NCBI GenBank assembly: GCA_963823335.1
Contig: CAWGLD010000001.1
Location: 1,280,001 to 1,344,000, forward strand
DNA: 64,000 nucleotides
Direction of reading: 5' to 3'
Origin: an uncultured delta proteobacterium
GTDB taxonomy: Bacteria > Desulfobacterota > Desulfobacteria > Desulfobacterales > B30-G6
Of this stretch, positions 1 to 64,000 are shown piece by piece. The number at the start of each line of letters is the position of its first letter. Position 1 is the first letter of the stretch. The notes under the pieces were generated by a model. The model made no database searches, was not told the DNA's origin, and saw only the letters and a program-made list of their open reading frames with translations. A program made the position numbers and the translations under genes.

Positions 1-126
1 GGTGGGTATGGGCTGATGAAGGAGTATGACGTGGAAAGATTTTATCGGGATCAGAAACTCCTGGAGATCGGAGAAGGGACTTCGGAAGTACAACGGATTG
101 TTATCTCCCGGTATATCGGATGTTAG
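1..126 (+). CDS. Acyl-CoA dehydrogenase, C-terminal end (partial, runs off the window start)
   Basis: Frame 1 reads [41 protein letters not shown], matching the classic ACAD C-terminal GGxG...ERxxRD...IxEGTxE motif. Confidence 0.92.
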
Positions 127-143
127 TTTAGACGGTAGGTTTT

Positions 144-197
144 TAGGCTGTAGACTATTAGCGGTAAACAGCCTACAGCCGAATAGTCTATAGCCTA
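144..197. repeat. Intergenic inverted repeat built from short CAGCCTA-type units
   Basis: taggctgtagactatt (144-159) pairs with aatagtctatagccta (182-197), 1 mismatch; internal acagcctacagcc. Confidence 0.6.
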
Positions 198-221
198 TCA
201 CGCTAAAAAATAGGAGTGACC

Positions 222-1004
222 ATGGAAAATGACGTATTGTTGACGGAGGAAAAAGACGGCATATTGATCCTCACATTGAATCGACCGGAGATTATGAATT
301 CGCTCAATTTCAAGATGCTGCATGCGTTGAAAGCGCAGATCGAGGCTGTACGTTTCAATACCGACATACGGGTGGTTATTATTTCCGGTGCAGGAGAAAA
401 AGCCTTTTGCGCAGGGGCGGATTTAAAAGAACGGGTGACGTTGACGCCGATTCAGGTAAAAGAATTTATTACCACCATCCGGAATCTGTTTACCGCCATA
501 GAGGAGTTGAACAAGCCTGTCATCGCGGCCGTTAATGGCGTTGCCCTGGGGGGTGGCACCGAACTGGCCCTTGCATGCGATATTCGTATCGCCTCTTCCA
601 GCGCAACCATGGGGCTCACAGAAACCCGGCTGGCCATTATACCCGGTGCCGGCGGGACACAGAGACTCCCAAGACTGGTGGGAAAGGGAAAGGCCAAAGA
701 ACTCATTTTCATGGGTCTGCGTATCGATGCAGCAGAGGCCAGGCAAATCGGGCTTGTCAATCGAACCTGTAAGCCGGAAGCGTTGCTGGGAGAGGCCATC
801 GCTATGGCAGAGACCATATGCGAAGCCGGCCCCATTGCCATCGAGCAGGCCAAATATGCCATCAACTGCGGTCTGGAAACGGATCTACACACCGGTCTGG
901 CCATTGAATCGAATGCATACTGGATCACCATCCCTACGGAAGACAGGCTGGAAGGCCTCGCTGCCTTTCGCGAGAAGCGTAAGCCGGTTTACAAAGGTAA
1001 ATAA
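222..1004 (+). CDS. Enoyl-CoA hydratase/isomerase (probable methylglutaconyl-CoA hydratase)
   Basis: Crotonase motifs FCAGADLKE, ALGGGTELALACD, PGAGGTQRLPRLVG; GGAG RBS before ATG 222; lies between ACAD and HMG-CoA-lyase-like genes. Confidence 0.92.
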   Translation: MENDVLLTEEKDGILILTLNRPEIMNSLNFKMLHALKAQIEAVRFNTDIRVVIISGAGEKAFCAGADLKERVTLTPIQVKEFITTIRNLFTAIEELNKPVIAAVNGVALGGGTELALACDIRIASSSATMGLTETRLAIIPGAGGTQRLPRLVGKGKAKELIFMGLRIDAAEARQIGLVNRTCKPEALLGEAIAMAETICEAGPIAIEQAKYAINCGLETDLHTGLAIESNAYWITIPTEDRLEGLAAFREKRKPVYKGK

Positions 1005-1040
1005 GACTAATAATAATGAACGCTTAACGGCACAATTTGA

Positions 1041-1212
1041 ATCACGAAAACACGAAACTTGGAAAGCTCGAAAAGAAATATATATTCGGAGCGTTACCTT
1101 ATATTTAATTTGCAGGCTATTAATATTTTAGTTTCATCCCAAGCAAAGGATTTGATCTTGAAAAATTAAGCAATCATTTTTTCGTGTTTTCGACATTTCG
1201 TGTTTTCGTGAT
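1041..1212. repeat. Inverted-repeat element made of CACGAAA units
   Basis: atcacgaaaacacgaaa (1041-1057) is the exact reverse complement of tttcgtgttttcgtgat (1196-1212); arms extend imperfectly to about 34 bp around an AT-rich core. Confidence 0.75.
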
Positions 1213-1258
1213 ATAAAAAATATTCATTTTACCTGAAACAAGAAAGGAGTAAAAAAAA

Positions 1259-2416
1259 ATGACGGAATACGATTACTGGAAAATATTTCCACGGATGCCC
1301 AGAAAAGTCACCATTGGCGACATCACCGTTCGAGACGGGTTTCAACATCTGGAAAAATTCATTTCCACCCGGGCCAAGATATTTTATGCCGAGGAACTGA
1401 TTTTTGCAGGGTGCCGCAACATCGAGGTTACCAATCTGGGAAATGCCTATCTGATGCCCCAGTTCAGCGATGCCGAAGATCTCCTGGCGCACCTCAGGAG
1501 TGATCGCTTCAAGAAGCGCTGCAACGGGAAAGGTATCAACTATGATGACATCTGTATTACCGCTGTTACGATCCGTGAGACAGGTGTCGATCGTGCCATC
1601 GAACTGAAAAAGAAAGGTGTCGGCCCGGACCGCATACTCATGATGGTATCGACAGAGGAAGAACATCATTTTGCCAACTCGGGAACGACCTTGCCGGTCT
1701 ACTGGGCCGAAGCCGAGCGCTGTATCAAGAAATGCACGGATGCCGGTATCAAAATGTGCGGCACGGTCAGTACTATCTGGGGCAGCCCCATTGCCGGGGC
1801 CACGGACATGAAAGATGCCGTCGAATTTACCAAGCGCTGGCTGGAAATCGGTGCATCCGACATCGAACATGCCGATCATGACGGAAGTGCCTCCGCACCG
1901 GAGGTCTACCGGTATTTTTCAATGATACTGGATGAAATACCGAACACAGACCTGCACATTGCCCATTTTCATGAGACCAAACGGGTTGCCTCAGCGTCTG
2001 TGTTGGCTGCGCTGCATGCAGGTATTACACACTTTGAAGGAACCCTGGGCGGACTCGGTGGCCAACCTGCCAATTTTCTGGATGACTGCCCGGTACCGGG
2101 AACCGGAGAGTATTATTACAAAGACCCTAGATATGTCGGACTCACCTGCCTGGAAGACATGCTGGTTCAGGTGGATGAAATGGGTATCGAACATGGCTAC
2201 GATGTGGATCGGATACTGTGGCTGGGCAGACAACTCGAGCGGACGGTGGGGCACCGGTTGCGTTCGGAAGCAGCCATTAACGGCCGAACCTTGAAAGAAG
2301 GCCATATGGAATTTTCAAGACCGGGATTAAAAAAACTCAAAGAAAAAATCGGTGAAACCCCCGACCAGATGTTTCCCGAAGGATGGAGCTCCAAGGCGAG
2401 GCTTCCCCAGGGATAG
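1259..2416 (+). CDS. DRE-TIM metallolyase, HMG-CoA lyase / pyruvate carboxyltransferase-like
   Basis: DITVRDGFQ motif, HFHET metal-binding motif, GLGG; AAGGAG RBS. Confidence 0.88.
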   Translation: MTEYDYWKIFPRMPRKVTIGDITVRDGFQHLEKFISTRAKIFYAEELIFAGCRNIEVTNLGNAYLMPQFSDAEDLLAHLRSDRFKKRCNGKGINYDDICITAVTIRETGVDRAIELKKKGVGPDRILMMVSTEEEHHFANSGTTLPVYWAEAERCIKKCTDAGIKMCGTVSTIWGSPIAGATDMKDAVEFTKRWLEIGASDIEHADHDGSASAPEVYRYFSMILDEIPNTDLHIAHFHETKRVASASVLAALHAGITHFEGTLGGLGGQPANFLDDCPVPGTGEYYYKDPRYVGLTCLEDMLVQVDEMGIEHGYDVDRILWLGRQLERTVGHRLRSEAAINGRTLKEGHMEFSRPGLKKLKEKIGETPDQMFPEGWSSKARLPQG

Positions 2417-2614
2417 ACGCTATCGATAAACTGTTTTTTAGGGTTTGTCAGAATACTGTTCCGTAACGACTTCGGCAAATAACGGCAAACAACCGCCGTT
2501 ATCCCCCGAAGCGTGGGTAAAAAACCAAACGGAACATACGTATGGCGACGGTTATATTAATAATTGATAAATCACGTCAAACAGACTAGTATGAGCATAA
2601 ATTCATAATGTGTA

Positions 2615-2811
2615 TAGAAGCCATCTCAAAAAAAGGGTTTTGGCTCCCGCAAAAAGAGCGGGATCTTCGTCAAGTTCAAGGCGGGCCCGAACTTCAACCC
2701 GCAGGTGCCCGCAGGAAATGCCCTTGGGGTGCATACTCAAGTATTCCGAGGAGTTGAAGCAAGGGACCAACACAGAAATTGGGCTAAAAAACTTTTTTGA
2801 GATAGCTTCTA
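2615..2811. mobile_element. MITE-like element with ~20-bp terminal inverted repeats and TA ends
   Basis: tagaagccatctcaaaaaaag ... cttttttgagatagcttcta; TA at both termini; 197 bp with no credible gene. Confidence 0.75.
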
Positions 2812-2866
2812 GTATAACCGATGTGTTTCCGATCACGCATGATCACCATGGGCGAGGATTTTCTTT

Positions 2867-3358
2867 ATGACCACCCTTCTGTGCTACTCACGCAACCGAT
2901 CCACAAGTGTTGAGCAGATCGATGATGAAACTCTGGTTTCCACCTGTACCCTGCAAGACACTCTCACCGAAGCATTCGTGCGGATCCATATACGATTCCC
3001 CGATTTGAAGATTCTACATGCCGAGGGAGAATTCATCCGTTCAGGCCAGAACGACTGTATCCATGCCGCAGCGGCTTTTGAGAAAATCAAGGGTGTGCGT
3101 ATCGGGGCAGGTATGAAAAAAATTATCCGGGGTCTCACCGGCGAGGTCACCACATGTCAGGAGCTACCACTCCTGATTGAAGAGGCTTGTCATGGCGTCA
3201 TTCTGGCTTTTACGAAAGATACCCTGGCCAAGGCTCCCAGGGAAAAAGCGCTGTCGACCGAGTTTTTCCAAAAAATGGTAAAGGAAAATATTCGGCTGTA
3301 CGATCGCTGTGCGGCATTTGCGCCTCCGAGTCCCTTGGTGGAGGGTCTTGAAATCTGA
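2867..3358 (+). CDS. DUF2889-like protein
   Basis: R.R.T.V...D...L...L.D pattern, C..L..L..E.C motif and C-terminal C.AF, typical of this family. Confidence 0.65.
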   Translation: MTTLLCYSRNRSTSVEQIDDETLVSTCTLQDTLTEAFVRIHIRFPDLKILHAEGEFIRSGQNDCIHAAAAFEKIKGVRIGAGMKKIIRGLTGEVTTCQELPLLIEEACHGVILAFTKDTLAKAPREKALSTEFFQKMVKENIRLYDRCAAFAPPSPLVEGLEI

Positions 3359-3436
3359 TCTTGGAATCAATTTCAGATGCAAAGAACCCGGCAGTGATGG
3401 AGACCCAACCCGGAGAAACCGGAAAAAAAGAATTTT

Positions 3437-3470
3437 ATCACGAAATCACGAAAGTACGAAACCACGAAAA
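3437..3470 (+). repeat. Second copy of the CACGAAA-unit repeat
   Basis: atcacgaaatcacgaaagtacgaaaccacgaaaa, same unit and period as 1041-1074. Confidence 0.7.
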
Positions 3471-3516
3471 CGACGATGAAACTTTTTGTGTTTTTCAAAT
3501 AGGTCAGGACAAGAGC

Positions 3517-4680
3517 ATGCTCAAGTTTCAGAGAAATAAACTGGTCAGCATTTTTCAAGAAAATCCGGATGAACTGCGGATACACGGTTTGCTGGAGGAT
3601 CATATTTTTGGACTTGAAATCGAGATGATGGTCCGAATGGACGATTTAACGATCCATTTCATTGATGGAAAATGGAATCGGGAAGAGACACCCGAGTGTT
3701 CGCGGGCCATACCGTTTTTACAGGAAGCCAAAGGTTTCAAAATTGACAGCAAAGATCTCCCCCAGCAGATCAACAAGATTGTCAGTCGAACAGCATGTCC
3801 CCATTTTGCCAACCTGCTGCTGGAGTGCTGCACGGCGACACAAGAGGCGGTTCAAGTCATCAAGTGGAAGGCAGCCAGTTCTGAACAGCCGGAACTCACT
3901 TTCGAAGCTTATGTCAGCGGTGTTCAAACCGGGGCAGCTAAAAAGCAACCCACACCACTGGTAACCAAAAAAAACCATGAGATCAAACCCTTGCCCAAGG
4001 ACGTGGAAAATCGCCAGCAGAACCGGGCGGGTGGGTTTGTCATCGATCTGCATGCCCATTCCTTTCCTGCTTCCCAGTGCAGTTCCGTCAGCGTAGACGA
4101 TCTGATTCAGGAAGCCAAACGGATTCAACTGCATGCCATATGCCTGACCGATCATAACCATGTTTGGGATCCGAAAGCGATCGAAGAGCTCAATCAAAAA
4201 CATGCTTTCCATGTTTTTGGGGGGAATGAAATCACCACCGATCAGGGGGATATGCTCGTTTTTGGCATGCATACCCCTGTGGAAGGGATCATCAAGCTCA
4301 GCGATCTCAATAAAATGGTGGCGGAGGTTGGTGGTTTCCTGATAGCGGCCCACCCCTTCAGGGGCTTTTTGGTATTCAACGCCAGTCAGATCGGGTTAAC
4401 GGTTGAAAAGGCCATGCAACGCTCCGCATATACACAGGTGCATGCGCTGGAGGTTCTGAACGGGAAAGTGACCGGAGAGGAGAATCGCTTTGCTGAAAAG
4501 GTTGCAGCAGGGCTGGGTCTTCCGGTCACCGGCGGCAGCGATGCGCACGAGATCTCTGGTGTGGGGAAGTATGCGACCCGTTTTGAACATCCCATAGAAG
4601 ACGAAAAAGAACTCGTCCAGGCATTGAAAAGCGGCCAATATGAACCTTGTGCATTTCGAAAGGAAAGAGGGTTCAAATGA
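3517..4680 (+). CDS. DUF2889-like N-terminal domain fused to a PHP-family metallophosphoesterase
   Basis: PHP motifs DLHAHS, TDHNH, AAHPFR, GGSDAH; N-domain with C.RA and CPHFANLLLEC. Start moved to ATG 3517 because the upstream extension is repeat DNA. Confidence 0.8.
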   Translation: MLKFQRNKLVSIFQENPDELRIHGLLEDHIFGLEIEMMVRMDDLTIHFIDGKWNREETPECSRAIPFLQEAKGFKIDSKDLPQQINKIVSRTACPHFANLLLECCTATQEAVQVIKWKAASSEQPELTFEAYVSGVQTGAAKKQPTPLVTKKNHEIKPLPKDVENRQQNRAGGFVIDLHAHSFPASQCSSVSVDDLIQEAKRIQLHAICLTDHNHVWDPKAIEELNQKHAFHVFGGNEITTDQGDMLVFGMHTPVEGIIKLSDLNKMVAEVGGFLIAAHPFRGFLVFNASQIGLTVEKAMQRSAYTQVHALEVLNGKVTGEENRFAEKVAAGLGLPVTGGSDAHEISGVGKYATRFEHPIEDEKELVQALKSGQYEPCAFRKERGFK

Positions 4681-6086
4681 CAGGTAAAACAGACTGGAAA
4701 AAAGTGGTCCGAAGAATGGAGCAGTTGCTACGGTTGAAATCCTTTCCAGTGGCTTTCAAGATGCTAGCCAATAAAGAAGAACTGAAGCAGATTCCCTTTC
4801 TTCGCCGAACCCAGCACAAATCAACCCTCTGCCAATTGATCACACTGGTCAGAAATTTCGACTGGACCGTAGGGGCCGATCTGGACGACTTTTTGTTTGA
4901 TGCGTGCCCTTCCATTCTGGGGCTCTGTGACATCCCCGAGATCTGCAAAGACGGCACTTTCAGAAGTATTGTGTGGGTAAAGACCAAAAAGGACGGTCAA
5001 AAATATGAGGCATCCATACCAAGGCTTCCCATGGGAAAATACCAAGCCGTTGCCATGGCGCCCCTGGTCTACAACCCCTTTGAACCGGACATCGTTCTCC
5101 TTTATGCCAACCCCGCCCAGATGATTCTGTTGATCAATGCTCTGCAGTTCGAAGATTACGAGGTCATGCAATTCTTCTGCGTTGGAGAGTCTTCCTGTTC
5201 GGACGCCATTGCCCGTTGCTACGCATCGAACAAGCCTTCTCTGACGATACCCTGTTATGGAGAGCGCCGGTATGGCCATGCTCAGGATGAGGATCTGGTG
5301 ATGGCCATTCCAACGGCCATGATGACCAAGGCACTGACGGGTCTGGAGACCCTTTATCGCAGGGGTGTCCGCTATCCCATCAGCTTTGCCGGTGCCGAGG
5401 GGGATGTGGGCCCAATGTTTCCGGCCAGTTATGCAGGATTAAAAGAAATCTCGGAAAAACTGAAAGGCGACGGCAAGCATATGCTACTGGGGGTTACGGG
5501 TGGTATTGCCAGCGGCAAGTCATCCGTTTCCGACCTGCTGTCGGAAATGGGTGCGCCGCTCATCGATTTCGATCTCCTGGCACGACAGGTGGTGGAACCC
5601 GGAACCCAGGGCTATAGGGATATCGTGGACTATTTTGGGAAACAGGTCCTTCAGGAAAGCGGCGAACTGGATCGAAAAAAACTATCCGAGGTCGTGTTCA
5701 ACGATATTGAGAAACGAAAAAAACTGGAAAGCTTTACCCACCCGTATATTTATGATGAATTTTTTAAGGAAATCGACGCGATTACCAAAAAACAGCCCGA
5801 TGCAACAATCCAGGTGTCGGTACCGCTGCTCATCGAGCTGAATCTGCAATTCCTATTTGACAAACTGCTGGTGGTACATGTAAAGCCCCAAACCCAGGCC
5901 AAAAGACTCGCCGCGCGTGATGGAATAACCCTGGCGGCTGCTGAAAACATCATGAAATCCCAGCTCCCCATCGATGAAAAAGCGAGTTATGCTGATTTTG
6001 TGATCGACAACGAAGGGACATTGGAAGACACCAGGAAACAGGTTAAAGCGGTCTGGGAATCGATCAACAAAATGCGGCAAAAGTAA
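4677..6086 (+). CDS. coaE: DUF169-like domain fused to dephospho-CoA kinase
   Basis: C-terminal GVTGGIASGKS P-loop, IDFDLLAR, LDRKKL, THP, ADFVIDNEG; N-terminal Cys-rich LCQ, GESSCSD, PCYGER; ATGA overlap with the upstream gene. Confidence 0.85.
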   Translation: MTGKTDWKKVVRRMEQLLRLKSFPVAFKMLANKEELKQIPFLRRTQHKSTLCQLITLVRNFDWTVGADLDDFLFDACPSILGLCDIPEICKDGTFRSIVWVKTKKDGQKYEASIPRLPMGKYQAVAMAPLVYNPFEPDIVLLYANPAQMILLINALQFEDYEVMQFFCVGESSCSDAIARCYASNKPSLTIPCYGERRYGHAQDEDLVMAIPTAMMTKALTGLETLYRRGVRYPISFAGAEGDVGPMFPASYAGLKEISEKLKGDGKHMLLGVTGGIASGKSSVSDLLSEMGAPLIDFDLLARQVVEPGTQGYRDIVDYFGKQVLQESGELDRKKLSEVVFNDIEKRKKLESFTHPYIYDEFFKEIDAITKKQPDATIQVSVPLLIELNLQFLFDKLLVVHVKPQTQAKRLAARDGITLAAAENIMKSQLPIDEKASYADFVIDNEGTLEDTRKQVKAVWESINKMRQK

Positions 6087-6110
6087 TTTTCCCTGGCAAA
6101 AGGTGTGACC

Positions 6111-6926
6111 ATGTACGAAGATTTTTTATATCGGGAAATTCCTACCCTCGGACCCAGGGTGTTTCGGCTTGGCCTGGCTACCAACTATGGTGTCGAGGGG
6201 GTCGATTTGGAATGGGCCCTGGAGCAGGGTGTAAACTATGTTTTTTGGACCCCCAAGGCACGACAAGTAACCCCGTCTCTCAAATCAGCGTTAAAGCGTG
6301 ATCGGGAATCCCTCATTCTGGCTTGTGGGCCGACCACCGGATATTTTGGAGGAGGTGTCAGGCGTGCTTGCGAACGATTGCTCAAGAAGCTCGGCACGGA
6401 CTATCTCGATATCTTTCAGCTTTTCTGGCTGGGTCGTACCAGCGCCTGGACGCCATCCACGATTGAAGCGTTACTCTCCCTTCGGGAATCAGGCAAGATT
6501 CGGGCTATCGGGGTGAGCATTCACGACCGGAAAAGGGCTGGAAAGCTTGCCCAGGAGTCTCCCTTGGACATGCTGATGGTCCGTTATAATGCGGCGCATA
6601 CAGGTGCCGAACAGGATATTTTTCCCTACCTGGCCAAACGTAAACCAACGATTGTTGCCTATACGGCCACACGATGGCGCGGTCTGCTTAAGCGTCCAAA
6701 AGAATGGAGCGGCCCTGTCATGACGGCATCTGACTGTTATCGTTTCTGCCTTTCCAACCCCCATGTCGATATCGTGCTCACAGGTCCTAAAAACCGTAAT
6801 CAACTCCAGGAAAATATAAGTAATCTTCGGGAAAAAGGTCCATTGACAGAAGAAGAATACCACTGGATCCGGGATTTCGGACGCATTGTTCACAGAGGTA
6901 GTTCGCGGTTTACATTTGGGTTTTAG
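6111..6926 (+). CDS. Aldo/keto reductase family protein
   Basis: LKKLGTDYLDIFQL, GKIRAIGVSIH, MVRYNAAH, LSNPHVDIVLTG motifs. Confidence 0.85.
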   Translation: MYEDFLYREIPTLGPRVFRLGLATNYGVEGVDLEWALEQGVNYVFWTPKARQVTPSLKSALKRDRESLILACGPTTGYFGGGVRRACERLLKKLGTDYLDIFQLFWLGRTSAWTPSTIEALLSLRESGKIRAIGVSIHDRKRAGKLAQESPLDMLMVRYNAAHTGAEQDIFPYLAKRKPTIVAYTATRWRGLLKRPKEWSGPVMTASDCYRFCLSNPHVDIVLTGPKNRNQLQENISNLREKGPLTEEEYHWIRDFGRIVHRGSSRFTFGF

Positions 6927-6967
6927 TCAGACGTATCACCAGCTTTACGAAAGACCGATATTATTAG

Positions 6968-7165
6968 GTTAGGGAAGGATATGCACCCTATGAAAAACTC
7001 AATCCCGTATATGCTGAATACAACATAGGCAATTATGCACGAAGTTTTACCGTCTCCAATGCGGTAGATACCAGTAATATCAAGGCTGTTCTCAGAGACG
7101 GGGTTCTATCCTTGACGCTGCTCAAGGCGCCTGAAGCAAAACCGAGGGTAATTTCTGTCAAATAA
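6968..7165 (+). pseudogene. Hsp20/alpha-crystallin C-terminal remnant
   Basis: Manual translation ...VYAEYNIGNYARSFTVSNAVDTSNIKAVLRDGVLSLTLLKAPEAKPRVISVK*; no start codon and an in-frame TAG immediately upstream. Confidence 0.8.
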
Positions 7166-7289
7166 AATACTCAGTAGGAACGTGCTGAGTTTGCTCCAGC
7201 TTACCGGCGTTCCTACTAGATTTAATTTCCTCAAACTCTCTTTTATTGATCGATAACAATGCCGGAAAGCGCATTGTGGAAGCGCTTAG

Positions 7290-7560
7290 ACGGATACTCC
7301 AGACCAGGACAAACCGATCGTGGTTTCGACATTGGGCTCCTATGTCACCCCCGAGGCGACGACCATTCTTATGAGCCTTGATATCGAGCACTTCATTGTC
7401 GCGTTCGATTGGGACGAACTCGGCAGAAACGGTATCGAACGGATGGCAGCCAAATCAAACGGGTGGGTCTATTACCTTGGCGGTCCGGCTAAAGATCAGG
7501 CCCCTTTCGATATGTTAAAGCCGGTGGTCGACGCCATCAGAGGGTTTTCCCTGGGAACAC
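7290..7560 (+). pseudogene. TOPRIM-domain (primase-like) fragment
   Basis: KPIVVSTLGS...IVAFDWDELGRNGIERM resembles the TOPRIM DxD strand-helix; N-terminal part is missing. Confidence 0.5.
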
Positions 7561-7605
7561 CTGATGACCGGTGCGCGATGGGCCCGGAAACGATAGGAGG
7601 TAAAA

Positions 7606-9741
7606 ATGGATGATATCATTTTGTTTCCCCATTTACCGGAACGCCTCGCGGGTCTGGAGGAGTTGGCGGAAAACCTTTGGTGGAGCTGGAATCCAGGAGC
7701 ACGAATGCTCTTCAAGACACTCGACCGGCAGGGTTGGAAGGAAAGCGGTCACAACCCCGACAAGATGCTGAGGGAGTTACCCCCCGAAATTCTGGAGAAG
7801 GCAGCCGCTGATATCGACTATCTGCGTCAATACGATGCCGTGCTGGATGTGTTCAGTAGCTACCTGCAACAAAAAGAATGCCGCCTGCTGGGACCCGTTT
7901 CCTGGGATCACAAGTATGCCGTGGCCTACTTTTCCGCCGAATACGGTCTCCATCGCTCCTTGCCCTTTTATGCCGGTGGATTGGGCTTTTTGGCGGGAGA
8001 CTATATAAAGGAATGCAGCGACCTTTGCTTCCCGCTGGTGGCGGTGGGGTTTATGTATCCGGAAGGCTATTTCCGGCAACAGATCCGGGATGACGGCTGG
8101 CAGGAAAATCTCGTCGAGTCCATCAACCGCGAGGCCGCCCCGATTTCCAAGGTGATGGGTAAAGATGGACGGCAACTCGTCGTTAAGGTGCCGCTAACCG
8201 ATCCCCCCATTTATACCGCGGTGTGGAAGGTCGCCGTGGGGCGGGTAATCCTCTATCTGATGGATACGGATGTCGAAATCAACGATCCCTGGAACAGAGG
8301 CATCAGCGCCCGGCTCTACATCGGCGATATAGAGCAGCGCCTACGCCAGGAAATCGTTTTAGGGCTTGGTGGTGCCGAGATGCTCAAGGCGCTAGGGATA
8401 GATCATTACCTCTTACACTTGAACGAGGGCCATGCGGCCTTCGCCCTGTTGGAACGTATCCGGGCAACGGTATCAACGGGCAAAGATTTTGCGGCGGCCT
8501 GCGAAAAAAATATCAACACTACGATCTTCACGACACACACCCCCGTTCCCGCAGGTCACGATGTTTTTCCCTTTCAGTTGATGGAAAAGTATTTTCATTC
8601 ATACTTGCCTGACCTGGGTCTTGATCGCGACGCATTTTTCCAATTAGGCATCCATCCGGAAAAACCGGGGGAAGGATTCAACATGACCGCTTTCGCACTG
8701 AGGTTATCCGGCTTTCGCAACGCTGTGAGCAAACGGCACGCCCAAGTCTCCCGGAAGATGTGGCAAAGCCTCTGGCCCGACCTGCTGGAAGATCAGGTCC
8801 CCATCGATTACGTCACCAACGGCATCCACGTGCCCACCTGGATCGAACCGAAAATAAAGCTTCTTCTGGACAAGTACCTGGGGGCCGAATGGCTGGATAA
8901 GCATGACGATCCGGCTATCTGGCAGCTTCTCGACGACATTCCTGATACCGAGTTGTGGCAAACGCACCACTGGCTCAAAGTAAAACTGATCGATGCCATC
9001 AGGGAGCGCACACGCCAACGCTGGGCCAATGGGGATGCCAGCGCCTCCATCATGCTTACCGGGGGCGCTTTTCTGGATCCCTCGGTTCTTACGCTCGGCT
9101 TTGCCCGCCGGTTTGCCACCTACAAAAGAGCCTTGTTGATCTTCCAGGACCTGGAGCGTCTCAAGAAACACTTCAAGGACCGCTGGCGTCCGATCCAGAT
9201 CATCTTTGCCGGAAAAGCCCATCCTGCCGATGACCCCGGCAAACGGCTACTTCAGAACCTGATCAACCTGGCTCGTGATCCGCAGCTTGGGGGCCGAATT
9301 GCCTTTGTGGAGGATTATGGCGAACAATTGGCCCAGTACCTGGTGCACGGGGTGGATATATGGCTCAACAATCCGCTGCCGCCTTTCGAGGCCTGCGGAA
9401 CCAGCGGTATGAAGGCTGCTCTAAACGGTGTACCCCATTTAAGCGTGCTGGACGGCTGGTGGGGAGAAGGGTTTAATGGGAATAATGGCTGGGCTGTTGA
9501 CCATGATGCAAATTCTGAGAATCCGGATGGCAGCGATGCCGAAAAGATTTACCGGCTTCTGGAAGATCAGATCATTCCCCTTTATTACAAGATGTCGGAA
9601 AACGGCGTGCCCCTCGAGTGGGTCCGGCTGATGAAGGCAACCATTAAAAGCGTGGCAGCCGGTTTTTCCGCGCGCCGGATGGTCAAGCAATATATTGAAA
9701 AGATCTATCCCACCAGGTTTAAAACCAATGGAGAAACGTAA
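7606..9741 (+). CDS. glgP: Alpha-glucan (glycogen) phosphorylase
   Basis: YAGGLGFLAGD, LNEGHA, FTTHTPVPAGHD, ARRFATYKR, PLP-lysine motif EACGTSGMKAALNG; AGGAGG RBS. Confidence 0.95.
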   Translation: MDDIILFPHLPERLAGLEELAENLWWSWNPGARMLFKTLDRQGWKESGHNPDKMLRELPPEILEKAAADIDYLRQYDAVLDVFSSYLQQKECRLLGPVSWDHKYAVAYFSAEYGLHRSLPFYAGGLGFLAGDYIKECSDLCFPLVAVGFMYPEGYFRQQIRDDGWQENLVESINREAAPISKVMGKDGRQLVVKVPLTDPPIYTAVWKVAVGRVILYLMDTDVEINDPWNRGISARLYIGDIEQRLRQEIVLGLGGAEMLKALGIDHYLLHLNEGHAAFALLERIRATVSTGKDFAAACEKNINTTIFTTHTPVPAGHDVFPFQLMEKYFHSYLPDLGLDRDAFFQLGIHPEKPGEGFNMTAFALRLSGFRNAVSKRHAQVSRKMWQSLWPDLLEDQVPIDYVTNGIHVPTWIEPKIKLLLDKYLGAEWLDKHDDPAIWQLLDDIPDTELWQTHHWLKVKLIDAIRERTRQRWANGDASASIMLTGGAFLDPSVLTLGFARRFATYKRALLIFQDLERLKKHFKDRWRPIQIIFAGKAHPADDPGKRLLQNLINLARDPQLGGRIAFVEDYGEQLAQYLVHGVDIWLNNPLPPFEACGTSGMKAALNGVPHLSVLDGWWGEGFNGNNGWAVDHDANSENPDGSDAEKIYRLLEDQIIPLYYKMSENGVPLEWVRLMKATIKSVAAGFSARRMVKQYIEKIYPTRFKTNGET

Positions 9742-9873
9742 AAATCGCAGAGGACTTTTCTGCACAAGCTGAAAGACAACCTCGAACAAGGCACACGATA
9801 ACGGCAACCGCCCAGTCTATGCATGCAATTCATTGGACTTGTCCATCTAGTAATTAAAAGGTACATCAACCAT

Positions 9874-10116
9874 ATGATTCATCCATACAACAATTCTACG
9901 CAGACACGCTGGGACCGCGGCGAGCTCAAGGTTCAACTCAATCAGCCCAATAATCCTCGTCCCATTGGGTTTTGTGACGGAAGCCCCGAGGACGTCACTG
10001 AACTCCTCTCAATCGCCGAAGCCGAGGGCGGTGATGATGTAAAGATCCACAAGAAGATCCTCAAGACCGGGCGCGAGATATGGACCTTGGATGGACAAGG
10101 GAACCCCAACGTTTAA
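9874..10116 (+). CDS. Small hypothetical protein (80 aa)
   Basis: Open frame with protein-like composition (MIHPYNNSTQTRWDRGE...GREIWTL); no family recognised. Confidence 0.55.
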   Translation: MIHPYNNSTQTRWDRGELKVQLNQPNNPRPIGFCDGSPEDVTELLSIAEAEGGDDVKIHKKILKTGREIWTLDGQGNPNV

Positions 10117-10228
10117 TAATTCCTTTTCTGTGATGCAAGCGGGAAACAGAAGAACTGTACAGTAGACAGCGATGACTGAAGACAGACTTGGAAACGTCCA
10201 TACAATTATGAAATTCTTCCTTAAGAGC

Positions 10229-10299
10229 GGTGTTATCGAGACTTTTTTCTCGATAACACCAATAGCCCGGAATTAATTTCCGCTACTCACTTGTTAGGT
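10229..10299 (+). other. Perfect 13-bp inverted repeat followed by a short attC-like site
   Basis: ggtgttatcgaga/tctcgataacacc hairpin; then CGATAAC...tagcccggaa/ttccgcta...GTTAGGT (GTTRRRY core); only about 49 bp, short for an attC. Confidence 0.45.
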
Positions 10300-10316
10300 T
10301 TTCAATGGGAGTTTTT

Positions 10317-10764
10317 ATGAACGAATCAGATGTCGAATACGCAGGCTTCTGGGTACCCTTGCAAAAAACCATTTGCGCTGGGCTCGTGTACTTCGCAATT
10401 GTGCTCGGTACTGGCTTCGTACTGGGTGTGTTCAGAGTGCCAATCCTCGTTCCATACATGGGAGAGCGCTGGGCAGAACTCGCGGAGATGCCAATCATGG
10501 CAACTGTGATCTTTCTAGCCGCGGGGTACATCCTGCGGCGTTTCCCTGAAATATGTTTCCCTGGTCGTTCGTCGGTGGCGGGGTTCCTTGCCCTGGCTCT
10601 TGCGGTCTCCGCGGAGTTGGGCCTCGCAGTCGTCCTCCAAAGTCAAAATTCCCGAATTCATAAGTAGCAGAGACAAGGTTTCTGGCTCTGTCTACCTTGC
10701 CTTGCTCTAGGTTTTCGCTATCATGCCGCGCGTTCGTCTTCGGACCATAAATCAGCTATGCTAA
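10317..10764 (+). pseudogene. Broken membrane-protein gene with integron-cassette layout
   Basis: Hydrophobic frame shifts near 10648 into IPEFISSRDKVSGSVYLALL*VFAIMPR (in-frame TAG 10708-10710); first residues MNESDVEYAGFW resemble an RDD-family N-terminus. Confidence 0.65.
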
Positions 10765-10775
10765 AGTGCAGCGAG

Positions 10776-10841
10776 GCCTAAGCAGGCGCTCATGCGGAGC
10801 CGCGCAAACAGCCACGCAGTCCGTTTAGCTCTGCGTTACCG
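10776..10841 (+). other. Degenerate integron attC recombination site
   Basis: GCCTAA(G) R''-like box, gctcatgcgga/tccgtttagc L boxes with one extra base, terminal GTT; 66 bp, right after the gene. Confidence 0.65.
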
Positions 10842-10861
10842 ATTACTCAACTCAGCACCAG

Positions 10862-12580
10862 TCAGCCATTTTTTTGAACAACTTTCAACGTTCGCATGCG
10901 ATTCATTGCGGCGGCCAGTTCGAAAGATCTGAAATGGGCGATATCCCCGGTCACATAAGGGGTGAGGATATCGAGGCTCTTTTCGTCTATATCGGCTGTC
11001 ACCCGTTCCACGACTTCCTTCAAGGTTCGTTTTCCGTCCATGTATCGGATGGCATAGTGCAGGGCGTGAGCGATGCCTCGTGTCTGGGACATGTGAGCGA
11101 TCTGTTCCACATCTCCTAAGTCGATAAGGGTTTTTCCGAACAGAATTTCATTTGATTTAGGGACTGAGATCTTTAAGCGATGTTTTGCCTGATAGGGATT
11201 GAAACTTTCCGGGATGGGCATGCGTTCTTTGAGTTCTCCGAATGTATGCCCCCCTTCCGTTCTGCGCCCGCTTGCATGTGTTGCTGCAATGTGATGCGCC
11301 TTTCGGGTGACATCCTCGGGGACGTAAGTCGTCATTTGAAGCACCTGATGGGCCACGGAAAAATAATCACCTGAGCCGCCCATCACCAGCACCGTGGAAA
11401 CACCTTTTTCATCATACAGCTGCCGGACTTTATCGATGAAAGGCGTGATGGGTTCCTTGTCCTTAGCAACCAGTCGCTGCATGCGATGATCACGGATCAT
11501 GAAATTGGTGGCCGAGGTGTCTTCATCCAAAAAAAGAACCCGGGCGCCGATTTCCAGGGCCTCGGAGATGTTGGCTGCCTGGGAGGTGCTGCCACTGGCG
11601 TTCTTCGTTGAAAAGGAAGTGGTGTCTTTTTTAAAGGGCAGGGTGTCGATAAAGGGCGATATATCCGTCTGGGCCACATTGCGACCGTCGGATGCCCGGA
11701 TTTTAACGGCATTGGGAACCGTTATCACCAGTTCCCGGCCGTCTTTGGGGAGATGATTGTACATTCCCAGTTCCAGAGCATTTAGCAGGGTCGATTTTCC
11801 GTGATACCCGCCGCCCACGATCAGGGTCACTCCTTTGGGTATACCCATTCCCGTGATACAACCCCTGTTTGGAAGCATGATGTCTTTCTGCAGGGTGCCG
11901 GGTGATTGAAATCGAACGGCCAGCTCTTCCGCCAAAGGGGCTGGGTCGATACCGCTGGCGCGTGGAAGCAGGGCGCCGTTGGCCACAAAACCCAATAGAC
12001 CCAGGTCATCGAGTCCCTTTCTCAATGCATCTGCATCCTCTGCCATATGGATATGCGTTTTAAGCTCGGTGGGATTCAGGCCATTAAAAAAAAGGGATCT
12101 CTGTACAATCGCAGGCAGTTCTTTCAAAAACATGACTGCCGCAGCTTTGCCTGAAATTCGCCGGCCTTGCGCCGGCAGACCCATGAAAAAGCGTGCCTCA
12201 ACCCATTGATCTCTAAGCACCATGGCGGTGGTTTCGATTATCTCCTGACCCGGTCGGTCCACGACGATCAGACCACTCTTGCCGGTGCCGCGATTTCCCT
12301 GGGAATATTTAAGGCAGTTCTTGTAAAAGATACGGGTCAGATAGTCGCACAGGGCCACCTTTCGGCTCTTGCTTGCCGAAAGTGCCGGGGATAAACCGGA
12401 CATTTTTCTGTCGACCCGGACCCGAATTCTGGATGGGGTGGCAAATGGGTCGCCCTGCACATGATCGATGATCAGCCTAAAGCCGGGGAATTGGTATGCA
12501 CCCTCGATTTCCTTGTAGGCTTTGTAACCGCGGCCATCGATGCGACCTAAAATTTCACCTAATGTTTGTTGTGTTTGCAT
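10862..12580 (-). CDS. Predicted ABC-class ATPase (ABC_ATPase domain protein)
   Basis: HVQGDPFA, GGGYHGKSTLL Walker A, ASGSTSQAA, LDEDTSATNFMIRD. Confidence 0.88.
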   Translation of the reverse strand: MQTQQTLGEILGRIDGRGYKAYKEIEGAYQFPGFRLIIDHVQGDPFATPSRIRVRVDRKMSGLSPALSASKSRKVALCDYLTRIFYKNCLKYSQGNRGTGKSGLIVVDRPGQEIIETTAMVLRDQWVEARFFMGLPAQGRRISGKAAAVMFLKELPAIVQRSLFFNGLNPTELKTHIHMAEDADALRKGLDDLGLLGFVANGALLPRASGIDPAPLAEELAVRFQSPGTLQKDIMLPNRGCITGMGIPKGVTLIVGGGYHGKSTLLNALELGMYNHLPKDGRELVITVPNAVKIRASDGRNVAQTDISPFIDTLPFKKDTTSFSTKNASGSTSQAANISEALEIGARVLFLDEDTSATNFMIRDHRMQRLVAKDKEPITPFIDKVRQLYDEKGVSTVLVMGGSGDYFSVAHQVLQMTTYVPEDVTRKAHHIAATHASGRRTEGGHTFGELKERMPIPESFNPYQAKHRLKISVPKSNEILFGKTLIDLGDVEQIAHMSQTRGIAHALHYAIRYMDGKRTLKEVVERVTADIDEKSLDILTPYVTGDIAHFRSFELAAAMNRMRTLKVVQKNG

Positions 12581-12624
12581 GCGGTTCAACCGAACACTTT
12601 CCAGGGGCTGGAAAGAAACAAGAG

Positions 12625-13008
12625 TTACCTGTTAAATTTTCGGTCCCATTCAAACTCACGAGCGGTTACCATGTCTTCCATGCGCTGGATACGGTGATCC
12701 AGGTTGTGAAAGCGGCGTTTCAGCCGGCTGGCCGCTCTGGGCCTGGAGCTTGTATAGCTGTCGTAAAATTCCTGCTCCCCTTCTGACTCAATCGGTCTGA
12801 CAGGCTCCGGTTTCATCAATAGAGATGCAACAAAATAGAGCGCCAGTATCGGCCATACACCGCTGGCGAAAAAAAATACCAGAACAATGACCCGTATCCA
12901 GAAGGCTTTTAAATCGAAAAAGTTCGCCAGGCCCTGGCATACGCCGAGAATAATTCCATTTCGGGATCGGTAAAGACCACGACCATGTGGGTGTCTGAAT
13001 CTGTTCAT
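12625..13008 (-). CDS. pspC: Phage shock protein C
   Basis: LYRSRNGIILGVCQGLA, one TM segment, RIQRMEDMVT; ATGA overlap with pspB. Confidence 0.9.
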   Translation of the reverse strand: MNRFRHPHGRGLYRSRNGIILGVCQGLANFFDLKAFWIRVIVLVFFFASGVWPILALYFVASLLMKPEPVRPIESEGEQEFYDSYTSSRPRAASRLKRRFHNLDHRIQRMEDMVTAREFEWDRKFNR

Positions 13009-13253
13009 GAAGATGTTTCCTTTCCCTGGCTTTCCATCAGAATGGTTTCCAGGCTTTCCACACGCTTTTCCATCTGCGTCAAACCGTGATAGATTTCCTG
13101 TATCATCCGGGTTTCTTCTTGATAATGTTGACGGCTTTTTCGTGACACACCGCCATGTCTCATTTTGATGGTCATCAGAATAGTGCCTGTTATCATGCCC
13201 AGGATGATAATAATGCTGCTGAAAACAATGCTTACGATGATGATTGCATTCAT
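13005..13253 (-). CDS. pspB: Phage shock protein B-like
   Basis: N-terminal TM and MEKRVESLETIL; lies between pspA and pspC. Confidence 0.8.
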   Translation of the reverse strand: MNAIIIVSIVFSSIIIILGMITGTILMTIKMRHGGVSRKSRQHYQEETRMIQEIYHGLTQMEKRVESLETILMESQGKETSS

Positions 13254-13354
13254 ATGTGGGGTGCTCCAATATCAGGCGATTTGGCCTGTTTGCATAGGAT
13301 TGTGCGATTTACCCGTAAGGGGAGGATTCCCAGTATCCCTGTTGTAACGTTCTG

Positions 13355-14038
13355 TCAGGACGGGTCGGGATTTGTCCCCGGGTTTTTGCGCGAGGATTTC
13401 AGCGCTGCAAGTTCCTTTTCTATATCATCATCGAGGACTAAATTGTCAAACTCTTCTTCAACGGGGGGCTTTTTCCCGAAGTTCACCAGGTCCGCCTCTG
13501 CTTCCATCCGGTCAATCCGGTTTTCAAGTTGATCGAATCTGGCGATGGTTTCAAAATTATCCACCCGCCGGATTTCTTCCTGGGCACGCCGTTTTTTTCT
13601 GGCATGAACATGGCGCTGAATGAGCAATCCCTGTTTCTCTCTGGCTGTGTGTAGTTTGTCCTCCAGCAGGGTAATATCCTCCTGATATTTACGGACCATG
13701 TCATCGTGTTCCATCAGGTCCTGTTTCAATGACGACACCATATCCGTAAAACGGCGTTTTTCATTGAGTGCTTCGCGCGCCAGGTCATCCCGACCTCTGC
13801 TGACCGCCAGGCTCGCCCGTGCCTGCCACTGTTCCTGGCGTGACACAAGATTATCCAACCGGCGCTGATTTTTTTTTCGACCGGCAATGACGCCTGCACA
13901 GGAGGCTTTCAATTCGATCAGAGTGTCTTCCATCTCCCGTATCATAAGTTTGATCAGTTTTTCGGGGTCTTCGGCCCTGTCCAACATGGCGTTGATATTG
14001 GAACTGACAATATCTCGAAATCTTGTAAATATACCCAT
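13355..14038 (-). CDS. pspA: Phage shock protein A
   Basis: MGIFTRFRDIVSSNINAMLDRAEDPEKLIKLMIREMEDTL; GGAGG RBS. Confidence 0.95.
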   Translation of the reverse strand: MGIFTRFRDIVSSNINAMLDRAEDPEKLIKLMIREMEDTLIELKASCAGVIAGRKKNQRRLDNLVSRQEQWQARASLAVSRGRDDLAREALNEKRRFTDMVSSLKQDLMEHDDMVRKYQEDITLLEDKLHTAREKQGLLIQRHVHARKKRRAQEEIRRVDNFETIARFDQLENRIDRMEAEADLVNFGKKPPVEEEFDNLVLDDDIEKELAALKSSRKNPGTNPDPS

Positions 14039-14151
14039 GGTGCAACCTCCGTTTTGATAAATGTCGTTGGCTATAAGCTGTGGTGGTATGAAGACGACTG
14101 ACTGGATACCACCCGCAGCAATGGTTGGATTCTTTCCGCTGTCTTCTCTAT

Positions 14152-14170
14152 TAGCATAAGATGTGCCAAG
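14152..14170 (-). promoter_or_regulatory. Sigma54 -24/-12 promoter of pspA
   Basis: Minus strand TTGGCACATCTTATGCT: GG-N10-GC. Confidence 0.85.
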
Positions 14171-14184
14171 ACGCATTTAAAACT

Positions 14185-14270
14185 CAACTATATGATAAAT
14201 AAGGAAAATATTAAATTGACAGGATCAAGCCAATATGGTAAATATCGCCATTAAATGGCATAAATAACTA
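14185..14270. promoter_or_regulatory. IHF-like site and candidate PspF enhancer sites
   Basis: Minus-strand tatcatatagttg (near WATCAANNNNTTR) at 14185-14197; TGGTAAATATCGCCA (14236-14250) and TGGCATAAATAACTA (14256-14270), 20 bp apart. Confidence 0.55.
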
Positions 14271-14289
14271 TTTAAAGGTAAATATAATC

Positions 14290-15333
14290 ATGGGTCGTTC
14301 TTCATCGAAATTTGTAACACCGACGCCGGGCGTCGAGGCTATCGGGCAATCCGAAGCATTTCTGATGTTCCAGGAATCGCTTTCAAAAGTGGCCACCGTC
14401 AATCGTCCGGTGCTTCTTATGGGTGAAAGGGGAACCGGCAAAGAACTTGCAGCCATGCGACTGCATTACCTGTCACCTCGCTGGCAGGAACCGCTGGTGG
14501 CGCTCAATTGTGCTGCATTGAGCCCCACTTTGATCGAAACGGAGTTGTTCGGCCATGAAAAAGGAGCTTTTACCGGTGCTTTACAGTCACGCAAAGGCCG
14601 GTTCGAGGCCGCCGAAAGCGGCACCCTTTTCCTGGATGAAATCGGCAATATCCCATTGGAAGTTCAGGAAAAGATTTTGCGCATCGTGGAATATGGTTCC
14701 TTCGAAAGGGTGGGCGGATCATTACCGGTTGAGGTGGACGTACGACTGGTGGGGGCCACCAACGCAGATTTGTTGGACCTGACAGCCAGAGACCTGTTCA
14801 AAAGGGATCTCCTGGATCGTCTTTCTTTTGAGGTCCTGTTTTTGCCGCCCTTGAGAGAGCGGCTGGGAGATGTTTTGCTGCTGGCGGACCATTTTGCCCG
14901 TAGAATGGCTTTCGAACTCGGGCGTGAGGAGACCCCTGTTTTTAGCAGGCAGGCAACCACCATGATTGAAAAATATGCCTGGCCGGGTAATGTGCGCGAA
15001 TTGAAAAATGTTGTGGAGCGGGCGGTTTACAGAAGCGATTTGTCACGTATCACGGAGATCGACTTCAATCCCTTCAATTCGCCCTATAAAATGCCCATGG
15101 ATGCGGCACCCCTGGAGAAAAAAAGGCCGTTTACTGAAGTGCAAGAACCCGGCTTGACAGCACTGCCCTTGAAAGAAGCTGTGAAACGTCTTGAAATTCA
15201 ACTGTTGAAGACATCCCTGGAGACTTCCAAATACAATCAGAAGAAAGCGGCCGAAAAACTGGGCTTGACCTACGATCAGTTGCGAGGTTTGCTGAAAAAG
15301 CATGCAGAAGCACTGCAAGATCTATCTGTTTGA
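14290..15333 (+). CDS. pspF: Sigma54 activator PspF
   Basis: GERGTGKE, GAFTGA, WPGNVRELKN, C-terminal HTH LGLTYDQLR; no receiver domain; divergent from pspA. Confidence 0.93.
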   Translation: MGRSSSKFVTPTPGVEAIGQSEAFLMFQESLSKVATVNRPVLLMGERGTGKELAAMRLHYLSPRWQEPLVALNCAALSPTLIETELFGHEKGAFTGALQSRKGRFEAAESGTLFLDEIGNIPLEVQEKILRIVEYGSFERVGGSLPVEVDVRLVGATNADLLDLTARDLFKRDLLDRLSFEVLFLPPLRERLGDVLLLADHFARRMAFELGREETPVFSRQATTMIEKYAWPGNVRELKNVVERAVYRSDLSRITEIDFNPFNSPYKMPMDAAPLEKKRPFTEVQEPGLTALPLKEAVKRLEIQLLKTSLETSKYNQKKAAEKLGLTYDQLRGLLKKHAEALQDLSV

Positions 15334-16074
15334 TGCGTCAATAATTTCTTTGGCGGCATCTCCAAGGATCATGGTGTCAGTGTTGATGGCAATCAAGCTG
15401 AAACCGTCGTCAATATATGGCCTGACCGCCTCAGGGCTTGTCCCGAAAATGCCTGTCGGAATATGGGCTGCGTCCGCACACTTCTTTACCTTTTTTATGG
15501 CATCTCTAACTTCGGGATCGTTCACCTGACCTATTTTGCCCATGCTGGCAGAAAGATCGTAAGGTCCGATGAACAGGCAGTCAATACCGGGTATGGTGAC
15601 GATGGACTTGATATTATGGATGGCATCTATATGTTCAATCTGTAGGATGACGGTTGTATCTGTGTTTGCAGTATCAACATACTCTTTAAAATGTGCCCCA
15701 TACCCTTGTGCCCTGGCGATTCCGACACTGCGGGAACCCTCAGGAGGATACTTGCACCACCGAACCGCCTGGGCTGCCTCTTCTGCAGACTGGATCTGGG
15801 GCACAATGATGCCGGATGCGCCGATATCGAGGCATTTTTTTATCCAGGTTTCGTCATTTAAAGGCACGCGAATGACGCATGCAACCTGCGGGCTGGCCGC
15901 CTGAAGGATGGTCTGGGCATCTCTGATGCTCATGGCGCCGTGTTCCAGGTCGATAAAGAGCCAGTCAAATCCGGCGGTGCAAAGGATTTCGGCGATTTCA
16001 GGCGACGGCAAGGTCAGCATCGTTCCCAATAGAGGCAACTTTTGGGCAATCTTTTTTCTTAGAGAAGTTTTCAT
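15322..16074 (-). CDS. HpcH/HpaI-family class II aldolase
   Basis: GFDWLFIDLEHG, YPPEGSRSVG, LQIEH, FIGPYDLS. Confidence 0.9.
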   Translation of the reverse strand: MKTSLRKKIAQKLPLLGTMLTLPSPEIAEILCTAGFDWLFIDLEHGAMSIRDAQTILQAASPQVACVIRVPLNDETWIKKCLDIGASGIIVPQIQSAEEAAQAVRWCKYPPEGSRSVGIARAQGYGAHFKEYVDTANTDTTVILQIEHIDAIHNIKSIVTIPGIDCLFIGPYDLSASMGKIGQVNDPEVRDAIKKVKKCADAAHIPTGIFGTSPEAVRPYIDDGFSLIAINTDTMILGDAAKEIIDASNR

Positions 16075-16697
16075 TGGGTCCGCTTTTTATCGATGGCTTT
16101 TTTTAAGGCGGCATCGTGGATATGGCCGGCAAAATGAACCGGACTTTTCCCGTAAATCGGGTCCCAGTTGGCTGGGTCTGCGCTGCAGAAAAACTGAACC
16201 TCCAACCCGAAGCGTGTGGGTGCCTCCGTTACATGGAGTCCGATAATTTTAGACGCCGCTTCCCAGGTGGCGCCGCAGGGTGCCCCTCTTCTGACGGAAA
16301 CCCTTTGAATTTTGTCCTCTGAAATTTCCACATCCAGTTCTGGCGCACCGAATTGGTTTCCATATGTTCCCAGGCAGTCCTGCCGGGCAAGGCCGCATCA
16401 GGTGGGCGGGGTGATAACATGGACAGGGTGATGCTTCTTTCCGGAAGCCACCAGGGGGATTTCCATTTCAGAACAGAGTTGAGCCAGATCATAAGACAGG
16501 TCAGGGTGCTGCAGAAAATCCAGTACCAGGTCCGCTTCAATTTTTTGCGGCAGGAATTGTCTGGCGTCGTCGATGACCGGCGGGAGCTCATTATCAACGG
16601 AGACAACTTCCAAACTGAATCGATTGCCACCATATTTTCGAATACCGGCAATCTTGCTTTCCCCTTTTTGGTTTTGTTGAAAAACGAGAATTTTCAT
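16071..16697 (-). CDS. DUF166-like selenoprotein (UGA at 16398-16400 read as Sec100)
   Basis: Track ORFs 16398..16712 and 16071..16331 are in one frame separated only by TGA (TPPT-U-CGL); SECIS-like hairpin follows; ATGA overlaps at both ends; RGAPCGAT motif. Confidence 0.85.
16369..16387 (-). other. Bacterial SECIS-like hairpin
   Basis: CCC-GGCA-GGAC-UGCC-U-GGG with a G-first apical loop 17 nt after the UGA. Confidence 0.7.
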
Positions 16698-18283
16698 AGG
16701 TAGTCTATCCACTTCCAGCGGCAGTCTTCACCCTTTTGGTCCTTGGTCAAATATCCTCTTTCGTTGGCAAATTGGAGTGTCTTACGGATCTGTTCAGGTG
16801 TGTGCGGGATGGTTCCGTCCACGAGATCGGCCAGGTGCCCCAGGTCGCTTTTATCCGAGGGAGCGGATGTGTTGCAGGGGATCCACCCGATTGTTTCAAG
16901 TACCTGTTTCATCATCAAGTCGTAAATCAGGACGATATGCTCCAGATTGGTAAGAGGCCATGCTTCTTCCTCGGTGGTTTCACCGCTGTCACGGCGCTGT
17001 TTAATGTCATCAAGCCAGGCATCGAAATTATTCTGCCAGTCTTTGACAATGCCGTCAAGTGTCCGCTGATCAACGGCCGACGTCCTGACGATGGCCTGAT
17101 TGGCATGGTAATCATTCCAGTCGTCACTCATGATCTGGATGTCGTAATCCTGGCTGTTTTCCCTGACGTCTGTACCCGGGAAGGGTGCCAGAAGGTGGTA
17201 TCCGTGCAGGACGCCCATGCTTTTGAGATGGCCGGCAAAAGCAACCGTTTGCTGTAGTGTCTGCAATGTTTCGCCCGGAAGACCAAGAATGAACGACGCC
17301 TGGGGGGTGACACCTATGTCGTTGCACATGGTTACGGCATGGACAACCTGATCCAGGGTGATTCCTTTTTTGATGGTCGTAAGGATTTCGGGACTTCCTG
17401 ACTCGACACCGAAACTTACGGCCGAACACCCGGCCTGCTTCATTCGTTCCAGAGCCGGACGCGAAACAGTGTCGACCCGGGCAAATGAGGTCCATTGAAT
17501 TTTGAGCTGTCGCCGGATAATTTCATCACAGACTGCCAGACAGTGCTTTTTGGATGCCGTAAAGAGATCGTCAGCGATATTGATCTGGTGAAAACCAAGG
17601 GTACTCAGATATGCCAGTTCATCCACGATTTTTTGGGGATTTCTGTATCGGACCCTGGCACCGACCATTTTTCTGCCCACGCAGAAAATACATTTAAAAG
17701 GGCATCCCCTGCTGGTTGTCATGCTTATGGGCAGACCCAGCGCCAGATATCTACCCAGCGGGATCAGGTGTCTGGCCGGTTCAGGGAGGCTGTCGATATC
17801 CTGGATGGGCTCCTTTGGCTCGGTCAGGACCGGTCGGCCCTGCTCTTGGTACGCCAGTCCTTTGATGGTGTCCCACGGGCTGCCGTTTTGGTAAGCCCTG
17901 ACCAGTTCGACGATTGTTTCTTCTCCTTCTCCGAGGACGATGAAATCGATTTCCGGGCAGGTTTCCAGGGTTTCACGGGCACAGAACGTGACATGTGGTC
18001 CACCCATCACTGTCAGAATCTCGGGTGCAAGGGCCTTGACATCTCTGATGACGCTGGCGGCATGATTGAAATTCATGGTCACGGCAGTTGCCCCTACGAA
18101 GTGTGGGTCGAATGTTTTAAGGATCTTGGCAAGGTGTTCTTTTGTGTAGGGGTAAACCACCAGGTCAAGAATCTGGACGTCAATCCCGGCGGTTTCAAGC
18201 ACAGCCGCCAGAAATGCAAGTCCCAAAGGAGGCGATGGTGTTTCCGAAATGGGGTAATAAGGATTGATGAGTAGAACACGCAT
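16694..18283 (-). CDS. Cobalamin-binding radical SAM enzyme (class B methyltransferase-like)
   Basis: PPLGLAFLAA, GGPHVT, GEGE B12 domain; SRGCPFKCIFC CxxxCxxC; FGVESG. Confidence 0.92.
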   Translation of the reverse strand: MRVLLINPYYPISETPSPPLGLAFLAAVLETAGIDVQILDLVVYPYTKEHLAKILKTFDPHFVGATAVTMNFNHAASVIRDVKALAPEILTVMGGPHVTFCARETLETCPEIDFIVLGEGEETIVELVRAYQNGSPWDTIKGLAYQEQGRPVLTEPKEPIQDIDSLPEPARHLIPLGRYLALGLPISMTTSRGCPFKCIFCVGRKMVGARVRYRNPQKIVDELAYLSTLGFHQINIADDLFTASKKHCLAVCDEIIRRQLKIQWTSFARVDTVSRPALERMKQAGCSAVSFGVESGSPEILTTIKKGITLDQVVHAVTMCNDIGVTPQASFILGLPGETLQTLQQTVAFAGHLKSMGVLHGYHLLAPFPGTDVRENSQDYDIQIMSDDWNDYHANQAIVRTSAVDQRTLDGIVKDWQNNFDAWLDDIKQRRDSGETTEEEAWPLTNLEHIVLIYDLMMKQVLETIGWIPCNTSAPSDKSDLGHLADLVDGTIPHTPEQIRKTLQFANERGYLTKDQKGEDCRWKWIDYL

Positions 18284-18304
18284 AATGTTGGCCACAGCAA
18301 AAAG

Positions 18305-18364
18305 TTGAACCGCGAAAGCGAGCCCCATTCCCGTGGGTTGCCACGGGGGTTGGCGGGCGCAATC
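18305..18364. repeat. REP-like palindromic dispersed repeat, copy 1
   Basis: ttgaaccgcgaaagcgagcc...cccgtgggttgccacggg...; alignable with 38936-39055 and 43838-43895. Confidence 0.7.
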
Positions 18365-18436
18365 AAAGTTAGAAAGAAAAATAGGGTCCGGAAAAGATTC
18401 CCGGACCCTAGGGGTTGTCACAATATGGTTAGAGGA

Positions 18437-20200
18437 TTAAAACAGTCCGCTAACCTTTCCGGTGTTAACATCCACATCCACACGCCTGTAGGCGGGGTTC
18501 GAACCGGTTCCAGGCATCAGGCTGATGGTGCCGGCGCAGGGGCAGAGGAACTTTGCTCCGGAGTAGATCAGCACGTCACGCACGGGCAGAGACCAGCCTT
18601 TGGGCGCACCCTTGAGGGTCGGATCGGCGCTCAGGCTGAGATGGGTTTTGACCATCATGGTGGCAAAGTCGGCGTATTTGGGATCGTTCTCGAGCATTTT
18701 TGCCTTGGCTTCCGCTTCCGCTGTCCAGGTCGCACCATCGGCACCGTAAACTTCCTTGGCGATAATGTCGACGCGGTCACGCAGTTTCATTTCCAGGGGA
18801 TAGAGGAATTTGAAATCATTTTCTTCTTCACAAGCCTCGACGACGGCATCGGCAAATTCCAGGGCACCATCACCGCCCAGTTCCCAGTGTTTGGATTCAG
18901 CACAGCGGGCACCGGCCGCTTCGGCCGCCTTGCGGACCACTTTACATTCCTCATCCGTGTCTGTGTAGAAGCGGTTGATACAGACCACCGGATTGATGCC
19001 GGCCTTGCGGATGGTGTTGATGTGATGCACCATGTTTACGCAGCCTTTTTCAACCATGCCGACATTCTCTTGGGTGTACTCAGGCGGCATGGCAATACCC
19101 GGCGTCACTTTGGGCCCACCGCCGTGGCTCTTCAGCGCGCGGATGGTGGTGGTCAGAACCGATACATTGGGTTTCAATCCGCTGAAGCGGGATTTGACGT
19201 TCCAGAATTTTTCGAAGCCGATATCGGCACCAAAGCCCGATTCGGTGACATGATAGTCGAACAGTTTCAACCCAACCCGGTCGGCAATAATGGAGGACTG
19301 GCCGACGGCGATGTTGGCAAACGGTCCCGCATGTACCATACAGGGGTTGTATTCGGCGGTACACATCATGGTGGGGTTGATGGTGTTGCGCATAAAAGCG
19401 GTCATGGCGTTGCCGACTTCGAGGTCGCCGGTGGTCACGGGCTTGCCGCTCTTGTCGAAGGCCAACGTTATGTTGTTCAGTCGCTCTTTCAGATCGGCCA
19501 GATCACGGATAACCGACAGGATGGCCATACATTCGGATCCCACGGCGATCCCGAATTTGGATTGCATGGTGAAACCGTCGAAACGCCCGCCGATACCGAT
19601 TATAATGTTGCGTAGCGATTGGGCACAAAAGTCGATGATCCAGCCCATTTCCACGCGGGTGGGATCGATGTCCAAGCGCGGCATGCCGGTCAGACGCTTT
19701 AGTTGCTCGTCGTTGTAGTTGCGTTCGTGCTGCATACGCGATGTCATGGCAACCATGGCCAGGTTGTGGGCGTTCATGATGTCGTTGATATCACCGGTCA
19801 GACCCAGGGAAAACTCCGTCATGGGTATCAGCAGCGAATTGCCGCCGCCCGCGGCGGTGCCTTTCACGTTCATGGTCGGGCCACCCGAGGGCTGCCTGAG
19901 CGCTCCGCCTACGTTCTTTCCGCGCTTACCAAGACCTTCCATGAGACCACAGGACGTGGTACTCTTGCCTTCGCCCAGCGGGGTAGGTGTGATGGCCGTT
20001 ACTTCGATGTACTTTCCATCAGGTTTGTTTTGCAGACGGTCGATGATTTTCAGAAAATCGAGTTTTGCCAGCCGACCCATGGGAAGAATTTCTTCGGGCT
20101 CAAGGCCTAATTTGTCACGCCATTCGTCTGGTGAAGGCATGTTTTTTTCTGCCTCTTCCGAAATCTGCCAGTCAGCCATTTTTACTGCGTTGTATGCCAT
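18437..20200 (-). CDS. fhs: Formate--tetrahydrofolate ligase
   Basis: [56 protein letters not shown]. Confidence 0.97.
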
Positions 20201-20429
20201 TGGTTCAACCTCCTTTACATAAATGAGTTTCAAGGGATCCACAAAAAAAAGAAGTTTATTCCCTAGGTGCCGTGGTTTTCTCGACCAAATCGTATAACCC
20301 TGGCTGGGTATCATCGAGAATTGAAAGCCGATCAGAATTGACTGGCCTATTGGCTATCATGGGAAGATGGTTTTGGCAAGCAATAACTGTGATTTCAGCG
20401 CCGGGAAAATAGGGGTGGCGGGCATCGGG

Positions 20430-22451
20430 TTAGCACGTCTCTCCTAAACAATGCTGTAGATGATTCATTCGGAAATATGAACCTTGTTTTTCCATGAGGG
20501 TGTCATGGTTTCCCATTTCCAGTATAACGCCTTTATCGATGACCACGATTTTATGGGCATGTCTTACCGTGGAAAGTCTGTGGGCGATCACCAAACCGGT
20601 TCTTCCCGCCATCAGTTTGGAAAGAGCATCCTGAATGACATCTTCGGTCAGTGAGTCGATATAGGATGTGGCCTCGTCCAGGATAATCAATTCCGGACTC
20701 CGCGCAAATGCCCGGGCGATCGAGAGCAGTTGTCGTTCGCCACTCGACAAAGAACCGCCCCCCCTGGTTAAAACGGTCTCGATACCCATGGGTTGTTTCG
20801 CAATCAATTCCCGGCAGTTCGCCGCTGTCAGGACACGGGTGATCTCTTTTTCTGAAACATCCTGTCGGTCCCGCCAGATATTGGCACGAATGGTGTCGGT
20901 GAACAAAAAAGGATCCTGGGTAACCAGTGCAATTTTAGATCGGTATCGTGAGGCAGGAATCCTTTTGATATTCTGTCCGTTTAAAAGAATATTACCGGTG
21001 ACGGGATCGTAAAACTTCATGATGAGGTTGGCAAGGGATGTTTTACCGGAACCTGTGGCACCTATGATTGCCGTGGTTTCACCTGCCTGGAGGTTTAAAG
21101 AAATATTTTTTAAAACCGGTTCCGACGGCATATAGGAAAATGATACCTTATCCAGTGTAAGGGTATGTATCTTCTCTGCAAGATTCAGGTCAGTGGATGG
21201 CAGCATGTTGTCCGATTTGTTTTCAATCCCGTCAATGGGATTGCTTGTATCGAGAATCAAAAAAATTCGCTCAGCCGACGCCAGGGCATTCTGGAGAATG
21301 TTGTATTTCTCAGCCAGATCCCGAATAGGTCTGAAAAACATGCGCATGTAAGAAATAAATGCGACCAGAACACCGAGGCTAATTTCCCCTTCCAGCACAT
21401 TTTTACCGCCATAAAAAATGATAACAGAAACAGTGACGATCCCGAACACTTCTATAAGCGGCATAAATACGGCCAGGACATTTATTTGGCGCATGCCGGC
21501 CAGATAATTTTCATGATTCAGTCGCGAAAAATTATCGGCTGCCACATGCTCTTTGCCAAAGGACTGGATCACGCTGATGCCATCAATCATCTCTGAAAAC
21601 GTGGTATTGATTTCAGCGACCTTTATTCTCAAGGCCCTGAAGGCCTCCCGGATGCGGCCGGAAAACGCGAGGCTTGAATAGCCCACCAGGGGCAGTACCA
21701 GAAAAGATACCAGAGCCAGTTTCCAGTTCATGATGAGCAGGACGGCGGCAATACCCACCAGCAGGAACAGATCTTTAAAAACCAGCGATATTACCGAGGT
21801 AAATAGTTCATGCATATTCTGGATGTCATTGGTAATCCGGGTCACCAGGCGACCCACCGGATTCTGGGTAAAAAAAGACATGGACAGGTGCTGGATGTGG
21901 TCGAAAAGATTCAGCCTGAGGTCATTCATCATCCTGAAACCGGTGTATTCCATGATGATTTTCTGCAGGAAATTGAGAACAAAACTGAGGATGATAATCA
22001 GCAGGAAAATACCGGCAATTCGGCCTACACCGGCCAGATCATCTTTTCTCAAAACAGCGATATCCTCAGGTTCGAGACTGGATAGATGCTGGTATGAAAT
22101 GACGATAAAGCGGTCGTCTTTTTCAAATAGTTCGGGATGTCTGTCCATGATAATTTGGACACCTGGGTTTCCTGGTGCTACTTTTAGATAGCGGGATGGC
22201 GCTTGAGCCGCATCCGGTCGGTCTGGTTTAAGGACCCCGGAATCAACTTTGGGGACGATGTATTGATCAATAGCGATCTTAGTGACATAGGGAATCGCCA
22301 GATCGAGGAGCGTGATCAGCATGACCAGAAAAATAGATACCAGGATCATCAAGTGGTATGGTTTCAAAAAGGGGAAAAGCCGTTTGAGAAGTCGTGTGTC
22401 ATATGACTTCCCCAGCTTCTTTTCTTCAAAGAAACCCATGTCATGTCGCAT
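20430..22451 (-). CDS. ABC exporter, permease plus ATPase (MdlB-like subunit)
   Basis: TM domain, GATGSGKT, LSSGERQ, LDEATS. Confidence 0.9.
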   Translation of the reverse strand: MRHDMGFFEEKKLGKSYDTRLLKRLFPFLKPYHLMILVSIFLVMLITLLDLAIPYVTKIAIDQYIVPKVDSGVLKPDRPDAAQAPSRYLKVAPGNPGVQIIMDRHPELFEKDDRFIVISYQHLSSLEPEDIAVLRKDDLAGVGRIAGIFLLIIILSFVLNFLQKIIMEYTGFRMMNDLRLNLFDHIQHLSMSFFTQNPVGRLVTRITNDIQNMHELFTSVISLVFKDLFLLVGIAAVLLIMNWKLALVSFLVLPLVGYSSLAFSGRIREAFRALRIKVAEINTTFSEMIDGISVIQSFGKEHVAADNFSRLNHENYLAGMRQINVLAVFMPLIEVFGIVTVSVIIFYGGKNVLEGEISLGVLVAFISYMRMFFRPIRDLAEKYNILQNALASAERIFLILDTSNPIDGIENKSDNMLPSTDLNLAEKIHTLTLDKVSFSYMPSEPVLKNISLNLQAGETTAIIGATGSGKTSLANLIMKFYDPVTGNILLNGQNIKRIPASRYRSKIALVTQDPFLFTDTIRANIWRDRQDVSEKEITRVLTAANCRELIAKQPMGIETVLTRGGGSLSSGERQLLSIARAFARSPELIILDEATSYIDSLTEDVIQDALSKLMAGRTGLVIAHRLSTVRHAHKIVVIDKGVILEMGNHDTLMEKQGSYFRMNHLQHCLGETC

Positions 22452-24177
22452 AATGGATCTCCTGCAGCCGAAACGTGCGGGCATAGTACTTGTCGTTGGC
22501 CATCAGTTCTTCATGGGTGCCATATTCGAGGATTCGACCCTTGCTCAAAGACATTATCCTGTCTGCAAACCCCAGGGCCGAAATGCGATGAGAGACGATC
22601 AGAATCGTTTTTTGACCGGCCAGAGACCGGATGGTGTCGATGATTCTGGATCCGGTATCGGTGTCGACCTGGCTGATGGGGTCGTCTAGAAGTAAAAAGG
22701 GCCGCTGGCACAGTAGCGCCCGTGCCAGTGCGATGCGCTGCTTCTGTCCACCGGAGAGGATAATGCCCCTTTCACCCACAACAGTCTCAAAACCGAGGGG
22801 CAACGCCTGGATGGTCGTGTAAATAGAGGCCAGTTCAGCCGCACGCTGGACTTCGTCTCGGGAGTGCGTCCTGTCCCCCAGGGTGAGATTTTCTAGAATG
22901 GTGCCGGCGAACATGAAGGGTTCTTGCGGCACATAAGCGATCTGGGATCTCAGATCGGAAAGGCGGATGGAGCGTATATCCATCCTGTCCATGAGAATGT
23001 GGCCGGCGCTTGTATCGTAAATACGCAGAATCAGATTCAACAGGGATGTCTTGCCGCTGCCTGGTGGTCCGATGATACCCAGTGTTGTTCCTGGATCGAG
23101 ATCAATCTGGATATCGGAGAGAACAGGTGGTTCGGCTTTATTAAAAGACAAGCCCACCTGATGGAACTGAAGCTGCCCGGTGGAATTTTGAACAGGGACG
23201 GCATTTTCCGTATCAGTGATATCCGGTTGTGTCTGCAACACAGTATGGATCCGGTCTAGTGAAGCCCGTCCGCGCTGGATGAGGTTGGTTACCCATCCCA
23301 TGGCCATCATGGGCCATGTCAGAAGACCTAAATAGCTGATAAATGCGACAAAATCACCGGCTGTGATTTCCTGCAGAATGGTTTGTCTACCCCCCAGATA
23401 TAACACGATGGCCAGGCTTGTATTCGAAAAAAGAAGCATCAGGGGAAAAAAAGATCCGGTAATGGCCACGAGCTTTAAGTTTTGTTGAATATACGTTTCA
23501 GACAACTGCTCGATCTGCTGCTGCTCCGTCGTTTCTGTGCCGTACGCCTTGACAATTCGGATGCCGGCCAATCGCTCGCGAACACCTTCGGTCAGGTCTG
23601 CGAAAGATCCCTGGACGTCCTGGTATCGCCGGTGCATCTGTTTGCCGAAAAATCGGGTTCCCAAGACGATGAAAGGCATCGGTATCAGGACGAAAATCGT
23701 CAGGAAGACATTAATATAGGCCATAAAGCCGATGGCGGCAGCACCCAGGACAATGGCATCGTTGAGCGCGACCATGCCCATCCCGGTTGCCATGCGTACC
23801 TGCTGGATGTCATTGGTTGCTCGTGCCATGAGATCACCGGTCTGGGTTTTATCAAAATAGGTGGCCGAGAGGGTTTCTATGTGGGTAAACAATTGGTTGC
23901 GGAGACCTTCCTCGATGCGCTGGGATGTCCCCAGGAGGCAGCGTCGCCACAGGTAGCGAAAAATGCCGATGGCGATACCGATGCCACCGATATAGGCGGC
24001 ATAAACCACCAGACCTTTTACATCGATTTGGAAAACCGTCAGGTCATCTACGACTCCCTTGATGATTCGAGGCACAAAGAGTTGTAACAGATCCACCAGA
24101 ATCAAGCTTAAAAAACCGATTAAAATAAGTTTTCGGTTTTCGACAAAATAGGGTTTTATCAATTGTACTGGTGTCAT
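22441..24177 (-). CDS. ABC exporter, permease plus ATPase (MdlA-like subunit)
   Basis: TGDLMARATND, GPPGSGKT, LSGGQKQR, degenerate Walker B LLDD, typical of the heterodimer partner. Confidence 0.9.
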   Translation of the reverse strand: MTPVQLIKPYFVENRKLILIGFLSLILVDLLQLFVPRIIKGVVDDLTVFQIDVKGLVVYAAYIGGIGIAIGIFRYLWRRCLLGTSQRIEEGLRNQLFTHIETLSATYFDKTQTGDLMARATNDIQQVRMATGMGMVALNDAIVLGAAAIGFMAYINVFLTIFVLIPMPFIVLGTRFFGKQMHRRYQDVQGSFADLTEGVRERLAGIRIVKAYGTETTEQQQIEQLSETYIQQNLKLVAITGSFFPLMLLFSNTSLAIVLYLGGRQTILQEITAGDFVAFISYLGLLTWPMMAMGWVTNLIQRGRASLDRIHTVLQTQPDITDTENAVPVQNSTGQLQFHQVGLSFNKAEPPVLSDIQIDLDPGTTLGIIGPPGSGKTSLLNLILRIYDTSAGHILMDRMDIRSIRLSDLRSQIAYVPQEPFMFAGTILENLTLGDRTHSRDEVQRAAELASIYTTIQALPLGFETVVGERGIILSGGQKQRIALARALLCQRPFLLLDDPISQVDTDTGSRIIDTIRSLAGQKTILIVSHRISALGFADRIMSLSKGRILEYGTHEELMANDKYYARTFRLQEIHYAT

Positions 24178-24202
24178 GAGCAGTATTTCCGAACTTAAAA
24201 AA

Positions 24203-24247
24203 GTAATAAAAAGCGATGACCCGCTACGGGTCATCGCTTTTTATTAC
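24203..24247. terminator. Perfect 21-bp hairpin with bidirectional-terminator shape
   Basis: gtaataaaaagcgatgacccg-cta-cgggtcatcgctttttattac. Confidence 0.6.
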
Positions 24248-24356
24248 ATGATTCTTTAAAAAGGTGCAATCACACTTGTTTTTGGCAGGACAATACAAGC
24301 GATCAAGCGCTTGAGAAGATTGACTTTCATGTGGTTGCTTGTTAAGCTGCTTTCTT

Positions 24357-26369
24357 ATGGAATTAGGAAATATTGTAGAATTTATTGACCGTCAAAAAAT
24401 AAAGTGCGCGGTCATTTTAGAGATAAAAAAACTTAGATTGCGTCTTTTGACCGAAGCCAATTGTGAAGTCAGGCTTTCGGCCGATCGCTTATCGCATCGC
24501 TGCAACCGTCATCTGGATCTTTCCCTGAGCAGGGAGAAATTAGTGGCTACGCTCAGAGAGGTCTCCAGCAGGCGAAAATCATTGATCGATCATGTGGACG
24601 TCAAAGAATTATGGGAAGTCTTGAACTCTGAACAGGAATGGATTGACCTTGAAACCATGACCGAGTTCTGTTTTCCCGAAAACCCTTCCGCAGATCATGA
24701 ATCTGCGGTGGTCAGGGCTTTTTTTAAAAACCGACTTTATTTTAAATTTAATGGCAGACGATTTTTTCCCCATTCCGAGGAGGAAGTCATCCAACGGGAC
24801 AACCGGGAGAAAGAAACTGCACGTATAGAGCGGATTGTTACCGATGGTAGCCGCTGGATAAAACATCTCATCCAAAGTGAGACGCTTTCCCCATTAGATC
24901 TTTTGGAAGAAGAACAAAAGGATATTATAGAGATTCTGAAGTCGGCCTACCTGAATCAAAAAGAAAGTCGACACTACTCCCTGGGCAAAAGGATTCTCAG
25001 GGAAGCAGGCATCGGCATGGAAGACAGCAGGCTTCTTCAGGTTTTGGTCCACCTCGGCGTATGGGACAAGGACGAAAATCTGGACCTCATCCGGTTTGAT
25101 ATATCCCCTGAGTTTCCTGACGATGTCAAAGCAAGCGCCGAGAGGCTGGTCAAAGAGGCTTATTACTCAAATGCCGAAATTACCTACGGGACCAAACGCG
25201 TCAATTTAACAGAGCTTCCCTTGATAACCATAGACGGGCAGGCAACCCTGGATTATGATGATGCCCTGAGCATCGAGAAATCGAATGACCATTATCGACT
25301 GGGTATCCATATTTCCGATGTGGGGCATTTTATAAAAAAAGACAGCCCGGTTGACCGGGAAGCTGTCAATAGGGCTAGCTCCATTTATACGCCGGATAGA
25401 AAAATACCCATGATCCCACCCGGTCTTGCCGAAGGTCTCTGTAGTCTTAGGGCAGGTGAGCTTAGACCGGCCATCAGCACCTTTGTACAGATCGGCAGTT
25501 TAGGTAATATTGTGGATGTTGAGGTGGTGCCGAGTCTGATTACGGTACAGCGGCAGCTTTCCTATTATGATGTCAATACGGTCACCGGGGAAGACGAAGA
25601 GATCCGGATGCTTTATGATATCGCAAAAAAGTTCAGGCAAAAACGCCTGACACAGGGAGCGCTCCAAATCACCCTTCCTGAAATCAATATATGGATTAAC
25701 CAGGACGGGGAACCCGCCGTCAGCAGAATCAACCGGGAAAGCCCCGGCAGAATGCTGGTGGCGGAATTGATGATAATGGCCAACTGGCTTATGGCAAGGT
25801 TTTTGTCCGATCACCAGATGCCGGCAATTTTCAGATCGCAACCAGAACCCCGGGGCCGTCTCTTTAAAAACAATGAGGGCACACTGTATCAAAACTGGGC
25901 CCAGCGAAAACTGCTCAATCGATTTTCCTTGGGCCATGAAGCAGATCATCATTCAGGGCTGGGCCTGGAGGCTTATGTGACTGCAACGTCGCCCATCAGG
26001 AAATATTTCGATCTGGTGACGCAACGACAGATACGCGCTGTTCTGGGACTTGACAAACCGTACACAAAAGAGGAAATAAATCATTTGATCCAGACGCTTG
26101 GCGTGACCATGAGCGTTGTTTCTCGGATTCAGTACAACCGCAACCGGTACTGGCTTCTCAAACATCTCGAGAAGTTGATCGGCGAAAGGACGGAGGCGAT
26201 CGTTATCGGCAAAAAGCGAAATGCGTATTCCATCCTTCTCAAAGATTTTATGCTGGAGTGCGATCTGCCGTTATCCAGTGGTATTGAGTTGAAACCCGAA
26301 GACCTGGTGCGGGTTAAAATTCAGCAGGCCAATGCCAGAAATGACAGGATCTCGGTTTTTATCGGTTAA
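24357..26369 (+). CDS. RNase II/RNB-family exoribonuclease
   Basis: TIDGQATLDYDDALS, HISDV, ELMIMAN, TSPIRKYFDL. Confidence 0.92.
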   Translation: MELGNIVEFIDRQKIKCAVILEIKKLRLRLLTEANCEVRLSADRLSHRCNRHLDLSLSREKLVATLREVSSRRKSLIDHVDVKELWEVLNSEQEWIDLETMTEFCFPENPSADHESAVVRAFFKNRLYFKFNGRRFFPHSEEEVIQRDNREKETARIERIVTDGSRWIKHLIQSETLSPLDLLEEEQKDIIEILKSAYLNQKESRHYSLGKRILREAGIGMEDSRLLQVLVHLGVWDKDENLDLIRFDISPEFPDDVKASAERLVKEAYYSNAEITYGTKRVNLTELPLITIDGQATLDYDDALSIEKSNDHYRLGIHISDVGHFIKKDSPVDREAVNRASSIYTPDRKIPMIPPGLAEGLCSLRAGELRPAISTFVQIGSLGNIVDVEVVPSLITVQRQLSYYDVNTVTGEDEEIRMLYDIAKKFRQKRLTQGALQITLPEINIWINQDGEPAVSRINRESPGRMLVAELMIMANWLMARFLSDHQMPAIFRSQPEPRGRLFKNNEGTLYQNWAQRKLLNRFSLGHEADHHSGLGLEAYVTATSPIRKYFDLVTQRQIRAVLGLDKPYTKEEINHLIQTLGVTMSVVSRIQYNRNRYWLLKHLEKLIGERTEAIVIGKKRNAYSILLKDFMLECDLPLSSGIELKPEDLVRVKIQQANARNDRISVFIG

Positions 26370-26411
26370 GGCAAAGGGACTGTCCCGCGTAGCCAAACAG
26401 GAGTCCTGCGA

Positions 26412-27548
26412 ATGAACAAAAACGCGTATCTTTTTTGTATACTGATCGGGTTGTTAATTCTTCATCCGGCTCCCCTGGTTATGGCAGAGGCTACTGCGCT
26501 GGGCCAGGTCAAAGAGGTGACAGGCCTGATGGAGATTCAACGGGCCAAACAGACAACCCGGATGGCTGCCCAACCTGATACCGACGTTTTTTTTGGAGAT
26601 ATCATCACCACGGGGGATGAAAGCGAAGGTCTCATCATTCTGGTTGATGAAAGTATCATACGTGTTCAAGCCAACAGCAAGATTGTTTTGAACACCATGA
26701 TATCACCCCTGGAAAAGAAACATTCGGTACTGCTTTTCTTCGGTAAATTGTGGAATAAAATCAGCAAGGAAGCGCTGCGCAAAAAAGTGTTTGAAGTGCA
26801 GACACCCACAGCCGTCTGTGGTGTCAGGGGGACGGATTTCGAAACAGCATCCTATGAAGACGGCACCATGTTGGTACGGGTAAATTCAGGCGAGGTCGAG
26901 GTGGACAACGAGGTGGTCCGGGAAACCCTCGCCTCCAATCAGGGCACGCAGGTTTCTTTCGAACAAAAAGAGATTCGAATCGAGCCCGATTTCCAGCCGG
27001 ACTGGGATCAGGACCAGGCGAGATCGAGGGAAAATCTTTTGGGAGATGGTGAGAAGTACGGCGGTTACGTGCATGATGAAATTTACAAGAGACGGGCTCA
27101 CTTGAAGACACTTGTGGACCGCGCATCAGATTTGACGGCCACCAAGGAACAGCTTAAGCAAAAAGCTGCCGAATCAAAAGAAAACGGGGATACGGCGGCA
27201 TATGAATCTTATTTGACTGAGATTGAGAAAATCAACGATGAACAGAAGGAATTGAACCAGAAGATCGCCTATTATGGGCGAAGAATGGAGTGTTATTTTG
27301 GACTTTTTTCTCGCTACGGTGATCTTGCAAAGCACCCGGAAATTTCAAAACGCTTCAAAGGACGTGAATACATTTTGAGCCAACTGGATGATATTGAAAT
27401 GATTTATGCCGAATTCAATGTCATGATCGAAGAAGGAATGAAAATGTCTATGGAAGACATGGAAGATCTCATGGATGAGATGCGGGATAAAGTGAAAACA
27501 TTTAAGGAGAAGGGAGGCAAGAGCAGTCTCTTCGAAGAAATGAACTAG
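26412..27548 (+). CDS. Secreted FecR-domain protein with coiled-coil C-terminus
   Basis: Signal peptide, GDIITTG, FEVQTPTAVCGVRGTDF, VNSGEVEV. Confidence 0.75.
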   Translation: MNKNAYLFCILIGLLILHPAPLVMAEATALGQVKEVTGLMEIQRAKQTTRMAAQPDTDVFFGDIITTGDESEGLIILVDESIIRVQANSKIVLNTMISPLEKKHSVLLFFGKLWNKISKEALRKKVFEVQTPTAVCGVRGTDFETASYEDGTMLVRVNSGEVEVDNEVVRETLASNQGTQVSFEQKEIRIEPDFQPDWDQDQARSRENLLGDGEKYGGYVHDEIYKRRAHLKTLVDRASDLTATKEQLKQKAAESKENGDTAAYESYLTEIEKINDEQKELNQKIAYYGRRMECYFGLFSRYGDLAKHPEISKRFKGREYILSQLDDIEMIYAEFNVMIEEGMKMSMEDMEDLMDEMRDKVKTFKEKGGKSSLFEEMN

Positions 27549-27652
27549 CGCCGCCGGAGGCGGCTTCCCGTAAAATGCGCGGCATTTTACGGATGTGAGA
27601 GACATTTTATCCGTTAGAACTTTTAATGTGTGTGAGGGGTCGATTTCAAGAT

Positions 27653-28282
27653 ATGGGTATACAGGAGAGAAAAGAAAGAGAAAAAGAAAGAAGACGCCAG
27701 CAGATCATTGTTGCTGCAAAGCGTATATTCTCAAAAAAGGGCTTGAGCAGGACAACCATGGAAGACATTGCCAAGGAATCCGAGCTGAGTCCTGGGACGC
27801 TTTATCTGTATTTCAAAAACAAGGAAGAGCTTTATGCCTCTCTTTCCTTGAGGATTCTGCAATTTCTGAGTATTCGTGTTTCGCAGGTGATTAAGGAGCA
27901 TGGCGAGGGCCCGTCTGAAAAGCTGGACCGACTCATCGAGGCTATGTACGAAGTCTACGAGTTCGATCCGATGGTTATTATCAACATGTTCCATCTTCAA
28001 TCCAGCGAAACGCTGAAAAACCTTTCACCGGAACTGTTGGCGGAGATCAAGATGTTGTCCAAAAAGGCGCTGGGCCACATTGCCGGTATCTTTAAAGAGG
28101 GCATCGAGCAGGGTGTCTTTATCGATCGCCATCCAACCGCGCTTGCCGATATTTTCTGGTCCCTGTTTTCAGGCGTGATTTTGTGGGAAGCCAGTAAAAA
28201 TGTCATCAACAAGGACAAGGATTACTTGAGGTCGACACTTGCGGTTGCTTTCGATTTGTTTTGTCGGGGCCTGAAAACATAA
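27653..28282 (+). CDS. TetR/AcrR-family regulator
   Basis: TTMEDIAKESELSPGTLYLYFKNKEEL HTH. Confidence 0.93.
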   Translation: MGIQERKEREKERRRQQIIVAAKRIFSKKGLSRTTMEDIAKESELSPGTLYLYFKNKEELYASLSLRILQFLSIRVSQVIKEHGEGPSEKLDRLIEAMYEVYEFDPMVIINMFHLQSSETLKNLSPELLAEIKMLSKKALGHIAGIFKEGIEQGVFIDRHPTALADIFWSLFSGVILWEASKNVINKDKDYLRSTLAVAFDLFCRGLKT

Positions 28283-28306
28283 TGGAAGTCCTATATTTGT
28301 TTATGC

Positions 28307-28336
28307 TTGACTCAAAAATATCTATTGCCCTATAGT
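28307..28336 (+). promoter_or_regulatory. Sigma70-type promoter of the TRAP operon
   Basis: TTGACT-N18-TATAGT. Confidence 0.55.
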
Positions 28337-28393
28337 GCTGCACAACGCTTTACCTTATCGTTTGTAGAACCATAAATCAGGCTTGTTGCTATT

Positions 28394-28924
28394 GTGAACT
28401 TTCTGTCAAATATCGCCAGAGGCATCGATACCCTCAATGAGTGGATCGGCCGGGGTGTTTCCTGGGTCACTCTGGGTCTTGTCCTGACAGTCTTTGTCGA
28501 TGTGGTCATGCGCTATCTTCTCAACACCAGCTATGTTTTTACCCAGGAAATGGAGTGGCACCTCTTTGCCTTCATTTTTCTAATAGGTGCGGGCTACACA
28601 CTCCTGCACGATGGCCACGTTCGGGTGGACATCATCTACCAGCGCCTGGGATACAAGGGTAAGGCCTGGCTGAACCTGCTCGGCGTCATTGTGTTTCTCA
28701 TACCCGGTTGTCTGATGGTTATTTCAACCTCTTTCAAATTTGCTTACAATTCCTTTTCAATGTTGGAGGGGTCGCCGGATCCCGGGGGAATTCCCTTCAG
28801 ATTCATCCTCAAGGGATGCATTTCAACAGGATTTTTTCTGCTTTTGCTGCAGGGTCTTTCGCTGGGGATCCATAGTTTGCTGCAGTTGCTGGGATTCGAA
28901 AAACCAGAGGAGGTCAACGACTGA
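28394..28924 (+). CDS. TRAP transporter small permease (DctQ)
   Basis: 4 TM segments, QEMEWHLF, GHVRVDIIY. Confidence 0.9.
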   Translation: MNFLSNIARGIDTLNEWIGRGVSWVTLGLVLTVFVDVVMRYLLNTSYVFTQEMEWHLFAFIFLIGAGYTLLHDGHVRVDIIYQRLGYKGKAWLNLLGVIVFLIPGCLMVISTSFKFAYNSFSMLEGSPDPGGIPFRFILKGCISTGFFLLLLQGLSLGIHSLLQLLGFEKPEEVND

Positions 28925-30249
28925 TGGAGTATCTGGCAGCCTGGATGTTTCTGGCACTGACGATCCTGCTGTTGGCTGGATTCCCGGTGACCTTCACCCT
29001 GCTGGGTACGGCGCTGACCTTTGGCATGATCGGTTTTGGTTGGGATTTTTTCAATCTGCTGCCTTTACGTATCTGGGGGCGCATGCAAAACGTGACCCTG
29101 GCGGCGGTACCGCTTTTCGTTTTTATGGGGGTCATGCTGGAGCGCTCCGGACTGGCCGAAGAACTGCTGGACACCATGGGGCTTCTTTTCGGCAGGATCA
29201 GAGGGGGGCTGGCCATTTCGGTCGTGGTTGTGGGTGCCCTTTTAGGGGCATCCACCGGAATTGTGGGCGCCACGGTGGTGACCATGGGCTTGCTGGCCGT
29301 ACCGACCATGCTCAAAAGGGGGTATCAGAAAGAGCTGGCCACAGGGACGGTGGCCGCCTCGGGAACACTGGGCCAGATAATTCCCCCCAGTATCGTGCTG
29401 GTTCTCATCGGGGACATCGTCGGGGTTTCCGTGGGCGATCTGTTTATGGGGGCCGTGCTTCCGGGAATGCTGTTGGTGGGGCTGTTCGCCGCTTATATCC
29501 TGATTGCCGCTTTTTTTCGTCCGGGTATCGCGCCTGCCATTTCCAAGCAAGAACTGGCCCAAATTTCACCCAGGCAGCTGGCTGTGAGAGTGGGTAAGGC
29601 CTTGATTCCGCCCATGTTTCTCATTGTGGCGGTCTTGGGATCCATTTTTGCGGGTATTGCCTCGCCAACCGAAGCCGCTGCTGTCGGTGCGGTGGGGTCC
29701 ACCCTTCTGACGGTACTGAACAAAAAATTTTCCATTGAAATACTCAGGGAAGTCATGCAGGCCACCACCAAACTCACCTGCATGGTATTCATCATTCTCT
29801 GTGGTGCCGCCGCTTTTGGACTGGTCTTTCGCGGTCTTGGGGGCGATCAGATCGTCAGGGATTTCCTGGGCGGTATAGCCCATACATACAGTAGAGGGGC
29901 GGTTCTGGCCATCGTGATGGCATTGATTTTTTTCATCGGTTTTTTTCTCGATTTTATAGAAATAACCTTTATTCATGTGCCGGTGCTGGCACCCATCATG
30001 ATTGAGTTCGGCTATGATCCGATCTGGTTTTGTATCCTGCTGGCAGTGAACCTGCAGACCTCGTTTTTAACACCACCCTTCGGTTTTTCGCTGTTCTATT
30101 TGAAGGCGGTCACCCCGCCGGAAATTAAGACCGGTCACATTTACCGGGGTATCATACCGTTTGTCCTTGTTCAGATAATCGGGCTGGCGATTGTGGTGCT
30201 TTTCCCAAAACTCGCCACCTGGTTGCCCAAGGTTGTCTACGGCCCTTGA
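28924..30249 (+). CDS. TRAP transporter large permease (DctM)
   Basis: AVPLFVFMG, GTLGQIIPPS, PTEAAAVG, LTPPFG. Confidence 0.93.
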   Translation: MEYLAAWMFLALTILLLAGFPVTFTLLGTALTFGMIGFGWDFFNLLPLRIWGRMQNVTLAAVPLFVFMGVMLERSGLAEELLDTMGLLFGRIRGGLAISVVVVGALLGASTGIVGATVVTMGLLAVPTMLKRGYQKELATGTVAASGTLGQIIPPSIVLVLIGDIVGVSVGDLFMGAVLPGMLLVGLFAAYILIAAFFRPGIAPAISKQELAQISPRQLAVRVGKALIPPMFLIVAVLGSIFAGIASPTEAAAVGAVGSTLLTVLNKKFSIEILREVMQATTKLTCMVFIILCGAAAFGLVFRGLGGDQIVRDFLGGIAHTYSRGAVLAIVMALIFFIGFFLDFIEITFIHVPVLAPIMIEFGYDPIWFCILLAVNLQTSFLTPPFGFSLFYLKAVTPPEIKTGHIYRGIIPFVLVQIIGLAIVVLFPKLATWLPKVVYGP

Positions 30250-30418
30250 TGCAAGGCCGGATTTTTGTTGCATGACGTAACACATTGTATTATCGTCGAA
30301 GCAATTGATCTCTCTCTGAAAGCTGTTCTTTTAGGTTTGGCTGATGCAGTTCTCTTATCGGGAGAACTGGAATAATCATATGAGAGCTGGTTTAACCATA
30401 AAGACAAGGAGGCTGTTG

Positions 30419-31519
30419 ATGAAAAGGCGAGAATTTCTAAAGAAAGCTGGAGTAGGTGCTGCTGCCATTGCAGCGACAACAGTGAATGCACCTGCGGTGT
30501 TGGCACAGAAGACCTACCGATGGAAAATGGTTACGACATGGCCTCCCAAGCTGCCTGTTCTCCAGGAAGGCTGTGAGCGCCTGGCCAAGAGAATTGCAGA
30601 GGTGTCTGACGGCAGACTCCAGATTCAGGTCTTTGCTGGTGGTGAACTGGTTCCGCCATTGGAAAGTTTTCAGGCGGTATCCGACGGAACGGTCGAAGTG
30701 GGTAGTGGTGCGTCTTATTACTGGGCCGGCAAGGAACCGGCAACCCAGTGGTTTGCAGCGGTGCCTTTTGGTATGAATGCCCAGGGTATGTCGGCCTGGT
30801 TCCACGGGGGTGACGGACTCAAACTGTGGGAAGAAGTTTACGCACCCTATAACCTGATTCCCAGACCGGGCGGGTCCACCGGTGTTCAGATGGGCGGCTG
30901 GTTTAACAAAAAAATCAATACCATCGACGACTACAAGGGCCTCAAGATGAGAATACCTGGTCTGGGTGGGAAGGTGGTCGCCAAAGCCGGCGGCACGGTG
31001 GTGTTGCTGCCCGGTGGTGAGATATTTACCTCCCTGGAACGCGGCGTCATCGACGCCACGGAGTGGGTTGGGCCGCTGCATGACCTTCGCATGGGATTCT
31101 GGCAGGCCGCCAAATACTACTATTATCCCGGCTGGCATGAGCCCGGAACCTATCTGGAATATTTTTTCAACAAAAAAGCTTATGAATCGCTACCCAAGGA
31201 CCTTCAGCACATCGTGGATTCCGTGTGTATGGAAAATGAGCACTGGGTCCTGGCCCAGTTCGATGCTCTGAACGGCGCCGCGCTGCAGACACTGATAAAC
31301 GAGAAAAAAGTTCAGATGGTCCAGTTCCCGGACAACGTGATGGCGTCTCTAAAAAAATTGGCGGAAGAGGTTCGTGAAGAGGAAGCCGCCAAGACACCGG
31401 CGGCCACGAAGGTGAACGAATCTTTTAAGAAATTCCAAAAGACTGTGGGCACATGGGCTTCGGTATCGGAAATGTCGTATTACAATACCATTCAGCCCAA
31501 TTTTCCGCTTAAAGGGTAG
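30419..31519 (+). CDS. TRAP substrate-binding protein (DctP/TakP-like, Tat signal)
   Basis: MKRREFLK twin-arginine signal, WKMVTTWP, KMRIPGLG, DATEWVGP; AAGGAGG RBS. Confidence 0.93.
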   Translation: MKRREFLKKAGVGAAAIAATTVNAPAVLAQKTYRWKMVTTWPPKLPVLQEGCERLAKRIAEVSDGRLQIQVFAGGELVPPLESFQAVSDGTVEVGSGASYYWAGKEPATQWFAAVPFGMNAQGMSAWFHGGDGLKLWEEVYAPYNLIPRPGGSTGVQMGGWFNKKINTIDDYKGLKMRIPGLGGKVVAKAGGTVVLLPGGEIFTSLERGVIDATEWVGPLHDLRMGFWQAAKYYYYPGWHEPGTYLEYFFNKKAYESLPKDLQHIVDSVCMENEHWVLAQFDALNGAALQTLINEKKVQMVQFPDNVMASLKKLAEEVREEEAAKTPAATKVNESFKKFQKTVGTWASVSEMSYYNTIQPNFPLKG

Positions 31520-31571
31520 CCCCCTTTAAATTTAACAGCAGTTATGTTTGCCTGAGATAAACAAAGAGAAC

Positions 31572-31612
31572 AAAAAACCGGCCGGCCTGATGAAGGCGGG
31601 CCGGTTTTTTTT
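31572..31612. terminator. Bidirectional intrinsic terminator
   Basis: aaaaaaccggcc...ggccggtttttttt between convergent genes. Confidence 0.85.
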
Positions 31613-31646
31613 GTGTGTTTGTCAAAACAGCGGCGATGTTAAGCGG

Positions 31647-32123
31647 TCATTCTTTTGGGTGGCATTCGGTACAGCCTGTGGGACCGCTGCTCTGGATCGA
31701 TGCCTTGGCAGAACGGTATGAATTTTCAATCGCTTTGTTCTGTTGTTTGATTGTTTTATGGCACCCGATACAGGCGCTGTGATAGGCGGTCTTGTAATAT
31801 CGGACGGATAGCTCTGGATCGGAGTTGCTTCCCTCTGCTTTTTTGGGGATCGCAGTGACATCATGGCAGCCTGCGGTCCTGCAGGAAAGTACGGGTGCTT
31901 GTCTTTCCCATGTGTGATGGCACGTATTACAGGTGTAGCTGAAATGGGTTGCATGGGGAAACGTGACAGCAGTCCTCTTCGACACAATCTCATCGGGTGG
32001 CGCGATGACAATGTCGCCCATGGGAATACACATGTTTTCCTCGGACTCCCCGGCAATGACCAGACCGAAACTGAATATCGCAAGTATTGCAACGCCTATT
32101 ACCAACAGATAACATTTATGCAT
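31647..32123 (-). CDS. Tetraheme class III cytochrome c (cytochrome c3 family)
   Basis: Signal peptide, FPHATH, heme motifs CNTCHH, CRTAGCH, CIGCH, CTECH. Confidence 0.92.
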   Translation of the reverse strand: MHKCYLLVIGVAILAIFSFGLVIAGESEENMCIPMGDIVIAPPDEIVSKRTAVTFPHATHFSYTCNTCHHTWERQAPVLSCRTAGCHDVTAIPKKAEGSNSDPELSVRYYKTAYHSACIGCHKTIKQQNKAIENSYRSAKASIQSSGPTGCTECHPKE

Positions 32124-32288
32124 CCATATCCCCCTTGAGCTTCCGGAAAAATCTTGTCTGCTATAATACGTCTTTACAGAACTTTCAATAAAAAACTCAC
32201 TTTGTTCGACATATTGTCGCTTTCAACAAAGTAATAAAGCCGCCTTTCTATTGACATCGGCATCAGATTGACATAAAAATCCAGATCT

Positions 32289-32885
32289 TTGATAGAGAAA
32301 CCTTGGATGGGTGAAATGGCGTTAAAAGCCAACAATAAGATTCGTCCTGCAAGAATCTGCTTGTTCAGTATCCTGTGCCTGTTCTTGTGGACAGGCTGTG
32401 AGGATTCCGCCGGCCAAAAAAATGTAGCACATGAAAATCAGATGCCTTTTGAAAAATCGCCGGACAGAATCACTGCGCATCTCTATTTTTCAGACAGTGA
32501 GAATGCTTTCTTGATTTCAGAGGAAAGAGCTCTTTCAGCCCGGGACCGCCCTGAAGCATTGGGCTTTCAGATTGTGACTGCCTTGCTGGAAGGACCCAAG
32601 CAGACCCTGGAACGAACGATTCCAGAGGGGACGCTCCTGAGAGGATTCTACATTCTGGAGAACCGTACCGCTTATGTGGACCTGTCCCGTGAGATTCAGG
32701 AGGGCCATTCAGGGGGTGCCAAATCAGAACTGATGACAATCTATTCCCTAGTGAATTCGTTGATATTAAATGTTCCGGAAATTGAAACCGTAAAAATACT
32801 GGTGGAAGGAAAAGAGGCGGCAACACTCGCAGGACATGTGGATCTACGCTTTCCCTTTCGAGCCAACATGCTGTTTGTAAGATGA
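32289..32885 (+). CDS. GerMN-domain lipoprotein (true start may be ATG 32316)
   Basis: Lipobox LWTGC, LYF, LLEGP, AYVDLS, YSLVNSL, VKILVEG. Confidence 0.85.
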
Positions 32886-34927
32886 AGAAAATAAACAAAA
32901 TAGACAAGATACGAAATATTGGTATTGTTGCCCATATCGATGCCGGCAAGACTACGGTCACCGAAAGGGTTTTGTACTACACCGGCAGCTCGCATAAAAT
33001 GGGTGAGGTTCACGATGGTGAAGCCACCATGGACTGGATGCCTGACGAGCAGGAAAGAGGCATTACTATTACCTCAGCCGTGACAACCTGCCAGTGGAAA
33101 GGTTTTGAGATCGGTATCATCGACACGCCCGGGCATGTCGATTTCACCATTGAAGTTGAACGTTCCTTGCGGGTGCTGGACGGTGCGGTGGGTGTCTTCT
33201 GTGCCGTGGGTGGCGTCGAGCCACAATCCGAAACTGTATGGCGCCAGGCGGACAAGTATTTCGTTCCCAAGATAGCCTTTGTCAATAAGCTCGACAGGAT
33301 CGGCGCCGATTACTTTGGTACCATTGGGATGATGAGAGAAAGACTCCGGGCAAACCCACTGATTTTACAGATTCCCATGGGTAGTGAAGACAGGTTCAGA
33401 GGTGTCATCGACCTGATCCGGATGGAACAGATCGTGTGGGATGACGAAACCCTGGGAGAGGCTTTCATTTCTGAACCCATTTCCTCCGAGTGGATGGAAG
33501 CCGCCCAAAAACATCGCGAAAAGATGATGGAGACACTCGCGGAAGTCGACGATGATATCATGGAGGCCTATCTTTCAGAAGAGGTCATCGATGAATCCAT
33601 GTTAAAGGGTGCCATTCGAAGTGCGACAATCGATTTGAAGATTGTGCCGGTATTATGCGGTGCGGCGCTCAAGAACAAAGGCATTCAGCCGCTTATTGAT
33701 GCGATCGTCGATTTCCTGCCCAGCCCGGCGGACATTCCACCCATGAAGGGTACGGATCCGGAAACCGGTGAGTACAGGGAATGTCTTGCCCTGGACTCCA
33801 GGCCACTGGCGGCAATCATCTTCAAAGTTTCCATGATGGAGGGTCGTAAGCTTTCGTTTGTCCGGATCTACAGTGGAAAGTTAACTGCCGGGGGGGAAGT
33901 CTACAACCCCAGCCGAAAGATAACTGAAAAGCTGAGCAGGATTCTGCGGATGCATGCCAATAAGCGGGAGCGGATCGATAGTGCCGGAGCCGGCAGCATC
34001 GTTGGTGTCGTCGGTTTGAAAGATTCTTCAACGGGGGAAACCCTTTGTACGAAGGAAAATCCTGTTCTTCTGGAGAATATCGAGTTTTATGAGCCGGTTA
34101 TTTCGGTGGCGGTGGAGCCCAAGACCCATGCGGATCAGGAAAAGCTGGATGAGGTCCTAAAAAAATTCATCGCAGAGGATCCAACCCTAAATGTCAAAGA
34201 GGATCAGGATACCGGTCAGACAATTCTATCGGGCATGGGTGAGCTGCACCTGGAAGTCATTGTCAGCCGGATGCTGCGGGAATTCAAAACCAGCGTGAAT
34301 GTCGGAAAACCCCAGGTTGTCTACAGGGAAACCATCGAAAAAACAGCAGAAGGTCTGGCTGTTTTTGACAAGGAAGTAGCAGGGCAGAGACACTTCGGTG
34401 AGGTCAAGCTGAAGATCAACCCCCTGCCCCGCGGGACCGGAAACAGTTTTGTAGCCAAACTCCGGAATGAGGAAATTCCGGACATCTTCATCCCGGCCAT
34501 TGAGGCAGGCGTCATGGAGTCTCTGGAAAGCGGTGTCCTCATGGGCTATCCTGTTGTCGACGCACAAGTGATTCTCATCGGCGGTTCATTTAAAGAGTCT
34601 GTTGGATCGGAGCTGGCATTCAGGGTGAGCGCATCCATGGCCTGTAAATCGGCGCTGTCCGATGGTGGCTCATTTCTTCTCGATCCGATCATGGGGGTGG
34701 AACTGTTTGTTCCGGAAGCTTTTATGGGGGATGTCATTGGTGATTTGAACGCGCGCGGGGGAAAGATCGAATCGATTGCTTCCAAAACTGGTTTCCAGGT
34801 GATTAGAGCCGTTGTTCCACTGGCCCAGATGTTCGGCTATTCGACATCATTAAGATCTGCTACGCAGGGCAGGGGAACCTTTTCCATGCTGTTTTCTCAT
34901 TTTGATCGTAGTGAATCCAGGCAATAG
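32882..34927 (+). CDS. fusA: Elongation factor G (paralog outside the str operon)
   Basis: [44 protein letters not shown]. Confidence 0.95.
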
Positions 34928-34970
34928 TCCGGGCTCCATCAGATCCAGGCCGTTTTTATCCGCATATCCA

Positions 34971-36398
34971 TTACCTTTCTTTTTCCAATGATTCACGCTG
35001 GGCTGTTTTTTTGCTTTGTTTGAGCATGGTTTCGATCTCTTCTTTTTGTTTCGGATCGGTAATGAGGGGCTGCGCTTTTTCCAGATGGATGATTGCCGTC
35101 TTCCAGGACCCTTTCAACTGGTAGTATTTACCGAGATTATAATGGGCTTGCCCCATATTCCCCTGCATACCGTATATGTTGCCAAGGAAAAGGTATGCCT
35201 CTGTTTCGGTGGTATTTTTTTTCAGAATTGTGTTGAAACCTTCGGCAGCCTTGTCCAGACTGCCGAGTTCCATGCGGGTTCGGGAAAGGTAGAAAAGGCT
35301 TTCGCTGTCTTCGGGTGCCAGCCCCACCGATCCTTCAAGTGTCTGAAGCGCTTTCGGGTATTGACCTTCTAAAAAATAGATGCGTCCCAGTTCCTTCAGC
35401 ATGACCGGATTGAAGGCGTCTTTTTCCAACGCTTTCTTCAAATAAACGACGGCATTTGGATAATCACCGATCTTTGCCAATGCCAATCCCCTGCCATAGA
35501 GTGCGATGGTATCCCCGGGTTGGGTTTTCAACTGAGAATCAAACGCTGCCAGTGCGGTTTCCCCATTACCGTATTTGCCTGACAGTGTTGCCTGTACAAA
35601 ACGAAATGTATCTTTATCGACAGGTCTTTTTTTTGTCTCCGTTAGCTTGGTACCTTCTATATGGCTGTCGATATATCCCATACGTTCTTCAGAGGCCGGG
35701 TGGGTCATGAGATACGATGGAATCTGATCTGTGCCAAACCACTGTTTACTGCGCATCTTTTGCAGCGACGTAAGGAGACCCATACTACCATAACCGGCGC
35801 GGTCGAGATAATCAAAGGCCAGTTGATCCGCCTGCACTTCATTTTCACGGCTGTAGGCGAGGGAGGCTGACTGCCCGGCTGCCATGGATCCGACGATAAC
35901 AGCGTTTCCAATATCGGGAGAACCGCTACCACCGAGAAGTATTCCCGCAGCGACACCCGCCAGTGTTGCCAGATTGATTTTGGGAGAGCGGTCTACATTC
36001 TGGGAGATGTGCCGGCTGACCACATGGGCGATTTCATGGGCCAGGATTCCTGCGAGTTCCTCTTCGCTCTCAAGCCCTTCCAGGAGGCCGCTGTTGATAA
36101 AAATATGGCCTGCCGGAGTTGCAAAGGCATTGTAAACATGTTGTTTTACGATGTAAAAACGATATGTAAATGGCTGGGGCGGAATGTTTGAAAGGAGGAT
36201 CCCACCGATCTTGTTAACGTACCCGACCAGATAGGGATCCTGAATGAGCTCTAACTGTTTTTTGACAATACGCAGAAACTCTTCGGAGAGTTCCTCTTCC
36301 TCCTGTATGGTAATTGAATAGACCACCGGTGACACGGCCAGAGAAACGAGAATGAGGACCATGGTCAATCCCGTTATTAGTTGGCAACTTTTTTTCAT
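34971..36398 (-). CDS. M48-family metalloprotease with TPR repeats (BepA/YfgC-like)
   Basis: NAFATPAG, HEIAH zinc motif, YSRENEVQAD, THP, C-terminal TPRs. Confidence 0.9.
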   Translation of the reverse strand: MKKSCQLITGLTMVLILVSLAVSPVVYSITIQEEEELSEEFLRIVKKQLELIQDPYLVGYVNKIGGILLSNIPPQPFTYRFYIVKQHVYNAFATPAGHIFINSGLLEGLESEEELAGILAHEIAHVVSRHISQNVDRSPKINLATLAGVAAGILLGGSGSPDIGNAVIVGSMAAGQSASLAYSRENEVQADQLAFDYLDRAGYGSMGLLTSLQKMRSKQWFGTDQIPSYLMTHPASEERMGYIDSHIEGTKLTETKKRPVDKDTFRFVQATLSGKYGNGETALAAFDSQLKTQPGDTIALYGRGLALAKIGDYPNAVVYLKKALEKDAFNPVMLKELGRIYFLEGQYPKALQTLEGSVGLAPEDSESLFYLSRTRMELGSLDKAAEGFNTILKKNTTETEAYLFLGNIYGMQGNMGQAHYNLGKYYQLKGSWKTAIIHLEKAQPLITDPKQKEEIETMLKQSKKTAQRESLEKER

Positions 36399-36579
36399 AG
36401 GTGAAATTCTATCAAATATTGAAACAGCTAGCAAGCGTTCACTTTATCCGGACGATTTTCGCACCTCGCAGCATGCGAAGCACTGCCGAAAGGCATAACA
36501 TAGGAGGAATGCGCTCGCTTTTTCGGTTCAAACGCCTCTTCTCTTTTCAAAGTCGTATTTTTGTGGTAGACGCACTCTC

Positions 36580-37398
36580 ATGACTCAAACCTTATGCATT
36601 GTAAACCAGAAAGGTGGGGTTGGCAAGACGACCACGGCTGTTAACTTGGCAGCATCGCTGGCTGTGGCCAAGAAAAAGACGCTCCTGGTGGACTGCGATC
36701 CCCAGGCAAACGCCACCACCGGACTGGGTATCGATAAAAGCAGCCTGGAACAAACATTATACCATGGTCTGATCGGGCAGGCTCCAGCTAACAGCATTGT
36801 GATCGACAGCGAAATAGCGCTGCTCAAAATAATCCCCTCTCGTGTCGAATTGATCGGATTTGATATCGAGATGCTGAACGCAAAAGAGCGGGAAATGGCT
36901 TTGAAGAAGTTGCTGTCTCAGCTGGATGACAGTTTCGATTACATCATCATTGACTGTCCACCCTCCCTGAGTCTGTTGACGGTGAACGCCATGGCAGCTG
37001 CGGACGCGTTGCTGATCCCTCTGCAATGTGAGTTTTATGCCCTGGAAGGATTGAGCCAGCTCCTGCAGACCATCAAGCACATTAAGCACAGTTTGAATCC
37101 TAGGCTGAACATCGCAGGTATCTTACTGACCATGTTTGACCAGAGGACCAATTTGTCCCATCAGGTGGCAGAGAATGCCAAGAAATATTTCAAGCATCTA
37201 GTGTTCAAGACGATTGTACCCAGAAATGTACGGCTCGGTGAAGCCCCCAGTTTTGGCAAACCGATTCTTCTTTACGATGGGACCTCCAGTGGAGCCAAAA
37301 GCTATTATCAACTGGCCGAGGAAGTTATGGAAATTCAGCCTGTCACGAAACAAACGAATACATCTAACACTGAGGAGCGATACCGTCGCGATCAATAA
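36580..37398 (+). CDS. parA: Chromosome partitioning ATPase ParA/Soj
   Basis: NQKGGVGKTTT, DCDPQANAT, IDCPPSL, PRNVRLGEAPSFG. Confidence 0.95.
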   Translation: MTQTLCIVNQKGGVGKTTTAVNLAASLAVAKKKTLLVDCDPQANATTGLGIDKSSLEQTLYHGLIGQAPANSIVIDSEIALLKIIPSRVELIGFDIEMLNAKEREMALKKLLSQLDDSFDYIIIDCPPSLSLLTVNAMAAADALLIPLQCEFYALEGLSQLLQTIKHIKHSLNPRLNIAGILLTMFDQRTNLSHQVAENAKKYFKHLVFKTIVPRNVRLGEAPSFGKPILLYDGTSSGAKSYYQLAEEVMEIQPVTKQTNTSNTEERYRRDQ

Positions 37399-37433
37399 AA
37401 TTGTTCCTACAATTTTGTTAAAGAACAGGAAAT

Positions 37434-38312
37434 ATGCCTAAAGAACAGCCAAAAAAGAGAAAAAAGTTAGCTCTCGGTAAAGGATTGGGTGCGCTTATCC
37501 CGGATATCAGTGCGGCAGGTGATATGGAAAGGGATTACTTTTACTGTCAGGTCAGCCGCATTCGTCCCAATCGATATCAACCGAGAAAAAAGTTTAATGA
37601 GCAAGAACTGGCTGCACTCAGTGCTTCCATCAAAGAACAGGGAATTATCCAGCCACTGCTTATACGGAAACTCGAAGATGGCTACGAACTCGTCGCCGGA
37701 GAAAGACGGCTCCGGGCCGCAAAACTGGCAGGATATAGAGACGTTCCCTGCGTGATAAAAGATCTTACTGAAAAACAAGTGCTTGAAATGTCTCTTGTGG
37801 AGAATATCCAACGGGAAAATCTTAACCCCATGGAAGAGGCCGACGCCTACCATCGTCTGATCACAGAGTTCGAATTGACCCAGGAGGAGGCGGCCATACA
37901 TGTCGGGAAAAGCAGATCGGCGGTGGCCAATTTCCTGCGATTGAGACAATTGCCAGAGTCGATTAAGGAGAGCATTATCGATGGCGTTTTAAGCATGGGA
38001 CATGCACGGGCATTGCTCGGTATACCCAACAAAGCACAACAGTCGGCTGTATGGCGCGAGGTGGTCTCAAAAGGTCTGTCCGTGCGGGAGACAGAATCTC
38101 TTGTCAACCGTCTCAAAAAAGAAACCGGCCCTGGAAAAAAACGCCAAGAGGGGTCTGACGAGATTTATTTTGCAAATATTTCCGAAGAACTTTCCCGAAG
38201 CTTTGGTACCAAAGTACAGATTCGACGACGGGGTCAAAAGGGAAAAGTTGAAATAGAATTTTACAGCAACGAGGATCTTGACAGGTTGTTGCATCTGTTG
38301 AACCGGCAATAA
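37434..38312 (+). CDS. parB: Chromosome partitioning protein ParB/Spo0J
   Basis: [38 protein letters not shown]. Confidence 0.95.
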
Positions 38313-38378
38313 TGGGCGCAGTTCACCTAGCTTTCTGCGGGGTACGCTTCAATCAGATAGGGACTAATCTGCACAGGC

Positions 38379-38903
38379 ATGTCACTTCATATCATCGTAG
38401 ATGGCTACAATGTCATTCGTCAGTCAAAACAGTTGCGTATTCTGGATCTGCGGGATATGCAGGAGGGAAGAGAAGCCCTTCAAGATATCCTGGTGGAATA
38501 CCGAAAAAATAAAGGTCACCGCATCACCATTGTTTTTGACGGAACCAACACCATCTCTCAAGACGCACGGCGCCAGCGTTTTCGTGGAATCGAAATTCTA
38601 TTTTCGCGCAATGGTGAGACGGCTGACACGGTTATCAAAAGCATGGCCGCCAGGGAAAAGGAAAGGGCTCTGGTTGTCAGCTCCGACAGAGATATCGTTT
38701 TGTTTGTGAGGTCTGTGGGTTCGGCAAGCATTGGATCCAGGGAATTTGAAGATAAAATGTTCCAGGCGATTTATTGTGATGAAAGCAGTTGGTTGGAAGA
38801 TTCCCCTGAGACAGGATGGGTGCCGACGACACGCAAGAAGGGTCCCAGTCGGCGGCTGCCGAAGAAAAGGCGTCGAAATCAGAGCAAGACGATTAAACTA
38901 TAA
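38379..38903 (+). CDS. NYN/YacP-like RNase domain protein
   Basis: IIVDGYNVI, VFDG, TAD, VVSSD. Confidence 0.85.
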   Translation: MSLHIIVDGYNVIRQSKQLRILDLRDMQEGREALQDILVEYRKNKGHRITIVFDGTNTISQDARRQRFRGIEILFSRNGETADTVIKSMAAREKERALVVSSDRDIVLFVRSVGSASIGSREFEDKMFQAIYCDESSWLEDSPETGWVPTTRKKGPSRRLPKKRRRNQSKTIKL

Positions 38904-38935
38904 ACGATAACTCAACTGGATTCAGCGAACACGAA

Positions 38936-39055
38936 ATGAACCGAAAAAGCGAGCGCATTCCCCGTAGCTTGCTGCGGGGTTAGCGAGCGAGTCTATATTA
39001 GACAGAATTCCTTACGGTCGAAGATTCCTCGTAGCTTGCTGCGAGGTTCTTCAAT
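38936..39055. repeat. REP-like dispersed repeat, copy 2 (longest, two hairpins)
   Basis: ccccgtagcttgctgcgggg and cctcgtagcttgctgcgagg; tgaa...ttcaa ends. Confidence 0.78.
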
Positions 39056-39240
39056 AATCCGCTGGCGCTGTGCGAACTCGCCGCAAGGGTTCCTAACATC
39101 AGCGCTGGCCAAAAGGTTAAATAGGCATAACAGTCAAATGACGAGTTTCCATATTGGAGTTTCATTGTCATGCGCTGATGTAAGGAGCCCTAATTGGCTC
39201 AGACAGCGCAAATCGCCATCGGATCACCCATTTCGTTCCA
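39056..39240. repeat. Long nested inverted-repeat element
   Basis: atccgctggcg/cgccatcggat, gcgctgt/acagcgc, gggttcctaacatcagcgc/gcgctgatgtaaggagccc. Confidence 0.65.
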
Positions 39241-39265
39241 TCTATGGTGAAGTAGAGGTCACAGT

Positions 39266-39691
39266 ATGAAGACCATTGTCGTCATCGATGGGCAGGGCGG
39301 GGGTATCGGCAGCAGCATCATCAAGAAACTCAGGGAGAGCTACGCGGAGCGTATGGAGATAATTGCACTTGGGACCAATGCCATTGCCACAGCCAATATG
39401 TTGAAGGCAGGGGCGAATCGGGGAGCCTCCGGTCAGAATGCCATTGTTCGAACCTCGCGCCATGCAGATATAATTATCGGACCGATCAGTATTGTGATGG
39501 CCAATGCCATGTTGGGTGAATTGACGCCTGGGATGGCCGAAGCAGTCGCTTCGAGCAAGGCCAGAAAAATTTTGATACCGCTATCCCAGGAGAATGTGGT
39601 TGTGGTTGGCGCCGCTCCCGACCGACTTCCCAAGCTGATCGAAACCATGCTGGAGGAAGATCTGTTGAATTTGACAACCGGCAAGGAATAA
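39266..39691 (+). CDS. DUF3842-family protein
   Basis: VIDGQGGGIG, ALGTNAIATANMLKAGANRGASG. Confidence 0.85.
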   Translation: MKTIVVIDGQGGGIGSSIIKKLRESYAERMEIIALGTNAIATANMLKAGANRGASGQNAIVRTSRHADIIIGPISIVMANAMLGELTPGMAEAVASSKARKILIPLSQENVVVVGAAPDRLPKLIETMLEEDLLNLTTGKE

Positions 39692-39729
39692 GAAACAAAT
39701 ACCACCGTCTTAGAAAAAGGAATTCTATC

Positions 39730-39915
39730 ATGTGTGAAGCAAATGTCTATCTTATCGAAGACAAAGAAACCAAGTTGATCATGGAAGCCGTGGATACGGT
39801 GGAACCGGAAGGTGATGGGATAAAGCTTGTCAGCATTTTCGGGGACCAGAAAATAATCAAGGCCCGGATCCATTCACTGTCGCTTGTGGACAACAAGATC
39901 TATCTTCAAGGATAA
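39730..39915 (+). CDS. CooT-family nickel-binding protein
   Basis: MCEANVY N-terminus, SIFGDQK, 61 aa. Confidence 0.8.
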   Translation: MCEANVYLIEDKETKLIMEAVDTVEPEGDGIKLVSIFGDQKIIKARIHSLSLVDNKIYLQG

Positions 39916-39938
39916 AACAACACCATTCAACGAATTTC

Positions 39939-41672
39939 GTGAAAGTAATCATTGCCAAAACTGCTGGATTTTGCATGGGTGTTCGCAGGGCTGTGGAGAT
40001 TGTCCTCGATACGGCCCACCAGCAAGGTGCCCCCGTCCGAACCTTCGGTCCGCTGATTCACAATCCACAGGTACTCACTCTTTTTGAAGAAAAGGGGATA
40101 AAGACCGAACAATCCGTTCCGGAAAGTGGAACAGGATCCATTCTCATAAGAGCCCATGGTGTGCCGCCCGGTATCAAGTCATCGCTGGCGTCTGCCGGTT
40201 TCAACGTAATAGATGCCACGTGTCCACGGGTCATCAAAGTTCAAACCATTATTCGAAAGCATGCCCAGAAAGGCTACGCATCCATTATTATCGGGGACAA
40301 GGATCACCCGGAGGTTGTGGGGCTGTTAGGCTATGCGGGAGACCGGGGATATATAGCGGACAATCTCCAGGCCTTGAACGAACTTCCCAAATTTGAAAAA
40401 GCCATCATTGTGGCCCAGACCACCCAGAATGTACGTCTTTTTGATGATGTCAGGACATGGGCCTCCGAGCGATATCCCCACTATAAAGTTTTTGATACCA
40501 TTTGTGATTCGACAGAAAGGCGGCAGGCGGAAGTCCTGCGCCTTGCCGACCTGGTGGATGCAATTATTGTTGTCGGTGGACACAACAGTGGTAATACACA
40601 GCGATTGTCCGAAATCGCCAGGCAGACGGGAAAACAGGTATACCACATCGAAACCGAATCCGAACTTGATCTGGAGGCACTTTCCTCGGTCGCGTGTGTC
40701 GGCATTACTGCCGGTGCCAGCACGCCGAACTGGATCATTAAACGAGTTTACCGCAAACTTGAAACACTGCCGGTCAAGGGCACATTTTCCTGGCAGAAAT
40801 CGGTCTATCTTCTCAAGCGATCCCTGATATTGACCAATATTATGGTTGCTGTCGGAGCAGGGTCTCTCTGTTTTGCCTGTGCAAGATTACAGGGAATCGA
40901 ATTCTTTTATCCGCAGATACTCATTGCTGCACTATATGTTCAGTCCATGCACATCCTGAACCACCTGATGGGAAGACAATCGGATCGCTTCAATGATCCG
41001 GAACGGTCTGAGTTTTACATCCGTTACCGTTCGCTGCTGTCGATTCTGGCCATGGCAGCCGGTGGCGCCGGGTTATTGACAGCCTACAGTATGGGATGGA
41101 TACCATTTCTGATTCTTCTGGCCATGAGCCTTCTAGGTTTTTCCTATAATTTGAAACTGGTACCCCCTTGGTTCCCTATGCAGTTGAAATACAAGCGGAT
41201 AAGGGAAATTCCGGGATCGAAAACCATTCTAATTGCGGTGGCATGGGGTATTGTCAGCGCCATATTTCCATCATTTGAAAAGAGGGGCGGTTTTGATCTA
41301 TCCATCCTGCTGACGTTTTTCTGGGCAACGCTTTTTGTGTTCGTGAGAACGGCGTTTTTCGATGTTCTGGACATGCAGGGGGATAGAATTGCTGGCAAGG
41401 AAACCCTGCCCCTCCTCATGGGCGAAAAACGAACCTTGCGGGTTTTGAAGCTGCTGCTTCTGATTTTGGCGGCGATTCTCATTCTGGCGAGCGCTTCCGG
41501 AATCTTCAACCATCTTGGTTTTGGCCTGGCTATCTGCCCTGTCCTGATGTTATGCGTTATTCTGGCCAATGAAAAAGAATTGATGCTGCCCGGTGTTCAT
41601 CTGGAATTCTTGATTGAATCTCATTTTGTTTTGGCAGGCATTATCGCTCTTTTCTGGTCGATGCTGGCCTAA
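39939..41672 (+). CDS. ispH: 4-hydroxy-3-methylbut-2-enyl diphosphate reductase fused to a UbiA-like membrane domain
   Basis: AGFCMGVRRA, RAHGV, DATCPRV, TICDST, TAGASTP; C-terminal multi-TM domain with DVLDMQGD..GKETLP; GTG start. Confidence 0.9.
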   Translation: MKVIIAKTAGFCMGVRRAVEIVLDTAHQQGAPVRTFGPLIHNPQVLTLFEEKGIKTEQSVPESGTGSILIRAHGVPPGIKSSLASAGFNVIDATCPRVIKVQTIIRKHAQKGYASIIIGDKDHPEVVGLLGYAGDRGYIADNLQALNELPKFEKAIIVAQTTQNVRLFDDVRTWASERYPHYKVFDTICDSTERRQAEVLRLADLVDAIIVVGGHNSGNTQRLSEIARQTGKQVYHIETESELDLEALSSVACVGITAGASTPNWIIKRVYRKLETLPVKGTFSWQKSVYLLKRSLILTNIMVAVGAGSLCFACARLQGIEFFYPQILIAALYVQSMHILNHLMGRQSDRFNDPERSEFYIRYRSLLSILAMAAGGAGLLTAYSMGWIPFLILLAMSLLGFSYNLKLVPPWFPMQLKYKRIREIPGSKTILIAVAWGIVSAIFPSFEKRGGFDLSILLTFFWATLFVFVRTAFFDVLDMQGDRIAGKETLPLLMGEKRTLRVLKLLLLILAAILILASASGIFNHLGFGLAICPVLMLCVILANEKELMLPGVHLEFLIESHFVLAGIIALFWSMLA

Positions 41673-41704
41673 CTGAAAGCCATAAGCCATGGACTATCAG
41701 CAGC

Positions 41705-42331
41705 TTATCGCTTATTCTTCCAGATGGTGGGCTCGGCGCCATGTACCAGTCGTACGATGTTTTGCTTGTGTCGATAGATAATCAGTATGGTGACCATGGA
41801 AGCGCAAACGGTAAACACCGCTGAATGGGTTGTGTGCCAAATTGAAATTGGCAGAACCGCAGCACCCGACAAGGATGCCATGGAAGCCTTGTTTGAGATG
41901 CAGGCCGCCATGACAAAGACCAGCAGTGTGACCAGGGCGGAAAAAGGAGATACAATCAGAAAGCACCCCCATGCCGTGGCCACGCCTTTTCCGCCACCTT
42001 GCCAGCCAAGATAGAGGGGATAAAGATGTCCTGTAAATGCGGATATCGCAATCAGGGATATATAAACCTGGTTCCATGAATTTTCAGGGCTTTCCATCAG
42101 GTGAAGGGCAATAAATACTGGTAGAGCGCCCTTGAACACATCCAGAAAAAGTGTCAGCAGGCCCAGTCTGGCACCGGCAATACGCAGGACATTGGTTGCT
42201 CCGATATTCCCACTTCCCTTGTGACGGATGTCCTGATTGCAGAAAAGAATCGATAGAACGAGTCCAAATGGGATAGAACCGAGCAGATAGGCCAGGAAAA
42301 AGAGTCCGCCATATTTAAGAGCTTCGATCAT
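41705..42331 (-). CDS. plsY: Glycerol-3-phosphate acyltransferase
   Basis: YLLGSIPFG, GSGNIGATN, GGKGVAT, RHKQNI.RL. Confidence 0.93.
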   Translation of the reverse strand: MIEALKYGGLFFLAYLLGSIPFGLVLSILFCNQDIRHKGSGNIGATNVLRIAGARLGLLTLFLDVFKGALPVFIALHLMESPENSWNQVYISLIAISAFTGHLYPLYLGWQGGGKGVATAWGCFLIVSPFSALVTLLVFVMAACISNKASMASLSGAAVLPISIWHTTHSAVFTVCASMVTILIIYRHKQNIVRLVHGAEPTIWKNKR

Positions 42332-42765
42332 TGCACGAGAAAGAGGATGCTTTCCATGGCATGACCATCCGCTCTCAGCACTTCCACCATCCAGTCCCCG
42401 AGTTCGTTGGGGGTGATTTGTTTTGAACTCCAGGTACGCCACGATGCTGAGTTGACCGGGAGTGTCACCGAGGATTTCAACTTGCCGTTCAAATACCAGT
42501 GATGAATGATTGCCGTATCTGCTTTAGCGCCCACAACCTTTGTAAAGCAGTAGAGTCGTTCAATACCTGCAGGGAAAACAGAACTCCTGCCAATCGGCAC
42601 TCTATTCACGATATTTCGACAAATAGCAGCCTCTTCCAACTGGATTTCCATGCCTGATGTTTCTTGTGCCGGCAGTTCCGCCGCGAATAGGAACGGGAGC
42701 AGGGTCATGCCCATACATATCAGGGTGAAAAAAAAACAGTTTATTTGTCGCATAGTTGCCTCCAA
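42328..42765 (-). CDS. Secreted DUF2914-like protein
   Basis: Signal peptide, LYCFT, HHWY, WRTWSSK, GDW.VEV. Confidence 0.75.
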   Translation of the reverse strand: MEATMRQINCFFFTLICMGMTLLPFLFAAELPAQETSGMEIQLEEAAICRNIVNRVPIGRSSVFPAGIERLYCFTKVVGAKADTAIIHHWYLNGKLKSSVTLPVNSASWRTWSSKQITPNELGDWMVEVLRADGHAMESILFLVQ

Positions 42766-42802
42766 CGGTTTTATATACTCCGGGTCTCCATGGATCAGGT
42801 TG

Positions 42803-43288
42803 TTAGTTCAGCGTTTTTAGTACAGCTGCCGCGGTCTTTTTATCCATCCTTACCAGGACATAATAATAATGGGGCGGGCCATAATCTCCGCACGGGTCAT
42901 ACCAGCGTTCGATAATTTCCGTGTAGTTGAGTTCCGTGTCGGATAATACATCGATAAGCTGGCTTGAATACTGACCCCGGGTTGTGTTGATCATCATGTC
43001 CTGGCTCGATACATGCGAGAAGATGGTACGCCCGAGTTCGGCCCGTCCCCGGTTTCCTGCCTGAATCCATGCGTCATTGACATTCCTGGTTTGTCCTGAA
43101 ATACCAACAGCGTAAAAATAGGTATCATCATGTGGTGTGGAGATTAACCAGACAGGAACCTCCCTGGAGTCACACGTTTGTGTCGATGCACAGCCAAATG
43201 TAAGCAGAAACACGAACATGCAGCATCCGATTTGAAGTATCCAGCTGTTCTGGCAGATCATACGTTCCTCGCAGGGTAGAAAACACAA
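42803..43288 (-). CDS. Lipoprotein, LPP20-like (start uncertain)
   Basis: Lipobox TFGC, P.W, YAVG.S, A..RGRAEL. Confidence 0.6.
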   Translation of the reverse strand: MCFLPCEERMICQNSWILQIGCCMFVFLLTFGCASTQTCDSREVPVWLISTPHDDTYFYAVGISGQTRNVNDAWIQAGNRGRAELGRTIFSHVSSQDMMINTTRGQYSSQLIDVLSDTELNYTEIIERWYDPCGDYGPPHYYYVLVRMDKKTAAAVLKTLN

Positions 43289-43464
43289 GATTCGTTGAAA
43301 AAAACAGAGTGTTCTGTGCAGACGCGATGCTGAAAACCATAGTATAAATGACCTGGTTTATCAAGACCCCTTTATCCAAGAATCTCGCCGCAAGTTCCGA
43401 TAAATGTTCCACCGTGCGGCAGTGATTGGCAACGACAGTGGGGAAATTTGTATAAAGATCGGTT

Positions 43465-43493
43465 TTGACATTCACCGACATCGTTCTTAGGAT
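43465..43493 (+). promoter_or_regulatory. Sigma70-type promoter of the small Cys-rich gene
   Basis: TTGACA-N17-TAGGAT. Confidence 0.65.
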
Positions 43494-43531
43494 AGGGTTG
43501 TACTGTTCAAACCCGGTGAGGAGGATATCAG

Positions 43532-43705
43532 ATGCCCTTCATTACCCTTCCAGATATCAACGGCAAGATCTATATACCGAAACAGAATGCCTTGTCTCTG
43601 AAAAAGCATTCATGCAGTAATTGTTTCTCCTGCCAGATGTGCAGCGATGATCGCTGTGGTCTCTGTCTTGCCGAGGAGACAGGTGAAAAGCCCGAGGCGG
43701 AATAA
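43532..43705 (+). CDS. 57-aa Cys-rich protein (below the ORF-track cutoff)
   Basis: GAGGAGG RBS; MPFITLPDINGKIYIPKQNALSLKKHSCSNCFSCQMCSDDRCGLCLAEETGEKPEAE*. Confidence 0.8.
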   Translation: MPFITLPDINGKIYIPKQNALSLKKHSCSNCFSCQMCSDDRCGLCLAEETGEKPEAE

Positions 43706-43731
43706 AACCGTGTAAAAAATTCTATTGAGAC

Positions 43732-43775
43732 TTGACATGTGTTCCCTTAATCGTTTATCGTCGTTTTACGATTAA
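43732..43775 (+). promoter_or_regulatory. arsR-hgcAB promoter with overlapping palindromic operator
   Basis: TTGACA-N18-TATCGT; ttaatcgt...acgattaa and inner atcgt-N6-acgat palindromes cover the -10/+1 region. Confidence 0.65.
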
Positions 43776-43837
43776 TCATGGGTACTGGTAACTCCCAAGA
43801 TTTGGCTGCACCGGCATCCCAAAGCCCGAGAATTTTT

Positions 43838-43895
43838 TTGAACTGCGACAGCGGGCGCTAACTCATTGCCTGCCGCGGGGTTCGTGAGCGAATCT
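43838..43895. repeat. REP-like dispersed repeat, copy 3 (degenerate)
   Basis: ttgaactgcgacagcgggcgc...cctgccgcggggttcgtgagcgaatc aligns with copies 1 and 2. Confidence 0.6.
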
Positions 43896-43898
43896 GAG

Positions 43899-44165
43899 AT
43901 GGAAGCAGAACAATTTTCAAAAATATGCAAGGCCCTGGGCCATCCGGCCCGGGTTCGAATCATTGATTATCTGAAGGAAGCTGATACATGCATTTGTGGC
44001 GAGATAGTTAACCTTTTGCCCCTGGCCCAGTCAACGGTGAGCCAGCATCTGAAAATTTTGAAGGAATCCGGACTGGTAAAAGGTGAAATAGAAGGTCCCC
44101 GAACCTGCTACTGCCTGGACCGGACCCTGATGGATTTATTCAAATACAAGGTAAATGATTTATAA
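43899..44165 (+). CDS. arsR: ArsR/SmtB-family metalloregulator
   Basis: KALGHPAR, CICGE, LAQSTVSQHLKILK, CYC; TAATG overlap with hgcA. Confidence 0.9.
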   Translation: MEAEQFSKICKALGHPARVRIIDYLKEADTCICGEIVNLLPLAQSTVSQHLKILKESGLVKGEIEGPRTCYCLDRTLMDLFKYKVNDL

Positions 44166-45367
44166 TGCCAACGGAAAATCAGAATGACAACCTGTGCTGT
44201 GACCCCGCCAAAACGCCCCGTGTTAATGAAGGGCTAACAGAAATGCTACCCATTTACAGGGAAGGACCGCCAGATGAGGCTTGCTGCGGCCCACCACCAG
44301 GTCCTGCCAGCAGTCGATTTGAAAAACCGGGCTATCGTCTATGTGATTTCGTTGAAGGATTCATGGAGACCCCGACGGGGTCGGTGCCAAGAATAAAAAC
44401 GAGCCCTGAGAGATGGGATCTTCTCGGGAACATCATGGTTCGTCTGGGGATCAACAGAGGTCAGTATAAGGTGGCGCCCGGGCTTTACAGTATCGGTGAT
44501 GTCACGCCGCTGTCACCTGTTCTGGTAACGGCAAACTATAAGCTCACCTTCGATCTGCTGCGTCAGGACCTTCAGGGAGAATCTGCCTGGGTCCTGGTAT
44601 TGGATACCAGGGGCATCAATGTCTGGTGTGCGGCCGGTAAAAAAACATTTTCCACCGCTGAAGTGATTCACAGGGTCAAACAGACCCGTCTGCAGGAAGT
44701 CGTTAGCCACCGAAGACTGATTTTACCCCAATTATCGGCAACGGGTGTTTCAGGTAAACTGGTAACCAAAGGTTGCGGTTTCAGGGTGACCTGGGGACCG
44801 ATTCGGACAAAGGATATCAAGCCCTTTTTAAGGGCAGGTTTGAAGGCCGATAAAGCCATGCGGCGGGTGACATTTGGATTTGTGGAACGACTGATACTCG
44901 TGCCTGTCGAGCTGACCTTACTGCGCAAATATCTTTTGTGGATTTTTTTGGCGGGCTTTATCCTTTCAGGTGTTGGTCCTGGTCTTTTTTCCATCGGTCC
45001 GGCCTGGAGCCGCGGACTCGTCCTGATCGCAGCATGTGCTGTCGGGGTATTTTCGGGCGCCGTGGCGGTGCCGGTGCTGCTGCCCTGGGTACCTGGCAGG
45101 GCCTTTGCAGTCAAAGGTGTCATCATTGGGGTATTAACGGGTGCCGGTATGGTACTGGTGTTGGGAAAGTCGATCACCGTTGTGGAAGCAACGGCCATGA
45201 TTCTTTTGATCGGAGCTGTCAGTTCATATTTGGCCATGAATTTTACCGGGTCGACACCCTATACCTCCCCTTCGGGTGTAGAAAAGGAGATGCGGAAAGC
45301 CATGCCCTTTCAGGTCTTGGCGATAATTCTGTCCATTGCGGGCTGGGTTGGCTCGGTGTTTATTTAG
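44165..45367 (+). CDS. hgcA: Mercury methylation corrinoid protein HgcA
   Basis: Cap-helix GINVWCAAGK, VTANYKLTFD, LILPQL, C-terminal TM domain with MNFTGSTPYTSPSGVEKEM. Confidence 0.96.
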   Translation: MPTENQNDNLCCDPAKTPRVNEGLTEMLPIYREGPPDEACCGPPPGPASSRFEKPGYRLCDFVEGFMETPTGSVPRIKTSPERWDLLGNIMVRLGINRGQYKVAPGLYSIGDVTPLSPVLVTANYKLTFDLLRQDLQGESAWVLVLDTRGINVWCAAGKKTFSTAEVIHRVKQTRLQEVVSHRRLILPQLSATGVSGKLVTKGCGFRVTWGPIRTKDIKPFLRAGLKADKAMRRVTFGFVERLILVPVELTLLRKYLLWIFLAGFILSGVGPGLFSIGPAWSRGLVLIAACAVGVFSGAVAVPVLLPWVPGRAFAVKGVIIGVLTGAGMVLVLGKSITVVEATAMILLIGAVSSYLAMNFTGSTPYTSPSGVEKEMRKAMPFQVLAIILSIAGWVGSVFI

Positions 45368-45375
45368 GAGAGCTT

Positions 45376-45666
45376 ATGGAAAAATTCAGATACCTTTCTC
45401 ATGTGAGCACCCTCAATCTCGATCCTGAGGCCTGCACCGGTTGTGGAACTTGTGAACTCGTCTGCCCTCACGGTGTCTTTGAAGTAAGAGCTCACAAAGC
45501 AGGGATTGTGGACAAAGACGGGTGTATGGAATGCGGAGCCTGTGCGACCAATTGCCCGGTGGATGCCATCACTGTCAATCCAGGGGTTGGATGTGCTGCA
45601 TATATTGTTCAAACGTGGATCAAAGGCAAAACGAAAGCCTCCTGTGGAGGTGTTGATTGCTGTTAG
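45376..45666 (+). CDS. hgcB: Mercury methylation ferredoxin HgcB
   Basis: CTGCGTCELVCPH, CMECGACATNCP, GVGCA, terminal CC; AGGAG RBS. Confidence 0.95.
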   Translation: MEKFRYLSHVSTLNLDPEACTGCGTCELVCPHGVFEVRAHKAGIVDKDGCMECGACATNCPVDAITVNPGVGCAAYIVQTWIKGKTKASCGGVDCC

Positions 45667-45983
45667 ACCACACCCACCTCCGGCTAAACAGCGAGGTTAC
45701 CGCCATAGGAGGGGCGTATGCCTTTTTAAAAGAAAGTAGCCTCCGGATTCAAGAAAAGACCATCCTGTATTACATCGGCTGTGCCGTGCTGAACAGCACC
45801 TGTTGCGGCACGGGTGGTGTCTGCTTTGCGAGGGTACCCGGCGTTGTTCATGATCTGAAATACAAAACAGATGATGACGGTGCACCCATCTCCCGCGTCG
45901 AACCCATCACGGATAAAACTGTTCAAAAAGAAGTCAGCAAGATTCTTCAAGATACGGAAATGGTACACCAGGTTGAATTCTAA
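45657..45983 (+). CDS. Hypothetical protein with a CCG motif, coupled to hgcB
   Basis: GGAGGT RBS and TTG start inside the hgcB 3' end; GCAVLNSTCCGTGGVCFARVPG. Confidence 0.75.
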   Translation: MLLDHTHLRLNSEVTAIGGAYAFLKESSLRIQEKTILYYIGCAVLNSTCCGTGGVCFARVPGVVHDLKYKTDDDGAPISRVEPITDKTVQKEVSKILQDTEMVHQVEF

Positions 45984-46086
45984 ATCCTTAGGATTTCCAG
46001 CTTGAGTCTTAAATCCCTATAGGTTAAAAAGAGCTTGATCCTATTCTCTTAGAAATATTCATGCAACGTTCAGGTATCAAGAACAT

Positions 46087-47109
46087 ATGGAAATAAAACG
46101 GCGTCTCATATACATTATTTTTGCGATATTCTGTGTCATCTGGGCGGGGAGTTTTGGGTATTACTTCATATTTAAGGCACAATACGGCTTTATGACCTGT
46201 CTTTACATGACGGTCATTTCCCTGACGACAGTGGGGTATGGTGAGGTCATTGAAGTCACTGGAAATCTCTCAGCCGAGATTTTTACCATGATCCTTATTA
46301 CCTTTGGAATGGGAATTATTTTGTACGGAATCAGTACCTTGACTGCTATTATCATCGAAGGTGAACTTTCCGGAATATTGAGGAAAAAAAGAATGGAAAA
46401 AAAAATTCAGAAGCTAAAGGATCATTATATTGTCTGCGGGGGCGGGCAAACCGGTCGTCCGGTGTTGGCTGAAATGATTATCAACGCGGAGCCCGTGGTT
46501 CTCATCGAACAAAGTGAAGAGATTATCGAGCGGTGTAAAGCTATCTGGGAAGACCTGCTGTATGTGATGGGAGATGCCTCGGATGACGTGAATTTAAAAG
46601 CTGCCGGGATTGAAAACGCCAAAGGCATTATCATCAGCCTGGCGTCGGACAAGGATAATCTGTTCACAACCATGAGTGCGCGGATGCTAAACAGCAGAAT
46701 CCGGATTATCAGTCGAACCACCGATGCCGCACTCGAAGCCAAGATGCGGCGGGCCGGCGCCAACGGCATTGTATCACCCAATTACATCGGGGCTCTGCGA
46801 ATGGCTTCCGAGATGATCCGGCCTGCTGCCGTCGATTTTCTGGACAGCATGCTGCGCAGCAGCCGGGGAAATTTACGGATTCATGAAATCAGCATTGCCG
46901 AGAAATCCCCGTTGCTGGAAAAGAATATTATGGCTGCAGGGTTAAAAGAGAAATTTGATCTTCTGGTGCTGGGAATTAAAAACAAAAACAAGGAAATCGA
47001 GTTTAATCCTGACCCGACACGGATACTGGCATCCGGCGAAACGCTCATCGTGATGGGAGAGGTGGAGAATATTACCAGGGTTCGACACAAATACTATAAA
47101 CCGGCCTAA
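46087..47109 (+). CDS. Potassium channel with RCK (TrkA-N/C) domains
   Basis: TTVGYGE selectivity filter, HYIVCGGGQTG, GDA. Confidence 0.92.
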   Translation: MEIKRRLIYIIFAIFCVIWAGSFGYYFIFKAQYGFMTCLYMTVISLTTVGYGEVIEVTGNLSAEIFTMILITFGMGIILYGISTLTAIIIEGELSGILRKKRMEKKIQKLKDHYIVCGGGQTGRPVLAEMIINAEPVVLIEQSEEIIERCKAIWEDLLYVMGDASDDVNLKAAGIENAKGIIISLASDKDNLFTTMSARMLNSRIRIISRTTDAALEAKMRRAGANGIVSPNYIGALRMASEMIRPAAVDFLDSMLRSSRGNLRIHEISIAEKSPLLEKNIMAAGLKEKFDLLVLGIKNKNKEIEFNPDPTRILASGETLIVMGEVENITRVRHKYYKPA

Positions 47110-47270
47110 AATCCAAATTTTATGCAGGCTTCTAATCTTTTCAGTCTGAACGTTAAACCCTCACTCCTGCTCCTCATCAAGTGCAGGATAAACTGCGGTG
47201 GGCGTCCAGAAAAACAACGATAGGTTTCCACTATCTATACAGTATTCAGAATAGTATGGAAAATTAAGGT

Positions 47271-48830
47271 ATGCCCGCAAAAGACTTGATACTGGCCATC
47301 GACAACGGCACCCAGAGTTTGAAAGCGATTGTTTTCGATGGAGAAGGCACCCTGCTGGCCAAAGAACAGGTGAGTTTCGAGCCCTATTTTTCGAAAAAAC
47401 CCGGCTGGGCTGAGCAGGATCCCGAGGTGTTCTGGAATGCGCTCTGTCAGGCGTGCCAGGCCCTTTGGAAACAGGAGGGTCAGTTCCGGGAACGCATAGC
47501 AGGCGTTGCACTTACCACCCAGAGGGGCACGGTCATCAATGTCGACAAAAAGGGCACACCCCTGCGACCGGCCATTTTGTGGCTCGATCAGCGGAAGACA
47601 CATGGCTTGCCGTTCATGGGCGGCCCCTGGGGGCTCCTGTTCAGGCTGGCCAGGCTTAACGAGACCATTGCCTATTTCCAGGCGGAGGCCGAAGCCAACT
47701 GGATCCATGCCTACCAACCGGGCCTTTGGGGAAGCACCCACAAATACCTGCTTCTTTCCGGATTTCTCACCCACAGACTTACCGGAAAGTTCGTTGATTC
47801 CATAGGGTGTCAGGTCGGATATATTCCCTTCGATTACCGGCACATGCGCTGGGCGTCTTCCTGGGACTGGAAATGGCGGTGTCTTCCCATTAAAAGAGAA
47901 ATGCTGCCGGATCTGGTGCTACCCGGTCAGGTGCTGGGCACTATCACCAGCGCAGCATCGTTAGAAACAGGAATTCCCGGGGATCTCCCCCTGATTGCCG
48001 CCGCCGCCGATAAAGCCTGTGAGGTTATCGGGTCAGGAAGCCTCGATTCTTCCGTGGGGTGTCTCAGCTATGGCACCACTGCAACCATCAACGTCACGCA
48101 TAAAAAATATATTGAGCCCATAGCACTATTGCCGGCTTATCCATCGGCCGTTCCCGGGTATCACACCGTGGAAGTCCAGGTTTTCAGGGGCTATTGGATG
48201 GTCAACTGGTTCAAGGAGGAATTCGGCCATCCCGAGCGACGGGAAGCCAGGAAAACGGGCCTGACACCGGAGACCTTGTTTGAGAACCTGCTGGAGGATA
48301 TTCCACCCTGCTCCATGGGACTGGTTCTGCAACCCTACTGGACACCGGGGCTGAAATCTCCAGGACCGGAAGCCAAGGGGGCTATTATCGGGTTTGGAGA
48401 TATTCACACCCGGGCCCACCTCTATCGCGCCATTATCGAGGGCCTGGCCTATGCCATGCGGGAGGGCAAGGAACGGATCGAGAAACGCAGCCGCACATCC
48501 GTCAACAGCCTGCGTGTCTCCGGGGGTGGCTCCCAGAGTCACAACGCTCTGCAGCTCACAGCAGATGTCTTTGGCCTGCCGACAGGGAAACCGCATGTTT
48601 ATGAAACGTCCGGTCTTGGAGCCGCCATCGATGCGGCCGTTGGCCTCGGGTTTCATGACAGCTTTGTATCCGCCGTCAAAGCCATGACGCGTGTGGGGGA
48701 GGTGTTCGAGCCCGATCCGAAAACACACCAGATGTACGATGAGCTCTACCACGAGGTCTATAAAAAGATGTACAAGCATCTGAAGCCACTTTACGAACGC
48801 ATTCGCAAGATTACCGGTTATCCAGGATAA
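47271..48830 (+). CDS. FGGY-family carbohydrate kinase
   Basis: [32 protein letters not shown]. Confidence 0.9.
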
Positions 48831-48918
48831 AAAGGGATATCCTGTTACCCTCGGGTGCAGCGGATGCCCTTTTCATTTTATACTTTACAAAAAGTATATC
48901 GTGACATAATTTTTTATC

Positions 48919-50628
48919 ATGCTTCAAGAACTCTCCATTCGCCAATTTGCCATCATCGACGATATCCGCATCACCTTTGAGGACGGCCTGACCATCCTGA
49001 GCGGTGAGACCGGTGCCGGCAAATCCATCATTATCAATGCGGTAAATCTCCTCCTGGGCAGCAGGGCATCCGAGAAAATGATCCGGACCGGGGCCGAAAG
49101 CGCAGAAGTCCAAGCGCTGTTCCGGATGGATCCTGAAAGCCCTGTGGCGCAGTCCATGGAAGGCCACGGGTTTTCAGTATCGGATGGTTTGCTGATACGG
49201 CGCATTGTTTCCAGGAATGACCGTCATCGGGTATATATCAACGACCGTCTTTCGACCATGCAGGTGCTGAAGACCTTGACACAGCACATGGCTAGTATTT
49301 CAGGTCAGCATGCCCATCAGGGTTTGCTCAAAGAAGATCAGCAGCTTCTGATACTGGATCAGATTGGCGGGCTTCTGCCCCTCCGAAACGAGGTTCATGA
49401 AGCATTCAACCGTTTGTTGCCATCTATCCAGGAGTATCACAAACTGATTCAATCAAAGGACCGGCAGCAAGACCAACTGGAATTGTTGCGGTTCCAGTGG
49501 CAGGAGATCCAGACGGCGCGTATTACCCCAGACGAGGATGTGGAACTGGAGCAGGAGATAGCGCGGCTGAAAAATGCCGAGGTGCTCCTGGAGGTCATTC
49601 ACAGCAGTATCGATTCACTCTACAGCGCTTCGGGTGCGGTGGTGGAACGCATCATGGAAGTGGGAAAACGGTTGGCGCATGCCTCCCGGATCGATGCGGC
49701 CCTGGAACCGCCATCCGAAGCGTTATCGGAAAGTGCCTACAAGATCGAAGACGTGGTGGCATCTCTCAGGGCCTATATGGGACGGATTCAGGTGGACCAG
49801 GGCCGTCTGGAAACGGCTGAGGAGCGCATGGACCTACTCGTCAAGCTGAAGCGCAAATACGGCAAGACCCTTGAGGACATTATCGAAAAAAAGGCCGCCA
49901 TAGAACTGGCCTTGGCCGAGGTTGAAAACCTCTCCGAAAAAATATCGGTCAGTCACAAGACCCTTGTATCTCTGCAGACGCAAACATGCGCTCTTTGTGA
50001 GCAGTTGTCAAAAAAGCGCTGGGCGGCGGCCCAGCAGCTGTCGCGTGCCGCAGAGGCGGAGCTTGCCACCTTGAAGATGAATCAGACCCGTTTTCAGGTT
50101 GCCCTGGTACCTGTCGTTTCAAATCCGGAGGCCGAGCCATTCCTGCTTTGCGGTGACAGGCTCATGACGGAAACCGGTTTTGAAACAGCCCGATTTTTGA
50201 TTGCACCCAATGTCGGAGAAGACCTGAAACCCATGTCCGATATTGCGTCCGGGGGCGAGCTTTCCAGGATCGTATTGGCTTTAAAGGCAATTCTTGCCCA
50301 GACCGATGCCGTGGAAACCATTATCTTTGACGAGGTGGATGCGGGTATTGGCGGGACTGTCGCAGAAGTGGTGGGTAACAAACTTGCCAAACTCTCCCGG
50401 TTTCACCAGGTGATCTGTATCACGCATCTGCCTCAAATCGCCCGATTTGGTGCGCATCAGTTCAAAATTGCCAAACAGATCGTGGGGCAAAGAACGGCGA
50501 CCACCATCCATAGACTGACCCATGATGAACGCATCGATGAAATCGCTAGAATGATGGCTGGTGAAAATGTGACCGCAAAAACCCTGGCCCATGCTTCTGA
50601 GATGATGGCAGGGGTTGCTAACACCTAA
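48919..50628 (+). CDS. recN: DNA repair protein RecN
   Basis: GETGAGKS, GQH, ASGGELSR, FDEVDAGIGG, ITHLPQIA. Confidence 0.96.
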   Translation: MLQELSIRQFAIIDDIRITFEDGLTILSGETGAGKSIIINAVNLLLGSRASEKMIRTGAESAEVQALFRMDPESPVAQSMEGHGFSVSDGLLIRRIVSRNDRHRVYINDRLSTMQVLKTLTQHMASISGQHAHQGLLKEDQQLLILDQIGGLLPLRNEVHEAFNRLLPSIQEYHKLIQSKDRQQDQLELLRFQWQEIQTARITPDEDVELEQEIARLKNAEVLLEVIHSSIDSLYSASGAVVERIMEVGKRLAHASRIDAALEPPSEALSESAYKIEDVVASLRAYMGRIQVDQGRLETAEERMDLLVKLKRKYGKTLEDIIEKKAAIELALAEVENLSEKISVSHKTLVSLQTQTCALCEQLSKKRWAAAQQLSRAAEAELATLKMNQTRFQVALVPVVSNPEAEPFLLCGDRLMTETGFETARFLIAPNVGEDLKPMSDIASGGELSRIVLALKAILAQTDAVETIIFDEVDAGIGGTVAEVVGNKLAKLSRFHQVICITHLPQIARFGAHQFKIAKQIVGQRTATTIHRLTHDERIDEIARMMAGENVTAKTLAHASEMMAGVANT

Positions 50629-50758
50629 TTTTTATCCGCAATAAACCAGGTGTTTGTCCGGATTGACCCTTTCCTAAATTCACTTATAATCTTTTTTAGC
50701 ATCAAAATCGACACTGTCGTGTTTGATGAAATTGCAAAACGATTTTATAGGTGAAGTC

Positions 50759-52936
50759 ATGAACCTCTACGGCATACCCCCCCTGTTGACCCTTGTCTGT
50801 TTTGCCTTTCTGGCCATCGTTGTTCTGGTTCGCAAGAAAATGACCAACGTCAACACCCTTTTTTTTCTGTTGTGCGTAACCGGCGTCTTTCTGCATGCTG
50901 ACATCCTGATTCTGTTTAGCGTTGAAAGTCGTGAGGTTGCCCTTTGGTCCAGCCGTATCGATCATATCTTTGCTGTATATGCCATCCCGCTCTATATTCA
51001 TTTTTTTCATGCATACCTGAATATCCATCGTCGGAAGTGGTTGATCTATACGACCTATGCCGGGGCATTTGTGCTCATGTGGTTTGCATTGACCCCCCTG
51101 TGTATCGAAAAGATGAATCTATATGAATTCGGATATTTCGGAAGTGGCGGCAAACTATACCCTGTCATCGGTGTAGGTGCGGCCGTTGCTTCGCTTTACA
51201 GCCTTGCAATCATCTGCCTGGCCATACACAGGGAGCAGAACAGTGTTCAGAAGAACAAGCTGAAGTATATCCTGACCGGGTTTGGCGCCATGGGGTTTCT
51301 GAATGGGTTGAATGTGCTGCCGTTGCTGGGATATCCTTTCTATCCTCCGGGTACCTTCAGCTTTATTCCTTTGATCATTTTTGCTGTAGGTTTGTTCAGA
51401 TACGATTTGCTGGATATGGGTATCATCATTCAAAAAAGCCTCTTGTATTCCATTCTGACCCTTTTTCTGACCTGTCTCTATGCGACGGTGGTAACTTTTT
51501 CAAATCAATTATTTCAGAAAAATGTTTTTGCGGACACGCTTTATTTCCAGGTGATCTTTTTCCTGGTGGTGGTAATTGTTTTTGGTCCGCTTCAGGCGCG
51601 GGTACAGAAGATTATCGTGCCCTATTTTCAACGGGAAACGGCAGCGCTTAAAGATGCCATGCGTCATGTCAGCCCAAAGTTGTCCGCTGCTTTGGATGAG
51701 AGTACCATTGTCCAGATTCTGTTGGCGGCATTGATGGATAGTCTCAAGGTATGTCACTGCACGATCTATCTGGAGGATATATCTCAGGAAGGTTTCAGGC
51801 GGTTTGCGTCAAAAAGCCTTGTTCGTCAGACATTTCCCCAGGCATATGTGCCAAGCACTGATTCTCTGATGAGTGTGTTGAAGCATCAGGTTGGACCTGT
51901 GAACCGAAATCAGGTGATGCAGAGGACCAACGAGCAGGATCATGGACAATGTCTCTATGATATGGACAAGTTATGGGCGGAAATTGTTTTTCCCATGAAA
52001 AGCAAAGATCACCTTATGGGCTTTATCGTGCTGGGTGAAAAAGAATCGAGAAATCTTTTTGGTGGAGAAGAAAGCGGTTTGGTGATGATGCTGGCCATGC
52101 AGGCTTCCCTGGCCATTGAAAACGCCCGGGCATACAAGCATGTGGACAGGTTGAACAAAAATCTCGAGGCAAAGGTTCATGAAAGAACCATCGCGCTGGA
52201 AAATGCGCTGTCAGAGGTAAAAAAATCCCAGGAGCTTCTGATCCGCTCTGAAAGTCTGGCTGCCATTGGTCAGCTGGTGGCTGGCGTTGCCCATGAACTC
52301 AACAATCCCATTTCAGCGGCCATGAGCCTGATACAATCGACCCAGGCCGATTTTGAAGTCTACAACATTCCTGACAAGGACACCGTCAGGAAGGATATCG
52401 CCTTCAGCCTGAAAGCGCTCGGCCGGGCAAAGGAAATCGTCTCGAGTCTTTTATGTTTATCCCGCCAGACCGATTCTTATTCCGAATTCGTCGATGTCAA
52501 CGAGGTCGCCCAGGACGCATTGCGTGTTTTGGATGGCCAGATCAGACGAAGCCATATTCAAATCGAGAAAAATTTTCAATGTCCTATTCCTTCCATTAAG
52601 GGTAATTTTGCCCATTTAGGACAGGTTGCCATCAATATCATTCAGAATGCCTACCAATCCATGCGGGGCCGGCAAGGCAGTGTCGTGTTGACCACACGGC
52701 ATCAAACAGATAAGAATCAGATTGTTTTTTCCTGTCGGGATCATGGCCCCGGTATCAATCCTTCCATTCAAAAAGACATTTTCAAACCTTTCTTTACCAC
52801 CAAGCCGGTGGGGCAGGGAACTGGCCTGGGGCTCTATCTCAGCCATGAAATCGTTCGAAAGCATCAAGGCAGAATTGTGCAGGAAAATCCCACCCAGGGC
52901 GGCGCCCTGTTCGAGGTATATCTCCCGGTAAGCTAA
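50759..52936 (+). CDS. Membrane sensor histidine kinase (multi-TM, GAF, HisKA, HATPase); no adjacent response regulator
   Basis: GVAHELNNP, NIIQNA, DHGPGI, PFFTTK..GQGTGLGL; TTGACC-N16-TATAAT upstream at 50663-50690. Confidence 0.9.
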   Translation: MNLYGIPPLLTLVCFAFLAIVVLVRKKMTNVNTLFFLLCVTGVFLHADILILFSVESREVALWSSRIDHIFAVYAIPLYIHFFHAYLNIHRRKWLIYTTYAGAFVLMWFALTPLCIEKMNLYEFGYFGSGGKLYPVIGVGAAVASLYSLAIICLAIHREQNSVQKNKLKYILTGFGAMGFLNGLNVLPLLGYPFYPPGTFSFIPLIIFAVGLFRYDLLDMGIIIQKSLLYSILTLFLTCLYATVVTFSNQLFQKNVFADTLYFQVIFFLVVVIVFGPLQARVQKIIVPYFQRETAALKDAMRHVSPKLSAALDESTIVQILLAALMDSLKVCHCTIYLEDISQEGFRRFASKSLVRQTFPQAYVPSTDSLMSVLKHQVGPVNRNQVMQRTNEQDHGQCLYDMDKLWAEIVFPMKSKDHLMGFIVLGEKESRNLFGGEESGLVMMLAMQASLAIENARAYKHVDRLNKNLEAKVHERTIALENALSEVKKSQELLIRSESLAAIGQLVAGVAHELNNPISAAMSLIQSTQADFEVYNIPDKDTVRKDIAFSLKALGRAKEIVSSLLCLSRQTDSYSEFVDVNEVAQDALRVLDGQIRRSHIQIEKNFQCPIPSIKGNFAHLGQVAINIIQNAYQSMRGRQGSVVLTTRHQTDKNQIVFSCRDHGPGINPSIQKDIFKPFFTTKPVGQGTGLGLYLSHEIVRKHQGRIVQENPTQGGALFEVYLPVS

Positions 52937-52966
52937 CCCAACCTTAGGGCTAAGTTGACTCATCCC

Positions 52967-53002
52967 TTGACAAACTTTGTTCGATAGTATTAAAAATACT
53001 AT
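52967..53002 (+). promoter_or_regulatory. Promoter -35 with a 19-bp palindromic operator
   Basis: TTGACA at 52967; atagtatt-aaa-aatactat over the -10 region. Confidence 0.55.
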
Positions 53003-53126
53003 TTGTGCTATGGTGATACCTGTGATGACTGACCGCCGGGCGACGCATGTTATCCGGCAGCGAAGATTTCCAGTAGTCGGTTTTCAGAGATGAGAGTTTG
53101 AATCCATTTAGGTTATGGGGTTTACG

Positions 53127-53372
53127 ATGCCAATATACGAATTTAAATGCCTGAAGTGTGAAGCGTTCTTCGAAATTCTTGTCATGAATAAACGTGAGTC
53201 AGTTGAGATGGTCTGTCCGGAATGCAATGCTGAAGATGTCGAGCGGGTTATCAGCAGCACCCATCATACCATCAACGCGGCATCCGGAACCAAGCAGGGT
53301 GCCGCGAGCCAGACACGAAACTGTTCCAGCGGGTCATGTACGACCTACACGATTCCAGGTCCAAACGGCTGA
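53127..53372 (+). CDS. FmdB-family zinc-ribbon protein
   Basis: MPIYEFKCLKC...CPEC. Confidence 0.88.
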   Translation: MPIYEFKCLKCEAFFEILVMNKRESVEMVCPECNAEDVERVISSTHHTINAASGTKQGAASQTRNCSSGSCTTYTIPGPNG

Positions 53373-53407
53373 TACTTACACGCAAATTCCATCGTCAAGG
53401 TCATGTA

Positions 53408-54103
53408 ATGCATTCTATCCATCTTCAGGAAAAAGAACAGTTCAAGAAACTCTTTGAGCAGGAAGGTATCGACTACCTGGAAGACCGTATGAAGGTTCTG
53501 GAAGCTTTTTTTCAGACAGAACAGCACCTTTCAGAAGCTGAACTGTCCGAAATTATAAAAGATAAAAACCTGAGCCTGACACCTGCCTTTATTTCGGATA
53601 CCCTGGATCTCTTGTGCCGGTATGGATTTGCTCACCGGCACCGGTTTAATAACGGTGTCATTCAATATGAGCACCGGCATATCGGCCAGCATCATGACCA
53701 TATGATCTGCACCAAGTGTAACCAGATCATCGAGTTTAAAAATAATCAGCTTGAAGATCTTCAATTGCAGGTTGCGGCAACGCATGGGTTTCATATGCTG
53801 CAGCATAAAATGGAAATTTACGGCATCTGTACGCATTGTCTCAAGCGACGATTGTCTTTGATGCCGTTGATGGCGGCAAAACAGGGTGAGGTATTGATTG
53901 TCAGGCGTTTTAAAGGGGGCACCAGATCCCAGATGCGTCTGATGAGCATGGGCTTGCGGGTGGGGGACCGAATCGATGTGATTTCAAACCTGAACCAGGG
54001 GCAGCTAGTTATCGCTCTGGACTATAAACGGCTGGTTCTAGGACGCGGACTGGCGGAAAAAATAATGGTTCAGCCATTGGACCCGGAAGCGGGTGCGGCA
54101 TGA
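53408..54103 (+). CDS. Fur-family regulator fused to a FeoA domain
   Basis: HHDHMICTKC, YGICTHC; C-terminal RLMSMGLRVGD...LGRGLAEKIMV. Confidence 0.88.
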   Translation: MHSIHLQEKEQFKKLFEQEGIDYLEDRMKVLEAFFQTEQHLSEAELSEIIKDKNLSLTPAFISDTLDLLCRYGFAHRHRFNNGVIQYEHRHIGQHHDHMICTKCNQIIEFKNNQLEDLQLQVAATHGFHMLQHKMEIYGICTHCLKRRLSLMPLMAAKQGEVLIVRRFKGGTRSQMRLMSMGLRVGDRIDVISNLNQGQLVIALDYKRLVLGRGLAEKIMVQPLDPEAGAA

Positions 54104-54531
54104 AATTCGTTTCAGTGTTGACCTTTGTGGTAATTATGTCGACCAGCAGTATTGCCATGGCGGAACGACTCTCGGTGTCATCAAAAATCGCCAATATTCG
54201 ATCCGGTCCTGGAACCGGCTATGAAATCCTTTGGAAGGTCGAAAACTACCATCCGATAGTGGTGATCAAAAAGTCGGGTTTGTGGGTCAACTTTCGCGAT
54301 TTTGAAGGTGATGAGGGCTGGATACACACTTCCCTGACCGATAAAAAACCCACTGTGATCACTATCAAAGACACGTGCAATGTCCGAACCGGACCCGGTA
54401 CGAACCACGATGTTATTTTTACGGTGGAAAAAGGAATTCCATTCCTGATTATGGATCGGCAGAAAGACTGGATTCAAATCAAACATTCGGACGGAGACAG
54501 GGGCTGGATACACAAGTCCCTGATCTGGTAA
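54100..54531 (+). CDS. Secreted tandem bacterial SH3-domain protein
   Basis: Two NxRxGPGT...GWIH repeats, signal peptide. Confidence 0.88.
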   Translation: MKFVSVLTFVVIMSTSSIAMAERLSVSSKIANIRSGPGTGYEILWKVENYHPIVVIKKSGLWVNFRDFEGDEGWIHTSLTDKKPTVITIKDTCNVRTGPGTNHDVIFTVEKGIPFLIMDRQKDWIQIKHSDGDRGWIHKSLIW

Positions 54532-54535
54532 CACC

Positions 54536-55537
54536 ATGCCGGCACCTGTACGTTTAAATAAAGCAAGGGATGTCATTGTCGGTATCGGCAACGCCCTTGT
54601 GGATATCCTTTCCCATGCAGACGATGTCTTTGTCGAGAAGACAGGTTTCGGGAAAGGCGGGATGAACTATGTTGACACAGACTTTATCGACAAGATGATT
54701 GCCATGGTGCCGGGCACGCCCGTTGTCGTTCCAGGTGGTTCGGCGTGCAACACCATCATCGGTGTGGGAAAACTCGGCGGTAAAGCCCGCTTCATAGGAA
54801 AATGTGGTCAAGACACCCTGGGAGATCTATTTAGCAAAGAGCTTCAAAACAGTCATGTGGATCCTTTTCTGATGACGAGTGCATTGTCCACCGGGAGGGT
54901 TTTTTCGATTGTGACACCCGATGCACAGCGTTCCATGTTTACATATCTTGGCGCGGCGTCTGAGTTGAGACCGGGCGAAATCGCCGGGTGTAGTTTTCTG
55001 GATGCAGCAGTGGTTCATATTGAAGGATACCTTCTCTTCAACAATGACTTGATTATGAAGGCTTTGAGTCGGGCAAAAGAGGATGGCGCCCTGATTTCCC
55101 TGGACCTGGCTAGCTATACGGTTGTTGAATCGTCTAAGATGCTATTGGAAACAATTGTTACCGAGTATGTTGACATTCTCATCGCCAATGAAGATGAGGC
55201 TGCTGTTTTCACTGGGCATTTTGATGAACGAAAGGCGATTGAAGCTCTCTCTGAAAGAGCCAGGATAGCGGTGTTGAAAGTCGGAGAGCGTGGGAGCTAT
55301 GTCGCGCAGGATGGCGAAATCGTAAAAATAGATCCCTTGGGAAAAGGTCCTGTCATCGATACCACCGGCGCAGGTGATTTATGGGCGTCCGGGTTTTTAT
55401 TTGGACTCACCCGGGGTTATTCTGTCGAAACGTGTGGCAGAATTGCCTCCGCTTGTGGCAGCGAGGTGTGTCAGGTTGTCGGTGCGACCATTCCCGATGA
55501 GGGCTGGGCACGCATAAAAAGGATATGGGAGGATTAA
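54536..55537 (+). CDS. PfkB-family kinase (adenosine kinase-like)
   Basis: GNALVD, GGSACNT, ANEDEA, DTTGAGD. Confidence 0.9.
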   Translation: MPAPVRLNKARDVIVGIGNALVDILSHADDVFVEKTGFGKGGMNYVDTDFIDKMIAMVPGTPVVVPGGSACNTIIGVGKLGGKARFIGKCGQDTLGDLFSKELQNSHVDPFLMTSALSTGRVFSIVTPDAQRSMFTYLGAASELRPGEIAGCSFLDAAVVHIEGYLLFNNDLIMKALSRAKEDGALISLDLASYTVVESSKMLLETIVTEYVDILIANEDEAAVFTGHFDERKAIEALSERARIAVLKVGERGSYVAQDGEIVKIDPLGKGPVIDTTGAGDLWASGFLFGLTRGYSVETCGRIASACGSEVCQVVGATIPDEGWARIKRIWED

Positions 55538-56226
55538 TGGCAAAACAGAAACGGGTTACACGAAAACAGCTGCTCAAGGAGCCGGATGAATTTATCACCA
55601 CTACCGGCAGGGTAATTGGATGGGGGAGGAAATATACAAGGCAATTGGCATATGCCGCAGGCGCCTTTTTGCTCCTCTTGGTGATCATTGCCGGGTATCG
55701 GTTTTTTTCAAGCAGTGCTGAAAACAAGGCTTTTTTGTTGCTTGATCAGGCCGTAGGCAAATATGAAGCCCAAAAAACGGACATGGATGCCCTTGTCGCC
55801 TATGAAGGTGCCAGGGAAGATTTTGAATATATCATCAATAAATATGACAATACAGAAGCGGGGAAGCTGGCGACAGTGGTGTTCGCCGGGATGAGCTATG
55901 ATGTGGGTGAGGCAGAAAAGGCGATTCAACTATACCAAGCCGCGTTGCCTTATTTTAAAGGCGATACGACCTATCAAAATTTTTTATGGAGTGGTCTTGG
56001 GTATTGTTATGAAAAAAAGAAGGATGTCCGTATGGCGATATCCTGGTTTGAGAAAATTGCCGATGGACAAGATCCGGTTGCCAAGGACGTGGCGCTGTTC
56101 AATATGGGCCGGCTCTATCACGAACTGGGAGATACGGCTAAAAGCAAACAGGCCTATGAAAGACTGGTGGCAGAACACACGGATTCCATCTACTATCAGT
56201 TGGCCATGGAAAAGATCGCCGGATGA
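55537..56226 (+). CDS. YfgM-like membrane-anchored TPR protein
   Basis: RKQLLKEPDEF N-terminus, single TM, TPR helices. Confidence 0.8.
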   Translation: MAKQKRVTRKQLLKEPDEFITTTGRVIGWGRKYTRQLAYAAGAFLLLLVIIAGYRFFSSSAENKAFLLLDQAVGKYEAQKTDMDALVAYEGAREDFEYIINKYDNTEAGKLATVVFAGMSYDVGEAEKAIQLYQAALPYFKGDTTYQNFLWSGLGYCYEKKKDVRMAISWFEKIADGQDPVAKDVALFNMGRLYHELGDTAKSKQAYERLVAEHTDSIYYQLAMEKIAG

Positions 56227-56303
56227 AATAGAAATGGCTAATCCTTTTATTCGGATTAGCCATTAAGGAGGAGAATAGATGAAAAATTTATTGGCAAACT
56301 GCC
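56227..56303 (-). ncRNA. Predicted sigma54-dependent small RNA (~77 nt)
   Basis: -24/-12 promoter upstream; 5' GGCA/UGCC hairpin; single-stranded UUUUUCAUCUAUUCUCCUCCUU; 12-bp hairpin followed by UCUAUUU. Confidence 0.65.
56233..56264 (-). terminator. Intrinsic terminator hairpin (U-rich tail on the minus strand)
   Basis: aatggctaatcc-N8-ggattagccatt; the plus-strand tail is aaggagg, not T-rich. Confidence 0.7.
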
Positions 56304-56312
56304 AATTTGATA

Positions 56313-56330
56313 ATGCAATTTTGCTGCCAA
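56313..56330 (-). promoter_or_regulatory. Sigma54 -24/-12 promoter
   Basis: Minus strand TTGGCAGCAAAATTGCAT: GG-N10-GC with TTGCA. Confidence 0.8.
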
Positions 56331-56377
56331 GATGAAGTTTTTTTTCATAAAGGACGCAATTAATTATTTCTCTTAAT

Positions 56378-56390
56378 TTTCAATATATTA
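56378..56390 (+). promoter_or_regulatory. IHF-like binding site
   Basis: tttcaatatatta versus WATCAANNNNTTR (1 mismatch), with an AT tract upstream. Confidence 0.55.
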
Positions 56391-56443
56391 TCGAGCCAGT
56401 CTCCTCCATCATATATTGTCGTCTATCACCATAACCCCTGTCT

Positions 56444-56481
56444 ATTTCCAAATGGAAACTCGCTCGTTTCCATTTGGAAAC
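56444..56481. promoter_or_regulatory. Tandem palindromic enhancer-like sites
   Basis: TTTCCA-aa-TGGAAAC and GTTTCCA-tt-TGGAAAC, 22 bp apart; together they form a perfect 15-bp inverted repeat. Confidence 0.65.
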
Positions 56482-56494
56482 AATGCTGCTTCTA

Positions 56495-57868
56495 TTAATC
56501 ACTGACGATTCCATACTTCTTCAGTTTTTTGTTGAATCCGCTTCTCCCGATACCTAGCAGTTGAGCGGCTTCGGATTGGACATGGTTGCAGCTTGTCAAT
56601 GCCCGTAAAAGCATTTTCTTTTCAATATCTGCAAGTGTTTCGAACAATCTTGCATCCATGGGAATGTTCTCCAGCTGAAGCTCTCTTGTGAGGTCGCTTT
56701 TGAAATATCTGGGTAAGTCGGAAACCCGGATAATGTCATCCGGGCATAAAACCATGGCGCGCTCAATTGTATTTTCAAGTTCTCTGATGTTGCCGGGCCA
56801 GTCATGCCGATAGAAAATCTGTTCCACTTCCCTTTCGATACCCTTGACAGGAACACCCATTCTTCTTTCGGCCGCATACTTGTCGATGAAATGGTCCACC
56901 AGGAGTCTCAGGTCTTCCACGCGCTGGCGCAATGGGGGTAGATCGATGTATACAACATTCAATCGATAAAAGAGATCTTCTCTGAAGCGCCCTTTCTTAA
57001 CCTCTTCCCTCAAGCGCTTGTTTGTGGCCGTAATCAACCGGAAATTAACTGCAACTTGTCGCAGTCCCCCGACTCTTTCAAAGATTTTGTCCTGCAGAAC
57101 CCGCAGCAGTTTTACCTGAAGAGATGGCGACAATTCACCTATTTCGTCTAGGAAGAGCGTTCCGCCTTCGGCCAACTCGAAGCGCCCCTTTTTTGTTGCG
57201 ACAGCACCGGTGAAGGCACCTTTTTCATGCCCGAAAAGCTCACTTTCGAGAAGGCTCTCCGCAAGAGCCGAGCAGTTGACCGCTATAAAAGGATGATTGT
57301 GGCGGGGGCTGTTGTAGTGAATCGACTTGGCAACCAGGTCTTTTCCAGTGCCACTTTCCCCTTCGATCAGGATAGAAGCAGTGACCGGGGCAATTTTTTT
57401 GATGAGGTCAAAAATATTCTGCATTTTTGGGCTCTTACCGATAATATTCCCAAAGCTGTACTGGGATTCGACGGTTTCACGCAAACGGCGGTTTTCTTTA
57501 ATGACCCGATACATCTGAATGGCTTTGTTGACATATATGACCAGACGTTCGTTATCAAACGGTTTCAAAATATAATTGTAGGCACCTTTTTGCATCGCTT
57601 CTACAGCTTTTTCAACCGTTCCATGTGCTGTCATCATGATGACCGGGATACCCGGGTCTTTTTCCTTGATCCGTTCCAGGAGCTCGATACCATCCATGGA
57701 CGGCATTTTCATATCGGTTAGTACCAGGTCAACATCTGAATTTTTCAAGACAGATAACGCCTCTTCGCCGCTATAGGCCGTCAGCGTTTCAAACCCTTCC
57801 TCTTCAAGAACCGCACTGAGTATTGGCGGATAGTTTTTTTCATCATCAACGATGAGTATCGTTTCCAT
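56495..57868 (-). CDS. Sigma54-dependent response regulator (NtrC/AtoC/PilR family)
   Basis: Receiver [34 protein letters not shown], Fis-type HTH. Confidence 0.95.
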
Positions 57869-57908
57869 ATATTTATCCCCTAATTTGAAACGCTCAACTT
57901 AGGTATTC

Positions 57909-59318
57909 TTATCTTGCCGGCAGTTCCACTGTTACAGCGACACCCTTGTCGGAACGGTTTTCTATATGAACAACACCATTGTGGGCCTCAATGATATTCT
58001 TAACAATCCCCAGACCAAGACCGGTGCCTTTTTCCTTGGTGGTAAAAAACGGGTCCCATATTTTTGCGTTGATTTCTTCAGGGATGCCTCGCCCTTCATC
58101 AAGAAATTGAATTTTTACCAGGTCTGCCTCTGCAATGATGCTGATCTGGATGTTGCCTCCATCCGGCATTGCCTGCATGGCATTTATCAATATGTTCAAA
58201 AAAGCCTGGTAGAGCATATCTTTATCGGCCATGATCTCGGGAAGATCAGGCGCATACAGTGTATCGAATGTATATCCCTTATTTTTGGCTTCGGTTGCAA
58301 TAAATTTGAGGTTTTTTTCCAGAACCGCTTCTATCCGGCAGACGATGAAATCTGGTTGCCGGGGCCGGGCAAAATTCAGAAAGTCTGTTATGATATTGTT
58401 CAGGCGCCCACCTTCCTCGATAATGATATCGGGAATCGTGCTGGATGCATCGTATGATGCCATTTTCTTTTTCAGGAGTTCCGCCGAGCTTCTGATAATA
58501 CCCAGCGGGTTACGTATTTCATGTGAAACGCTCGCAACCATTTCGCCGATGGAGGACAAATGTTCGGCACGGTTGAGTTGCTCTTTGAGCCTGAGCTGCT
58601 CTTTTGCCCGCTGCTCGATGATGGATTCTCCTCTTTTTACAACAAAGAGGAGAATCAGAAAAAGCAGGATCATGACGGCCATGATGGTGATGACAACCAG
58701 AATCTGGAAATTGAAAATGGTCCGGTAACTATCGGTGATATCCTGTGTAATTTCAATTACACCAATGATCGGCCCGGTAATGGAGGCCAGGGATTTTTCC
58801 GCACGAAGGGGGGCAAATGTGGTCACCTTGATTGTTTTTGGGATTCCAAGCGTAATTTCCCAGAAGCCGCCGTTCTGTTCGATTTCCGATGTCGAAACAC
58901 CCATGAGAGCCGTCTGATAGGAATGACCGCCGATATCCTTGATCCCCATGAGTTCCTGGTCAAAACTATAGGCAATGATGTCGTTCAGGTCATACAGGTT
59001 GACCATTTCGATGCTATAGCCGTGAAGGGTTCCCCTTATGAGGGTGTCCATGCGTTCGTACTGGCTTTTATTCCTGAGTTGAATTTTACCGTATCGCAGG
59101 GACATGGGGATGATGAACTGCCTGAAAATCTGGTGATTCAGATTGGACACCAATAGTTGCGCGTACTCATCATTCTTTTTTAGCTGCAATTTACGTGCCC
59201 AATGGGTGTTCAGGTAGGAGAGCACGATGGCGCCGATAAATATGAAGATAAAACTGGTAATGGAAAAGTATTTGTAGAGTTTGAAGGATTTTGTTTTGTT
59301 TTGTGGTTTGGCTGTCAT
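57909..59318 (-). CDS. Sensor histidine kinase (2 TM), probable partner of the sigma54 regulator
   Basis: [33 protein letters not shown]. Confidence 0.93.
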
Positions 59319-59381
59319 ACGCTCGTCTTGAAATATTAAATCCCTGCTGCGATTACCGTGAAAAAGCTTGAGTCGAATTTA

Positions 59382-60974
59382 TTACGGCAGGGGCACGCTG
59401 GAAAGTATCGTTTTGATATCATTATCCGAAAAATTCAGACCCGCACCGAAAAAGAACGATTCATTGTCGTCCTCGCTGATAAAATCGTCTAATCCTGCAG
59501 TAAGATAGAGGTGTGAGAAGGGGAAAAAGTCCACCCGTGTCTTCAGATGCGGATTATCTTCCAGGTCAAAATCAAACGATTCGAGGGATAAAACCACGCG
59601 GTCATCGAGCAGATAATAGTCCAGAGCGATACCGCCGGTCGATTCGAAAAGCCCACCCCTCAGTCCGATGTCATAATACCTTTTGGCAACCTGGGCTGAA
59701 AATTTCAATGAGTCATAATCCGTTTTTTCTTTATGCTTCTTGGTGGTTGTTCCATCAACGGTTTTCTTGGTTTCGGTGGTGGTCTTGGTTCCGGTTGGAT
59801 CGTCCACGATCTGAAACAGGTAATATTTATCTTCTTTGGGCTGGATTCGTAGGGACAAATAAGATTTCAGGGCTTCTTCCTTGGTCAGGTATTCGCCCCG
59901 GTAGTCCAGATACGCTTGAAAGGTTTCCTGCTTTTCCATGTACGTGTTCAGATGGGTCAATGTTTCATTAAGGGTCTCCACGGTTTCTTCGTCGCGGACA
60001 AGTCTTCCGATGGTACCTTCACCCCGATTGATGGTGGCTGTGATATCGCTGAGAGACGCCAGGGTTTTGTTGAGATTCTGAATTGAATCCTCTTTAGTGA
60101 TGAGCTGACCCAGGGTGCCTTCTCCGTTTTTAATCCGATCGGTAATTTCCTTGAGGGACGCCAGGGTCTGGTTCAGGCTCTCTACGGTCTCATCATTATT
60201 GATAAGTCTGCCGATACTCCCTTGACCTTGATTGATTTTATCTGTAATTTCAGTCAGGTTTGCCACCAGGGGTTTCATGGTTCCGATAACGCTCCTGGTG
60301 CTGCTGATGATGCTGCCGATATCCTCCTTATTACCTTCGCCAATCTCTTTTAATGTTCCGGTAAAGGTGATCAGGTTGTCAACGATGACATCAATATTCT
60401 CTCTGTTTTTCTGGACTGTCTGGTTCAATGCCGTCACCACTTCTTGGACATTGTTAATAATCGCGCGAAGCGTGGCTTCTCCGGAATCCGTGCCGAGGAC
60501 CCTCGAGAGCGAACGGGTGAGGTCGTTGATGTTTGTAGCGACCTCACCCAGGGTGTTCATGAGCACATCCATGTCGGTGATGGGAGCTGTGCGGGTAATG
60601 CGTCCGCCCGGCGAGATAGGCGGTGCCGTAACCGAACCAGGTATAAGCTCGACGTATTTATCCCCCAGGATTCCCCGGGTTCGAATGATCGCAGTGTCCT
60701 CTTTACGGATGATAAGGCCCGGGTTCATCCTAAGCACAACCAGAGCTTTCCCATTTTGCAGGGCAATGGTCTGGACCTGTCCGACTTCAACACCGGCTAT
60801 CTCGACACTGACGTCTTTGACCAGTCCGGTGGCGGAATCGAACAGCACTTCGATATCATACCCTTTTTTTGTGGAAAAGGTCAGGTTTCCCACCTTCATG
60901 GACATATAGCCGAAAATGATAAGCCCGATGATGACAAAAAGACCCACTTTTGCTTCAGCACTGAAATTCGACAT
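59382..60974 (-). CDS. mlaD: MlaD/MCE-family protein with long helical repeats
   Basis: EAKVGLFV, AGVEVGQV, GILGDKYVEL.PG, repeated I..G.G.IG.L units. Confidence 0.85.
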   Translation of the reverse strand: MSNFSAEAKVGLFVIIGLIIFGYMSMKVGNLTFSTKKGYDIEVLFDSATGLVKDVSVEIAGVEVGQVQTIALQNGKALVVLRMNPGLIIRKEDTAIIRTRGILGDKYVELIPGSVTAPPISPGGRITRTAPITDMDVLMNTLGEVATNINDLTRSLSRVLGTDSGEATLRAIINNVQEVVTALNQTVQKNRENIDVIVDNLITFTGTLKEIGEGNKEDIGSIISSTRSVIGTMKPLVANLTEITDKINQGQGSIGRLINNDETVESLNQTLASLKEITDRIKNGEGTLGQLITKEDSIQNLNKTLASLSDITATINRGEGTIGRLVRDEETVETLNETLTHLNTYMEKQETFQAYLDYRGEYLTKEEALKSYLSLRIQPKEDKYYLFQIVDDPTGTKTTTETKKTVDGTTTKKHKEKTDYDSLKFSAQVAKRYYDIGLRGGLFESTGGIALDYYLLDDRVVLSLESFDFDLEDNPHLKTRVDFFPFSHLYLTAGLDDFISEDDNESFFFGAGLNFSDNDIKTILSSVPLP

Positions 60975-60980
60975 GATTTC

Positions 60981-61724
60981 CTAACCCCTGTCAGGGATAA
61001 ATTTACATTCGACAAACTGTCTTAGTACCGGATTGCTCGAGGACCTTATATCTTCCGGAGATCCATAGGCAATGATCTTGCCATTATACAACATTGCGAC
61101 CCTGTGGGCAATTTTAAAGGTCGATTCGATGTCATGGCTGATAACCACACAGGTTGCGCCAGTATTTTGCTGGGTCTCGACGATGAGCTGATCGATGGCA
61201 TCACACATGATGGGGTCAAGACCGGTAGTGGGTTCGTCGAATAGGATAATTTTGGGGTCGAGAGCAAGGGCTCTGGCGAGTCCGACCCGCTTGCGCATTC
61301 CTCCGGACAATTCCGAAGGTAATTTTTCCGTTACACCTTTTAGCCCAACCTGCAGCAGTTTTTCCGTGACAAGCCGTTGTACTTCTTTTTTCGAAAGTCG
61401 CCGATGTTCATTGAGAGGGAAAGCCACGTTTTCGCCAACGGTCATGGAATCGAAGAGGGCCGCATCCTGAAAAAGCATACCGAAATTTTTACGCATTTCG
61501 TTCAACCCTGCCTCATTCAATCCGGAGATATCGATGTCGTCTACAAGGATTCGACCCGAATCCGGTTTGACGAGACCGATAATATGTTTCAAAAGGACAC
61601 TCTTGCCTCCTCCGCTCTGACCGATGATAACGGTAATTTTTTTTGATTCAATGGTCAGATCGAGTTCATCCAGAACCTGTTGTTTACCAAAGGATTTTGA
61701 AATATTTTCGAGTGTAATTTTCAA
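60981..61724 (-). CDS. mlaF: MlaF-like ABC ATPase
   Basis: GQSGGGKS, FQDAALFDS, LSGGMRKRVGLARA, DEPTTGLDP. Confidence 0.9.
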   Translation of the reverse strand: MKITLENISKSFGKQQVLDELDLTIESKKITVIIGQSGGGKSVLLKHIIGLVKPDSGRILVDDIDISGLNEAGLNEMRKNFGMLFQDAALFDSMTVGENVAFPLNEHRRLSKKEVQRLVTEKLLQVGLKGVTEKLPSELSGGMRKRVGLARALALDPKIILFDEPTTGLDPIMCDAIDQLIVETQQNTGATCVVISHDIESTFKIAHRVAMLYNGKIIAYGSPEDIRSSSNPVLRQFVECKFIPDRG

Positions 61725-62491
61725 AACATAACCGTGGTCAGAAAGTAATCGCTGATCAATATGGACACGGATGCGTAGACAACGGCCTGGGTGGTCGCTC
61801 TCCCCACGCCGGCAGCGCCGCCGGTGGTGTTAAAGCCCTTGTAACAGCCGATCAAGGTCAAGATCAAACCAAAAACAGCAGATTTTATCAACCCGTTGAA
61901 AATGTCATGGATAGTGACGAATTCGATGATTCTGGCAACAAAGATACCGGAGTTGATATTCAGCAGGTGAACACCCACAAAATAGCCACCCAGGATACCG
62001 ATGAAGTCCGAGGTGACCGTCAATATGGGCAGCATGACGATTCCGGCCAAGATACGGGGCATGATGAGATATTGAACCGGATTTACAGACATGGTGTAGA
62101 GTGCGTCGATCTGTTCTGTAACACGCATGGTTCCGATTTCGGCGGCCATGGAAGAACCCGTCCGTCCGGTAACCATCAAGGCGGTGATTGCGGGGCCCAA
62201 TTCTCTGGTCATAGACAACGCCACGGTTGCGCCCACAAGACTTTCCCCCCCAAACATTCTAAAGCCATAGTAAGTCTGTATGGCGAGAACCATTCCGGTG
62301 AAAGCGCCGGTTATCAGAACCACGGGCAAGGAACCGACCCCTACAAATGCCATTTGTTTGAAGATAACGTGAAATCGGAAAGGTGGCCGGAAGAGCCACG
62401 AAACCGTTGATAGAAACAGGAGTAAAACTTTGCCGAATTCTTCTGTTAAAAGAATGAAGGGTCTACCGCTGAGCTCGAGAATTTTTATCAT
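61721..62491 (-). CDS. mlaE: MlaE-like permease
   Basis: RELGPAITAL..GR.GS..AAEIGTMRVTEQIDAL, GVGRATT. Confidence 0.92.
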   Translation of the reverse strand: MIKILELSGRPFILLTEEFGKVLLLFLSTVSWLFRPPFRFHVIFKQMAFVGVGSLPVVLITGAFTGMVLAIQTYYGFRMFGGESLVGATVALSMTRELGPAITALMVTGRTGSSMAAEIGTMRVTEQIDALYTMSVNPVQYLIMPRILAGIVMLPILTVTSDFIGILGGYFVGVHLLNINSGIFVARIIEFVTIHDIFNGLIKSAVFGLILTLIGCYKGFNTTGGAAGVGRATTQAVVYASVSILISDYFLTTVMF

Positions 62492-62865
62492 AAAGACCTG
62501 TTGTGAACATTCTAACCCGTCCGATAAAATGTGTCGATCACATGGCCGATGGTTCAATATCAGAACATATAGGGAAGGAAGCGAATAAAGTCAAGAGCAT
62601 GCGGCGTCTAAAGAAGTTTCCCGCCATATTTGTACGCAACGGGATAAAATTGTCGCTTTGAAGCAACACCATATATAGTAATTTTGTCTAACAAGATACA
62701 ATATATGGCAATTGAGTAACAATTATATATAATTTATATATAATTTTACTTGACATTGTTCAATTTCTAAGCAATTATAGAGACCAAATTCAATACATAG
62801 ACAGGTTTTTGTTCTTGAAGGGGTGACATTCATATCAAAACTTAGCAAACCAATGCATACTAGTT

Positions 62866-63063
62866 ATGACAAAAAACTCATTGAAAAAAATCCGAGAATC
62901 GCTTTTAATGAGCAAATCTGAGCTTGCTCGTGAGGCTAATGTTTCCCCGATTACGATTACGCGTATCGAGCAAGGCATGCCGTGCCGGATGGAAACCAAG
63001 CGAAAGATACTGCTGGCGCTTGGCTTTAAGCTTTCTGACAAAAATAAAATATTCGGTGATTAA
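62866..63063 (+). CDS. XRE-family HTH protein upstream of pilM
   Basis: MSKSELAREANVSPITITRIEQG. Confidence 0.85.
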   Translation: MTKNSLKKIRESLLMSKSELAREANVSPITITRIEQGMPCRMETKRKILLALGFKLSDKNKIFGD

Positions 63064-63072
63064 GAGCTTATT

Positions 63073-64000
63073 ATGGTTTTCAGAAGAAAAGACCATCTCG
63101 TTGGTTTGGATATTGGATCTAGAACCATCAAAGCATGCGAGATAATCGAAACAAAAAAGGGCCGGACCCTCGAAAAGTTCGGAATGATCGACATCGAATC
63201 GGGTCTCATTGAAGACGGTTCCATAAAGAATCCCGATGTCGTTGCAGGCGCCATTCGGCAGCTCTTCCAGACCCATCACATCCGGGAGCACAATGTTGCC
63301 ATATCCATTGGCGGCTATTCCGTCATTGTGAAGAAGATCAATGTCCAGACGATGTCTGAAGACCAGCTGCAGGAAAGTATTCAATTCGAGGCAGAGCAGT
63401 ATATTCCTTTCGATATCAACGATGTGAATCTTGATTTTCAGATGCTGGGTGAAAATGAGCAAAATCCCAATCAGATGAGCGTGTTGTTGGTTGCAGCCAA
63501 GAAAGACATGGTAAGCGATTATGTAAACCTCGCCCAGATGGCCGGTTTGAATCCCTGCATTATCGACATCGATGCCTTTGCTCTTCAAAATATATTTGAG
63601 GTCAGCTACGATTCAAAAGATGAAAACATCGCTTTGATCGATATCGGCGCCAGCAAGACATCTTTGAACATTCTTAAAGACGACGCCTCCGTATTCATGC
63701 GGGATGTTTCTCTTGGGTGCGGACAGATCAATCAGAGAATTGCCTCTATCACCGATTCGACCATGGAGGAGGCAGAAAAACTCAAATTTGGTGATCAGAG
63801 CGACAAGCTTTCCAATGAAGACCTGGCCGATATCGTATCTGCCGTCGTAACGGACTGGTGTACAGAAATTCGCCGTGCTCTCGATTTTTTCTATTCAACC
63901 TATCCGGACGAACAGATCAAGAAGATCGTACTAAGCGGTGGCGGTGGCGGTATCAAGGAATTCCGGCAGTTGTTGGCAGTGGAAACATCAGCAGAAGTTC
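63073..64000 (+). CDS. pilM: Type IV pilus assembly protein PilM (partial, runs off the window end; absent from the ORF track)
   Basis: VGLDIGSRTIK, EAEQYIPFDINDVNLDFQ, VAAKK, IDIGASKT, LSGGG. Confidence 0.95.
   Translation, partial: MVFRRKDHLVGLDIGSRTIKACEIIETKKGRTLEKFGMIDIESGLIEDGSIKNPDVVAGAIRQLFQTHHIREHNVAISIGGYSVIVKKINVQTMSEDQLQESIQFEAEQYIPFDINDVNLDFQMLGENEQNPNQMSVLLVAAKKDMVSDYVNLAQMAGLNPCIIDIDAFALQNIFEVSYDSKDENIALIDIGASKTSLNILKDDASVFMRDVSLGCGQINQRIASITDSTMEEAEKLKFGDQSDKLSNEDLADIVSAVVTDWCTEIRRALDFFYSTYPDEQIKKIVLSGGGGGIKEFRQLLAVETSAEV

Follow-up and report, generated by a model that had tools for sequence, protein, structure and literature searches.

Several bacterial small RNAs (sRNAs) are encoded beside the two-component system or the sigma-54 activator that governs them. 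In Vibrio, LuxO and sigma-54 drive the short Qrr sRNAs, which are encoded beside the regulator and occur in several copies in some species; these RNAs are Hfq-dependent, fold into four stem-loops, and target quorum-sensing regulators. Pxr of Myxococcus, a former deltaproteobacterium, is a sigma-54-type sRNA with three stem-loops that controls development. The enterobacterial porin repressors MicF, MicC, MicA, RybB, and OmrA/B have sigma-70 or sigma-E promoters and use Hfq; among them, OmrA/B serve as the output of EnvZ-OmpR, a two-component system. The GlmY/GlmZ system has a sigma-54 promoter, an adjacent two-component system (GlrK-GlrR), and an envelope-related output; GlmZ is an activator of glmS, and GlmY works as a protein decoy. 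Passages of PMC10117139 restate as a general principle that sRNAs pair at the start of outer-membrane protein mRNAs.

In sulfate reducers, parts of two reports on D. vulgaris Hildenborough (PMC3333781, PMC4641369) describe ncRNA genes located just downstream of the sigma-54 regulators DVU0679 (Dv_sRNA2) and DVU0653, these genes being mapped or predicted targets of the regulators, with binding observed by DAP-chip; these parts give no function for the ncRNAs. Two RpoN-dependent sRNAs are mentioned for D. alaskensis G20 in a portion of PMC4045070. The earlier note's precedent for regulator-adjacent sigma-54 sRNAs thus has published counterparts in sulfate reducers themselves. Burkholderia NcS25 was considered as a precedent for a sigma-54 porin sRNA and rejected, as the part of its description consulted reports no sigma-54 motif upstream. 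Full-text searches of one literature collection found no description of small-RNA regulation in Desulfobacterales.

Layout of the locus and comparison with described systems

The window, i.e. the whole 64,000-nucleotide stretch of DNA analysed, comes from an uncultured member of the Desulfobacterales. Its relevant features are as follows, the coordinates of all elements in the gap referring to a minus-strand reading:

61721-62557, minus strand, MlaE, upstream of the kinase gene
60981-61724, minus strand, MlaF, upstream of the kinase gene
59382-60974, minus strand, MlaD/MCE protein of 530 aa, directly upstream of the kinase gene
57909-59318, minus strand, sensor histidine kinase (HisKA and HATPase)
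56495-57868, minus strand, NtrC-family response regulator (receiver domain, sigma-54 AAA+ domain, and HTH_8)
56445-56480, unstranded, putative enhancer (UAS) of two TTTCCANNTGGAAA palindromes, at roughly -142 to -177 relative to the predicted +1
56378-56390, minus strand, IHF-like site TAATATATTGAAA between enhancer and promoter
56314-56329, minus strand, putative sigma-54 -24/-12 promoter TGGCAGCAAAATTGCA (TGGCAG-N5-TTGCA)
56226-56303, minus strand, predicted sRNA (about 75-78 nt, ends predicted) with a single-stranded 5' arm ahead of an intrinsic terminator
56266-56286, minus strand, seed, UUUUUCAUCU and UCUCCUCCU separated by AU
56233-56264, minus strand, terminator hairpin with a 12-bp stem, an 8-nt loop, and the tail TCTATTTCAT
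56279-56335, plus strand, 18-codon ORF MKNLLANCQFDNAILLPR lying antisense to the sRNA and not regarded as a gene
55525-56226, plus strand, convergent TPR protein gene, whose stop codon abuts the sRNA terminator

The kinase contains a periplasmic part of ~165 aa between two membrane-spanning segments, followed by the HisKA and HATPase domains; PAS and HAMP domains were not found in it. The regulator carries GAFTGA at residues 217-222 in its sigma-54 AAA+ domain, and its receiver Asp lies in the motif LVLTDMKMP. The kinase adjoins the regulator in all eight other genomes examined, and the MlaE/MlaF/MlaD-MCE trio also lies upstream of the kinase in three of the seven other genomes with sufficient flanking sequence. 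The TPR protein shows sub-threshold similarity to the BamD and YbgF models.

The locus resembles those of DVU0679 and DVU0653 in that a two-component sigma-54 activator of a sulfate reducer is immediately followed by a (here predicted) sRNA gene. It comes from a different order, DVU0679 has GAYTGS where the window's regulator has GAFTGA, and Dv_sRNA2 was compared by its published description. The architecture itself is already known from Desulfovibrio; the RNA family is new and undescribed. With LuxO-Qrr, the locus shares an NtrC-type regulator with an adjacent sRNA and the presence of multiple RNA copies (here 2-4) in some genomes. Unlike the Qrr RNAs and Pxr, it has no Rfam match: the highest score reached 21.7 bits, where the threshold is 211, all matches had E values of at least 0.27, and the loci of six relatives gave no match. 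Again unlike the Qrr system, Hfq was not found in the window's genome (93.9% complete) in a Pfam-based search whose controls scored as expected. The regulator scored 374 bits against the LuxO NCBIfam model (cut-off 800) and 367 bits against the GlrR model (cut-off 763). The sigma-54 promoter and adjacent two-component system recall GlmY/GlmZ and GlrK-GlrR, but GlmY and GlmZ lack an anti-Shine-Dalgarno seed. As with MicF, MicC, MicA, RybB, and OmrA/B, envelope control and pairing at the translation start of an outer-membrane protein are predicted, whereas there is no sequence or Rfam relation to these RNAs, the predicted pairing is long (19-26 nt), and the regulator is apparently dedicated.

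The regulatory elements and their conservation

The earlier note had described the gap as holding, on the minus strand, two palindromes 22 bp apart, an IHF-like site, a near-consensus -24/-12 promoter, and a 12-bp terminator hairpin preceded by an unpaired anti-Shine-Dalgarno, anti-AUG, and anti-Lys segment, with no minus-strand gene beyond. All of these elements were recovered at their positions, and no minus-strand ORF was found downstream of the terminator, where the convergent TPR gene ends at 56226.

Perfect TTTCCANNTGGAAA palindromes are located at 56445-56458 and 56467-56480, 22 bp apart from centre to centre, compared with 0.35 expected from shuffles of the window. Nowhere else in the 4.37-Mb genome does such a tandem pair occur, in keeping with the RNA as the main direct output of the two-component system. 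In relatives, palindromes of the TTTCCANNTGGAAA type or of a second type lie upstream of both linked and unlinked RNA copies. All 15 loci whose sites are of the TTTCCA type have [N/S]KK in the regulator HTH, and all 6 with GGTTCA-type sites have N[W/Q]K there; as judged from these sequences, the palindrome type tracks one HTH residue of the regulator. The regulator appears to be dedicated to the RNA, and the adjacent sensor-regulator pair most likely switches the RNA gene on. If transcribed, the palindromes could also form a 15-bp hairpin in RNA, 14 nt past the stop codon of the regulator.

The site TAATATATTGAAA (56390-56378) was called IHF-like on the basis of the IHF consensus. Of 45 scanned family promoters (4 of the 45 sites having been mis-picked), 16 have the same YAANNNNTTGAWW word at a fixed distance, 53-65 nt ahead of the -24 TGG, whereas shuffling gave a mean of 0.93 and a maximum of 5.

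Two matches to the -24/-12 pattern were found in the window, compared with 0.28 expected. One is the promoter at 56329-56314, from which the G at 56303, 12 nt past the C of the -12 GC, is the predicted +1. The other, at 45094, lies inside an apparent membrane-protein coding region and is probably due to chance. A covariance model built from the RNA alone (R1), which matches the window at 56214-56302 with 87.8 bits, was used to find related RNAs. A GG-N10-GC element is present 23-29 nt upstream of the model match in all 30 fetched loci; since the model excludes the promoter, this element was not built into the search. An element equivalent to that of the window is present in 29 of these loci, and the remaining one has TGGCCC. 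In one relative (G005), the promoter spacer is longer by one base. With its GG/GC spacing, upstream palindromes, a GAFTGA-bearing AAA+ activator, and an rpoN gene in the window's genome (207 bits), the element has the features predicted for a sigma-54 promoter.

The MFE fold computed for the predicted sRNA consists of an unpaired 5' arm and the terminator hairpin. Within the arm, UUUUUCAUCU (56286-56277) is complementary to an AUG plus Lys codons and UCUCCUCCU (56274-56266) to a Shine-Dalgarno sequence. These columns are nearly invariant in the sRNA alignment, and the 30-nt seed is the best conserved portion of the RNA. The hairpin (56264-56233) carries compensatory changes in 11 of its 12 stem pairs in the alignment of relatives, which contains 15 G-U cells versus 3 A-C cells. 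Of 44 loci, 27 have a T-run (at least 6 T in 9) after the stem on the regulator strand, and none has one on the opposite strand; together with the G-U pairs, these T-runs indicate that the polarity of the terminator is that of the regulator strand. The window's own T-run, TCTATTTCA, has 5 T in 9 and is weaker than those in most relatives. The covarying stem and the T-run on the transcribed strand have the form of an intrinsic terminator. Taken together, the sequence features make it very probable that the gap contains a real sRNA gene that depends on sigma-54 and its activator.

Orthologous regulators (36 full-length and 1 partial) were identified in 40 other genomes, with identities of 57-94%, compared with at most 49% for paralogues. 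Directly downstream of the orthologous regulator, the enhancer palindromes, -24/-12 promoter, CU-rich seed, and hairpin are present together in 21 of 30 loci, and in six of the nine genomes without a regulator-adjacent cassette, the RNA was located elsewhere in the genome. Model R1 matched 102 of 151 Desulfobacterales genomes (76 of 113 of high quality), and only 6 of 146 genomes outside the order, belonging to two families. Carriers of the RNA family include genomes labelled Desulfosarcina, Desulfococcus, and Desulfatibacillum. Among 37 RNA copies, 16 adjoin the regulator-TPR pair; the seed is kept in the others too, and unlinked copies retain the same palindromes. This order-wide conservation places the arrangement far beyond chance. 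The checks proposed in the earlier note, namely conservation downstream of orthologous regulators, covariation of the hairpin, and an Rfam search, therefore came out in favour of its sRNA, with no Rfam family, Qrr and Pxr included, reaching its threshold.

Parts of the region were also found in seven metatranscriptome runs, and contigs of four were placed on the locus; these contigs are unstranded, have no defined ends, derive from a related strain, and may include carried-over DNA. One contig (56188-56568) crosses the predicted start and therefore gives no discrete 5' end, and a further one covers 56272-56542. Contig 56188-56568 has 19 differences, no more than 3 of them unlisted; the 16 listed ones are all situated at position 56302 or upstream of it, which is at most a hint of conservation.

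Candidate targets in relatives and in the window's own genome

One recurrent gene (MKKLFV...WQINF; porin family A2) emerged from a pattern scan, and a 16-strand porin fold was predicted for it (pLDDT 65, pTM 0.66; top matches DcaP, OmpT, and OmpF). The other MKKLL-type scan matches that were fetched are unrelated proteins, except for two more porins in G073. When the sRNA of each genome is reverse-complemented, it aligns in two blocks with the start region of that genome's own porin, and the variants correspond: the unusual GAAGAA of G029, replacing GGAGGA, reappears in its porin (25 of 26 positions identical), and in G024 and G025, AAG versus AAA at porin codon 2 tracks C versus U in the sRNA. 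Extra sites in porin leaders match lineage-specific sRNA 5' ends. The longest stretches with the genome's own sRNA are 11 nt in G025 (at most 6 with others), 12 nt in G032 (at most 8), and 11 nt in G008 (at most 7). Stretches of at least 9 nt between sRNA and leader occur in 8 of 18 matched pairs, compared with 10.8% of 360 mismatched pairs. Full-length duplex energies of all sRNAs against all porin leaders left matched and mismatched pairs unseparated, and this measure was dropped.

The conserved unpaired seed and its co-variation with porin starts are the features predicted for an sRNA that occludes ribosome-binding sites. Porin-like outer-membrane proteins are accordingly named here as the likely target class, an assignment based on sequence comparison that goes beyond the earlier note. 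The likeness between sRNA and porin start could in part stem from common descent instead of selection for pairing. Among 41 genomes, including the window's own, the RNA is present in 11 of the 17 without either porin family, and two of the 14 porin-family genomes (G016 and G038) have no detected RNA.

The family A2 porin was undetectable by tblastn or HMM in the window's genome and was not detected in the 10 genomes of its genus. The best trans site in the window's genome is instead the start of a 424-aa protein (G000:C1:753165-754436, outside the window), with 10 + 9 bp and a calculated dG of -25.3 kcal/mol. The model of this protein comprises a signal helix and 18 strands (pTM 0.70) with a C-terminal IDF, and Foldseek gave E values of 1e-11 to AlgE and MOMP, with LamB also among the top matches. 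No Pfam match above threshold was obtained for either family A2 or this protein; its predicted signal peptide, all-beta fold, and C-terminal aromatic residue suggest an outer-membrane barrel. The pattern GGAGGAG-N2-10-GATGAAAA occurs three times in the genome: one occurrence is the antisense locus, one is a non-start site, and one falls in the porin-like start region. Support for this target consists of the complementarity and one co-change in G001.

By duplex energy, the porin-like start ranks 8th of 7,636 Shine-Dalgarno-bearing starts, with the DnaK start and others ranking higher. Because many strong ribosome sites suit an anti-Shine-Dalgarno seed, the regulon may be broader or different. 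In six close genomes, the genus's 424-aa protein showed no upstream leader site (longest match, 4-7 nt), and nothing convincing emerged when the own genome was searched for leader sites that could pair with the genus-specific 5' arm. When the whole genome was searched without gaps for near-perfect trans complements of the 31-nt arm, the locus itself was the sole match, and the second-ranking site scored 22.5 of 31. On balance, we consider with good confidence that the sRNA acts by occluding translation start sites; that the porin-like 424-aa protein is its main target in its own genome is somewhat favoured.

Proposed mechanism and biological meaning

The reading that we consider likely is that the gap encodes a trans-acting sRNA of ~75 nt, transcribed from the minus strand from ~56303 to ~56226, and that it operates as follows. 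The membrane kinase would sense a periplasmic or envelope cue and phosphorylate the NtrC-type regulator. The latter would bind the two palindromes and, with the help of an IHF-type bend, activate sigma-54 polymerase at the -24/-12 promoter, as the conserved anatomy suggests. Transcription would stop at the hairpin, consistent with its sequence and polarity. The unpaired 5' arm would then pair with the Shine-Dalgarno sequence, AUG, and first Lys codons of a porin-like mRNA, as complementarity and co-variation suggest, and this pairing would block ribosome entry.

A real RNA could also act mainly in another way, by general damping through its anti-Shine-Dalgarno seed or in cis on the 3' end of a read-through TPR mRNA. 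Damping would suit the many strong Shine-Dalgarno starts that score as high as or higher than the porin-like start and the RNA's presence in relatives without either porin family, whereas the lineage-specific co-variation with porin leaders and starts indicates specific partners. As for action in cis, a read-through TPR 3' end would be fully complementary to the RNA, and read-through is plausible because the hairpin has no T-run on the TPR strand; one unstranded metatranscriptome contig indeed runs from the TPR gene to 56285. Against this, about half of the RNA copies are unlinked to the regulator-TPR pair and still keep the seed. We regard such a different main mode as unlikely. Still less probable is that no discrete sRNA exists, with the sigma-54 promoter producing an extended antisense transcript that enters the TPR gene, or with the hairpin serving as the shared terminator of two convergent operons. 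The interrupted T-run in the window and contigs that cross the gap without visible ends would agree with this, but the strong T-runs of relatives, the unlinked and tandem copies in which the promoter-seed-terminator unit persists with no TPR gene, and a best-conserved 30-nt seed, needless in a mere leader, argue for a discrete RNA.

The plus-strand ORF, which the earlier note had named as the feature that could overturn its reading, has a perfect AAGGAGG-N6-ATG, i.e. a textbook Shine-Dalgarno sequence and spacing, and a MKK(L/N)L(G/A) start recurs in most loci. Across 44 loci, however, its length ranges from 1 to 43 codons in 42 and the ATG is absent from the other two; nothing is conserved past codon 6. 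The variable length and missing ATG indicate that it is not a gene. It also extends into the conserved sigma-54 promoter, no promoter-like site was found on the plus strand of the gap, the T-runs and G-U pairs favour the opposite strand, and its conserved stretch can be accounted for as mirroring the start of a signal peptide. That this small ORF is the real feature and the minus-strand signals incidental is therefore highly improbable.

Beyond the trans-acting sRNA reading, a more far-reaching proposal is put forward only tentatively, and we consider it doubtful as a whole. Here, the kinase-regulator pair would be a single-output device with the RNA as its only direct target, and the RNA would mirror and co-evolve with a fast-changing porin start. 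The window's genus would have swapped the 16-strand porin for an unrelated 18-strand barrel, keeping the anti-Shine-Dalgarno/anti-AUG core and rewriting the 5' arm, while porin leaders in other genera would carry two or three repeated landing sites. The whole would act, without Hfq, as a switch of envelope permeability linked to Mla lipid transport in the main marine sulfate reducers.

A large share of marine sulfate reduction is due to Desulfobacterales, and this locus provides an sRNA family recognisable across the order, with a dedicated sensor system, two enhancer specificity classes, and a specific target prediction. The family is missing from Rfam, and model R1 could annotate it in hundreds of genomes. 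If the proposed function is true, the locus would connect an envelope signal to porin supply and would be a natural case for studying joint change in the seed of an sRNA and in fast-evolving porin genes, seemingly without Hfq.

The gap downstream of the regulator gene

The gap of 268 bp between the stop codons of the regulator gene (56495) and the convergent TPR gene (56226) was read on the minus strand, and all of the elements placed there by the earlier note, which had proposed a sigma-54-driven translational-repressor sRNA beside its two-component activator, were confirmed to be present. The gap and its flanking genes contain the following features:

56445-56458 and 56467-56480: two perfect TTTCCANNTGGAAA palindromes (0.35 expected from window shuffles)
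56390-56378, minus strand: IHF-like site, TAATATATTGAAA
56329-56314, minus strand: promoter, TGGCAG-N5-TTGCA
56264-56233, minus strand: 12-bp terminator stem with the tail TCTATTTCAT, ~40 nt past the predicted start at 56303
56495-57868, minus strand: regulator gene flanking the gap (receiver, sigma-54 AAA+ with GAFTGA, and HTH_8)
57909-59318, minus strand: flanking HisKA kinase gene

The promoter pattern has two matches in the window against 0.28 expected, and the second (45094) lies within an apparent coding sequence. The tandem enhancer pair occurs only once in this genome (G000), which fits the RNA as the main direct output of the two-component system. The genome contains rpoN, and no Hfq was found in it. 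A small additional hairpin, ATTGGCAGTTTGCCAAT (56290-56306, minus strand), overlaps the predicted start and is not conserved in relatives. The palindromes (56444-56481) are mutually complementary and could form a 15-bp hairpin in the regulator mRNA, 14 nt past the stop codon; the enhancer palindromes may thus double as RNA structure.

Conservation of the cassette and the probable transcribed strand

Among 40 related genomes, 36 full-length orthologues and one partial orthologue of the regulator were identified, with identities of 57-94% (paralogues, at most 49%). The same parts follow the orthologue's stop codon in 21 of the 30 fetched loci, i.e. two palindromes, then TGGCA-N6-TTGC, a short stretch that varies, a UUUUUCAUCUnUUCUCCUCC block that hardly varies, and a hairpin, which bears out the proposed conservation of promoter, seed (the unpaired CU-rich 5' arm), and hairpin beside orthologous regulators. 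The hairpin sequence itself differs among loci, and in an alignment of 21 copies, 11 of the 12 pairs of the consensus stem have changed on both sides, so that the hairpin covaries. In an independent check with R1, a covariance model of the RNA alone without the promoter, GG-N10-GC elements were found 23-29 nt upstream of the match in all 30 fetched loci; 29 of these promoters fit TGG[CT]A-N6-[TAC]TGC, and one reads TGGCCC. Of 45 scanned promoter sites, four of them mis-picked, 16 have the IHF-like word at a distance of 53-65 nt before the TGG (shuffles: mean 0.93, maximum 5). In the closest relative (locus L002, genome G005), the promoter upstream of 3068-3155, TGGCAG-N6-TTGCA, has one base more between its elements than all others; the cause is an assembly error, or else the promoter is weakened.

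The palindromes are of two types, GTTTCCA-N2-TGGAAAC and GGTTCAAAAnTTTGAACC, which accompany [N/S]KK (15 of 15 loci) and N[W/Q]K (6 of 6), respectively, in the regulator HTH, although kinship may inflate this link.

In the stems of the 21-copy alignment, 15 cells are G-U and 3 are A-C. On the regulator strand, the 9 nt that follow the stem include at least six T residues in 27 of 44 loci; on the other strand, this is so in none of the 44. The competing reading named in the earlier note, that the real feature is a small ORF on the plus strand, accords poorly with the same loci: its length varies from 1 to 43 codons in 42 of the 44, its ATG is absent in two, and only the first five or six codons are common among them. 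Conservation, strand polarity, and the non-conserved plus-strand ORF thus support the sigma-54 sRNA interpretation. The RNA runs consist of unstranded contigs from a related strain, one of which spans the predicted start.

Distribution and genomic neighbourhood

Among the 151 genomes sampled from the order, 102 contain an R1 match; the count is 76 of 113 for high-quality genomes and 74 of 110 for genera. Two to four copies are present in some genomes, including G062, G112, G158, G088, and G103; in G062 (locus L047, G062:C1:4038524-4039111), ~500 nt separate two copies with identical seeds, and each has a -24/-12 promoter of its own. At 16 of the 37 R1-match loci, the regulator gene precedes the RNA on the same strand by no more than 1.5 kb, and the palindromes are retained at unlinked copies. 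Matches outside the order come from two families (6 of 146 genomes in the phylum) and likewise have sigma-54-type promoters. Weaker matches in out-of-order family f120 (L097-L100), with their own sigma-54 promoters, have a different CU-rich arm, UCUCUUUAUCUCCUUUCCUU, and UAU replacing CAU; these elements may represent a sister family. An exact degenerate 30-nt pattern matched 79 public contigs, with titles naming Desulfobacterales, Desulfosarcina, Desulfococcus, Desulfatibacillum, and an Olavius symbiont. One exact seed-pattern match (L179) is on a contig that carries a Hyphomicrobiales MAG label, which probably reflects mis-binning and not a genuine occurrence beyond the phylum.

The kinase has two membrane-spanning segments flanking a periplasmic part of ~165 aa. 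Immediately upstream of the kinase gene are those for MlaE, MlaF, and an MlaD/MCE protein, and the same trio precedes it in three of seven other genomes. In Escherichia coli, Mla components work together with porins; the fold matches include an entry for a complex of this kind, 5nup. Upstream of the mla genes, a 227-aa protein with no Pfam match is encoded (62905-63588, minus strand), the orthologue of which is found upstream of the kinase region in five of the seven other genomes, more often than the mla genes. The window also encodes a 255-aa protein with a FUR domain and a C-terminal FeoA domain (53336-54103, plus strand).

Predicted porin targets and relation to known sRNAs

No near-perfect trans complement of the sRNA was found in its own genome. 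In the 151 genomes, a degenerate SD-AUG-codon pattern matched mostly the sRNA genes themselves and one recurrent gene in several families, which encodes proteins of 330-400 aa (MKKLFV...ADWNFYGSAR...GAKWQINF) with no Pfam match. The model of this protein comprises a signal helix and a barrel, with DcaP, OmpT, OmpF, and PorB as best structural matches. This 16-strand porin family is present in 14 of 41 genomes of the relatives set, and wherever a genome has both porin and RNA, the sRNA arm, when reverse-complemented, aligns with the porin start region in two blocks, UUAAGGAGGA and AGAUGAARAAAUUAUU, with a loop of 2-6 nt between them. In G029, GAAGAA replaces GGAGGA in sRNA and porin alike (25 of 26 identical), and AAG at porin codon 2 corresponds to C in the sRNA in G024 and G025 but not in G032. 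Farther upstream, the porin leaders also contain a word complementary to the sRNA 5' end; it is present in one to three copies and tracks the sRNA variant:

Leader words and corresponding sRNA 5' ends
G015: leader UUAGGCU (two copies); sRNA AGCCUAA
G025: leader UUAUCAGGUUA; sRNA AACCUGAUAA
G032: leader AAGAAAUUGUUU; sRNA CAAACAAUUUCUU
G012 and G013: leader UUAUUAAGU; sRNA AACUUAAUAA

Of the 18 matched pairs, 8 have exact complementary stretches of at least 9 nt; among the 360 mismatched pairs the proportion is 10.8%, and many of these mismatched pairs are kin with a common consensus arm. One locus (L195, G073:C116:6750-8600) contains two tandem porin genes of this family, both with start regions complementary to the seed.

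The 16-strand family was not found in any of 10 genomes of the window's own genus, where the sRNA 5' arm departs from the order consensus. The two-block pattern GGAGGAG-N2-10-GATGAAAA has three matches in the window's genome: one is the antisense locus, another is a site that is not a gene start, and the third lies in the start region of the gene (C1:753165-754436) for a secreted protein of 424 aa with the C-terminus IDF. This protein is restricted to the genus (7 of 10 genomes), and its model (pLDDT 70, pTM 0.70) has a signal helix and 18 strands, with AlgE, Campylobacter MOMP, and LamB as top matches. The predicted pairing (-25.3 kcal/mol) joins sRNA 56286-56277 with AGAUGAAAAA and 56274-56266 with AGGAGGAGA; by energy alone, this start ranks 8th of 7,636. 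Five genomes of the genus have an identical start region; in G001, a change adjoining its SD block is matched by a change in the sRNA, and in G008 the leader contains two GUUCGGCAAAC words opposite sRNA GUUUGCCAAC. No upstream leader site was found in six close genomes of the genus. The leader ~100 nt upstream of the ATG is highly conserved in the genus (L087-L094) and contains a second SD-ATG with an upstream ORF of ~10 codons (MKGNRKCSMK in G000), partly seed-complementary.

Both porin families are absent from 17 of the 41 genomes, 11 of which have the RNA, and two of the 14 genomes with the 16-strand family lack the RNA; therefore, targets beyond the two families must exist.

In Desulfovibrio vulgaris, the sigma-54 regulator DVU0679 is described as targeting Dv_sRNA2, an sRNA of unknown function encoded directly downstream of the regulator gene (PMC3333781). 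Four sigma-54 ncRNAs are described for that organism, of which two lie downstream of DVU0653 and DVU0679 (PMC4641369), and two RpoN-dependent sRNAs are described for D. alaskensis strain G20 (PMC4045070). The DVU0679/Dv_sRNA2 arrangement, as described there, resembles the present one in placing a sigma-54 sRNA beside its regulator. An Rfam search, as suggested in the earlier note, gave no match at the window locus or in six relatives, and the full-text literature search found no description of this predicted sRNA family. The family is thus new, absent from Rfam, and of a kind already known, and its complementarity to start regions points to a specific, predicted porin target.
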